Of a stretch of 64,000 bases of DNA, positions 1 through 64,000 are shown piece after piece. The stretch comes from Okamejei kenojei (Eukaryota): the NCBI GenBank assembly GCA_035221665.1, contig CM069164.1, positions 15,748,001 to 15,812,000 on the forward strand, written 5' to 3'. Within the stretch, counting starts at the first letter, position 1. Every line of letters begins with the position of its first letter. The position numbers were made by a program, and so were the translations under genes. The notes under the pieces were generated by a model. That model was not told where the DNA came from, ran no database searches, and was given only the letters and a program-made list of their open reading frames with translations.

Positions 1-59
1 GCTCTACTGGTTATAGATTTCTAGGCAGAAAAACAACCATCCACCACTACTTTATTATT

Positions 60-2170
60 ATTCAATAAAAGTGTTAGGGAAACTGAAGGAATTAAAAACC
101 AACAAATCTCCAGTGCCTGACAGTTTGTATCTAAGAATACTTAAGTAAGTGGCCTAGAAAAAGTGGAATATTGGTGGTCATTGTTCAACATTGGTATCGG
201 TATTGGTTTATTATTGTGACCCGTGTACCAAGATACAGGGATTTAAGAATGCAATACATGTAGGTCATCCAAATGTGAATACAATCAAATCATGCCGTAT
301 AAAGTGTTTCAGCTATAGTGAAAGTGTAGATAAAAAGAAAGAGATTGCAAGGACCGCAATTAGGTAGAATTGGGGAATTTGGAATACAGCCTAATATCCA
401 TTCGCTTTGAACATTCTTTAGAATTTGAAAGAGTTCCAATGGATTGGAGATTAGCTAATCTAAGATAGATAGAGAGAAAACAAGGAATTATAGACAGGTT
501 AGCCTGACATCAGTGAAAATGTTAGAATTCATTGTGAGAGATAGAAGGTTATATTACTTGGGATTCAGGGAGAGCTAGCTAATTGGTTACATATTTGGCT
601 TAATAACAGGAAGCAGAAGGTGATGGTGGGAGGTTAGATGACTTGGTATCTAAGGACAACTATTTTATTGGATACACATTTTGCTTGTTGCAGGAAGTAG
701 AAGGTAATGGTGGAAGGTTGTTTTTTGGACAAAAAGCCCAAGACAATTTGTGTGCCTTAGTGTTTGGTGCCGGGCCCATTGTTGTTTGTCGTCTATATAA
801 TTTTGCAGATTTTACTAAAATCGTAGAGAGTTGGGAAGGGTTATCAATTTGTTGCAATGGGATCTTCATCAACAGGGTAAGGGTTCTGAGGAATGGCAAA
901 TGGAGTTGAATTCAGATTGAAGTACAAGCTATTGTAATTTGGGATGCCAAAGCAGGTTAGGACTTTTACAATGAATGGTGTGGCCTAGGGCGAGTTTTAA
1001 AACAGAGGAACCTAGGTGTACAAGTACATAATTCTCAGAAAGCGGACAGGGTGGAGAAGAAAGCTTTTGTCCTCTGGCATTTATCAGCAAGGGTATTGAA
1101 TATAAAAGTTGTGACTTATGCTGCAATTGTATAAGACATTGGTGAAGCTGCACTTGGAGAATTGTGTTCAGTTTTGGTCGCCCATCTATAGGAAAGATGC
1201 CATTAAATTGAAAAGAGTGCAGAAAAGAATTAAGAGGATGTTACAAAGACTCAAGGGACTGAGTTTTATAGGGAGAGCTTGGGCAGGCTTGGACTTTATT
1301 CTGTGAAGCATAGTACGCTGAGGGATGAACTTATAGAGGTGTATAAAATAATTACAGATAAAGATAAGATGAATGTACGCAGTAGAATTATGAGGAAATC
1401 GATAGGGTGAATGCACAATCTGTTTCCCAGGTTGGTATATCAAGAACTATAGTTGGTATATCAAGAGGGCATAGATTTAAGGTGAGAGAGGAAAGATTTA
1501 ATTTTTTCATGCAGTGGATGGTACATATATGGAACGAGCTGCAAGGGGAAGTAGTTGAGGCAAGTATTGTAACATTTAAAACATGTTGGGACAGGCACGG
1601 TTGAGCAAGGTTTGGAAATGTATGGGACAACACGGGCAAATAGGACTCGTATAGATGGGTATCTCGACCAGCATGGACAAGTTGGGCTGAAGGCCCTGTT
1701 TGAAGGATCTATGACCCAATGGAAAGCAGAACGCTTGGTGACAGGATTAGAATGTGTCAACATAGATTCATAAAAGGAAATTGGGCTTGACAAGTCAACT
1801 GCAATTCTTACAGGATGTAGCTCGCAGAATAGATGACAGAGAACCAGTGGATGTGTTGCATTTGGACATCCGGAAAGCTTTTTATAAGGTTCACATGAGA
1901 TTAATTCATAAAATTAAAACAGAGTTTGGGGTAATATGTTGATATGGAGAACTGGATAGCTAGCAGGAAACAGAATGGAATAAATAGATTTTTTTCTGAA
2001 CTGCAGGAAGTGCCCAATGGGTTACCACAGGGATTAGTATTAGGGCAGCTATGATTGGTGATTTAAATGTAAGAATTAGTTGTAATTTCTCCAATTTGCA
2101 GATGACACAAAACTGTGGGAAGGTGATTATTAAGGAGGTTGCAGAGAAGCTCCAGGTTGAAGACATAAGA
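60..2170 (+). mobile_element. Mosaic of decayed CR1-type LINE ORF2 and 3'UTR fragments
   Basis: ORF 1118-1306 MLQLYKTLVKLHLENCVQFWSPIYRKDAIKLKRVQKR is the CR1 ORF2 C-terminal motif; SRGHRFKVR motif near 1460; RT FADDTK-like codons near 2096; many stops. Confidence 0.8.
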
Positions 2171-2482
2171 CTGCAGAGACTGGAATTTTGAGCAAAAAAC
2201 AAGCTGTTGGAGGAACTCCATGGGTCAGGCAGTATCTGCAAAGGGAAATGGACAGCAACCTTTTGGGTTGGGATTCTTTTTCAGTGAGGGACTAAATGAG
2301 GGGGGGGGGAGGGGGTAGAAAGCTGGAAAATAAAGATTTGGATGGGATAAAGCCTGAAAAACAAAATGTAACAGTGATTTTTATGTAACTTTTTTTAAAG
2401 ACTAATTATAATAAAAATCTTTATTATGTGATGCAACTAAATTTCAGTTTCATGTTGTTTAAAAATATGTTAATATTAATAA

Positions 2483-2605
<123 letters not shown>

Positions 2606-2819
2606 TGAGAATACCAATGAGTAACTTGCACAAATTATTTATTTTGAAATGTAGTCACATTGTTGCAGAATTTGCACTGTATTTGCTATAAGTATACCAA
2701 TTTGAAAACTGTTGGGGAGAGATTGATAGCCCCTCAGGGGAAAGCTACAGCAGCAGCACAACAGTGGTGCCACGATTGGCTCTGTTGTGCCCCAGGGATG
2801 GTTAAAGTCTTGGCAAGCA

Positions 2820-4030
2820 GTAGTGATAGGGGATGCGAAAGTCAGGAGTACAGATAGGTGTTTCTGTGACCATGAGTCTGACTCCAGGATCATATGTTGC
2901 TTCCCAAGTGCCAATATTAAGAGTTAAAGAAGGAACTGCAGATGCTGGAAAATCGAGGGTTTACACAAAAAGCTGGAGAAACTCAGCGGGTGCAGCAGCA
3001 TCTATAGAGAAAAGGAGATAGGCAACGTTTCGGGCCGAATCCCTTCTTCAGTCTGAAGAAGGGTTTCGGCCAGAAACGTTGCCTATGGGTTTCGGCCAGA
3101 AATGTTGCCTATCTCCTTCGCTCCATTGATGCTGCTGCACCCGCTGAGTTTCTCCAGCTTTTTGTGTAAACCCCCAATATTAAGAGTGTCTTGTAACTGA
3201 TACAAGACATTCTGACAGAGGAGGGTGAGCAGCCAGAGGTCATGGTCCATATTGGTACTAACAATATAGGCAGGAAGAGAGATGTGCTTCTGTAAAGTGA
3301 ATATTAGGAGACAGACAGAAGGTTAAAAAATGGGATCTCAATAGTTCTAAAGGTAGTAACAGGAGGATAGGACGAATGAATGACTGAATATTGACTGGAA
3401 CTGCTAAGAAATTAGATGCGATAAAATTTGTTAAGTGAGTCCAAGAAAGTATTCTGAAGCAAAATATAAATGGCCCTACTAGAAAAGGGGCTACCCTCAA
3501 TCTTCTCTCAGGATATGAGGCTGCATGAGTGGTTGGTGTGTGAGTGGAGGTTCACTTTGACAGCAGTGACTATAATTTTATTAATTTCAAGATAGTTATG
3601 GAAACAGATAGGATTGGCCCTGAAGTTGAAGTCCTAAATTGGGGGAAGGCTAATTTCAATAGTATAGGGCCAAAAGTCACAAAAGTTGATTTCGGGAGGT
3701 TGTTTGCACATAAAGGAACTTCTTCAGAATGAACATCTATATGTTATAGTGAAAGACAAAATCCAGGAACCTTGGTTGATGAAGGATATTAAAGGTTAGG
3801 AAAAAGGAGGCATACAACAGGAGCCGGGATCAAGCAAATCCCATGAGGGGATAAGGATGAAGAACACAGGATGGAAATTGGAAGGGCAAAAAAGGGCCAT
3901 GCGATTTCCCTGGCAGATATGATAAAGGAAATCCTAGAAGATTCCAGAGGTATTTTAAGAACAAAAGGGTAGCTCAAGAAAGAGAGTAGGTTTTCTTAAG
4001 CATCAATATGTGTGACTACAGGAACAGAGG
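2820..4030 (+). mobile_element. Old CR1 ORF1 (esterase) and ORF2 N-terminal remnants, interrupted by a Penelope fold-back insert
   Basis: 3220-3264 encodes EGEQPEVMVHIGTNN (CR1 ORF1 SGNH-esterase motif); ORF 3544-3732 has SDYNFINFKI...LNWGKANF (end of the APE endonuclease). Confidence 0.65.
2925..3173. mobile_element. Penelope-like pseudo-LTR in fold-back arrangement (full copy plus inverted partial copy)
   Basis: Arms of ~2958-3050 and ~3052-3173 are reverse complements; CTGAAGAAGGG...GAAACG core; flanked by 14-bp direct repeat ccaatattaagagt at 2911-2924 and 3174-3187. Confidence 0.75.
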
Positions 4031-4034
4031 AAGA

Positions 4035-5175
4035 CATGGAAATGGATAGAAATTTGGTTAGCAGACAGGAAACAAAGAGTAGGAATTAACGGGTCCCTTT
4101 CAGACTGACAGGCAGTGACTAGTGGGGTGCCTCAAGGCTCGGTGCTGGGACCGCAGCTATTTAAAATATATATTAATGATTTGGATGAAGGAATTAAAAG
4201 TAACATTAGCAAATTTGCAGATGACACAAAGCTGGGTGGCATGGTGAACTGTGAAGAGGATGCTATGAGGATGCAGGGTGACTTGGATAGGTTGAGTGAA
4301 TGGGCAGCTGCATGGCAGTTGCAGTATAATGTGGATAAATGCGAGGTTATCCACTTTGGTGGTAAGAACAAGAAGGCAGATTATTATCTGAATGGTGTCA
4401 AATTAGGAAAAGGGGAATTGCAACGAGTCCTGGGTGTCCTTGAATTACCATTACGATTTGATATGTATGTCAATCCAATGGCTGACATCAGTCACTGAAA
4501 GTAGGCATGCAAATACAGCAAGCAGTGAAGAAAGCTAATGGCATGTTGGCCTTCATAACAAGAGGATTTGAGTATAGGAGCAAAGAGGTCCTTCTGCAAT
4601 TATACTCCTGGTGGTCCCTGGTGAGACCACACCTGGAGTATTGTGTGCAGTTTTGGTCTCCTAATTTGAGGAAGGGCATTCTTGCTATTGAGGGAGTGCA
4701 GCGTAGGTTCACGAGGTTAATTCCTGGGATGGCAGGACTGTCATATGATAAAATAACTGGGCTTGTATTCACTGGAATTTAGAAGGATGAGAGGGGATCT
4801 TATAGAAACATACAAAATTATTAAGGGATTGGATATGCTAGATGCAGGAAACATGTTCCTGATGTTGGGGGAGTCCAGAACCAGAGCCACAGTTTAAGAA
4901 TAAGGGGTAGGCCATTTAGAACTGAGATGAGGATAAACCTTTTCACCCAGAGAGTTGTGTATTTGTGTGAATCTCTGCCAGTGGAGGCCGATTCACTGGA
5001 TGCATTCAAAAGAGAGTTTAATAGAGCTCTTAGGGCTAGCGGAATCAAGGGATATGGGGAGAATGCAGGAATGGGTTACTGATTGTGGGTGATCAGCCAT
5101 GATCACATTGAATGGTGGTGCTGGCGCAAAGGGCCAAATACATCCTCCTGCAACTATTTTTTATGTTTTCTATGT
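4035..5175 (+). mobile_element. 5'-truncated CR1 LINE (RT domain to 3'UTR), relatively young
   Basis: ORF 4115-4498 TSGVPQGSVLGPQLFKIYINDLDEGIKSNISKFADDTKLGG; ORF 4507-4782 LVRPHLEYCVQFWSP; 3' tail tatgtttt-like at ~5160-5175. Confidence 0.92.
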
Positions 5176-8089
5176 AACTGCAGATGCTGGTTCACACTGA
5201 AGATAGACACGAAATGCTGGAGTAACTCACCAGGTCAGGCTCCATCTGAAAAAGGGATGCTACCTGACCAGCTGAGTTACTCCAACATTTTGTGTCCACT
5301 TTTTGTGATTGGATGGGTTAGAACTGTAAAGGTTTGATTTAAATACATTGTGCTATAAAATTAGCCTTTCAACCCAAAAATATAAAATAATTCTTCTATT
5401 CATTATATAGTAATTATATTTTTGGTTTAACAATATTCATATTGGACGGTATTGTATTTTTCTATTTGTTGATTAAATTGTTCTAATGATTAACTTGTGA
5501 AAATAATTTGGAACTGGATAGAAGGGGCTTTTCACCTTCAGCAGCCCCTTTTCCCAATGAAGCATCCGCCTTCTGTCTTTTGCCATACTGTAGGGTGATC
5601 ATATGGAATATAGTATGGTTGCTTGTCCTGATAATTTATTTATGTTGACAGAACTCATTAACGTGAGATGATGTAATGAATATGCTGCTTTGATTGCTTG
5701 CCTTAGGCAGACATAATTCTAACATTTTATGAAAAATGAAAGTTGTCTATACAGAGCTGTCAAAATTGTTCCTGGAAGTGACTACATGTCATGAGAGTAA
5801 GGGGCATTGATTTGAAGGGGCAAATGCTTTCTCCTGCTTGTCTCAAATGCAATGGAAACGTGGTGAACGATGCACACATGTATTCTCTGTGGGCAGTACA
5901 ATTTCTTTACCTTCATGTTTGCACATACTGCTGTGAAAAAGGCTCCGTTCACATAGTAAACAGTTCTTCTGGAGAGGATGCTGTCCCTTCTGATCTAGCT
6001 TTTTAACCCTTAGCCTTGCACCCTAAATTCACTTTGCAGGATCTCATCCGTATTCCTACATCTGCCATTAGTGTCAATGTGTACTAAGCCTGTTCCAGAG
6101 ATGTCTGCAGGCCAAGAGCTGGTGAATGGAGTTGGTATAGGTAGGTACTTTATGGTCTGCATAGACCAGGTGGGCTGAAGGGCTTCTTTCAAAGCTGTGT
6201 GATTTCATGACTCTGACAAATGACAGAAAGGTTACCATTAGGATTTGATATGTATGTCAATCCAATGGCTGACTCAGATAAAGAGTATAGTCTTTGTCTG
6301 GAGGCATCAGAGCCATATGTGTAGAGGTGCAGAGGAAACATACCCGCTTGTTCTCCAGGCTAAGGGATTGCAGCGTGGTCAGAAGTATGGGATTGAAGAA
6401 AATGAAATTACAAGTAGAATGAAAGAAAAATGAATTTTAACACTTCATGGAACCTATCATTGTATAAAATTAGTAATTTTACCACTATTGGTAAAAAGAC
6501 AAATTTTATACCAAGGTAGATTCCATAGCTAAATAGGAAGTTTTTTTTTTCTATTATGTTAAAATTATATTTACTATTACATGTTTAAGCTTTTACATGA
6601 AAAAAAATAAACGTTATCCGAAAGGTTATTAAAACTAAATTAATTGAATGACTTCACAAGTGTAAGGGATTTTATTTTCATTACTGTTACGAGATCAATT
6701 AGAGAATTTTTTCCTGGAGGGAAACACTGTTCTTGTAATATCATTAATCAGAGCTACAGAATATCCAGTCAAAGAGTGTGTTATCAATGACCAAGCAAAT
6801 TTCATAAATGTTGCCACAATCATGTGTAAGTAAAATACATAAATAAATTAAAAGTTTTCAGATTATCACATTGAGCATTGTATTTTACTTTGGGGGATAA
6901 AAATGTTCACAATGATTTAATTGCACACATCTTTCATAACTTTTATTTCTATCCTGGGCTGCATTCCAACAATTTTTTTCGCAGTTGCAGTCTTTCATTT
7001 ACTAAAACTGGGATCAGGAGCCAACTTTTAAATTAAGTATGCCTTGTTAATTTTTATAAATGACATATCAAGACTTATTTTCGAAGTAAAATCCACATTG
7101 TGCCAATATGGTTACAAAAATTTCATAACCAGCGTCTGTAATTTTAAGCATTTGCTAATGCTATTCCTTGGCTCTACATTAGCCTCTGAAATTTTCATTT
7201 AGTAAGTATTTTTAGACGTGATGCGTTTTTTGATTGTAACAATAAATTGAAGCGCTACTGCAATGCAGAAAAAGGTGAGATCTTAATTTAAGAAACATGC
7301 AAATGAACTCTGATGTAGCATGGCTCAGCAGCAAATGAATATTTTTTATACTTGACCGTGTGGTGTGCTACATTTTTCCTTCCAATCTCATATATTTACA
7401 GTTACCAAAAAAATCCCAGGCATCTGCCAGTGTGGCCCTGGCCTGATTGCTGACAGCTTCTTAAAATGCATACCTCTGCCTTTGGTTTAGATTTCCACCC
7501 TTCCCAGGAACATATATTAAATGTTTTCTGGTATATAAGTCTGAGATTCAGTATTGAAATAACCTACCCGTGCATGCGTATGATAGAGAATTTAATTAAA
7601 TAAAAACTAAGTACTGTGGATGCTGAAAATCTGAGTTTAGCCTGAGCTTATCTGGTGAATCCTGCACCACACAGATATCCGCATGCTGAAGAGCACATGG
7701 TCAGTTTTTGCACTAGCTGATAAAGTAATTTTCCTCATTCCACAGGTGGTTGACATGAAAGCCCTGGGTGATGCCTCTCAGCAGATACCCATGGCTTCAT
7801 ACCCCTACCTCAAAAAAGGACACAGTTGAAAAATGTCACCAAAGGTTTCATACCTGTAAGGAGGGGGGATATTAAAATATTTGTTATGGCCAGCTCCTGA
7901 AATTTTTTAATTGTTTTGCTCTAAGTATTTATATCTGATTTACTAGTCATAAGCCAGTGGCCTCTTACAAAAAATTGTCCAAATGGAGTTTAAGATACAG
8001 GTCCTCCAGAGATTATGAACGCCTAACTGGTGTACAGTCAATAGATATGAACGAGCATTTGGGAGACTGTCGATTTGCCAGTTGCTATG

Positions 8090-8245
8090 GGGTTTTTAGT
8101 TTAGAAATACAGCTAATAGGCCCTTCGGCTCACCGTCCATGCTGACCAGCGATCCCCGTACACTAACGCTATCCTACACACACCAGGGCCAATTTACAAT
8201 TTTACCAAGACAATTAGCCTACAAACTCGTACGTCTTTGGAGTGC
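8090..8245 (-). mobile_element. HE1/V-SINE 3' fragment
   Basis: Matches the reverse complement of the 3' half of the SINE at 14417-14712 (cctacacacac...aattagcctacaaac...tctttggagtg). Confidence 0.7.
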
Positions 8246-8374
8246 TTGTAGGCACCTTCTGGTGTATGGGACCTTGGTTCGATATCTGAGTGTTTGATTT
8301 AAATATTCTGGTTTAACTACATGTCACCCTGGTTGGCCTACGTTTTTACTTAAATATCTTGCTGGGCAACCATG

Positions 8375-8965
8375 TTTCTGTGAGACCAAGCATAGACTAT
8401 GTGACCGTTTTGCTGAATATTTTCTCTTGATCCAGCATGGCCTGCTGGATCTCCTGGTTGCTGACTATTTTAATTCCCCTTCCATTCAATACTGATCTTT
8501 CTGTCCTGAGCCTCTTCCATTGCCAGAGTGGGGCCATGTGCAAACTGGACGAACAGCTCCTCATATTCTTCTTGAGCAGGTTACAACCTAACAGCATGAA
8601 CATTGAATTCTCCAATTTAAGGCAACTAACCTCCAACTAATCTCTTCTTCTTCCCCCCCTCCCTATTCTCCCCCCCCCCCACTCCCCCCCCCCCCCCTTC
8701 TCTGTGTCGCAGCTGGATTTGCACCAATTCCTCCCCTTCCCACTCCCCCCCCCCCCCCAATTCCCTTCCACGTATATTCCTTGCGCTAGTTTCACAATTC
8801 GCACATCTTCAATTCTTATCTCACACTTTTGTCTCTTCATTATTGGCCTTTGTCCAATCATCTGCCGATTTAAAAACAAACAAACCCACATCTGTATCCA
8901 CCTATCCCTCGCCAAGCTTTGTCTGCTGCCACTTCTTTTCAGCTTTCCTCCTCTAAATTGTCATA
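8375..8965 (+). mobile_element. Penelope-like element, GIY-YIG C-terminal and 3' region
   Basis: ORF 8437-8640 ...CKLDEQLLIFFLSRLQPNSMNIEFSN is the typical vertebrate Penelope ORF end, followed by a C-rich 3' region; paralogous to 43550-44085. Confidence 0.75.
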
Positions 8966-8996
8966 GTCCAGATGGCAGGCAGGAATATTAATAATT

Positions 8997-9249
8997 GGTA
9001 GACAAAAGTGCTGGAGAAACTCAGCAGGTGGGCAGCATCTATGGAGCGAAGGAAATAGGCAACTTTTCGGGCCAAAACCCTTCTTCAGACAGATCTTCTG
9101 AAGAAGGTCAGTCTTCAGTCTGAAGAAGCGTTTCGGCTCGAAACGTTGCCTATTCCCTTCGTTCCATAGATGATGCTGCACCCGTTGAGTTTCACCAACA
9201 CTTTTGTCTACCTTCGATTTTCCAGCATCTGCAGTTCCTTCTTGAACAT
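8997..9249. mobile_element. Second Penelope pseudo-LTR fold-back (inverted partial plus full copy)
   Basis: ggtagacaaaagtgctggagaaactc...cccttcttcagac followed by its reverse complement agtctgaagaag...ttttgtctacc, extending to gcatctgcagttccttcttgaaca; same family as 2925-3173. Confidence 0.75.
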
Positions 9250-9382
9250 ATTTATAACAGGGGAAGGCTCTACCCTTCTTCCACTGTGGCGGGGGGGGGG
9301 GGGGGAGGAGGGAATTGGTGGTCTGTTTCCTGACTAAGGAGGACAAATCGGTCCTGGAGTGGATGGCCTTATCTCACGAACA

Positions 9383-9436
9383 GGGGTGGAAGATTGCAAC
9401 CTTCACGTGGTCCGCCCTGTTTCGACTAATGCAATC
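9383..9436 (+). ncRNA. Minimal HDV-like (CPEB3-type) self-cleaving ribozyme, predicted
   Basis: P1 GGGGTGG (9383-89) pairs with CCGCCCT (9412-18) including the G1-U wobble; P2 GATTGCA (9392-98) with TGCAATC (9430-36); P3 ACC with GGT; L3 TTCACGT; GT after P1; J4/2 C9426-TAA; P4 reduced to TTCGA. Activity is not shown. Confidence 0.8.
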
Positions 9437-9512
9437 AACTCGACGTGCACAAACGGAAGATCAAATAGTTGTCCAACAACTTTGGGCTGTGCACGCCACA
9501 CGAAAGAAGAAG
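9383..9512 (+). mobile_element. Short retroposon with 5' HDV-like ribozyme and (GAA)n tail, copy 1 (intact)
   Basis: 12-bp TSD atctcacgaaca at 9371-9382 and 9513-9524; homologous copies at 20803-20938 and 59771-59906 share the same 5' end. Confidence 0.88.
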
Positions 9513-10283
9513 ATCTCACGAACAGATGCAGGGCAAAATTGAGAGAAAGGGATGGCATCTTTACAAAATATATATTTTGAGAAGGCGTGGTGTAGGTAGC
9601 TGAGGGAATTAGTGGGTTTGTAATAAATAACAGTTTGTGTTCTGTTCAAAGATGGTTTATTATTTTTATTGCATGTGTTTCAAGAGAAAAGCATCTGTCT
9701 GCAATATTCCATTAGAAACCCTAACTCAATACCAGATTATTGATTGTTTTTGAACACTTTGTAAATATAGAGTAATGGGTAGCTGTGGTAGAGCTATGAT
9801 CCAATTCAGGTGCTGTACACCAGTGCTTTCATGGAGAAAAAATATCCAAGGCTCTGAGATAAGATCAGGATTCAGATGTCAATAACAGACCACAAGAGTA
9901 TAGTTTAAGCAGTTCACAAGTGTCTAATTTTTGAGATCATATTGCAGTTTGGAACTCCCAAATAATTTAGCTGTGCTATTGACGTTTTGCTTTTTTGTGA
10001 TATTAAAAAGATTTGAAGACAGAATGAAAACATAATATAGAGGGCAGTAGAGGGCAAAATATATCAAAAGAAATGAGTTAAAGGCTAGCAGAAAAAATGT
10101 GTTTGAGATAAAGTGAATGTGACTGAGATAAGGGAGGACGTATGGAAGAAATCTAGTTGAGGAGCAGAATTGGGACAAAATTAAAAATGCAATCGCATGA
10201 AATGGCCAAATGTGTGAGGTTAGAAATTGCAAGAGCATTGGAAAAAGAATGAGAGCATGGAGAGAAACAAATTGTATTCTTTC

Positions 10284-10420
10284 CTGAAGAAGGGTCCCAG
10301 CCCGAAACGTCACCTATCTATGTTCTCCAGAGGTTCTGCTGACCTGCCGCCTGATGCTGCCTGACTCTGGCACTTTATCCTTATTTGTAAACCAGCAATT
10401 GCAGTTCCTTGTTTCTACTG
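10284..10420 (+). mobile_element. Penelope pseudo-LTR fragment with hammerhead-like core
   Basis: CTGAAGA-A-GGGTcccaGCCC-GAAAC-GTC at 10284-10311, then the family's ...gcagttccttg end. Confidence 0.65.
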
Positions 10421-10506
10421 TATACTTTTCTAGTCGACTCAGTTCCCATGTTAACACTCAATCTGCTTGGATTGTTCTCTGCAATATTAAGTAGTTTAAA
10501 AGTAGT

Positions 10507-11290
10507 TGTGAGGTTATCCACTTTGGCGGCAAAAACAAGGGGGCAGATTATTATCTCAATGGGGTTAGGTTAGGTAAGGGGGATGTACAGCGAGACCTGT
10601 GAGTCCTTGTACACCAGTCACCGAAAGTTGGCATGCAGGTACAGCAGGCAGTGAAGAAAGCTAATGGAATGTTGGCCTTTATAATAAGAGGATTTCAGTA
10701 TAGGAGTATAGAGATTCTTCTGCAGTTGTGTAGGGCTCTGGTGAGACCACATCTGGAGTATTGTGTACAGTTTTGGTCTCCTTGTGATTGAGGCAGTGCA
10801 GCGTAGGTTCACGAGATTGATCCCTGGGATGGCGGGACTGTCATATGAAGAAAGATTGAAATGACTAGGCTTGTTCACTGGAGTTTAGAAGGATGAGGGG
10901 GATCTTAGAGAAACATATAAAATTATAAAAGGACTGGACAAGCTAGATGCAGGAAACATTTCCCCAATGTTGGGTGAGTCCAGAACCAGGGGCCACAGTT
11001 TTAGAATAAAGGGGAGGTCATTTAAGACTGAGGTGAGAAAAAACTTTTTTACCCAGAGAGTTGTGAATTTATGGAATTCCCCGCCACAAGAGGGCAAATC
11101 ACTGGATGGATTTAAGAGAGAGATGGATAGAGCTCTCGGGGCTAGTGAAGTCAAGGGATATGGGGAGAAGGCAGGCACGGGTTATTGATAGCGGACGATC
11201 AGCCGTGATCACAATGAATGGCGGTGCTGGCTCGAAGGTCCGAATGGCCTCCTCCTGCACCTATTTTCTATGTTCCTATCTATGTTTCTA
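10507..11290 (+). mobile_element. 5'-truncated CR1 LINE 3' end
   Basis: Close similarity to 4340-5175; ORF 10967-11188 ESRTRGHSFRIKGRSFKTEVRKNFFTQRVVNLWNS; tail ttctatgttcctatctatgtttcta. Confidence 0.9.
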
Positions 11291-12634
11291 AAACAGAGAA
11301 ATGCCCATATTTAAAAATGCAGAGTAGGGCTTAAGTTTTCATGTAGAAATAGCATTACGCAGCAAAAACGCTTGGGCAAGTTGATTTGAGATCAGGTCTC
11401 TGAGTCTGATCATATGCCCTGTAACTTAGTTCATACGTATAGTTTTTCATGATTAAAGTTTTGGCATACATTAATAACAGAGGATCGTGGCCTTGTCCAA
11501 AATACCTTTTTGCCCAAAGTGACAAACAGCAACTGCATATCCTGGACATTTCATATCACTCTGGAAATCTGACTTGCTATTTACTAGCGTTAGTCTCTCG
11601 TGCACCCAGAGACCTACCATAGTAGGGGTCCAAAAGCCTATGTTCATGTATACCTTTTGGAGGATTCCACATGAAGATGGACCATGTTGTCCTGGTGGCA
11701 ATTGTTATTGGGTGCTTGGTTGCCCTAATACATTGACAGTTTGGTTCACCTGCTGAATGAATTAATTTGTTACCCACCCCTCTCCCGTCACCACTTTCCC
11801 CAATCTCAAAACCACCTCTAGTGAAGATATGTGCCAGATATCCCACCTGTGGTTTCCAATGCTTTACCATCTCCTCTCACCACCACCATTACTAGGTGAT
11901 GTGCCAGGCTGCATGTGCCCCTTTCCTCACCAACTATAACAAAATCAGAACAGACCCTCGATGCTCTCCAGCAAAATTATAATTGGGTAGGAATTTTCCA
12001 AAAATATTAAAATTAATATTTTTTCCACATATGGTCTTTTAGCTTGAGACTTGGGCATAAAATGAAAATTTCAAGGGTGGCCAACAGTCCTTGGCCTTCA
12101 GCACTGCGCCCAACAGCACGCAATCAGGTGCTCAAGAATTTCTAGTTAAATTCTCTTTTCATTTGATTGGGGTCAATTCTGGCTTTGTTACTGTCATGTC
12201 AAATTGCCGTGAGCAAAAAGTGCCAGCTGTTGCCTTGTATACATATAGATTGTCTTTACACCTGAAAAAATGTTTTTTTAAAAAGTTTAATGCATAGGAT
12301 ATTGAAAATCAAACAAGTACCAAGGACTTGTGTTACATGTGAACCATACTTGTACAAATGATAGTTTCTTTCCCTGCCTGTTCTTTCATTCTTGAGGAAT
12401 GGACATTACTAACTAGATCATGATTTGTCCCCTTCAGAACCATGGCATTTTGTATTGTGAAGTTGCCCCATGTTATTCAGGAGGAACCAGGATATTGAAT
12501 GAGAAAGGACCAGTAATACATGTTCAAGTCAACTTAGTCTGAGATTTAAGAAAGAATCTTGAAGAGGATAGCATTTCATGTATCGGCTGTCTATGTCCCT
12601 CTGTAGAGATAAAGTTGGGGGAAGCAGTGACAAA

Positions 12635-13465
12635 CTGTCTGTTTTTTCATCTTTTTGTTACTTTTAGTCTGTTTAAAAAGTATGTCTTGGAGGTTTCTTA
12701 GTCTTTTTATGTGGGGGAGGTGGGGAGGGTAAGGGGGAAACTGTTTCTCTGTCACTTTCTGGCGAGGATGCGACTACTCTCCGAGTTGCCTCTTCGCCCC
12801 CCCCCCCCCCCCCCCCCCTCGTGGTCTACCATGTAGATTGGCGCAGCCTTTCTTGCAAGAGTTCGATCAGAGCTTCAGCGGCGGTGCAGCACTGATTTGT
12901 CTTCGCGGAGCGGGCGATGCCTTACCAGGGATCGCTCGTTGAAGCTTCGCAGTGTTGGGCCTGATTCTTTATCATCGCAGAGCTGTGGTTGCGGAGCTTC
13001 CAGCCGCGGGCGGCGCTGCCTTCAACATCGCGGAGTCCTGGTGATCCCTTTGCTGAGGGTCGCCAGTGTTGAATCTCCGCCCAGCTCGGCCTGTGGACTT
13101 CGGGAGCCGCGGTCTCCGGTAAGAAGTGGCCGATTCGGAACTCCAAGCCGCTGAGAATGTTCTTCCGTTCCGACGTCGGAGTTCTGATTATCCTGGCGAG
13201 AGAGCCTGAACATCGGGCCGTCATAGCGGCGACTGCGGAGGGCTCGGGAGGCCCCGACCACGGGTGAAAAACAAAGAGGAAGGAAGATGACTGAACTTTG
13301 TTGCCTTCCCTCACAGTGGGAAACGTTGATTCCGCTTTGTGGGGATGTTTACATTAAATTCTATCGTGTGTTGTATTCTTTTTTTATTCATATGGCTGTA
13401 CGGTAATCCAAATTTCACTGTACCAATTGGTGCATGTGACAACAAATGCAAACTTGAACTTGAAC
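12635..13465 (+). mobile_element. Unclassified GC/CpG-rich non-coding retroposon with a Rex1-like 3' end
   Basis: Ends tttcactgtaccaattggtgcatgtgacaacaaa followed by an (aacttg)n tail; a related 5' fragment lies at ~53317-53520; no credible ORF. Confidence 0.5.
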
Positions 13466-14416
13466 AAAGAAGTTTGGTTCTTTATTGAAATGCATCCTTG
13501 CAGCAGGGGACCTGTAAGGATAGTGGGGAAAGGGGAATGAATGTTTAAAGTACTGGATTCTGTCGATATCTCACTTGGGACAGGACAATCATAATCATAG
13601 AAATTTCTCCAATCTTCTCATTACTATTGGAAATTCGAAGGTCTGGCAGAAATCCTTGAACTTGGGTAGATTTTTAACCAAGTTATTATATGGTGCAAAC
13701 TTAAAGAAAATTTCAAGGCAGTGATATGTGATGGAAAATACAGATAATTATGCTGAAAGATTGCTTCTATTATATGAAATGCAGTTTTTGCATTAACCAG
13801 ATGTACTTTAAATATTTCAACAATATCTTATGGAATAGATGCGTTTTTGATGGATGAAATGGATAAAAGGGCACCACAAATAAATTATAGCTATTAGATA
13901 GCCCACACGGCAAGGACAGTATCAAAGCAATTGATCCTTAAATGATTCATGTAAATCGCAACTTCAGTAACTCCAAAATTAGCACAATAATGTATCATAT
14001 TAATTTTCCCATCTGCATTTTTACACAAACATCTGGGGTGATGTGAAGAGTAATGAGCTCTGAGTTACAGCATGGACAATTTGTCTGCAATGCTGAGCAT
14101 TCAGGGACTAGAGAAATAAATGTTTGTAATATGGTTAAGCCCACTTTGGTTTCGATACATTTACAGGTAAATAAATTAACCTATTATTTCCAAATACTGT
14201 ATGGTGATACCCACTAAACAAGGCTTGTCTGATATCTTGGCTAATACCACTTCTGTGTACTTGGTATACCCCAATAGCAGAAATTCTATTACCCATTTTT
14301 GTTCCATTTGTCATGTTGGCCTTATGTAACAAAAATCTATTGATCTGAGGTTTGAAAGTTCCAATTATCCATAAGCATCCATAGTAATTAGGGATCATTC
14401 ACACATTTTCATTAAT

Positions 14417-14712
14417 GTGGTGGTGCAGCGGTAGAGTTGCTGTCTTACAGTGCCAGAGACCCATGTTTAATCCTGACTATGGGCGCAGTCTGTATGGAGT
14501 TAGTACATTCACCCTGTGAACACATGGTTTTCACTGGGTGCTCTGTTTTCCTCCCACACTCCAAAGATGGACAGGTTTGTAAGTTAATAGGTTTCTGTAA
14601 CTTTTGTCTAGTGTGTAGGATAGTGCTAGTGTATGGGGTGATAGTTGGTTGGCACAGACTAATGGGCCGCCAAGCTTGTTTCCTTTCTGCAACTCTAAAG
14701 TCTAAAGTCTGA
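14417..14712 (+). mobile_element. HE1-type tRNA-derived V-SINE, near full length
   Basis: A-box-like gtggtgcagcggtag, B-box-like gtttaatcc, V-domain tgctctgttttcctcccacactccaaaga, LINE-derived 3' end and (ctaaagt)n tail. Confidence 0.85.
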
Positions 14713-16419
14713 GAAAATGTTAGTATGAAAATTAATTTAAAACGCTCCATTGTTGTGTTAATTCTGTGGTTGCAATTTACAAATATCATTTGGGGATTAA
14801 CTGCTTCATTTCATTCACAAATGAACTAGATCTAATTTTCTCTGGATCTGGTACTGCTGGATCACGGAATATAACTTATGTACATCTTAATAATTTAAAC
14901 TTTAAACTCTGGTGGTAGTCAAAGATTCATTTGGTTTTATACTTTTATGTTTCAAATTCAAATTAGACTCTTCCCTTTCTGTGAGGTGTATTTGGGATGC
15001 TTTTATGATACAGTAAAAGTGACATAGTAATATCTCACTGAGGTTAGGGCTTAATGGAATTTAGAAGTACAGATACGCTAATCTAATATTAACAATACTG
15101 GTTATAGAATCAGATTTATGCAGCATGGAAACAGGCTTTTAGGCCCAACTTGTCTTTCCCTCCAGTATGTCAATCTGAGCTAATCCCACTTTCCTGTATT
15201 TGTCCCGTATCTCACTAAACATTTTAATAAGGCATTATAAGGTTATAATTAACCTCATGCACACAGAGGCAGAAAGGCGGTGAAATTGAATATACATACC
15301 ATACAGTCTATCTTTATTAATTCTTAAAATTGAAGACACTAACATTGTGGTTTTTAAACAGGTCTTTGATATTTTGTTTCAGCAACCCATTAATCACCCT
15401 ATTGCTGGGAGGCTAAATTACTGGTGTTACAGTGCAAAAGGTTTATGGTTAATGCTGTTTATCTTCCTTTGCTGGACTGAAGCTCCAAACACAGTTCTTT
15501 ATCAGCATGTAACTGTAGATAGTTGTACTGGAATGATTTGTTTTTGCTCAATTAGGTGGATTAATCAGCATGCTAACTTTCTAATACATCACATGGAGCT
15601 GCTAAATGAGGCACAAAACGGAGTAATGAATCAGCAGAACCTCTTAATTGCCAGCATTGCAGGTTGGGTTTAGTATGCTTTCATTATGATAGGACCAATG
15701 TTTGTATCTATAGTTATATCTATAATTTTGACTTTCGGGGAGAGTAGCAAAAGGTTATGGCTACATAATCACTAGAGTAGTGACACAGGTTAATAACCTC
15801 ATTAGAGCACCAGGCTTGCATTAATTTCTAGGGGAATAGAATTAAAAGTCAGAAAAGATATGCTAAATGTATCTCAAATCTTGATTGAATAATGTTTGGG
15901 GTAATGTGCACTGTTCCAGTCTCCATATTATGATTCAAAAGTACAATCTTGAACATTTGAAAAATAGACAAGGGAAATATTAGAACTGGGGAAAATGCTT
16001 ATATGAAGAAACATTGAACAGCCTGGGATTTTTTTCTGGAAAGGAAGATCTTATGATCTTTATAAAATGAGCAGATGTAGAAAAGCTGTTTCCAACTTTA
16101 GCTGAAACCATCTTCAGGAGCTGTAAATGGAAATTCTATGGAATAAGGGTGTAAGAGTATTATGAATGTGGAACTCACTAACTCGCTGTCTAATTATGTT
16201 GGACAATGAGTACAATTAAGAGAAAGTGAGATAAGCAAGTGAAATAGAAAGGAAGATAAGGAGGTATTGTCATAGTTAGAGTAAAAGGGTGTAGAATGTT
16301 TCTGTGAAATACAAACATGAGACTGACTGGCCAGTGTTTTTGCTGCAGACCAGATGTAATTTTGTGTAACTTATACAAGGCTGGAGATGTAGATGTTTTA
16401 TTAGATTTTATTTCTTTAT

Positions 16420-17700
16420 TCACAATTTCTATCTGGGTATCACTGCCATTGTTAGCATCTATGGCCCATTTGCCCTGGAGAAGATGATGAGCAGTTACAT
16501 GCTAATCCAACTTGCTATCATTAGGCCTGTAACCTTCTATACATTTCCAATTCAAGTGTCTGGCCAAATGCCTTTTAAATATTTTAATCGTTCCTGCCCT
16601 CTATCACCACCTCTGGCAACTCATTCCAGATAACCAAAAACTATAAGGAGAAACAGATCTCCTTAAAATGTCAGCTGTTAGACCCAGTGATAATTAAGCA
16701 CCAGCATTGTGCTACTTTGAAGGGAACATGCAGGTGGTGGTGTTCCTATGCAATGGCAGCTAATATCCTTGGTGGTAGAGGTTGCAGGATTGGGAAGTGC
16801 TATTGTGTAGCATGGATGAAAAGCTGCAGTTAATTTTGAAAATGATACACATTGCAACTACCACGCTTGACTTTGGAAGAAATGAATGTTTGGGGTGATT
16901 GATGGGGTTCCATCTAGTAAGCTCCTTTGATCTGAATGACGTTGACCTTCTTATGAGTTGTTGCACTGTACTCATCCTGGTAAGGAAAGTTAATTCATCA
17001 TGCTTCTGACTTGTGATTGCAGATGCACTTTGAAATTCCAGAAAGTGATTTATTAATCACAAGATACCAAACCTCTGAGCCACATTTGTACCCACAGTGT
17101 TTATGGGGCTTGTCCACTAGAATCTCTGATGATCCACAGGATGTTGATGGTGGGTATATATAGTGATATTAATACTAATGAATGCAAAAGAGAGGTGGTT
17201 AAATTATCATTTGTTAGAGATGATCATGGTCTGACACGTTAGTGCCAAAATATTACTTGCGACTCGAGGCCATGTTGAAATGTTACCCAGGTCTTGCTGA
17301 ATATTGCATGATCATGAGAAAACATCCTGACTTTTGACCTTGTCATGGAAAGAAGATCATCGAGGAAGCAGCTAAAGATGGTTGAGTTTAGGACAATGCC
17401 CTGAGAAACACTGCTATTAATCATCTGAAGAATAGATTATTAATCTCCAGTCACCACAATTGTTTACTTTTGTACTTTGTGATTCCAGGGCAGTCACTCT
17501 CACTTCATCTTTAGAATTCAGCACTTTAGATCGTGTTTGGATGATCGTAATTGTGATGAGGTTGGACTTGAATGGCCTTGGCAAACTGCAAACCAGGTAT
17601 TGATAAGCAGTTTTTTGGTGACTAGGTGCTTCCTGAGTACTGCCAGTGGTACCCTCCAGCCCGTTGTTGAGGATTGAGCAAATGATTGGAGCTGTGGCTT
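16420..17700 (-). mobile_element. Old CR1/L2-group LINE RT and 3' fragment
   Basis: ORF 17239-17424 SVSQGIVLNSTIFSCFLDDL is a decayed VPQGSVLGPxxFxxFINDL RT motif. Confidence 0.55.
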
Positions 17701-17709
17701 GCAGGTTGA

Positions 17710-19900
17710 AATGTACAGATGGAAATTATCCTAGCAGATTAAAGGGAGTGACTAATGAAATAATTGATAAATTAGTTTCAATTTTCCAAAACCCCTAGAT
17801 TAAGGGAAGAGTCTATTGAATAGGAAACAAATAAATGTAATAAGGGAGTTAAATGTGTGGCAAAGGAAATCAAATTTGAGCTGTTTGTTGAGGTTCTTTG
17901 ACAATGTAATATCTACAATGGTTATAGGAGAACCAATTAATGTAATAACACAACAAAAAATATTGTGGAAACTAAATGCCCACATACAAGGTAACATGTT
18001 AATGTACAAGATTTGTTGCCTAGCAGTTTACAAGATTGGCTGCCGAGCAGGAAACGGAGAGTAAGCACCAAATGGGCCTTTTACTGCTCAGCAAGATATA
18101 ATGAGAGGGATCAGTGCTACTGTGCCAGCTTATACCATTTTTATAAATGACGATGAAGTCATCAAAGGTATGGTTGCTAAATTTGCTGATGACAGAAAGA
18201 TAAGTAGGAAAGTAAGTTATGGAGAGGATAATTAGATAAAATGAGTTGTCAAGATGTGCCAAGTGGAATACATTTGTGCAAAAATGTGGATTTGTGGATT
18301 TAATAGGAAAGGTAAAAAAAAAGTATATTTAAATAGTGAAAGATTATAGGACTTTCAACTTGTGGTGAGATCTGATTGTACTACTACATGATTAACAAAA
18401 GGCGAGTGCGCAGACGAATTAAGAACTCTGGAAAGCTAACAGATTGTGATTGTTTATTGTGAGCGGATTACCAAATATGGAGATTGTGCTTCAGTTACAT
18501 TGAGCAGTGATGGCACCTTATCTGGAGTACTATGATCAGTCTCCTTATGTAAGAAAAGATGTTTAATATAGAACATAGAATAATTCAGCCCAGGAAAACG
18601 TCCTTTGGCCCATGTTGTCTGTATCAAAGATGGTGCAAATTTAATCTGATCCCCATTGCCTGCACATGATCCATATCCGTCCACTCCCTGCATTTTCAAA
18701 TGCCTATTAAAAAGCCTCTTAAATACCACTATTGTATCTGCTTCCTCCACCACCACTGGCAGTGCATTCTAGGCATCCATTCTCTGTGTAAAAGACTTGC
18801 CCTACACATCCTCTAAAAACTTTCTCGCTCTAATCTATGCCTTCTAGTATTTGATATTTTCATCCTTGGGAAAAATATTCTGACTGTCTACCCTATCTAT
18901 GCCTCTCGTACTTTTACAGATTTCTATCAGGCATCCTTTCAGCCTCTGGAACTTCAGAGAAAATAATCCAAGTTTGTCCAACCTCTTCTAATAACTAATA
19001 CCCTTTAATCAGGCAGCATCCTAGTAAACCTCTTCTGCATTCTGCTGAAAATCTCTACATTCTTCCTGTAAGGGGGTGACTATTTATTGTGTACCATGTT
19101 AATGTCTTGAAAGCTGTTTAGAGAAGATTTATTAAACTAAAATGAGCAGGGTATCTAATAAAACACAGTTTTATAGTCCATAAAAAGTCATACGTTTTAA
19201 CAATGAGAAACTGGACTACAGATCTCAATCCAATCATCTTAGATCATTCTACTACATAGTCTGAAGTAGATGCATTTTGGAATGACTAAATCTGTTGGTT
19301 TATCTTTGGTTTTCTCAAGTTCAAGGTCTCTAACAGAACAATATACTATGCTAGTGTGAGGAATTACAGTGGAAATTCCATATTTGCTGCCTCTGGAACC
19401 CACTGTGCAATATTCCATTCTTAGATTGTTGATGCCCTACCTAGAATGAGCAGGGCATCTAAAGAGGAAAGATTGAACAAGTTGCTTGCATCTGCTGGAG
19501 CACAGGAGTTAGAGGATGCTTGATTTAGCATATAAAATTCAGACAGATCTTGACATAATGGATGTGGAAAGCACGTTCCAGTAAGGATGAGGAATAAGGG
19601 TCCTGACCCAAAACACCACCTTTCCATGTCCTCCAGAGAGACTGCCTGACCGCTGAGTTACCTCAGCACTTTGTGTCCTTCCAAATTTCCAGCGTCCGCA
19701 GTTCATTGTGTTTACATTTTACTGGATGTGGGAGAATCTAGAACAAGGGAAAAATGATTTATTTTGAAAATATAGGTTTACCCATTTAAAAAGGAGAGAC
19801 GATTACATTTTGTCTCTTGTAGTTTTGAATATTTGTAATTTATATACTCAAAGGCCATGGAGGTAGAATCTTAATTATTTTTTAGGTAGATTCAATGGAG
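17710..19900 (+). mobile_element. Old CR1 ORF2 remnant with an opposite-strand CR1 3' end nested at ~18570-19075
   Basis: aaatttgctgatgacagaaag (KFADD) at ~18180; ORF 18454-18756 (-) VVEEADTIVVFKRLFNRH is a CR1 C-terminal motif. Confidence 0.65.
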
Positions 19901-20202
19901 GTGAAAGATGGCATATTTGGCTAACAACAATCTAAGAATGGAATATTGCACAGTGGGTTCACACACTGGGCAGCAAATATGGAATTTCCACTGTAATTCC
20001 TCACACTAGCATAGTATATTGTTCTGTTAGAGACCTTGAACTTGAGAAAACCAAAGATAAACCAACAGATTTAGTCATTCCAAAATGCATCTACTTCAGA
20101 CTCTGTAGTAGAATGATCTAAGATGATTGGATTGAGATCTGTAGTCCAGTTTCTCATTGTTAAAACGTATGACTTTTTATGGACTATAAAACTGTGTTTT
20201 AT
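19158..20202. repeat. ~275-bp near-perfect inverted repeat; arms 19158-19431 and 19925-20202
   Basis: Direct reading: 19158-19391 equals the reverse complement of ~19969-20202 with one mismatch; after a short unmatched patch the match continues 19396-19431 vs 19925-19960. Confidence 0.95.
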
Positions 20203-20802
20203 GTAAATTGGGTATCTGTTTCAAACGTGCCCAATTATGGTTGGGCAGATTAGATAGTGTGGTTTTTTTTTCTGTTATTGATTGGATCTTAAACCATACT
20301 GTATCATGGTCATCTCCTCTGAGGTAATGACTAGATCTGTTAACAGATCAATTCTTGTGGGTATTTAAAAAGAGTAACGGACAACATATAAGGCAATTTG
20401 TACTGACACTACACTGTGAAATTTGCTGGGGTCAGGTTTTTTTTATCATAGTTGCTAAAGTATAATAATATCAAAAATAGAATTTAAAGATATATTCAAT
20501 TTGCCCTGATTACATCTCAATTGATAACTCCTCATTCAGAATAAATTAAGTTAAATTGTGCTTTTTAAAATCTTTTTTTGCACATGACAGGATATATGAA
20601 TCTTGTTGGATTCTCAATTTTGCAGTACATTCATTGGATTAAAAATGTTGATTTGTAAAGTTAGGTAAAATTGTATAAGAGCAAAGTTTATAATCCCATA
20701 TAATTTTAATTTTAGGAAGAGCAATGGGAAATTGCTAAATCTCACTGAGGGATTGATCATTCACATGCAAATAAACAGAATTTGTTAATTGAGAAAAATG
20801 TT

Positions 20803-20938
20803 TCTTCTTCTTTCGTGTGGCGTGCACAGCCTAAAATTGTTGGACAACTTGTTCTATTTGATCTTCCGTTTGTGCATGTCGAGTTGATTGCATTAGTCGA
20901 AACAGGGCGACCACGTGAAGGTTGCAATTTTCCACCCC
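20803..20938 (-). mobile_element. HDV-ribozyme-headed retroposon, copy 2
   Basis: Reverse complement reads GGGGTGGAAAATTGCAACCTTCACGTGGTCGCCCTGTTTCGACTAATGCAATC...GAAAGAAGAAGA; TSD gagaaaaatg at 20791-20800 and 20939-20948. Confidence 0.88.
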
Positions 20939-22529
20939 GAGAAAAATGCTTATTAATCCAAACTCTCAGAAATCATGAGAAATATTTATGGGTATGTACA
21001 GGATTGCAGAATGTTATGACTATCAGCATGTTTTCACATAATTAGTTGATAAGGTGTCGTTTTTTTAATGACCCGTCATCATTTTTGATCACCATTACCC
21101 TCAAAAAGTTATGTTTTATTTGAAAGCTTATACTTTGTCCACGCCTGAGCTTTCTCTTTTTGAACGTAAAGAGCTCCAACTTGGTGATCTTTATCTTTAT
21201 AACCTCCTCAATTCTGGTTTCATCATGTAATTCTTCTTTTCACCTTTTCCAGTGCAAAATCATTTCTATAATCCAGAGATTAGAATTAGAGATTTACAGG
21301 AAATTGGTGATATTGATAGTAAAATACCAATTTAGATTTGAAATTTGTAATAGACCACTTGGTCTATGCTAGTGTAATGGGCTACCTTTAATTTGGCACA
21401 GAGGCCTCAAAACTGTGTTTCAGCTTGCTTGGATGTGTATGCCATTGTTGTATTTCATTCTAACAATGAATTAGCTCAATCATAAAAAGCTGTGAAATTG
21501 GCCAAAAAGACACTTTTTGGTGGCATATTTCATATCTAATAAACTGGAACTGGCTGATTCTTCACCACATTTTACATTGCAGAAACTGCTGACACTTTGC
21601 TGTGCCTTAAAGGAAAATGGGTATCAGCCCTCAATGATGGGGGGGGGGGGGGGGGGGAGTGGGAGTGGATATCAGCCCATAAAGGAGGGAGATGCTACAA
21701 GACTGAGGGAGAGACCTTATCTAATTGTGTAAGTCTTAAAGCAATTGACACGCCTACACATGTATCCCTCTCACATCTCTTCTACATCAGCCCCCTCCAC
21801 CAGTCACACTGGACCCTCTAAAGAGAGGATACTTAAACGTTTCATATTACTTAAATTTACAATGTAGTTGGCAATCATTCATTTCATCTAGTCCCTAGTC
21901 CAGGCCAGCTCTCAGAGCACTTACATTGATTCCATTACCCCATTTATTTCCCTATAACCCACTCGCTATGCAGATTAACAGCCCCTGGCTCTCCATCACC
22001 TTTCTCCAGCAAATACGCCCATGCTGAACCTAAAGTCCAAAGGAGCCACAGACCCTCAAACCACCTCAAGTTCAAAAGCAATTTGGTTTACCAAGTAAAC
22101 TTACTGTTAGTGCTTCAATGTCTCTGTCTCTTTTGAGTTAACATGTAGTAAATACAAACATTGACATCCATGCTGCTGCATAACTATCACAATTATTTTA
22201 GTCAGAATATAGCAGCACAAATATCTTGTTATTATCTTGCAGAGCATTGAGATAGACTTACATTTTCTTCCTTCCCAGAATAGGAGAACACGCAGCAAGA
22301 CAAAAATGAGGGGTTAATGGAAGGAATGGACAAGGAGGAGCACAATGCTGATAAAGGAGAGCACAGTGCTCTTGCGACACAATTGAGCGACTGGCTATAT
22401 GATACATGACCAGATTAAATTAGAGGGATGTGTGAGATAGAAGAAGTGTGGCCTGGGCACATGGCCCATATCAAATGACCAGGCACAGTTGAGCAATTTA
22501 GTGGCCATTCCTGCTTTAATAGCCAATGG

Positions 22530-23460
22530 GGAATAGAGGAAAATATATGTAGACAGACGACAAAAAGACGCAAAAGCTACAGGGTTGGCATAGTGGGCGA
22601 TTGTAACTTCTCCAATAATGACTGGGCTTTGCTCAGTGCAAATGGCTTAGGTGGGGTAGAATTTGTTAGGAGTACCTAAGTAGGTTACTTGAAACAGTAT
22701 ATAGATTGGGTTAGTCCACATCTGACATGTGAGACTCGTTTAAAGGGGAACTGATCAGAGTTGAAGCCTGGCATGTTCCAGTAAGGAGGAGGGATAAGGA
22801 TGGCAGAGTAATAAATCTTGGTTGACCAAAGTGATTACAACGTTGATTAAAAAGAAATAAAAGAATATCTATGGACGCTTTACAAATATGAAATTGGATA
22901 GTGCCTTTGCGGAATAGAAAGCAAGCAGGAGACAATTAGGCAATTAGAAGTAAGCAAGTAGAACGGCCAAAGGGGCCAGGAAATGTCATTGGTGAGTTGG
23001 ATTAAAGAAAACCCCAAGGCATTTTAGATGTACTTTAAAAACAAAAGGATGAAGGAGGAACTTTATGCTTGGAGTTTGGGGATGTAGTTGAGATACTAAA
23101 CGAGTATTTTGTACTTGTATCCACCAAAGAGAAGGAGATGGAGGACTGCGATCAGTTTGGAAATAGTATTATTCTACAGCAATTTGAGATCAAGAAGGAG
23201 TTGTTGAGACTCTTGAAGAGTCTGAAAGTGGATAAATGCCCAGGGCCTGATGGGATCTATCCCTGGTTATTGAGAAAACTAGAGAGGAGATTGTATAGGC
23301 CTTGACAAAGATCTTTGTATCTACTCTAGCCAAAGATGAGGTCCTGGAGAACTGGAGAGTATTCACTGTTGTTCCTTTGTTTAAGAAGCCTCACGTCAAT
23401 GATAGGGAAGTTAGTGGAGAAAATTCTTCGGGATAGGATTAACATACATTTGGAAAATAA
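22530..23460 (+). mobile_element. Decayed CR1 ORF2 (endonuclease to RT N-terminus)
   Basis: ORF 23069-23305 EILNEYFVLVSTKE...LKVDKCPGPDGIYP; GDxNF-like codons at ~22595. Confidence 0.8.
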
Positions 23461-25319
23461 TTGATTCTGCAATGAAATTGTAGAAGTTCCAGACAGTGAA
23501 AAGAAAAGGACTGTGCAAAAAAATAATTCTGAGGGTTTGCAGAAAAAGCAAGAATTATAGTTGGATCATAAACACTGTAGTCACATGAGCAGGTTGGGAT
23601 TGGGTTTGCTCAATAAAATGTTGACTTTCCTTTTTCTACTACAAGTTTAACTTTTTCTACTTTAAAATATAGACTCTGTGGACAGAAACTCAATCATTTA
23701 TCTCGCCTAATTGCTGATATGCAATTGGATGCAGAGTGTGCTAAACTTTCTTTAATCCCTGTTTTAGCCTCAGTTAACATTCAGTAAGGTTCTGCTTTCA
23801 CTTATGATCCCAAGGTGTCCTTGGCCAGCTTGTGAAAGGTAATGCATTAACATTCAATAGAGTCTTACTTTCACTTCTGATCCCAAGATGTTTAACCGAA
23901 GACTTAGTTTATAATCACTGCAAAATAAAATTACCTTCTGGGACATCATGCAGCAGCATTCGCCAACAAATCCTCTAAACATAGATGAGTTAACTTGCAT
24001 CCTGCCAATGCCAATGAACTTGTAAGGAAACACTGGAATGATTGTTCTGTTGCTTACAGCAAAATGAAACAATCTTCTTGTTTGCCAAGGTTATTGCCCT
24101 GAGATTTTAAGTGACTTACGATATATCATTTTCTGCAAAGTCAATGAAGGGAGAGCATACAGTTATTTCCTGTAGAAAATTAAAAAGTTGTTGGATTTAA
24201 TTTAGGAAGCTTATTCTTGCCTTACTTAAAAAGGTAGTTAAGTGAGTTCCAAAGAACTGTTTTGCAGTGAATGCAGGACTGTGTTGTTTATTCTTCATCA
24301 GTGAAGAATTAAATTACTAGAATAAGCCAAGCTTTGGTTAACGTTGTCATTATCAACAACAGGCCAAGATGGCAGGTTAATTATTTAAGCTTGCAGAATC
24401 GTAGAATATTACCGATGCCAAACATTTTTAATTTGCTGCTTTATTGTGGTTCCTTTATTCTCTTTGCTCTTGTCACATGAGGAGCTGGACCTGCAAATCC
24501 GTTACTTGAAAAAATTGAACTTAATTTATTGGCATGAACATATTCACACCATCCTGTACCTTAGCCTGTCTATCAAAAAGGCTCCTCAGAGATTAGTCTG
24601 GAGAGATATCACAATAAATGTTGAAAGTTTAATTCCACCAAAATTCCTTTTGTTGTTAAAGCCATATTACACCTCAGGGAAAAAAGTACAGTGTTGTTGA
24701 CATATCTTAAATTGTGAACATTCACAAGTCACAAGGAGAGGTGCCCAGGCTGGAAGAGGCACAAGACTGACCCTCAGTGTCAAAGAGCCGAGTTAAGATG
24801 AACATTGGAAGGAAGTTTTCAATTTTGGTGCCTTAGATGTAACCTAAGGGTATGGTTGATAAGCACTGGATCAGCTGAGTAAATATTATCTTACATTTTG
24901 ATTTTGACATGGTGTAAGGGGTTATATGTTTAAACTAAACAAAGGCCAATTTAGAAAAGATAATTAGGAAATTCCTCATGTGAAGAATGACAAATGCAAG
25001 GAATGGACAACTAGATTAAAAAGTGTGAAGGAAATCTGGAACCACTTTAGAGCTAATTGGATGCTACTGTGGGCGACTTTAAGGTTTGAATGAATAAATT
25101 AAGATTAGCTGATGGAAAAGTACAGTAACACTGTAATTACATTGCTGAACTGCTGATCCAGTGACATGAATTAAAATCCTACTGCAGTTGCTAGAGAGTT
25201 TTAAATGCGGGTTATTCAATATTTCTGGAGTACAGGAAGCACCAAATTTCCAAATTGTCACAAAAACCCACCTGCTTCTTTAATATTCAGGAAAGAAAAT
25301 CTGCAATTCTTATTCACTT

Positions 25320-25860
25320 GGGCACTTGGAGTATTCTTGAGCACTTGGAGTATTTTGTGCCATTCTGGTTGCTGCATTACAGGAAAGATGTGTTAAACTA
25401 AAGCATGTGAAGAAGTGTATATTACTTGGATTGGAGGACTTGAATTACAAGGAGTTGGGTCTTTTTCCCCAAGAGCAAAAGAGGCTGCGAAATGACATGA
25501 TAGCGGCATATATAATTATGAGAGGCATAGATAGAGTAGATAGCCAGAGTCAGTTTCCCATGGTAGGAGAGTCTAAAAGTAACGGGAAAGGTTTATGGTG
25601 GGAAGAAAGAAGTTCAAAGGAGATCTGAGGGGTAATGCTTTCCACACAAAAAAGAGTTGGTAACTGGAATGAGCTGCCAGAGGAGAAGATGGAGGCAGGA
25701 ACAGTAAGAGTAACATTTAAGAGAAATCTGGACAGTTACTAGAATGAAGAAGGCATAGAGGAATATTGAATTAATGAAGACAAGTGGGATTAGTGTAGAT
25801 AAGCATGATCATCGGCATAGGACTGAGGGCCTGTTTCTATTTTGTACAGCTGCATGTGAC
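25320..25860 (+). mobile_element. Decayed CR1 3' fragment
   Basis: ORF 25407-25628 ELGLFPQEQKRLRNDMIAAYIIMRGIDRVD. Confidence 0.75.
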
Positions 25861-26282
25861 CCAGGACCCATCATGCCCTTGACTAATAACTGTCTTCTGA
25901 AATGGTCTAGCACATTACTCCTGTCGAGGGACAGTTAGGAATGGACAATAAATGTTAGCATGCCAGCAAAATTCACCTTGCATGAATGAATAAATAGGAT
26001 AAATACCCATCTATAATTATCAGGATTCTAGCAAAGTAATAGCTTGTATCCAACAAGGGAAAAGATTGCTCTAATTTGCTGCAATTTAAGGCCTAAAATT
26101 GCCAGATATGAATGATACTTTACAAGTAATTTAAAAAATCATTAACGGTTTAGTTATTTAACAATGCACATGTCAGCTGCATCAAAAAAAAGCTTCAATG
26201 TGCTATTGAATGATAGTTGAACCCAAAACTCTTAAAGAGACAAATGTAAAGTTAAAGATGGCAAGAAAAAAAAGGAGATTAA

Positions 26283-27324
26283 TGGGCCTGTCCCACTCAG
26301 GCTATTTCTTAGGCGGCTACAGGCAACATGGTCGCCGGGGTGTCGTCTGTAAAGGGCCTGTCCCACCAGCATGCAACTCCATGCAATGAGCGCGACCTAA
26401 CATGGTCGCTTGAGCCGTCCGGCGTCGCGGGGCCCGTCCCACTTCGATCGCCGGAGCCGTGCGGAATTGTGCGGAGTTCGTCCCGACATCGCGCGGGGCT
26501 CCGAAAAACCGACCATGTTCAAAAATTCCGCGCGGCAATGGCTTGTCGGATCGCAGTCGCCTCGACGCATTACACACCTCCTCGACGTCGTGCCTCCGTG
26601 ACCCTCTCTGTAGGTGCCTCCGTGACCCTCTCTGTGTGTGGCTCCATGGCCCTCTCTGTGTGTGCCTCTGTGCCCCTGTCTGTGTGTCCCTCTCTGTCCT
26701 GGCGAACTTACCTTTCAGACTTCGCTCCAAGTTCGCCCCACTTCGCGCCGCGTTGCGCTACTCACCCCACCTCCGCGCGGCCCCCGCTGCCGGTTTGGTC
26801 GCGCTCTTCGCATGCAGGCGCATGCTGTTGTGAACGGATCTGTACAGGGATCACCCGACCTCCGCGCGGCCCCCACTGCCGGTTTGGTCGCGCTCACCGC
26901 ATGGAGTCGGATGCTGGTAGGACAGGCCCTTAAGGTTGTGATACCAACTCCTCAGTCGCCCAAAGAGTCGCAGCTTCTTTCTGGTCGCCGCTGGATTTTG
27001 AAATTTTTCGGAGACAGTCGGCGACAGTGGGTTTGACGCCAATGAGCGTAGCTTGACTTCTCTTGATGTAGGTGCTGTCATAGCTGTCACCAGGTTAACG
27101 TAGGTTGCCGCCAGGTTAACGTAGGTTTGTTTCCAGGTGACGTAGGTTGTCGCCAGGTGACGTAGATTGTCACAGGTGCTGACTTTTTTTTTGTTGTTAA
27201 AGTAATGATTCTATTTTTAATTTTATGTCGAAGGGGGGGTCCAGTCGCCGGTTTATCGGCGACCTGCTACAATTATGACAGTTGCTGGCAGTTGCCTAAA
27301 AATAGCCTAAGTGGGACAGGCCCA
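26283..27324. mobile_element. PIF/Harbinger-type MITE (outer element)
   Basis: TIRs tgggcctgtcccactcaggctattt and aaatagcctaagtgggacaggccca with TWA flanks; internal ~20-bp ccaggt(t/g)acgtaggt repeats at ~27090-27180. Confidence 0.8.
26353..26930. mobile_element. PIF/Harbinger-type MITE nested inside the outer MITE
   Basis: TIRs agggcctgtcccaccagcat and atgctggtaggacaggccct; TAA TSD at 26350-52 and 26931-33; 24-bp minisatellite at ~26593-26690. Confidence 0.85.
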
Positions 27325-27848
27325 TTAGTTCAACAGCATGCCCTCATCAAAGACCCTTTCAGAGAGCAAAGCCCAGATATTATTTATTTTTCAAAAAGGC
27401 ACAAACTGCCAAGTAGTTAAACATGTTGATTTTAATTTTGTCTTTGACAGTTAAATTGACCAAATTGCAAAAAGCCTTAATTCTGAGCTAAACTGTGTTA
27501 AATTCTGCAGTATATGCTTGACATAGACAGTGCGCCTTTCTAATGAATGAACCTTAATCAATTCCTGGAGCATTGATCAATGAAATCACAGAACCAGCAT
27601 GTATGTTTCCTAGGATGTATGTTTTAAAAACTGAATCTAGTCATGGGCTGAAGCATGCAGGAGGATTAAACGCCAGCTCATTTAATTAAGTGAAGTGGCA
27701 TGGTTAAAAACCAAAAATTAATTACCATGGTCAGAGAAACCTGCTGGTGGAGGTAAGGAGCAAGTGTCAAACACCAGTCCTTTGTTGAGCAGATTTAATC
27801 AGCCCAATGGCATTCTTAAAGCCCCATTCCCTAACAGAATTCTGACTA

Positions 27849-28415
27849 CAGTAAACCCACATTATAACGGACCATAGAGCGGGAGGTGATGTCTGTTATT
27901 ACCGATTGTCCACTACAAGTGAGTAAGAGATTATCATTGTACAAATGGTAGAAGCAAACAACTACATTTGCTATTTAATATACAAACGGACACAAAGTGC
28001 TGGAGTAAGTCAGCGGTTCAGGCAGCATCGGTGGAGAACATGGATAGGTGACGTCTTGTGTCCTGACCCTTCTTCAGACTCTTGGTCTGGAATTGGACCT
28101 GGAATGTAGGTGACTTAATAGGCAGGGAGAGATGATGATAAGTGCCGTCACTGGTTGCAGACCTCAGGTGGCCAGAGTGCAGGTAAGGGGCAGTGGCGGT
28201 GGCAGTGATCGTGGTGGCGGCAGTGAAGGCGGCAGCAGCAACAGCAACTGCGGCGTTTCCAGCCGTGGCGGTGGTGGTAGCAGCGGCGGGAATGGCCAAA
28301 GAGTGGCATGGGCCGGGGTAGCATCAGCAGCACAGCCTGGCAGTGAAAATCGGTAAGTCAGTCCAGTATAACTGAAATCCATTATAAAGAGGTCCATAAA
28401 AATGAGGGTTTACTA
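27849..28415. mobile_element. Tc1/mariner (Tigger/pogo-like) non-autonomous element with a Penelope pLTR fragment inside (~27950-28080)
   Basis: ta|cagtaaacccacattataacggacc at the left end and ggtccataaaatgagggtttact at the right end form imperfect TIRs; GGC-rich interior. Confidence 0.55.
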
Positions 28416-31124
28416 GACCTCATAATCTACTTTTTCTCAGAAAAAATTAAGAAGAAAAATAAACTGCAGTGTCTCCTTTCTGAAAATAAATTGCACTGTC
28501 TCTTTATGCTCATAGCAAGTATAGGCAGAAATGTAGAATAAATTTGACAACAGTGCCATCCAAATATTTCTTATGTTGTTCATCATAATTTGGCAGTCGT
28601 TTGTTAATCCAGATCAATATTACACGCCCCATTCCACTCTCATAGAAGTGCACAATCCTGGATACGATCATTGACATACCAGAGTTTAACTGATTTTTGC
28701 AAGGTCATTGAAAGCAGATAGCAATTTTGCTCTTCAGATTGAAATAACCTTTATATATCAAATCTAATCAGCTATGTTCAGCAAGAACCACTGGATGAGT
28801 TATAAACACAAAGGGTACCCTTGCTTCAGGAAGTTAAAGATCCATTGTAATGTAACAAGCAGCACTTACTATAGGTATTTTGACTGCGAGCATTTGATTT
28901 TGGAACCAGAGACCACACAAAAAAGGTATTGATTGATACAAGCTTTATTGTGGCAAAGCATCAATACTTATACTTAACAACGCCTGGTGGTCAGTGGCAG
29001 GTGGCCCTGTCCGCAGCATGGCTTGCAGTTTTCCCTTGGCACTGGTCATGACCATGGGCGAAGTCCCAATCACCGAATGCCCCTCGGCTGTGTTATATCC
29101 GTTCATTATCAGCAACATTTCACATAGTGAAATACAACAAAATGCATCTGTCTGTGAAATGTAACCACGCAAGCTTGCTGCAGAGTGTTCACTCAAGGTT
29201 ACTATTGAATCCTCTCATTCCTCCATTTTGGCTCAAATCCACTCTTGCTCCGTAGCCGTTCTCTAATTGCCCTCTATTTCCCATGCTATGCTTTTCCCCC
29301 CATTTCCATCCAAGGAATCACTATGCAACATGTTACATCCTGACACTTTCTTTGCATCCATCATAATTTTTAACCATCCTATTTTATATGTAGCTGTCCT
29401 AATTTACAATTGTATTTCAGTAAATATTAGTAAATGTAGAGAATGAAGAATATCACTCTCCACTTTGCACCAGCCAATCCCAAACAATTAGGAAGCTTGC
29501 TCCAATATTAGCAACATCAATTTTAATCCATCAATTCCATTTAGCCGTACACCACTTTGTCCATATGTATTGTCAGATCTTTCTGCACGGCTCTGGACTT
29601 TGACAAGTACTGACCATTATCATTCTGATACCTTGTCCTTCCTCGCTTATCTTCATGGAAAACATTATAGAGGATTCCAAGGTGCCCCCCCCCCCCCCAA
29701 AAAAAAAGAAAAGAACAGATCCAATCCACCTAATTATTTGCCAATCATTCTCTAACAAAGGCATCATTGACAATACTTTCAAGATTACTCTCTGATATCT
29801 TGAGCAAAAAAATGCACTGGAGCAACTCAAGGTCAGGCAATATCTCTGGACGGAATGGGCAGACGGTGTTTCTGGTCAGGACTCTCTTTGGACTGGTAGT
29901 GACAATGCTTCGGGTTGGGACACTAATTCAGACTGATAAAGGATCACAAGCTGAAATGTCGCTTTCCATTCCCCCCACAGATGCTTACTGCTTCACTGAG
30001 CTTCTCAAACATTTAGTTTTATGCTCAATTTTCCAGCATTGGCAATCTCATGTGTCTCGTCTCTAATATCTTACTCATTGATGCCCTGCTTGGGTTTCAT
30101 CAGGATGAATCAGCTCCCAATCATGACACAACCCTTGGTCTAACAAAAGTATGAATCAAAACAATGTATTAAGGACAGTAAGATATAATTTGTCAACTCT
30201 TCTGCTATTCAAACATCATGGTTGATGTGTGATTTAATTCCACACTCCTGCCCCATATGTGTTAAAACCTTGCTGTTGAGCATGTACCAATCTTATACTT
30301 AAACAATAAATAGCCATTAAATACTATATTTAATAGAGAATTACAAATTTCTAATTCACTTCATGTGCAACAATGTTTCCTATCTGTTTCTGAAGCAACT
30401 GCCTTTAATGTTTTGCCTCTTTACCCCCCCCCCCCCCCCCCCCCCCCCCCCGAGCTAGATCCACAACCCGCTAAAATAGTTTCATTTATTAGATTAAAAC
30501 ATTGATTATATCATCCTTTAATTTCGATGGAAAACATGTGGATTTTCTCCTTGTTTAGTCCTTGAATTTCAGGTATCACAGTGGAAAATCTGCACTACAC
30601 CCTTCCAAGGACAATGTATCCTTTCAACAGTGTGGTGTCCAGACCTGAACACGTTGCTCCAGCTATTGTGTAACCAATGCTACATAAAGCTGTTGCATGG
30701 CTTTTTGCTTTTGTATTCCCATTCACAGGGTATAAAGACCAGCACTTCATTTGCTTTTGTCTTATTTTTTGTTTGTAATACTTTGGTCTCTTTTGACCTC
30801 CACTACTAACATGTTCCTATTAAGAAAAAATAATCTGATGTCCAGTTGCAGTGGATTACCTTATTTTTGCCTGTACTGAAACCCAGTTGCTGCATTTTGT
30901 CTGTAAAATATATGACTCTATGAGGCTGTGCTTTGTGATGCTTTCAGTGGTAGGGAGTGGTAGGCAGTGGTGGACCAAGCTGAGTCCACCACTCTCTGCA
31001 AAATCTTGCGTTCCTGTGCATTGGAATTGCCATATCAGGCAATTGTACAACCAGTCAGAATACTTTCCACATTGCATCTGTAGACATTTGTTAGAATATT
31101 TGGTGATGTGCTGAATCCTTTCAC

Positions 31125-31417
31125 AGCTTAAGGATAAGGGGGAAATCCTTGAAGACCGAGATGAGAAAGACATTTTTCACACAGAGAGTGGTGAGTCTCT
31201 GGAACTGCCACAGAGGGTAGTTGAGGCCAGTTCATTGGCTATATTTAAGAGGGAGTTAGATGTGGCCCTTGTGGCTAAGGGGATCAGGGGGTATGGAGAG
31301 AAGGCAGGTACGGGATACTGAGTTGGATGATCAGCCACGATCATATTGAATGGCGGTGCAGGCTCGAAGGGCCAAATGGCCTACTCCTGCACCTCATTTC
31401 TATGTTTCTATGTTTCT
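31125..31417 (+). mobile_element. Young CR1 3' end
   Basis: tttttcacacagagagtggtgagtctctggaa...tatggagagaaggcagg...(tatgtttc)n tail. Confidence 0.85.
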
Positions 31418-31419
31418 AA

Positions 31420-31905
31420 AGATGCTGGCACACCTTCTTTGTGATGACATGTGCTGGGCCCAAAGAAAAAAGTTGAGAGTGAGGACCTAACCATGACTGA
31501 AACTGGAGAAGTTACATATAGCACACAGATATAGTCATAGCTAGGGCCATGCAAGTTCCCATTGCTACAGCTGTGATGTTGAAAGAGAAGCTGATCAATA
31601 TAAGAACTAGTTCGGCCAAACATGACTGTGGAAGAGAGAGAGAGAGAGACAGATTAGGTGAATTGGAAGTGTAGAAGAACTGGATAGATATGAAGATGGG
31701 TCGTTGTACTGAAAACATGTCAATATGGTGAAGGCCATCAAATTTGTCACTGATATAAGTGAGAAGGGATTGGACAAAGTCAGAAATAATATAATTGAGG
31801 TAGGACGAAATAAATTCTGTGGGCAAGTGCACAAAACACAATCGGTCTACCAGGCCAGTTTTTCTTGTGGATATGGAGGCCGAAGTAGAAGCAGGCTATG
31901 TTTGG
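31420..31905 (-). mobile_element. Penelope RT core remnant
   Basis: ORF 31512-31841 contains FSFN...VAMGTCMA (Penelope GVAMGTxMGP motif) and GRPIV nearby. Confidence 0.6.
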
Positions 31906-34900
31906 AGACTGTGAGGCCAGAGGCTGTGGTGGAAAGGCAGCCTGAGGAAATAATGTCAGCAACTTTCTGGGAAATAATAGCTGACATTCAGTGATTACAT
32001 CATGGTCCACTAGGAGGTATTTGTCCACACTCATTAGCCAATGGGCCCTCTCTTGCCCATGAGCTCCTGGCCCAACCTCACTCTGAGTTAAACATTTCCC
32101 AATGAAGTTTTATTATATTATTGTACCCAACGGACATGCTGAGAGTTCCAGTGTGGCACGAATGAACTGTTTGGTCAAAGGGTCTCAATGCAAATGTCAA
32201 CAGCACACTTAGGGCATTGCACTTTCCTGGATAAGCATGAACAATTTCCTCATGAAATGCATTTGGAAATAAATCAAAAACTACTTTCTTAATATGACAA
32301 TCTGTTTCTCTGGCTTCATTGGTATGCATTATAATCTACTTCAGTAATTCATTGTGTTTTGAACTGCCCTGAGAGATGGATCATAACTACATCAGTGCTG
32401 TAAAAACAATATTTTGGAAATACTCAGCATGTCAGGCAGCATCTGTGAAGAGAAAAACAAAAGTTTAAAATTTCAGATCAATGATCTTTTAATGGAACCT
32501 GGAGAAGCCAAAAAGTCATTAACGTGAAACATGAACTGTTTATCTCTCCACAGATGCAGCTTTATCTATTGCATATTTCGAGAAGTTTCAGATTTCCAGC
32601 ATGTGCTCCATTTTGCAAACTTAATCAACAGTTGTCTTGTATCCATTTTAGACATTTTAGAATCCTTTCTAAAGCCACTTCAAGCAGAGTATTGTCAAAG
32701 GTCAGAATAAAGATCCATTGGTCTTGGATAGTAAAATGTAGGACACAATAGTAAGCTTATATGGAAGCAAAAGCCAATTGGTTTAACTAGGCAACAAAAA
32801 GCATATATATTATTTTCTCGGAGGCTTGTGGATGGCTCAGTTGTTGAAGTGGCGACTTGTGCACAAGTTACTTGCTACAAATGATTAGCCACAGCTTGCT
32901 CTTGATACGAAATATGGGGCTCTCCCGCACATGTTAACATTTGCCATTTTTGGAAACGCACTTAAGTTCTACCAACATTTTTAAAATTCAAAGTCAAGAT
33001 AGAACTAAGTACAAATATTCCACAATATCTATTTTCAGTTTTTACTAGCAGCAGACTTTGCAATTAAGTTTGTGAAAGGTGAATATTCAACTGCTGAAGA
33101 GCTCCCAATTCCCTTATATATAGATGCATGGCTTCAGAAACCTCATCTCTATCTGTACCTTTACAAACACTGTTCCAAAGTTTGTCTACAATTGGTGGCT
33201 AAGTCTTCTGCTACTTTGGTTTCACGATCTAGAATTCCCTCTCTTCCCACTTCTGTATTAAGGAACTTAATAAAGATCTATTTCTTTTAAGCTTTTCTTC
33301 AGTTCCGCAAGTTTCAGAATGAAGAAGGATCTGACACAAAGCAACATCCATGACGGTCCACTTCCATGCACAGATGGTGTCTGGCCTGCTAAGCTCCTTC
33401 AACACTTTTTTTTGCTCAAGATTGCAGTCCCTTGTTGTCTCCCGCTAATTTTTGCAGTGTACATTTCTTCACCTCTCTATGAAGTGACATGCATTGCCTT
33501 TCTATCTCGACCATTGCTCCAGATAACTCTCATGTTCACCTCAACCTACACCCACCGCCCCCCCCCCCCCCCCCCCCCCCCCCCCCCACCAATCGCTTGG
33601 ACCAAATTATCGAAAGCTAAATATGATCAGAAAATATAGTAATTGTGCACCGGGATAGCACCCCCATTCTCTGGTGCTGCTCTCATCCCTATCACAGGCA
33701 GATAGGCTGGGAAAGGTCAATCCTCAGCATTCTCGGTAACAGCTAGATCCAATTAGCTGACATTGAATTGACCCATCTAAACATCGCCAGCCTGCTCTTT
33801 ATAAAACCCAGACATTCCAGCCAGGAAACGAGAAGGTAGTGGGTGAGAGAAGAAGCAGAAGAGAAAGAGAAAGAAGAAAGAAGAGAGAGGAAGGAAGAGA
33901 AAGTGGAGTGCTTTCCCGGTAGCTGTGTTTTCCTGATACAGGCGGAGGAAGACTGAACCACTGGGACAAACCCGAGACCACCAACGCCACCCTGAATTCA
34001 AGACTGAGCTGCCGGGAAGAAGCTCTAGACAGCCAGCTCCTCAACTTAGGCCAAGTTTGTGTGGCCGGGGAAAGCCTGAGACGGCCAGTGCCTCTTACCT
34101 GTGCACAAGCAATGAGGGACTGCACCCACGCACAGAGGCAAAGACTGAGCCACCAGAATAAACCTGAGACCGCCAGTCTGCCTTTTCAAGCCCAAAGCTG
34201 AGCTGCCAGGATAAGCCTGAGATCGCCATGCCTCCTCCTTCAAGACAAGGACTAAGCTGCAGAGACAAGCCCAAGATCACCAGGATCTCACATGCGTCCT
34301 GACGCTGAGGGACAGCTCCCCTATGTGGACCTGGACTTTCATGTTAGTCCAAATAAAACATATCACTGTGCTCACCTATTGCGAGTTTTGGTGTGGTCAA
34401 TGCCAAATCCGGCCTCATTCCTGACGGCGCAGCACATACCAGCAAATATTTGATTTTCTTTTGGACAATCAGATAAATATTACTGCTCAAGGAAATGCTG
34501 TGGCATTTTACTGGTAAAGGGAGTGGCACTGATGGGAAACATGTTACAGTATAAAGTGGGAATTTATTACACTCCAAAATGATACATGATTTTACACAAA
34601 AGTCTGTGGTGTGAAATTGATGAAATTGAAGGTTTTCTTGCATGATTTATCTAATATAAGGGAACTTGGTGAAAAATGTTGTTGAAATTTCAGCGCAAAT
34701 TATCTTCACTGCAAATGAACTTTGCAACACTTTTAAATTTTATTTACAAAAAACTAGCCCTGTCTTTAAAACTGAACTTGTTCCTGGTATAACTGAATCA
34801 ATATATTTATTTAAAATGATTGCACTTAACTGTAGATTTATGATAATGTGTTAAAGACTAAGATTATTTGGCATGTTATAAAAATATACTGTACACTAGA

Positions 34901-35509
34901 ATAACCAGCAAATGATTGTTTCATTTGTAGGTGACAATCAATCTTCAGCTGCATCAGTCAAACTGAACATAGGGCAACACACTGGTGTAGTTTAGTTTTT
35001 AATTTAAAGATTTAGTGCGGCATAGAGGTGTAGAGGTAGAGTTGCTGCCTTACTGCGCCGGAAATTTACTCTGAGAAAAGGAATGATTTTATTTAAAAGA
35101 CAATGCCAGAAATGGCGATGGAGGGAAATTGTGCAAAGGAAATGAAGCGGGATCTTTGCCAGCAGCAGGTTTTCTGTGATAATACAGATGGTTTCACCCT
35201 CCCTCACCATATACAAGTATTTGATGTCCCCTCCCCTCAACCCATGGCAACATTCATTCTGAAACAATGAAGAGCAGCAAGCCATCCACCACTTGCTGTT
35301 GCCCATACTGATATAGAAAAGATTGGACTATTAACATGTGGCGTTGCTTCAAGCAAACCACTGATGTGTCATTTTCACACATTTCCTTCCAAATTTGTTC
35401 TATAAATCAAACATTTGAAAAAGGTCACAGATTGCTGAGGCGGGGGGAAGGGCTGAGAGAAGAAATGGATTTAACTGGATTTGTCTCACAGTTTTGCTGT
35501 GCATTTACA

Positions 35510-36320
35510 GTCAGAGTCATAGAGTGATACCATGTGGAACCAGGCCCTTCAGCCTAACTTGCCAACACCGGCCAACATGTCCCAGCTACACCAGCTCCAC
35601 CTGCAAGTATTTGGTCCATATCCCTCCAAACCTGTCCTATCCATGTTCCTGTCTGACTGTTTCTTAAATGTTGGGACAGTCCTTGCCTCAACTGCCTCTT
35701 CTGGCAGCTTGTTCCATACATCCACCACCCTTTGTGTGTAAAGGTTATCCCTCAGATTCCTATTAATTATTTTAACCTTTGCCTTAAACCTACGTCCTCT
35801 GACCCTCGATTCACCTACTCTGGGCAAGGGACTCTGTACACCTACATGAACTATTCCTCTCATGATCTTATACACCTCTATAAGATTCTCCCTCATCCTA
35901 CTGTGCTCCAAGGAATAGTCCCAGCCTACTCAACCTCTGCCTATAGCTCAGACCCTCATAAATCTTCTCTGTACCCTTTCCAGCTTGACAACATCTTTCC
36001 TACAACACGGTGCCTAGATCTGAACACAATACTCTAAATGTGGTCTCACCAACGTCTTATATAACTGCAACATGACCTCCCAACTTCGATACTTAATACT
36101 CTAGCTGATGAAGGCCAATGTGCCTAATAACTTTTTAACCACCTGATCTACCTGCACTCCACCTTCAGGGAACTATGCAACTGCACTCCTATATCCCTCT
36201 GCTCATCAACACTCCCCAGAGCCTTACCATTCACTGTGTGGGCCCTGCCCATGTTAGAGTTCCCAAAAGGCAACCCCTCACAGTTTTCTTCCTTAAATTC
36301 CATCAACTATTCCTCAGCCT
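35510..36320 (-). mobile_element. CR1 3' half
   Basis: ORF 35549-35911 RENLIEVYKIMRG...TQRVVDVWNKLPEEAVEARTVPTFKK. Confidence 0.85.
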
Positions 36321-37231
36321 ATAACACGGTGCCCAGAACTGATGCGCAGAAAAAATAGAGATGCATTAAATAATGTCAGCAATATAGTTCATGTGTTAAG
36401 GTCTCCTGAGCAGTTCTGCACAAGGCACGGTAAAGATAGCTGTTGTTATTTGGCCAATGATGTGCAGGTAATGATGTTGTGCCTTTATTCTGCACTGTAC
36501 CGGAGTCCCAACCTTTGATTTGAATGCTCTACAATTCATCTAGTAGGAGAGAGATACCTGAGAGATAGCTTCCCTCCTGGTAAGGAAACATTCTCTCATA
36601 TATAAAAGGTCTTGACATCAACGAGTCTCCTTGATCAATTATTAAGTCCAGCTTCCTAGTAGGATGGAAACCCACTGGGCTGACAGAGTTTTACAAAGGA
36701 AATGAACTTTGCAACAGAACCAGAATAAATGACCATGGACTGAAAAGCTTTTGCTGACATGACAGATTTTCTGTCATAGATCAGAGAACAGGAGCTGTGC
36801 ACCATGGCGGTTTGGTTGGCCAACACAGTATCCAAACATTTGGTTGCGACATAATCTGGTGAGCCTGCAGTATATGCCTGAAGATGACAGATGGAAGCTC
36901 ATTGGGAACTGTTCCTTGTTCTTACCAATCTAAAGTCAGCAGACTTCAGATTCTAATCAGGCCTTGTGATAAAACTCACGAATTGGGGCCCTCAGAATAC
37001 TGAACTGACATGTGGGTAAGTCCTTGGATGGGGAGGTGTGGTGTTCTTTCTGGCATAACATAAGTTTGTAGAAAAACACTAAACACCCATCTGTTCTTGT
37101 TATCCTTGGGTAGTCCTGTTGAGAACTGTTGTTTATGTCTTATATACCCAGAAGCTAATTGGAGTACAAGCTGCAGATGCATTTCATGCCAATTTTTTTA
37201 CAAAATAAGTCACAAAAGGCAGTAGAATTGT

Positions 37232-37490
37232 AGAGACCCAGGTTTGATCCTGGCTATGGGTGCTTGTCTGTACGAAGTTTGTATGTTCTCCCCGTGACCT
37301 GCGTGGGTTTTCTCCGATAACCTTGGTTTCTTCCCACACTCCAAAGATATACAGGTTTGTAGGTTAATTGGCTTGGTGTAAAAGTTAAAATCCTAGTGTA
37401 GGATAATGTTAATGTGCGGGGATCACTGGTTGATGTGGACTCGGTGGGCTGAAGAGCCTGTTTGCACGCTGTGTCTCTAAAACTAAAAGA
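37232..37490 (+). mobile_element. HE1/V-SINE, 5'-truncated
   Basis: agagacccaggtttgatcc...ttctccccgtgacctgcgtgggtttt...cccacactccaaaga...gtgtctctaaaactaaa. Confidence 0.8.
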
Positions 37491-40400
37491 AAAACTCGAA
37501 AAAACACATTTGCAGCTGCTGAGAACAAAATTTTGTGTACAGTTTCAGGAACAGTAGCAATACAATGTAGTTTGTAATATAGCTTGAATTTCTAAAAATG
37601 TTGACCCAGGAAATATATTATCACTGAATTAGTGAAGTATTTGTTGATGGGTGGCAGGTTAGCGACCAATTTGGTTCTAGGCACAGCATCAGATCCTGCA
37701 GAATTTCTGAGGTTCCCACCTGCTTTAAAAGGGCATCAAGATTACCAGTGCCAAAGAAGAGTAAGGTGATATACCTCAATAACTACTGATTGGTGGCACT
37801 AATATCCATGGTGATGAGGTTCATTGAGAGGTTGTTTATGATGCAAAACAGCTCCTACCTCAGCAAGGACCTGAACCCACTACAATTTGCCTAACACCCC
37901 AATATATCAATGGGGAAGGCGATCTCTCTGGCTTTCCACTCAAGAACATTTCTTAGACATGAAGTACAACTTGTGTTGGGAATCCATTCAAGGCTTGGAT
38001 TGTGGAGTTGTGGCCAAGTGTCAGGGTTTGAGGTTTATCCATATAGTCCCAGTCAGGGACAGTAATTGGAGCAAAGTATGTTAGGAAGTGAGGTCAAAAT
38101 ATGCAGTGTGATTGTTGGCTGTAGTAGGTTAGGGGTGTGTTTGGTACTGGTGGAGAGAGAGGCCCAAAGTTGATACCCGAGGGGGTTCTGAGCCCAGGTT
38201 AGGACCAGTACTGAAGTGTCTCTTGTAAAACGTAGTTGTGCTAACAATGCCCAATGCTAGTGCATCTATTTGTTGGGCAAATCTCCAGAGAAGCATTGCA
38301 TGTGGAATGATGACATTTCAATTGCACCTGATGTGGAAATCAGATTAATGTAAACTGTGACCAAAAGTAATCAGTCAAAATGTTATAGTGGTGTGCTTCA
38401 ACCAGGAAATTGTCACATCCACATTCCACATCAGAAGTTACTGATTGTCATATGCATAGATTAAAATATAATGTTGTGCATTTGACTTTTTTAGCAGTCA
38501 ATATTTTCTAGCATGTATGTGAAAAAAAATAAATATGAATGAAACCTTACAGCTGGAAAAGGTAACCTTCATATGTAATCATGAAGGGAAAATTAGAACC
38601 AGTTTCATACTATACCAATTGCTTTAGTGACGTGTACGATGTTTTAGAAAATTATAAACTACTCATTTTTAAAAATTAGAAATGTGAGTTTAGAAGAAAG
38701 GGAGGGGATTTAATTGATATGCAACGTCCCAGACTGAGATAAGAAGGAAATTAATCTGAGGGGTGTGAATCTCTATAATCCACAACCTAAAGAGCGGTGG
38801 TGCTGTGTACATAAATAGAGTCAGACAGCATGGAAACAGGCCTTTCAGCCCAATTCATCCATGCCAATGAACATGCCCATCTATGCTGGTCTGATGTACC
38901 CTCTAAAATATTCCTATCTGGAAATCTGTCCAAATGTGTTTTAATTGTTTATAATGAAATGTATTACAAATATAGATAATAAATATGCCAAGAAATTGCA
39001 CCAATGTATGCAGCAATCTGGTCATCTGCAAAATGTTGCAAAACCACTGTTAAAATTTGTTTGGCTGGTTGGCAATCATGCATTAAAATGGCAGTCCTTG
39101 AATAGACTTAACCATCTGTAGTTCTGCCACATTTGTTTATTTCCTCACTAATTTTAAAAGGGCATCAGCTCTTAATGCACATTCTCTCTATGACTATGTG
39201 GACTTTTACTTTATGCTCTGATTTCCTTCCACTCACAAAACAAATGCTGGTAAGTTAAATAACCACTGCAAATTATCCCAGTTTAAGGACACATTTTGTG
39301 CTGTACAACTCTATATGAGAGAATAGATTTAGGAAATTAGTGAGGGGAATGGGATTGTTTGTAGAGCTCAAATAGCTATTTTTGCCAGCCATCTCTTTAT
39401 TGCTTTTCTGTTTTTTTTAATGTAAATGACTATGCAACCTTACACACATTATACAGAGACTTAATCTTATTTTAACTACCCCATTATTTTACTCAGTCAA
39501 GGAAATACCCATTATTACATTCATCACCTTGCCCACCTTTTTTGCTACCCCAGGCTAACGTGTTTCTCTCTTAGCTTTGATGAATGGTCTCCCAGATCCA
39601 AAATATTCACTACTTTTGTACCAGCATTTTCTGTTTATATTTCAGGTTTGCAGCATTTTCAGTTTTTAAATTTCCTAATAAGATTTCAGTCAAGTAAATC
39701 TTTTCTGAACTGCTTCCAATGCCTATACAAACTTCCTTAAATAATGAACACAATACTGTGCTTATACTCCAGATGTGATGTCCCCGGCTGTCTACATAAT
39801 TGAAGTATAATCTTCCTATTTTCGTATTCACATCCTATTGCAATAAACAATATTCTGTGTTAGTTTTCTTGCTTTTTAATCTCATTATTTCAATAACATC
39901 CCCTTTCTATTTTTTTCCTGCCACAATGGGCAATTTTATATTTATTCTCACATGGTACCGTATTTACCGGATCTTTGCATTTTTATTTAGTCGTAGCAAC
40001 AGCATATATATGGCTGTTTCCCAGAAACATGAAATTTACTATCAAACACATTTTCTGATTATGTGCAGCAGCTGGAAGTTAAGGGAATGGAAATCTTTCC
40101 TGCTGAGAAAAAGATCCATGGTTGCAGTCAATAGCTGCCTACTCGAGTGGGAAAGCAGCAATATTGCCAAATTCCAGTGCTTAACATTCTACCTCTTCTT
40201 CACTATAAAATCAAGACCAATAACACATCTCCATTTGAAGATCATCTGAAAATAATAAATTTGGAAAAAAAATGAAGTTGGTCGTAAATATGACCTTGAC
40301 CTTGATGGAGAAGGCATAAGATTGTTACCAAAGATCTTTGTGAAAATGTTATTCATCTCCATGCTGGTAACCTCTTTGGCTTTGTTCATTAGGGGGATTC

Positions 40401-40774
40401 AGGTAAGATATGATATTTCTGAAGATTCTCTGGGAGAAAGCATTTCTGCCCTGTGGTTTTTGACACCCCACCTAAACTAAATGAAATTAGGACATATATG
40501 TGTATTAGGACATATATGTGCACACATTGATGACATAATTAGGAATCTAACAGATGTCACAAAAGTGTCAGACCCCCAGGAGGGATTGCACTGGAAGTGC
40601 TTGGGCCAGTCTCCAACCACTAATCAATAATAAAATAGTTGCTACAATTAATGTATGCAAAACTATTTTGTATATCATGCAGTGTGGTGAAGAGATATTG
40701 TTGCTTTGGTGTTTGTATCTGATGTTAAATTATTTATACTCATTACTTTACATACACATTTGAATAGAAGCTGC

Positions 40775-41770
40775 CCCCACTGATAAAGGCAAACATACCG
40801 TACTCCTCTTTCACCAATCTATCTACGTGTGTTGCCACTTTCAGCAAACCTTGGATTTGGACCTAAGATCCTTCTGTATATCAATGCTGCTAAAGGTCTT
40901 AACTGTATATTTTCCCTTTACATTTGACCATCCAAAGTGCAGCATTTCACATTTGCTTTGATTAAACTCCATCTGTCATGTCTCCGCCTATTTCTGTAGC
41001 TGATCCTTATCCTGCCGTATACTTCGGCAGCCTTCCTCACTGTCCTCAATTCCATCAATTTTACTGCTATTGGCAAACTTACTAACCAGCCCATCTATAT
41101 TTACATCCAAGCCATTTATAGATATATATATCACAAAACAACAGAGGTCCCAGCACCGATACCTGTGGAACTCCACTGGGCACAGACCTCCAGACAGAAT
41201 AATACCCATCCACCACAACCTTCTGTCTTTCTTGATAAAGCTAGTTCTTAATCCAAAGGGCCAACTCGCTGTGGATTCCATGCATCCTAATATTCTGGAT
41301 TTGCCTACCATTATCAAATGTCTTCCAAAAATCCATGTAGACAACATCCACTGACCTACCCTTGCCGTCACCGCCTGAAATATCTCAAGTAAAACATGAC
41401 TTGCTGTGGAAAAAGCCATACTGATTGTCCCCAATTATCCCATTCTCATCCAAATGCGAGTAAATCGTATCCTGAAGAATCTTCTCCAATAGCTTCCTCA
41501 CCACTGATGTGAGTTTCATTAGCCTATAATTTCCTGTATTAACTCTACTTCCCTTCTTAAACAAAGGAACAACTCTCCAGTCTTTGGGACCTTGTCCGTG
41601 GCTAGTGAAGGTACAGAAATCTTTCTCAAAGCTCCTGCAATCTCCTATCTTGCATTTCAATAGATCCCATCAGGCCCTGAGAATTTATCCACTTTAATGC
41701 TCTTCCCAACATCATCTCCTTATTAATCTCAAACTTCCTTTGATTATTAGTATTCCTCACACTGATCTCA
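40775..41770 (-). mobile_element. Decayed CR1 RT region
   Basis: ORF 41385-41660 VVPLFKKGSRVNTGNYRLMKLTSVVRKLLEKI...QYGF; ORF 40988-41434 GLVSKFANSSKI. Confidence 0.85.
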
Positions 41771-42689
41771 CTGCTGATGTGCAGTGGTTACTGATTAAGC
41801 TGAACATTTGTTTTAAACTTCTCATCCTTCGCTTTAATTTCCTCTCTCTTAGGTTTCCATATCAGTAAATGTCATGATCCTATTACCCTCTGAGGTCTGT
41901 GATCCTTCATTAGTGGCTCTTGACCATTTTAATTTTAATCAATCCACCATTGGAGACCATACCTACCAGCTGTTGAAGCCCTAAGCTTTCCTATCAAGAT
42001 GGTCAATATTGTCAAAAATTCCTTTTATACTTCCATTGATACTATTCTGTCTCTTAGAACAATTCCATCATTTACATTCCCCATTTATTTCCCTATAATT
42101 TATTCTCTTGTGCATGCCCATTAACACCCTTCTGATTCTCCTACCAGATACACTAAATTCAGATGACCTAATGAACCTATCTAAACACCTTTTGAATATG
42201 AAGGAATATGAAGGAAACATGAGAACCTGAAGAAAACATGTAGATTCTTCACTGACAGCACCTGAAATTAGGATTGAACATAAAACTTTCTGATAGCCAC
42301 TGTGCCAACCATATCTTAACATGAACAATGCTTATCTCTTCAAGGAACATGAAACTCGTCAGGTTTGCTTCCTCTGTTATGAATTGTAAAACCATGTTAT
42401 TTCTGAGTAACACCCAAATACCAGCATCACAGCAATGATGTAAAGCAAGACTACTATTTGGTATCATTCAAGTACAGACACATCAGAAAAAATCCACGTT
42501 GCATTATATGAGTTGGGAAATGAAGATCACTTTTCACAATTGATCCTAATTTTCCACAATTGATCACTTTCCACAATTGATTTCAATTAGATTGCGCAAA
42601 ACTATGCACTATGTGATTGGAATTATCAGTCAAGTTGTTGTCATTGCTCCAAGTCCGTCTCAGCCGCACCATGGCCTCCCTTAAACCCT

Positions 42690-43095
42690 CCCCTTCAAAA
42701 CTCTATTCACAATCTTGTAATCATTTGAGGAGTCCAGCAACTACACCGATTAAATACTTGCTTACTCTTTCCTTTTTGATATGACCTTTCTTGAATGTTG
42801 TGTTCCCACTGCCATTGAAGTCACTCAAGAGGATCAGTTTGTCTCCATTTGCAAAGCGGTTCAGGAATTTTTTAATGTTGCATTCAAAGTTCTTCTTAGC
42901 GTTGACTAAAGCTTTAAGGGCAGGGGTGCTACAGCTTATTAGTTCTGTGTCAGATTGAGCTGAAGTGTCATTAGACATTTGTGAATTGCACAGGGAGTGA
43001 GTAAGACACTGGGTTAACTCTTTCTTGATCGTAATGATCACTCTATGAAGACGCCATTCTTTACCCTTCCAGAAGAAGTTACTCCCACACATGTT
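42690..43095 (-). mobile_element. RTE-clade LINE endonuclease remnant
   Basis: ORF 42721-43092 FFWKGKE..RLHRV..IKKEL...ISCSTPAL...DKLILLSDFN resembles the RTE/BovB APE domain (FFWxGK..RxHGVGFAIK..IISAYAPT..DKLILLGDFN). Confidence 0.65.
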
Positions 43096-43279
43096 CTTTG
43101 CCGTCTCAAAGGATCATAGACATACTGCACAGAACTAGACCCTTCAGGCTAACTTGCGAGTGCTGACCAATACGCCCTATCTATGCTATTCCCACCTGTC
43201 CATATTTGGCTCATATTTGCTGTCGAAATGTCTTTTGAAAATTGTTATAGTCCCTGCCTCAATTACCTTCTCTGGCATC

Positions 43280-44087
43280 TTCCCGCCCCCACCTTTTCCG
43301 CTTTTTGTAGAGGTCACTTCCGCTGCAACTTCTTGTTTGCTCACCCTTTCCCATCCAAACCACCCTCTCTCCAGGTAATTTATCCTGTAAACACAGGAAA
43401 TGTAACACACAGCCTACACCTTCTCCCTCATCTCCATCCACAGACCCCAACAGCTCTCTCTTCCAGGCGAGATAGAAGTTCACGTGCATCTCCTCTAACC
43501 TAATCTGCTACATTCGGTGCTCCCAGTGTTGTCTCCTTTATATTGGTGAGATTAAGCGTAGACCAGGTGATCATTTAGCCAAATACGTGCTCAGTCTGCC
43601 TAGGCTTGTTGGACCTCCCAGTTGCTAACCACTTTAATTCCTCCTTCCATTCTCAAACTGATCTTTCTGTTCTGGGCCTGCTCCATTGCCAGAGTGCGGC
43701 CATACGCAAACTGGAGGAACAGCACCTCGTATTCACTTGGGTTGCTTACATCCTAACAGTATGAATATTGCACCCCCCATATTAGGTAACACCCCACCCC
43801 ATTCTTTTTCTTCGTCCCACCTCCCTTTCCTGACCCATTCTTCCTTTATTCCAACTGCCCCCGACCTGTCCTCTTCCACCCATTTCTTTTCCTCCGGCTT
43901 TACATTTTGCTGATCTTTCAAACCTCGTCTCTCCTTATCAACAACATTTTGTTGATCAACCATCCCCCCCCCCCCCTCACCCAACCTGTATCCAACTGTC
44001 ACTTGCCAGGCTTTGTCCTGCCCCATCTCTTTTCCATCTTTCTCTTCCCCACTACAATCAGTCTGAAGAAGGGTCCTGACCCAAAAT
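43280..44087 (+). mobile_element. Penelope-like element, GIY-YIG endonuclease region to the start of the pLTR
   Basis: ~43479-43585 translates FTCISSNLICYIRCSQCCLLYIGEIKRRPGDHLAK (GIY-YIG); ends at cagtctgaagaagggtcctgacccaaaa. Confidence 0.85.
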
Positions 44088-47000
44088 AGACAATAGAGAA
44101 TAGGTGCAGGACTAGGCCATTCGGCCCTTCGAGCCAGCACTGCCATTCAACTTGATCATGGCTGATCATCCACAATCAGTACCCCGTTCTCCCCATATCC
44201 CCTGATTCCGTTATCTTTAAGAGCCCTATCTAGCTCTCTCTTGAAAGTATCCAGAGAACCGGCCTCCACCGCCCTCTGAGGCAGAGTATTCCACGGACTC
44301 ACAACTCTCTGTGAGAAAACGTGTTTCCTCGTCCCTGTTCTAAATAGCCTACCCCTTATTCTTAAATGGTGGCCTCTGGTTCTGGACTCCCCCAACATCG
44401 GGAACATGTTTCCTGCCTCTATCGTGTCCAAACCCTTAATAATCTTATATGTTTCAATAAGATCCCCTCTCATCCATCTAAACTCCAGAGTATACAAGCC
44501 CAGCCGCTCCATTCCCTCAGCATATGACAGTCCCACCATCCCGGGAATTAACCTTGTAAACATACGCTGCACTCCCTCAATAGCAAAAATGTCCTTCCTC
44601 AAATTAGGGGACCAAAACTGCACACAATACTGCAGGTGTGGTCTCACTAGGACCATGTACAACTGCAGAAGGACCTCTTTGCTCCTATACTCAACTCCTC
44701 TTGTTATGAAGGCCAACATGCCATTCATTTTCTTCACTGCCTGCTGTATCTGCATGCTTACTTTCATTGACTGATGGACAAGGACCCCCTAGATCCCATT
44801 GTACTTCCCCTTTTCCCAACATGACACCATTTAGATAGTAATCTGCCTTCCTGTCTTTGCTACCAAAGTGGATAACCTCACATTTATCCACATTAAACTG
44901 CATCTGCCATGCATCTGCCCACACATCCAACCTGTCAAAGTCATCTGCATTCTCATAGCATCCACCTCATAGTTCACACTGCCACCCAGCTTTGTGTCAT
45001 CTACAAATTTGGTAATGTTACTATGAATCCCTTCATCTAAATCATTGATGTATATTGCAAATAGCTGCGACCCAGCACCGAGCCTTGCGGTACCTCACTA
45101 GTCACTGTCTGCCATTTTGAAAGGGATCTGTTAATCCCTACTCTTTGTTTCCTGTCTGCCAACCAATTTTCTACCCATGTCAGCACTCTACCCCCAATAC
45201 CATGTGCCCTAATTTTGCCCACTAATCTCCTATGTGGGACCTTATCAAATGCTTTCTGAAAGTCCAGGTACACTACATCCACTGGCTCTCCCTAGTCCAT
45301 CTTCCTAGTTACATTCTCAAAAAATTCCAGAAGATTAGTCAAGCATTATTTCCCCTTCGTAAACCCTTGCTGACTAGGACCGATCCTGTTACTGCTATCC
45401 ATATGTGCCGCTATTTCATCTTTTATAATTGACTCCAGCATCTCTCCCACCACTGATGTCAGGCTATAATTCCCTGTTTTCCCTCTCCCGCCTTTCTTAA
45501 AAAGTAGGATGACATTGCTACCCTCCAATCCACAGGAACTGATCCTGAATCTATAGAACATTGGAAAATTATCACCAATGCACCCACGATTTCTAGAACC
45601 ACTTCCCTAAGTACCCTGGGATTCAGGCTATCAGACCCTGGGGATTTATCAGCCTTCAGTCCCATCAGTCTACCCAACACTATTTCCTGCCTAATGTGGA
45701 TTTCCTTCTGTTCCTCCGTCACCCCAGATTCTCTGGCCACTGGTATATCAGGAAGATTGTTTGTGTCCTCCTTAGTGAAGACAGATCCAAAGTACCTGTT
45801 CAACTCATCTGCCATTTCCTTGTTCCCCACAACAAATTCACCTTTTTCAGTCTTCAAGGGTCCAACTTTGGTCTTAACTATTTTTTTCCTCTTCACATAC
45901 CTAAAGGCTTTTACTATCCTACTTTATATTCTTAGCTAGCTTACCTTTGTACCTCATCTTTTCTCCTCATATTGCCTTTTTAGTTCTGTTGCTCTTTAAA
46001 CATTACCCAATCCTCTTGTTTCCCGCTCATCTTTGCTATATGGTACTTCTCTTTTATTTGTATACTGTCCCTGACGTCCCTTGTCAGCCATGGTCGCCCC
46101 TTACTCCCCTTGGAATCTCTCTTCCTCTTTAAAATTAACTGATCATGCACCTTCTGTATTATTCCCAGAAATACCTGCCATTAATGTTCCACTGTCATCC
46201 CTGCTAGGGTATCTTTCCAGTCAACTTTGGTCAGCTCCTCCCTCATGGTACCATAGTCCCCTTTATTCAACTGTAACACTGACACCTCCGATTTATCCTT
46301 CTCCCTCTCCAATTATAGATTAAACTAGACCATATTATGGTCACTACCTCCTAATGGATCCTTAACCTCAAGTTCCTTTAAAAAATCTGGTTCATTACAT
46401 AACACTAAATCCAGAATTGCCTTCTTCCTGGTAGGCTCCAATACAAGCTGCCACAGCAATACAGAATCCACCACAGAGGCACTCCCTTTCTTGGAGTCCA
46501 GTACCAGCCTGATTTTCCCAGTCTACCTGCATTTTGAAATCTCCCATAACAACTGTAGCATTACCTTTACTACATGCCAATTTTAACTCCTGATGCAACC
46601 TTATATCCAGGCTATTGTTTGGGGGCCAGTAGATAAGTCCCATTAGGGTATTTTTACCCTTACACTTCCTTAGTTCTATCCATACTGACTCCACATCTCC
46701 TGCTTCAATATCACCCCTTGCAAGGGACTGAATTTCATTCCTCACCAACAGAGCTACCTCACCCCCTCTACCCACCTGTCTGTCTTTTTGATAGGAGGTA
46801 TACCCTTGAATATTCAGTTCCCAGCCCTGGCCCTCTTGCAGCCAAGTCTCTGTAATTCCCACAACATCAAACTTGCCAATTTCTAACAGAGCCTCAAGCA
46901 CATCAACTTTATTTCCTATACTTCGCACATTCATATACAACATTTTGACCTCGGTATTCACCTCCCCTCTCGCACCGCTCGCAATTGGTTCTGACCTTGC
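44088..47000 (-). mobile_element. Largest CR1 LINE copy: near-complete frameshifted ORF2 (APE endonuclease plus RT) and 3'UTR
   Basis: ORF 46395-47042 (LYMNVRSIGNK, VVGITETWL, VVMGDF); 45459-45896 (DKSPGSD); 45037-45282 (DVVYLDFQKAFDKVPH, VPQGSVLG); 44156-44767 (LVRPHLQYCVQFWSP). Confidence 0.95.
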
Positions 47001-48469
47001 TCTCTTATCCCTTCTCGAAAATATTGTCGATCCATGTCCCACTGCCTGAGCTGTGGTGTTACTGCAGTACTTTGTGTTTTCGAAAACATTTCAGCATCTG
47101 CAGTTCCTTGTGTCTTGCATTCAGGTCTGTCACTGTTGTGAATATTCACAGTCCCTGACAGTCCAGATCCTGAGCTTCATGTTATGGATTGGATATTGCC
47201 TGTGTGCGATTTATTTTAAAGCAGGTTAACTGTTGCTCACCAGTTCTCTCATGAGCAAGGTCTTGCTCCAGTAGAGGGCTTAAGACAGCTGGAAACTAGC
47301 CTCTGCTATATGGGTTTGAGTGATCACACATAAAAGTAGACACACAGGCAGGCACCACCTGACATCAGCGTATTGCCCACATGACGGCACATGTTTGGGA
47401 ATGTGGACTGACGCCACAGCCAGGGGCGGGAATTTTGGCTTTGGTGTGCAACTGGACGTGGGAACTGGAAAACGGGGTTCAGTATCAGGCTGAATCAAAT
47501 CTGGGGAGCAGGGGAGGTGAAGAGAGAGGCAGTTAACTCAACTACCGATGTCAATGACGGAATAACTTCTCATTTTCCAGAAGCTACCTTTAGATAATGT
47601 CAATTAATCTTTTACTCTTTTCCACATCTTGCCTGCAATGGCATTAAATTAATGGGTTTTAATCTTCTGTATCTTATGTATTATGCTTTGAAAGCAGATT
47701 TTCAAGTAGGAAGACTCCCTCCAGGCCATGTGAACAATTCCATACACTAGTGAACACGGCACAAATTCAATTTCTTTGAACATCCTGGCGATCTGTTTGG
47801 AAAACCTATATTCTAATAGAATTGTGCCTTTCTTCTAATTTGACATTTGCAATTATAGCATAATATCAAAGACAGATTATTGGCAATGCAATGAACATAA
47901 TTAACACAGAAGCATGCATACAGAAAGACAGTACCACTTTAATAACAGACTATTGTTTCCTGTTTAATGGGGGAAATTATTGAACTTAAAATCTATTTGG
48001 TTGAAGGTTGTAGAAAGAGGGCGTTCTGACCTCATGCTCACCAGACATTAACACAATACATCATTAGGTAATCAGCAGGTCTCCCACATGATGACATGGA
48101 CTGCTGTTATTGTCCCTTGTCTGGGGCTCAGTCAGTCTGAAAAACAAATATCTGGGCCTCAACGCAGTTGGACTTATTTTCATCTGCTGGCGGGAATGCT
48201 ACCTGTTGAGAATTGTAAACTCACTGCAGGATTTATTTCCAGATGAATTCAATTTGCATTAATGTCTGATCATTTAATGGCAATTATTTGGAAAGGGAAC
48301 TGCTGCTAAATGATGAGCAGAAAAGCACAGATCGTAAAGCAAATCTTTGTTTTACAGCTACCAGTACCATCATAAACACCTCTCATAACTGCAGCATTTC
48401 AATGAAAACTAACAGCTTACGTTTTTAGTTAATGGAATAATGTATTCTTGATGTTGTGGACTATGAGCT

Positions 48470-49710
48470 AATAGTTGGAGGTGTGAGCTAGGGCCTTAAA
48501 ATAAATTGCTAACAAGATGGTCAATGTGTGATTTTACTTTTCCAAAATTCCCTAAATACCGGGAAGATTCCATTATGTTGGAAAAAAACAAAAGTAAACC
48601 CATTAAAAAGGGAGGGAATCAGAAAGCAGAAAACTCCAGGGCAGACAGCTTAACATTTGTCACATAAAATGTTAGAAACTATTATTTAAAGAATTATAGC
48701 AGGCACTTAGGAAAACTCAATGCAATCAAGTAAAATCAATGTATTTTTGTGAAAGGGATTTAGTAGAGTCCTTTGAAAAAGTAACATGCTATGGATAAAA
48801 GATAGATGGTGGATGTTCTTTCTGGTTTTAGTAAGATGTAATGAGGGTTGTGCCACAGGGGTAGGTGCTGGGACTATTTACAATTCGTGTAAATTACTTG
48901 GGTAGACGCATGGAAAATATGTTTGCGGAATTTAACCTAAAGATGGGTTGGAAAGTAGACTGCGGACCAATATAAAGAGTTTACATAGTAACATAGATAG
49001 TTAAAATGTGTGGGCAATGGAGCATAATGTGGAAAAATGTGAAATTGTCCATTTTGACAGGAAAAAATGAAAAATAAAATAAATCTAAATGAGAGATCGG
49101 AAAGCTCTGGGTATCTTAATGAACAAATTTCAAAAGGCTATTATGCAGGTAGTGTAGATAATTAGGAAAGCTAACAGAATGGTGTCAATTATTGTGAGGG
49201 AAATTAAATGCAAAAATAGGGAGGTGATGCTTCATTTATATTGGGCACCACTAAGACCGCATCTGGAGTACAATTACTGTATTGTCTTAAAAGCAGTTCT
49301 TGTCTTTGGAAGCAGTTCTGGGAAGGTTTATTAGGCTGATTTATTAGATTTTCAAATGGTATGAGCAAGTTGTGTTTGAGGAAAGTTTGGATAAATAGTC
49401 TTGTATCTGCTACAACTTATTGAGAGAGAACTTGATTGAATCATTAAAGATCCTGAGAAGCCTTGGGAGGGTGAATTTGGAAATATTTAAATCTAGAACC
49501 AGTGGTCATTATTTAAAAATCATTTCTGATTGGAACGCTTCTTCAAAGTGTGACGGAAGTAGACTCTTTGAATGTTTTTGAGGCAGAAATAATTGGATAA
49601 GCAAAGGAGTAATGTGGGAAGGCAGGAATAGTGAGTTAGCATTATAGTCAGTTCAGTTGTGATTTCATTGGGGACTGAGTGGTCTACTCTTACTCCAATG
49701 CACATGTCCG
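48470..49710 (+). mobile_element. Highly decayed CR1 ORF2 and 3'UTR
   Basis: gtgccacaggggtaggtgctggga (VPQG-LG) at ~48850; agaccgcatctggagtac (RPHLEY) at ~49254. Confidence 0.7.
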
Positions 49711-50159
49711 TCTGTTTTAATGAGTGATTAAGCATATGTCTTGATCAACATCAACCGCATAGGATTGCCTGGCTTCTACTACAGTTCTTTTATTTCTATT
49801 GATGACATAGATAAACAGGCAATGGCTGGGCCATGAGGTGAATGAGTAATTTGGGGGAATATTGGACATCTGCTATTCACGTTCTTGATGACGGTACTTA
49901 TATTTACTATTCCCAGGGTCACCACAAAAGCTGCTTCTCTGTTTTGAGTGGTTATGGTCCAAGGATTTCCTTGAGCCATTAGGAGCATCCTTTAAAACAT
50001 TTCTTCTGTCTTTGTGTGTCTGAGCTCAGACTAGTAGGTCTGCATCATAGCCTGCCAATTGAAACTAACTGAGTGAACTCAAGAATTAAGGTCTAAATGC
50101 TGGGGACATACAAATATATAAACATACTAGTTAGGATCAGATGTATGCCAGTTTAACTC

Positions 50160-51355
50160 TTTAATAATAATAATAATAATTTATTTGTCATTCGAACATT
50201 CGAAAAGTATACATTTGAACAAAATGATGTTCCTTTACGGGGCTGAGGTGCAAGGTGCATAGTGGTCGCTATTGATGTACGGTGCAAGTGCAGTGCACGT
50301 GCGTGTTTTAGGTGGGGTGCGTGTGTTCGTTGGGGGGTAGCAGGATGTTCATCATTCTAACAGCTAGGGAAATTAAGCTATTGCACATCCTGGTGGTGCT
50401 GGCCTTGATGCTCCGGTACCTCATGCCGGATGGCAGAGGGGCAAAGAGTCCATGGGAGGTGTATGCTTTCTGTGGTACCTCTACAGAACATAAAGAGGAT
50501 GGGTGGGGGAAGCCTCGCATGTTTCAGCCTCCTGAGGAAGTACAGCCCCTTCTGAGCCCTCCCGGCCAGGTGTGTAGTGTTGAGAGACCAGGAGAGGTCG
50601 TCAGCAAAGTGCACCCCTAGGAATTTGATGTTGTTCACCCTCTCCACGATGGAGCCATTGATGTGCAGGGAGGAGTGGGCAGCCTGCGTTCTCCAGTAGT
50701 CTACAATCATCTCTTTGGTCTTGGTGATGTTCAGAGACAGATTGTTATCTTCGCACCAGTTCACAAGCTGTGCCACCTCCTCTCTGTAGGCAGTCTCAAT
50801 GTTGTCTCTGATGAGGCCCACCACTGTAGTGTCATCTGTAAATTTGATTATTTGGTTGGTGTTGTGTTTGGCGGCACGGTCGAGGATAAGTAGTGTGAAT
50901 AGTGGTGGACTAAGGACACAGCCTCGGGGGGGCTCCGGTGTTCAGGAAGATGATGTTTGTGGTGTTGTTGCCAACATGGACTGACTGGTCGATGTGTTAA
51001 GTCCAGGATCCAGTTGCAGAGGCGGGTATTGAAGCCGAGCAGGGAGAGCTTCCCCACCAGTTTCTGAGAGATGATCGTGTTGAATGCTGAGCTGAAGTCA
51101 ATAAACAGTATTCTAGCGCAGGTGTTTTTTTTTGTTGTCTATGTGGGAGAGGACTGCATAGAGGGTGGAGGAGTTGGCTTTTTCTGTGGAGCGGTTAGGG
51201 CAGTATGACAACTGGTGGGGGTCTAGTGAGGTGGGGTGGTTATTCTTGGTGTGTCCCATGCCTAACCATTTGAAGCATTTCATCACGATGGGGGTCAGTG
51301 CCACGGGACGGTAGTCATTGAGGCAGGAGACAGATTACCTTTTTGGGACCGGTAC
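50160..51355 (-). mobile_element. Rex1/Babar-type LINE RT and 3' end
   Basis: ORF 50378-50824 VGLIRDNIETAYREEVAQLVNWCEDNNLSLNITKTKEMIVD; ORF 51113-51304 [10 protein letters not shown]; short-repeat tail seen as (taa)n at ~50163-50180. Confidence 0.88.
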
Positions 51356-53604
51356 ATCCTGCTGTACCATTTGTTAAGATCATGGCTGATGTTCTTTAAC
51401 CTCAACTTTGCACTCCTACCTACCTGCATAAGAAATAGAAATAGAAATAGAAACAGGTTAGCTAACAGGCCCCCTGAGCCTGCTCTACCATTCATTGAGA
51501 TCATAGCTGATATTTTGTCTCAGTGCCATTTTTCAGTACTGTCCCCGTGCTCTTGATTCCCTCAATGACTACAAATCTGTTGGTCTATGTTTTGAATGAA
51601 TTCAAAGAACTAAGCCTCCACAGTCATTGGGGGAGGTGAATTCCAAAGATTCACCATCCTTTGAGTGACAAAGTTTCTCCTCTGCTACGATCGAAGCAGT
51701 CTACTCCTAATACTGAAATAGTGCCCCTATCTAGATTCCTTCACCAAGGAAATCATTCTGCATGCTTCTTGCCACTTACGGCCTTTAGGAATTATGTATG
51801 TTTTGACTGGCGTTTCTCTCATTCTTCCTAATTGAAGAGAATTATATCCCCGATTTCTTCTCAGTCTCTCCTTATAGAGCAAACCTACCATGCCTGGAAA
51901 CAGGTAAATTTATCTTTGCTGCACTCCCTCTTTGGAAAGTATATCCTTTCTTTGAAAATGAAACATAATACTCCAGTCTTCACAAGGTCCTTTATAAATG
52001 TAGTAGGAATAATCTTGTAATACTCTTTTCATCTGAAGGCCAAAGGCTGTGCTGATGCGCTGTGAATTTCATAATCTAAGGTGAATGGCTCTTGAAATAT
52101 TCAAAGTGGTCCACATTTTCCAGAGACTCGTCATACACCTTTAATATTGGGGGAAGGTGTTGTACAGTGAGGACAGGTTTGTAGAGAACCTATGTTTTCC
52201 AAATGTTGTGCAAGATTTATTCCCTTGAATGCCTTGGTGAACGAGTGGACAATAACTTGAAGCTTCGTCTTCCAATGTGTGCATACATAAACACTGTCTG
52301 AGTACTGCAGTTCTGTGCCTGAAGTTGGGGTATTTTGATTCTGGAATGGTGGTGATGTAGGTTGTGGATTCACTGGTCATGCACTGCATGCCATCATTTA
52401 ACTGGTGTCTGATGTAAATACATTTCTGTAATCAGCCAAATCTGAGAAGAATGCATCATAATCTCTTTCAATTGGCAAAGTCAAAGATTTAGGAAGGTTA
52501 AAAGATACTGCTCCTCGCATTTCCTCTTGTCGTAAAAATCATGTCCACTAATGTCTCTAATGGGCAGAATTCACACAGTGATTATGGGAGCAGCTCCTTA
52601 ACAACTAGGAGGAGGAACCTGAGGAGGACCCTGATGAAGACTTTCCCTGAAGCAACAGGGTTGGATGATTGTGTTGTTGATATATTTCCCATGGATCGTA
52701 CATTAAAGGGATTGATTCCCATTTGGTAGTCACACATTGTCCTAAACTCAATTTGATGAGCGTTGTCAATGTACCCCTGTCCAACACTCTAACCAGACCC
52801 TCCACTTTTGACTCCATCCACACCACGATGCTTCTGAAAAGCAGCCAACACAATCAAAGACTTGTCCCACCCCTATCATTCTTTCTTTTCCCTGCTCCAG
52901 TCAGCAAAAAGGTACAGAAGTTTGCCAGCATGCGCTACCAGACTGAAGAGCAGTTTCTGCCCTTCCGGTATTAGGCTTCTGAATGCTCTCTATGGAACTG
53001 ATGCGCTACAATGTTGAGAACTTTATTCTGTATTCCGTATATTCCTCTTTGTTCTACCTATTCTGCTAGTTCAATTTACATGACGATCTTTGCACCATGC
53101 TGCTGTTTTGCATCCTTCATGCCATTTATTGTTGTATCTATCAATACTGCGTATACTGTTTACTTTATGAGCAACATGAACAAGGAATTGCCTAGCACCC
53201 TGGTGATATATCACGTCAAACTAATGTGAATGTCTCTTTATACCTAATACACTCCAAATCAGTCAATATCCTTCTACACCCTCTCCAAAAACTCCACATC
53301 CCTCGCCAACAGTCTGACTGTTCTCTCTTCTGTTTTTGTTATTTTAAGTCTGTGTTAAAAGAGTATAACCATATAACCATATAACAATTACAGCACGGAA
53401 ACAGGCCCTCTCGGCCCTTCCAGTCCGTGCCGACCATGTTATGTTTTATGTTTTAGTGTTCCTTGGTTTGTTGTATGTGGGGGGTCTGGGGGAAACTTTT
53501 TTCAATCACTTACCTCGACAGGTATTGCAGTGGCCAAATCTTCACACAGTAATCCACATTGGGCCTAACAAAGGTTTCACGCAGCTGCAACATACGATAA
53601 GAAA

Positions 53605-55015
53605 CGATAGAACTTAATTTATCCCAGGAGGGAAATTGATCTGCCAACAGTCATAAAAACACAAAATACATGAATCATGAAATTAAAGTGACGAGTGGAA
53701 AGAATTGGGGATGTGCAAAGATTGGGGAGGGGGGAGGGGAGTCAGCCTCAGTCTACCCCATGACAGAAGGGAGAGGAGTTGTATAGTGTGATAGCCACAG
53801 GGAGGAAGGGTCTCATGTGTAGTTCGGTCCTGCATCTTCGTGAAAGCAGACTGTTGCTGCAGTTGCTCCTCAGGTTGACCAGTGTGTCATGGAGGGGGTG
53901 AGCAGTATTGTCCAGGATGCTCTGCAGTTTGAGGAGCATCCTCCCCTCCAAGACCATCTCCCATGATTCCGACTCTGCCCCCCCGGACGGAGCCAGTCTT
54001 CCAGATGAGTTTGTTAATCCTATTGGCGTCTGCGACCTTCGCCCTGCTGTTCCAGCACACGACAGCGAAGAAGATGGCACTGGCTACCATCGATTGGTAG
54101 AACATCTTACTGCATACGTTGAAGGAGCGGAGCCTTCTCAAAAAGTACAGTTGGCTCTTCCCTTCTTGTAGAGGGCCTCGGCGTTCCTGGACCAGTCCAG
54201 TTTACTGTCCAGGTACACTCCAAAGTATTTGTACTCCCTGGTAAACTGCACATCCACATCATTGATGGAGACAGGTGACAGGGGTGTTCCTCTCCTCCTA
54301 AAGTCCACCACCAACTCCTTAGTCTTGTCGATGTTGAGCTGCAGGTGATTGACAAAGTCGTTGACCACACCTCTGTATTCAGCTTCGCTCCACTCACCGA
54401 TGCAGCCCACAATTGCAGAGTCATCTGAAAACTTCAGCAGGTTCAGGAGTCCAAGTTATATCTGAAGTCCGAGGTGTAGATGGTGAAAAGGAAGGGAGAG
54501 AGGACAGTCTCCTGTGGGACCCCTGTGTTGCTCACTACCATGTCTGAGACACAGTTCTGTAGCCTGACATATTGTGGTCGTCCAGTCAGGTAGTTGGTGA
54601 TCCAGGGCACCAATGGAGCATCCACCTGCATCTTCATCAATTTGCTCCATAGCAGTGCAGGCTGGACGGTGTTAAAAACACTGAAGAAGTAAACAAAAAC
54701 ATCAGTATCACAATGCTTCCCAGCTTATCCCGGTGAGCATAGGAATGATGGAGCAGGTGGATGATGGCGTCCTCAACCCCTATCTTTGTTTGGTAAATGA
54801 ACTGCAGGGGGTCCAGGGTTTAACCAGGGGTTGCATGTGAGTAAGCACCAGCCTCTCCAGGCGCTTCATGGTGTGTGAAGTCAGCCCCACTGCTCTGTAG
54901 TCATTGGAGGAGCTGGGGCGTATCCTCTTTGGTACAGGAACCAGGCAGGATGCCTTCCACATCACAGGAACCCTCTCCAGGCTCAGGCTCAGGCTGAAGA
55001 TATGCTGGAGCTGGA
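53605..55015 (-). mobile_element. Rex1/Babar-type LINE RT and 3' end (second subfamily)
   Basis: ORFs give LVPVPKR..NDYRAVGLTSHTMKRLERL, GVPQETVLSPFLFTIYTSDF, LQLNIDKTKELVVDFRR and VASAIFFAVVCW. Confidence 0.9.
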
Positions 55016-55662
55016 GTACATGACTTCCCAACTTTTATACTTAAAGCCCAGACTAATGAGGGCAGGCATGCCTTCTTTACCACCCTATCCATTTGTGTCT
55101 GCCACCCTCAGGGAGCTGTGGATTTGCACCACAAATTCCCTCAAGAGGCCTAACATTTACTGTATACGTTCCTTTTGCATTTGACCTCCCTAAATGCAAC
55201 ACCTCACAGTTGTAATGGAACTACTAACACTATTCTTGTTCAATTAAAATTGAAAACAGCATTTAGCCATCGCCAAAAATCCAAAAATTGGCACGTCTAA
55301 TCTTATATGCCAAAATTCATGCAATATTTAGAAAGAATCGCAGACCTGTGGATCAAACCAGATATGCTGTTGATAAATATTTCTTTCAATACTATTGCTT
55401 TGGAAATTATTTGTTTAACTTTTATAATTATCTCTTTGCAATCCTGTAAATACACTTTGTTCAGTAACAATGTAATAAATATGGTAGGTTAATTGAATCT
55501 AGCGGAATCCCCTTGTGCCTGCTCTCATTACTATTGTCAGTGTAACTGTTCAAAACTAACTCAAGGAAAATAACTATTGAGTAGCTTGTAAATAGGCCAC
55601 CTGACTAATTGTCATAGTTCCTTTTAAATGTTAATCATGCCTCTATACATATCTGTTACTAA

Positions 55663-55915
55663 AGGGCCTGTTCCACTTGGGCGCCATTTGCGCGTCATGC
55701 AGGTGGCGCGTGAAGATTTTGTGAATCCCAAAATCTTGGGACGTCTGTGAGCGACCACGCGTCACTGCCCACGTCACCATGCACCATGCGCGCGTAATGT
55801 GCACCATGCACGTGTAATGCACACCATGCACACATCACGCGCGCGTCGTGCGTTGTGACGCGTAAATGATGCCGCATAAATGACGGGCAAATTACGCCAA
55901 AGTGGGACAAGCCCC
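55663..55915. mobile_element. PIF/Harbinger-type MITE
   Basis: TIRs agggcctgttccacttgggcg and cgccaaagtgggacaagcccc; TAA TSD at 55660-62 and 55916-18; CpG-rich; same TIR family as the 26.3-kb elements. Confidence 0.8.
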
Positions 55916-58249
55916 TAAATGGCCTAACATATATACCCTCATCTGAAAATGCTGATCATTGCAGACAGACCTCTTGGTTGAGGTCTCGCTGCTGAACTTT
56001 CAGTAGGGTCATCATGGGCTACTATCGAAAAGCATTTAAAAGTGTATTTCCACAGCGAAAATGGCGCTGCTTGGTTTAGCTTTTATCTTGGGCTGCATTC
56101 ACCTTCCTGCTTCCTTGGGTTAACAACCAACTTTTTCGTCTTGCTGACACCATGAAAGAAGATTCCAAATCTCTAACCCGTACTATGTGTCATCATTGTT
56201 GTTGATCAGGCCAACAACAGTGTCATCGGCGAACATAAACAACGCGTTGGTGCTGCACTTGGTCATACTATCATGGATGTACAGAGAATGGAGCAGGCAA
56301 GTAAGCACATTACCCCGAGGAGCATGAGTGGTCGAGATAAGGGTGAAGGAAATGGTATGACCAATTCTATCTGACTGAGGTCTACAATCATGGAATGTAC
56401 AAAATTGTATTGTTCTCTCTGAAGTGTGAGAGATTGAGTGTTGACCATAACATTTTGAGGTATGTATTCAGAGTCTTTTTCCTAAAATGGAAATTTAAAA
56501 TATTAGAGAGTCCAGCTTTAAGGTGAGAGGGGGAAGTTTAAACTTATAGCAATATTTAGTTTTAAAAACAGGAAGAGATAGGTGTCTGGAATACGCTACC
56601 AGGGATGGTGGTAGAAGGTACAACAACATTTAAGAGCAGACAATAAAGGTACATTGACCATGTGCAAGCAGATGGGATTAATTTAATTTTTCATAAATGT
56701 TGGGGCAGACATACAATGGTTGAAGGGCCTGTTCCCATGTTGAATATTGCTATGTAATATTCAAATCACATTAACAGAACCTGTTGGGACAGATTTCTTG
56801 CCATTGATGTCCTAACTGCTGAATGGCTGATTTTTGGTGAGTTTCTGACATGCAGTGTTGTTACAGTCACTGAGAGGCTGGATTTAAATTTTAAATGGTT
56901 TAGCAATCTTTGGCAAAGGAAGGGCTTTCACAAATGTTGGAAGACAATGTTATTATTTCTTTTACTGAGACCGCAAGGCCAGTTATTCTATGATAAGCAG
57001 TGTTGCAATTTCTCAATTCCTACTGCACAGCATAGGGACTGGGAAAATAGGACTTGCGTCCTACTAAATTTACATTTCTCTCTGATCTCGGGAACCTCCA
57101 GAGACACAAGCAGGAACAAAACCCAGATATTTTTTGGAATGTTGTGCTGATGACCTTTACACAGGGATTCAAAGATATATGGCAGACATAATGCGAAGAG
57201 CTCTTTAAAAGAAGTGATACGTGGGTGCTTGCTATTAATAATCATGGTTCATGATTCATTATGGCTGCTTTTATTATAGAGTCATAGTTTTTAGTTAATC
57301 AGCTCCAGAATGTTGTCAAATATTGAAATCATGGGTACTTTTTGTTGGTGTCATGTAATTTAAATCTTAATGTGTTCTGCAAGAGTTCACCCTCTTTTCC
57401 TGCCGCTATCATCAATATTCACTTTATTCCACTGGAGCTTTCAGATGAGAAAGTCTCATTTTTCAAGGAGAATTACTGCATCACTTCTATTTTTCTTTCA
57501 ATGTACTATACAGAGGAATGTGGTTTTATTTTAAAGCAAAAACAATAATATACATTTCTAAAGCTTCTTTAATGTCATGAAATTTCCCAAGCTCCATTAT
57601 AGAAGCGTTCAAAATTTGATATTAGCTTACACTTTGGGACAGATGACCAAATATTTGGTCAGAACAGTAGGTTTTATGGTGCATCTTTAAGGGGAGGGGA
57701 TTTTGAAGTTTAAAAGCATAACCATTGAAGGCATGATTGCCAATAGTCCTAGGATCTTGAGTGCTGCAATTCTTCATTGATGCTCCCTACTAAACATTCT
57801 TCCTTTAAGGTGCTGATCAAAACCTACAATTTTGGCCAAGTGTTTGCTCATTGCTTAATGTCTCCTAATGTGTCAGATTGTGTTTGATATTGTTACTCTG
57901 AATGGGGCCGTTTGCTTTAAAGATTTATAAAAAATCGGTGTTGATGTTGTTCATGTTATTGATGATCTGGACCCCTTATAGTGGTCTACAGCCCTGCTCT
58001 TAAAGATTGCAATTAACTTTCTCACTCAGCTGAAGGAATGCCTGATCTTGTGGGGGACCAGTGGTTCACAAGAGAACTTCCTGCTCTTTGTTCTATAGTC
58101 AATCCTTTGAACCTGACTCTTTAGCCACTATGTAATTGGCCCTCGATATTTAAAATTTAAGGGATCTCATTCATTTTTCTCTCTGATTGTTCGGGTGAAC
58201 TTTTTTGGTATTTTTCACTTTGAATTTTGTTGATGACATGTTAATGCAG

Positions 58250-58560
58250 TTAGTTTCGATGGTTTTGAGATACAGCACGGAAACAGGCCCTTCAGCCCAC
58301 CAGGCCCGCGCCGAGTAGCGATCCCTGCACATGAGCACTATCCTACACACACTAGGGACAATGTACACTTTACCAAGCCAATTAACCTACAAACCTGTAC
58401 GTCTTTGGAGTGTGGAAAGAAACCGAAGATCTCCGAAAAAAACCCACGCAGTCACAGGGAGAACGTACAAACTTCCTTACATACGGCTCCCGTAGTTGGG
58501 ATTAAACCCGGGTCTCTGGTGCTGCAAGTGCTGTAAGGCAGCAACTCTTCCGCTGCGCCC
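58250..58560 (-). mobile_element. HE1-type V-SINE, near full length
   Basis: Reverse complement begins gggcgcagcggaagagttgctgccttacagc...gacccgggtttaatcc; V-domain present; 3' end gggcctgtttccgtgctgtatctc. Confidence 0.88.
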
Positions 58561-59515
58561 CTTTGATTTGCAATATACTTTCTATTTATTAAATTGTACT
58601 GAATGGAATTAGGAGCTAAGAGCAGCCCCCGTCGTTTCATCTTTATAATTGGCCACTAGGAAATTGTGCTTGTATTGTGTCAAGCTGCCCTGGGAGGAAG
58701 CAGCTGGCTGTTGCTTATTCTCCACCCGATGTATGATGGCTGGGATCCAAAATCTCTCAAAGGATATTTTTCGTGTATGTATAAACTTATTTGCAAATGT
58801 GGTTGAATAGTGTTTACATAATGATTTTGTGTGGCATTGATAAAACTGACAACAGCATTCTTTTAGGAAGTAGAATTTGAAATTCAAATTCCAATTAAAA
58901 ATTTCTCTCAGGAGTGTGCGCTTCTCTTGCTATTAGCTTAGCATGTTGATGAATTAACTAATTATCTATGTCTTGGCTTCAGTCATCTTTAAAGCTACTA
59001 ATACTTTGGTACTCTGGAAAACATTTTTGGATCCAGATATACCAACACAGTGTTCTGTAATTAGAAATACTGTATTAAAAATATTTGACTCTAATTATTG
59101 AAAAGGGTAACACATTATTACAAGATATTGCAGGAACAACATAGAATTGGAAATGCTGCTTTAGCTCAACTGATATATATATTTATCATGAACATATAAT
59201 TTACATATCAACAATTTCATTTATATTAATTGGGGTCATTTAAACTGGAGCAGATGGATTGCTGTCTATGATTTTGCAAATTTAATTGTTTCAGTGTCGA
59301 ACAGCATTTTTACAGCATCAGTACATCATTAAAGAGTCTCACCTTTCAGATGCCTCAACTAAAACAGAAAACATTGACCTGTTGGTCAGATGCAAAACTG
59401 TTGTCAAAGACACTTCATAATTAACTGCTTTATGATGGCAACAATCACTGATCCACAAAAGATATACCTCATTTGGTATATTCAGTCACAGGATATGTGC
59501 AGATGTAAAGAATTA

Positions 59516-59520
<5 letters not shown>

Positions 59521-59566
<46 letters not shown>
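59521..59566. repeat. (TA)n microsatellite
   Basis: About 23 perfect TA units. Confidence 0.97.
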
Positions 59567-59570
<4 letters not shown>

Positions 59571-59770
59571 TAAAGTTGCCCTGATACATTTGATCCAAGA
59601 TGTGAAATGGGGGCATTGGAAACAGCTCACTCCCAGCAGAGTTCTCGCTGCAAAATTATTGTGCAGCAGGAACAAAAATATTGTATTACTTTTTTTAAAT
59701 GTTATTTTTTCCAAGACATTTAATTTGTGAGTAGATGAACAAGTCAGATAGTAGTTTTATAGATAATACT

Positions 59771-59906
59771 TCTTCTTGTGTATGACGTGCACAGCCTAAA
59801 GTTGCAGGGCAACTTGTTCTATTTGATCTTATTTGTTTGTGCACTCCGGGTTGATTGCATTCGTTGAAACTGGGCGGACCACGTGAAGGTTGCAATCTTC
59901 CACCTC
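59771..59906 (-). mobile_element. HDV-ribozyme-headed retroposon, copy 3 (more diverged)
   Basis: Reverse complement reads GAGGTGGAAGATTGCAACCTTCACGTGGTCCGCCCAGTTTCAACGAATGCAATC...AAGAAGA; imperfect TSD tagataatact (59760-70) and tagttaatact (59908-18). Confidence 0.85.
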
Positions 59907-62005
59907 CTAGTTAATACTGAAAAGTGAGCTCAGAATCAGGACTAATTAAAGTGTTAACAGCAATGTAACGTTTCAATGATAATTTATGTACCATCTGCAC
60001 AGTTTAATCGTGTTTGTTAGTTTAAGACATTCCATAAAATATCCATATAGTATAATATAGAACTTTGCTGCCAAACCTTTGTGGACATAAATACACTTAT
60101 TTTATTACTTTAATAAATGGTGTACTTTTTAAGTAGAACCAATGTAAAGCATCTTGCCAAGCCAGCTGATTGGCAGTATTCTAAATTTGCACTTAGGATA
60201 TTGATGTAATAGGCAAAACACTCAAATATCTTTGCCATTAGTCGCGGCCTTTAAGGACCTACTAAGGTCAGCAATTTCCTGTGCTGAAACTCTGTCCACC
60301 TTTGCACAATTGTACTATCTCAGGTTAGGAAATTTCAAGTTCAGAAGAAGGATGGTTGATACCTTCAGAGCCAGAGACAGGCTGATATTTTCTTCCTCTG
60401 GAAAGAATGATTAGAGTTTATCCATTCCTCTTCAGTAATATTACCTATCAATCAAACTGGTGATTGTATCTGAGTTTCCTGTTTTCAGATTCATGGCTCA
60501 CAAATTTAATAATCTTGCCTGGCAGGCATTTCCCTGCACTGACGGGCAATTGCATGGTTCACAAGTAGCTGCAAGCTGCTTAACTGTTTGAGAAATATGC
60601 AAATCTAGCAATTTTCTTATCCAAATGTAGAAAATATGTTTACATAACATTTTCACACATCTTGACTTACTACCTACTCATAAGTACGCACCAATACTAT
60701 GTTTCCTACTCATAACAGGGTGTAACTCCGCTTGATCCAGCAAATAGCTTCCAACTATACTAAAGTTTGCACCTCCCTGCTGTCTTCACCGTCCATACCC
60801 TGGTACCAAAGCAACTCTGATAACATTATCAATCCACAGCTCGCCTGAAAGTGCAGAACCTTGAATAACAATTTACAGCAGCGACAGTGGTACCAGACCA
60901 CAACAACACTCCCAATATCAAATGAGTCACAGAAATTAATTAATTTCTGTTCGAAAATCATCAAAAATTCTTGTCACTCGTGTAAATGCATTTCTGGTGC
61001 ATTAAGCAATGTCTTATTTTGCAGCCATGAGTTTCTAAACTATTAATTCAGTAAGTCCACGAACTATTATTGAAGGTTTTGTTCATTGTTAATGTGATGG
61101 GTTGCACTGCACCTTGTCATCAGGAGTTATGCTAAGTGCTGCATATTTCCCTAAGGGCTGGTATAGCAGGATGAATTGTACGAGGAGGATGTTAGATAAC
61201 GGCTATTAGCAACATTCAGTTGAAGACTGCTACCTGGACATTCTTGTGCTGAGACTGATGCAAGTGAATGAGCTTAGAACAGCAATGAGAAAACTCAAAT
61301 GGCAAGCCTGATTAGGTAATGATATTGCTGTCTTTAAATTGGTTGTATGTTATGGAAATCTCTGTCAATTCATAAGCAAATGCAGACAGCAAGTATATTC
61401 CTGAAATTGTCAGGCAGTCAATAAGTCAGTTTATTGTGTACTGTTGTTTAAGTTTCAGCACTTTGAGCATTACATAAAAATTTAATTTTTTAAAATAGAA
61501 ATAAAGACACACATTCAGACCATCTAGCCTATGCCAGCTCTCAGAGAAATTCTATCAACCTCATTCCTCCATTTATTTCCTGTTGCTTTTTCTCCCTCTC
61601 CTGCAACCCGCTGACAGTCCTCTGATTTTTCCCCTCTCCTCACCAACATCAGCGATAATTTACATCAACCAATTAATCTACCAAACGGCACCAGATTGTT
61701 TTTTACCTTGTAATTCAGTCTATGGGGGGTGACCTGACAATTTAATTCTCCATTCAACTCCCACTATGACATATTGGTTTAAGGCATCCTGCAATATTAC
61801 AATGAAACTTAATGCAAGCAAGCTTGAGGAATAGCACCTCATCTTCCATCCTGGAAACTTGCAGTCTTCTGGATCCAATATTGAATGCTACAGTTAATGA
61901 AGGAAATGGTCACTGTGAAATGCTGAAAGGGGAATATGTGTTGTGGTGGAGTATCTTCGAAGGTGTTGGAAATTGAAGAAAATGATCTGGGTGGAAGGTG
62001 AGGAC

Positions 62006-62215
62006 CAAAGATCCTATAGCGGAGCAAGATAGATCACTCCTGCTAAATGCAATAGACTGACGTGTAGTACGCAACGGAACGGATCGTGGGCCTTTTTTTC
62101 ATCCATTTCCATAACCGGACTGGACCCGACCCGACTCGCAGTGTAATCAACGTTGCGGGGGAACAGTTTGTCTTTTTTGTCGAGTGGACCATCTTGCTCT
62201 GCTATAGGATCTTTG
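62006..62215. mobile_element. MITE with ~34-bp terminal inverted repeats, superfamily unclear
   Basis: caaagatcctatagcggagcaagatagatcactc at the left end and gagtggaccatcttgctctgctataggatctttg at the right end. Confidence 0.75.
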
Positions 62216-62639
62216 TTCTGGGGATGTGAGCAGAGCTGTGGGAAATGGATGAGGTGTCATAGAATCCATGTGGGCTAGTGCCCATCCATGCCAGTCCCAT
62301 TTGCCTGCATTTGACCCATATCTCCTTAAGCCTTAGCTATCCATGTACCTTTCCAAATGCCTTTTAAATTTGTTATTGTGCCTGCTTCAATCACATGAGG
62401 CCAAGGGCTTTGTTAACAATGAAAGAAGGAAGACCTTTCACTGTAACCTGAGTGGAAAGTCCACAGCTGTGTAAATGTTACAGAGATGGAGGAACTGGAA
62501 GAATGTAATGCATTCCTTGCAGGAGACAGGGTGGACTGTGAACCACATCATAGCAAACAAGCATGTTGTACACCATTTTGATTTAAATTTGAAAACATTT
62601 TTAGCTGTGAGATATATAGTTGTGTCCAAAGTGCAGTCA

Positions 62640-63150
62640 TAATATGACTGGCCCAGGAACTTGCACCAGTCCTGACCAAGTGTGTCCAAAGACATTGTGG
62701 GAAACCAGCAGATAAATTACTGGGGCCCTGGCAGAGATATTTGTATAATCGTTAGCCATGAGGAAGGTATTGGAAGATTGGTAGGTGGCTAATTTTGTGC
62801 CTTTACTTCAGAAGGGCTTCAAGAATAAATCAGGGAACTACAGGCTGGTGAGCTTGATATCAGTGGCTGTAAAGTTACTGCAGGTAACTCTGCGAGATAG
62901 GATCAATGTGCATTTGGAAAGTAATGGGCTGATTAAGGATAGTTAGCTTGGCTTTGTGTGGGAAATCAAATAGTGGGCGGTTGGTATATGGAACACCATG
63001 CCATGAAAAGTGGTAGAGGCATGACAATTATGAAATTTGGCTAGATACATGGACAGGAAAGGTTTGGAGGGATATGTGCCATTGGGACTTGCTCAGGTAG
63101 GTAATTGGCTGGCACAGACGAGTTGGGCCAAAGCTCTATAACTCTATTTC
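62640..63150 (+). mobile_element. Decayed CR1 fragments
   Basis: gattggtaggtggctaattttgtgcctttacttcagaagggc...gggaactacaggctggtgagcttgatatcagtg (ANxVPLFxKG..GNYRLVSL), then 3'UTR. Confidence 0.75.
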
Positions 63151-64000
63151 AATCCTGTCCTGGATTCATCTGGGGTTGCCTTGGGTTCACAGCTGAAGTG
63201 GTTGTGATGCACTGTGCAACAACTCTTTTACCATCTGTATGAAGGAACTGCAGATGCTGGTATAAACTGAAGAGCGACACAAAATGCTGGAGTAACTCAG
63301 CGGGACAGGCAACAAAATACGAGGTGCTGTTCCTCCAATTTGCGCTGGGCCTCACTCTGATAATGGAGGAGGCCCAGGACAGAGCGTGGGAATGGGAGGG
63401 GGATTAAAGTGTTTAACACTTTAATCTTAATGCAGCGCAACTTGGACCAACCACCATTAACACATCCGTTCCAGTTTAGCAAGCTGTATTTGCATCCCAG
63501 CCTCCACAAATGTTTGAGGAAGAGTGCTCTTGATTTACGGGCTCTTAGTATGGAAAACTGCATCCTAATTTCATTCCTGAAAGTCTTTGTTCTAATTTTC
63601 AAGTTTCTCCATCCGATGATACTGCTCTCAGCCTCGTCTTATCAAAAAAAAATCAGTAAAATGTCAGAGAACAGACTAGGTTGGAAAGCAACCTCTGCGA
63701 GTGAACCTATGCTCATCATTTAATTCTCTCCCCCATATAATTAGGATAAATCGCCACTCCCCTTTCATGTTCCAGATAACCTTGCTCAGATGCATTTCCC
63801 AAAACTGAACATAGTTGCTCCAGAATGAAGTCTGACCAAGGCTTTGTACAACTGAAGGAAAGCATAGTGAGATGAAGTAGTAATTATTTTTCCGTTTTTT
63901 GTTTGTCTCTATTGATAACTTTATATTTACCTTATGATCCTTATTGTTCTTCTACTGTTTTCATCTTCTCACATTTAAAGACTTCATTTTCTCTCATTAT

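Follow-up and report, generated by a model that had tools for sequence, protein, structure and literature searches.

The segment at 9383-9436 on the + strand of the window, that is, of the whole 64,000-nucleotide stretch of Okamejei kenojei DNA that was analysed, is quite probably the 5' head of a young retroposon which exists in thousands of copies and likely cleaves itself, freeing the element RNA for copying. The copying machinery is likely an RTE-type LINE. The feature is real as a predicted ribozyme and a transposon head, and a SINE-like family of a vertebrate that begins with an HDV-like ribozyme without P4 is a variant within the known ribozyme and retroposon types. The copy resides in a long intron of MEGF11, and no sign of MEGF11 using the insertion was detected.

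The predicted ribozyme fold

When both strands were scanned with a descriptor, the window contained a single mismatch-free HDV-like fold, 9383-9436 (+), with all pairs intact. With 100 Markov shuffles of the window, 0 mismatch-free matches and 1 one-mismatch match were obtained. The stems P1 (9383-9389/9412-9418), P2 (9392-9398/9430-9436) and P3 (9399-9401/9409-9411) were paired at 7/7, 7/7 and 3/3 positions, respectively, with a G-U at the cut site, and together form a predicted nested double pseudoknot. P1.1 consists of one pair, C9404-G9419, adjoining a U-U. The putative catalytic C is C9426 in J4/2, followed by UAA, or by GAA in an older subfamily. P4 is absent and only 7 nt separate P1 from the catalytic C, which fits the minimal subgroup of PMC10879173. 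The cut is predicted between 9382 and 9383.

No Rfam family matched at the gathering score. The best sub-threshold match was HDV-F-prausnitzii (RF02682), covering exactly 9383-9436 with 16 bits vs the cut-off of 44 (E 1.1), and the CPEB3 family gave no match to the segment at E<=10. By plain folding, with a model that does not include pseudoknots, the stability was not above that of shuffles (z about 0). The rates of minimal HDV-like ribozymes given in PMC10879173 are 0.002 to 1.7 per minute. Pairing of the upstream flank with the 3' strand of P1 and G9419 was considered as an inhibitor and rejected, as the MEGF11 flank ranked 42-96 of 152 in six settings. The RNA contigs from four runs covered only repeats, namely the element (9383-9513) and the neighbouring hairpin repeat; since they miss the unique flanks at 9383, they are uninformative on cleavage. 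The MEGF11 copy is probably able to cut and to release the element RNA.

Structure, copy number and age of the retroposon family

The retroposon covers 9383-9512 (+), 130 bp, with the ribozyme fold as its first 54 nt and a 3' part (9437-9512, +) that comprises a stem-loop region and a GAA-repeat tail. The 5' target-site duplication, 12 bp or 13 with the shared G at 9383, lies at 9371-9382 (+) and the identical 3' one at 9513-9524 (+). The preliminary description of the locus had spanned 9371-9436; positions 9371-9382 are target-site duplication and not ribozyme. The subfamily of the MEGF11 copy lacks 6 nt in the 3' part. Two antisense copies of the same retroposon are present in the window: one at 20804-20938 (-) with a one-base P1 deletion and a P2 mismatch, and one of the older subfamily at 59769-59906 (-) with two P1 mismatches, including the cut-site pair. 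The copy at 9383 is the only one in the window with every pairing, as had been described, and both others are antisense and damaged.

The 53-nt core (9383-9435) occurred exactly 1,286 times in the 2.76-Gb genome and the tail pattern 6,002 times; the reversed controls resulted in 0 matches in both cases. Among 30 copies chosen by the tail alone, 23 aligned from G1, 3 started within 5 nt of it and 4 were shorter, and all pairs and catalytic bases were kept in 9 of the 30. Target duplications of at least 8 nt (median 11) were determined for 174 of 237 near-full-length copies, a set enriched for intact heads, and none for the other 63. The duplication abutted or overlapped G1 in 130 of these 174 copies and ended 1-5 nt short in 44. 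Common variants of the 54-nt core were found at 2 positions only (8 and 45), both unpaired, and the catalytic C was spared; the 3' part had many more common variants. The copies are nearly identical, and no covariation was seen within the family. Compared with the most frequent letters among the 23 members of its subfamily, the MEGF11 copy has 1 difference which, together with the perfect target duplication, indicates that the insertion is very young.

Duplications of 8-17 nt, the GAA tail, truncated copies with duplications and the absence of an ORF characterize the family as a non-autonomous non-LTR retroposon. A tRNA-derived SINE was rejected: ARAGORN detected no tRNA gene at the head, which is the ribozyme fold. 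The family may already be catalogued in repeat databases such as Repbase/Dfam, and a partial literature search gave no report of such a ribozyme in cartilaginous fish. Truncated copies lacking the 5' ribozyme and flanked by duplications were observed at L121, L123, L129, L130, L133, L135, L136, L142 and L144. Their first nucleotides lie at the foot of the 3' stem-loop, a position that the search pattern selected, and they would be an apt control for strand bias. A separate palindromic (hairpin) repeat was observed at 8996-9250 and 2949-3181 and at about 266 places in 2 Mb; it lies within the ribozyme element at L101 and L199, at about the same position and with a short duplication.

Relation to an RTE-type LINE

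An RTE-type LINE, whose clade we take to be RTE, was located via a Pfam DUF6451 search and ends in the same GAA repeats as the retroposon. One full-length copy, about 3.3 kb long and flanked by an 11-bp duplication, was found at C8, ~65,182,119-65,185,390 (L341:920-1063 with L052), and further copies were observed at L354-L357. The LINE begins exactly with an HDV-like fold of its own, which covers about 144 nt. In 4 of the 5 copies read, P1 was 7/7 paired and opened with a C-G pair, and in the fifth it was 6/7 paired; P3 has two pairs and P1.1 is G-C. In the 3 copies where it was located, a P4 region of 87-97 nt precedes the catalytic C and the partner strand of P2. The LINE 5' ends, collected by pattern, started at the first nucleotide in 12 of 16 cases.

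The LINE 5' end and the retroposon head have 17 of 19 nt in common across P2/P3/L3. A head match of this level was reached by 2 of 2000 shuffles vs the first 60 nt of the LINE and by 5 of 300 vs the whole LINE; the corresponding values of the 3' match were 0 of 2000 vs the last 150 nt and 22 of 300 vs the whole LINE. The 3' similarity is thus weak and significant only vs the last 150 nt, and the link to the RTE LINE is partial. One P2 pair and the P1.1 pair carry double changes between SINE and LINE with the pairing kept, in a comparison of two lineages only. P1 is wholly different in the two, yet paired in both. No longer element or LINE with the exact head or tail was found among the exclusion-pattern matches listed (100 of 116, 47 and 25; 30 + 30 loci read). 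The related ribozyme, the compensatory changes and the same GAA tail refer to the RTE LINE as the likely partner lineage. We read the retroposon as bipartite and as derived, with loss of P4, from a related RTE lineage, the partner being likely rather than proven.

The host gene and the intron

The MEGF11 EGF-like exon is located at 2508-2600 (+), with the donor GT at 2601 and an intron that runs past the window. A later exon of the gene matched MEGF11-named proteins, with 91% identity to a shark protein, in agreement with a cartilaginous-fish host. From 2601 to the next detected exon, at extended coordinate 111,984 and phase compatible, the intron measures 109.4 kb; the exons were treated as consecutive owing to the phase match and because no EGF-like exon was detected between them, the fetched homologues being without this region. 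The ribozyme lies 6.8 kb into the intron with 102.6 kb (~103 kb) still to the next exon. The preliminary description had placed an intact sense fold about 6.8 kb past the donor in an intron of more than 60 kb, and the descriptor scan and exon mapping agreed with it on both points. MEGF11 contains five copies of the retroposon, of which the copy at 9383 is the sole intact and the sole sense one. The strand skew of the intron is about zero.

The neighbouring exons resemble what we take, by eye, to be MAP2K1, TIPIN, DIS3L, RAB11A and DENND4A. The same MEGF11 intron holds a degenerate, presumably CR1-like LINE of about 3 kb at 44093-47090 (-) and, at 50381-50941 (-), part of the reverse transcriptase of a different LINE. 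An inverted duplication at 19158-20202 has perfect arms of 234 nt (~275 nt at 98%) separated by 577 nt. No further match to the arms was found in 2 Mb, which favours a local event over a transposon family. Beyond the window, an old antisense copy of the retroposon (extended coordinate 208465-208593) was observed to stop 6 nt from the donor of a RAB11A-like exon.

Orientation of the copies in genes

The flanks of the copies were fetched without knowledge of the gene context, the repeats were masked, and candidate exons were scored by a model for which 33 local exons had served as the training set. The candidate exons sent to Pfam were 238 of the 240 above score 16 and 246 of the 247 weaker ones. 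Among 279 loci, some of them overlapping, 20 had a host-type Pfam match at E<=0.01; matches to transposon domains were set aside, as was a weak opposite-strand match at L276 (E 0.007 vs 2e-22). The 20 loci held 22 copies, 19 antisense and 3 sense, and with intact copies only the ratio was 16:3 (p 0.004). A further 5 antisense copies, 4 in MEGF11 and 1 in a RAB11A-like gene, came from the surrounding 464 kb of the window. Combined, 24 antisense and 3 sense copies were determined (p 5e-5) with the MEGF11 copy at 9383 excluded as pre-selected, and p was 2e-4 with it included. The orientation bias that the preliminary description had proposed to look for is therefore strong. Counting one copy per gene, 19 were antisense and 2 sense. 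The sense share was about 11% (95% interval 4-28%).

The CR1-like control fragments in 19 of the 20 loci and the 464-kb region were oriented 19:23 (Fisher p 3e-4 vs the retroposon), and two SINE-like controls of arbitrary strand 17:19 and 11:11. An RTE reference control was dropped because a palindromic repeat inside the reference left the counts unoriented. Insertion preference was rejected as the source of the bias: the target-site preference, calculated for the MEGF11 intron sequence only, predicts a sense share of 0.50. Left uncounted, without Pfam support, were the antisense copies at L081, L242, L278 and L319 and the truncated copies at L121 (sense) and L188 (antisense), as were L118, L333 and L072, where the exon candidates are uncertain and, if real, would make the copies sense. 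Since the calls came mostly from a one-sided exon within 5 kb, deep-intron copies are under-sampled.

The strand bias reflects a shortage of sense copies, which is what harm to pre-mRNAs by cleavage would produce, and already hints at in vivo activity of the ribozyme. No paper on a strand bias of ribozyme-bearing elements in introns was found in a partial literature search. Concerning the cutting of the MEGF11 pre-mRNA put forward in the preliminary description, the intact sense fold stands and the 24:3 bias would fit in vivo cleavage, so that cutting is plausible.

The same bias and the fixed 5' ends could also be explained by a fold that is a slow or dead relic in cells, with an internal promoter at G1 setting the 5' end and the bias caused otherwise, e.g., by sense GAA repeats disturbing nearby splicing. 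In L1Tc the same 77 nt serve as promoter and ribozyme (PMC3383444), and some well-folded trypanosomatid ribozymes were inactive in vitro (PMC4035085); in addition, the orientation calls come from copies near exons and MEGF11 evidently tolerates its copy. We regard this explanation as unlikely, as the common core variants are confined to unpaired positions and spare the catalytic C, the SINE-LINE double changes preserve pairing, the head has no tRNA gene, and the GAA tail comprises no more than about 3 units.

Three further intact sense copies were detected, at L199, L275 and L294, so the MEGF11 copy is uncommon and not unique. The L199 copy is positioned 107 nt after a PHD-finger exon and the L294 copy between exons of a MALT1-like gene. 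The copy at L275:4884-5021 (-) is sense to a nearby TRIM-type gene, and may lie upstream of that gene and outside it; its upstream flank was predicted to be fold-blocking (rank 2-5 of 152), which is a single case.

These copies bear on whether MEGF11 has recruited its copy as a regulator of the CPEB3 type, which would tune the output by competing with splicing. Such a role would suit a copy that is intact and sense although only about 11% of the family is sense, that is alone in both respects among the five in MEGF11, and that may cut, its flank not being unusually inhibitory. In a very young copy, however, intactness needs no selection, and the 9 of 30 tail-selected copies were equally intact, besides the three other intact sense ones. 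A regulator of the CPEB3 type would be expected to have a unique, locus-specific sequence, whereas 1,286 cores are identical here; the CPEB3 ribozyme is conserved across mammals (PMC8233481), and the youth of the MEGF11 insertion argues against such conservation. The distance of 102.6 kb to the next exon corresponds to about 25-29 min at the mammalian rate of PMC10919898, compared with 2.5-3 min for CPEB3, and thus lacks the match to the ribozyme half-life that has been described for the 9.9 kb of CPEB3. Co-option is thus very improbable. The tuning of MEGF11 output suggested in the preliminary description is probably wrong, as the bias is a depletion of sense copies, the cores are identical, the copy is young, and 103 kb vs 9.9 kb remain to the exon.

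Discussion

In the preferred reading of a self-cleaving retroposon head, a sense intronic copy would be transcribed along with the host gene, and the transcribed ribozyme would fold and cut before G1. The cut would leave the host pre-mRNA interrupted and give the element RNA a constant 5' end, and the element RNA would then be copied by an RTE protein. The release of element RNA, as the preliminary description supposed, is compatible with the 5' ends of the copies at G1 and with published RTE biology: according to PMC6765202, the ribozymes of RTE elements and SINEs are thought to free the elements from introns or co-transcripts. Selection would remove most sense intronic insertions, and we propose that sense copies are scarce because the host pays with broken pre-mRNA. 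The MEGF11 copy would be a recent survivor which probably cuts a fraction of the MEGF11 transcripts as a tolerated cost and could serve as a source copy. According to Fong 2009, cited in PMC10919898, an intronic ribozyme abolishes splicing when it is fast but not when it is slow. With 25-29 min to the acceptor, a half-life of minutes would cut most MEGF11 transcripts first. That the copy has survived points to cleavage that is slow or partial, to a rescue of splicing, or to an insertion too recent for removal.

The CPEB3 ribozyme contains P4, and MEGF11 is a gene with a neural role, as is CPEB3. The MEGF11 copy resembles the mammalian CPEB3 ribozyme in the HDV-like fold, the weak P1.1 (PMC13635239) and the sense position in an intron. 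In contrast, the CPEB3 ribozyme is conserved, lies 9.9 kb before the next exon (PMC10919898) and has a measured effect, whereas the MEGF11 copy is young and 103 kb from the exon.

Bipartite non-autonomous RTE elements and SIDEs (RTESINE, WALLSI3, RTE-N2_Lch; R2 SIDEs; NARTc/RIME), as described in PMC5786205 and PMC6765202, are likewise short, without an ORF, and consist of a LINE-like 5' head with an HDV-like ribozyme and a 3' tail between target duplications. The retroposon described here differs in being only 130-138 bp, in having a ribozyme without P4, and in that the resident RTE LINE is a relative and not the direct parent. With the minimal HDV-like ribozymes (drz-Mtgn, theta ribozymes), as described in PMC10879173, it shares a length of about 54 nt, the absence of P4, the G1 cut site and the catalytic C. 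Those are nearly all from gut phages and located beside tRNAs, whereas 9383-9436 heads a vertebrate retroposon with more than 1,000 identical copies.

The family may be read further still: a P4-less SINE-like family would have seeded thousands of working ribozymes, selection would have purged its sense intronic copies by about 8 to 1, and the few that survive in sense, including the MEGF11 copy, would be new host-gene attenuators, i.e., CPEB3-like control at birth. We consider this quite unlikely, and the family-level pattern is more interesting than the MEGF11 copy, which alone is probably incidental. With the family, a P4-less ribozyme described mainly from phages is now placed in a vertebrate retroposon. 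The cutting of genomic HDV-like ribozymes in cells and the cost of an intronic cut have so far been tested at few loci, and more than 1,000 identical cores in differing flanks, introns and orientations constitute a natural experiment.
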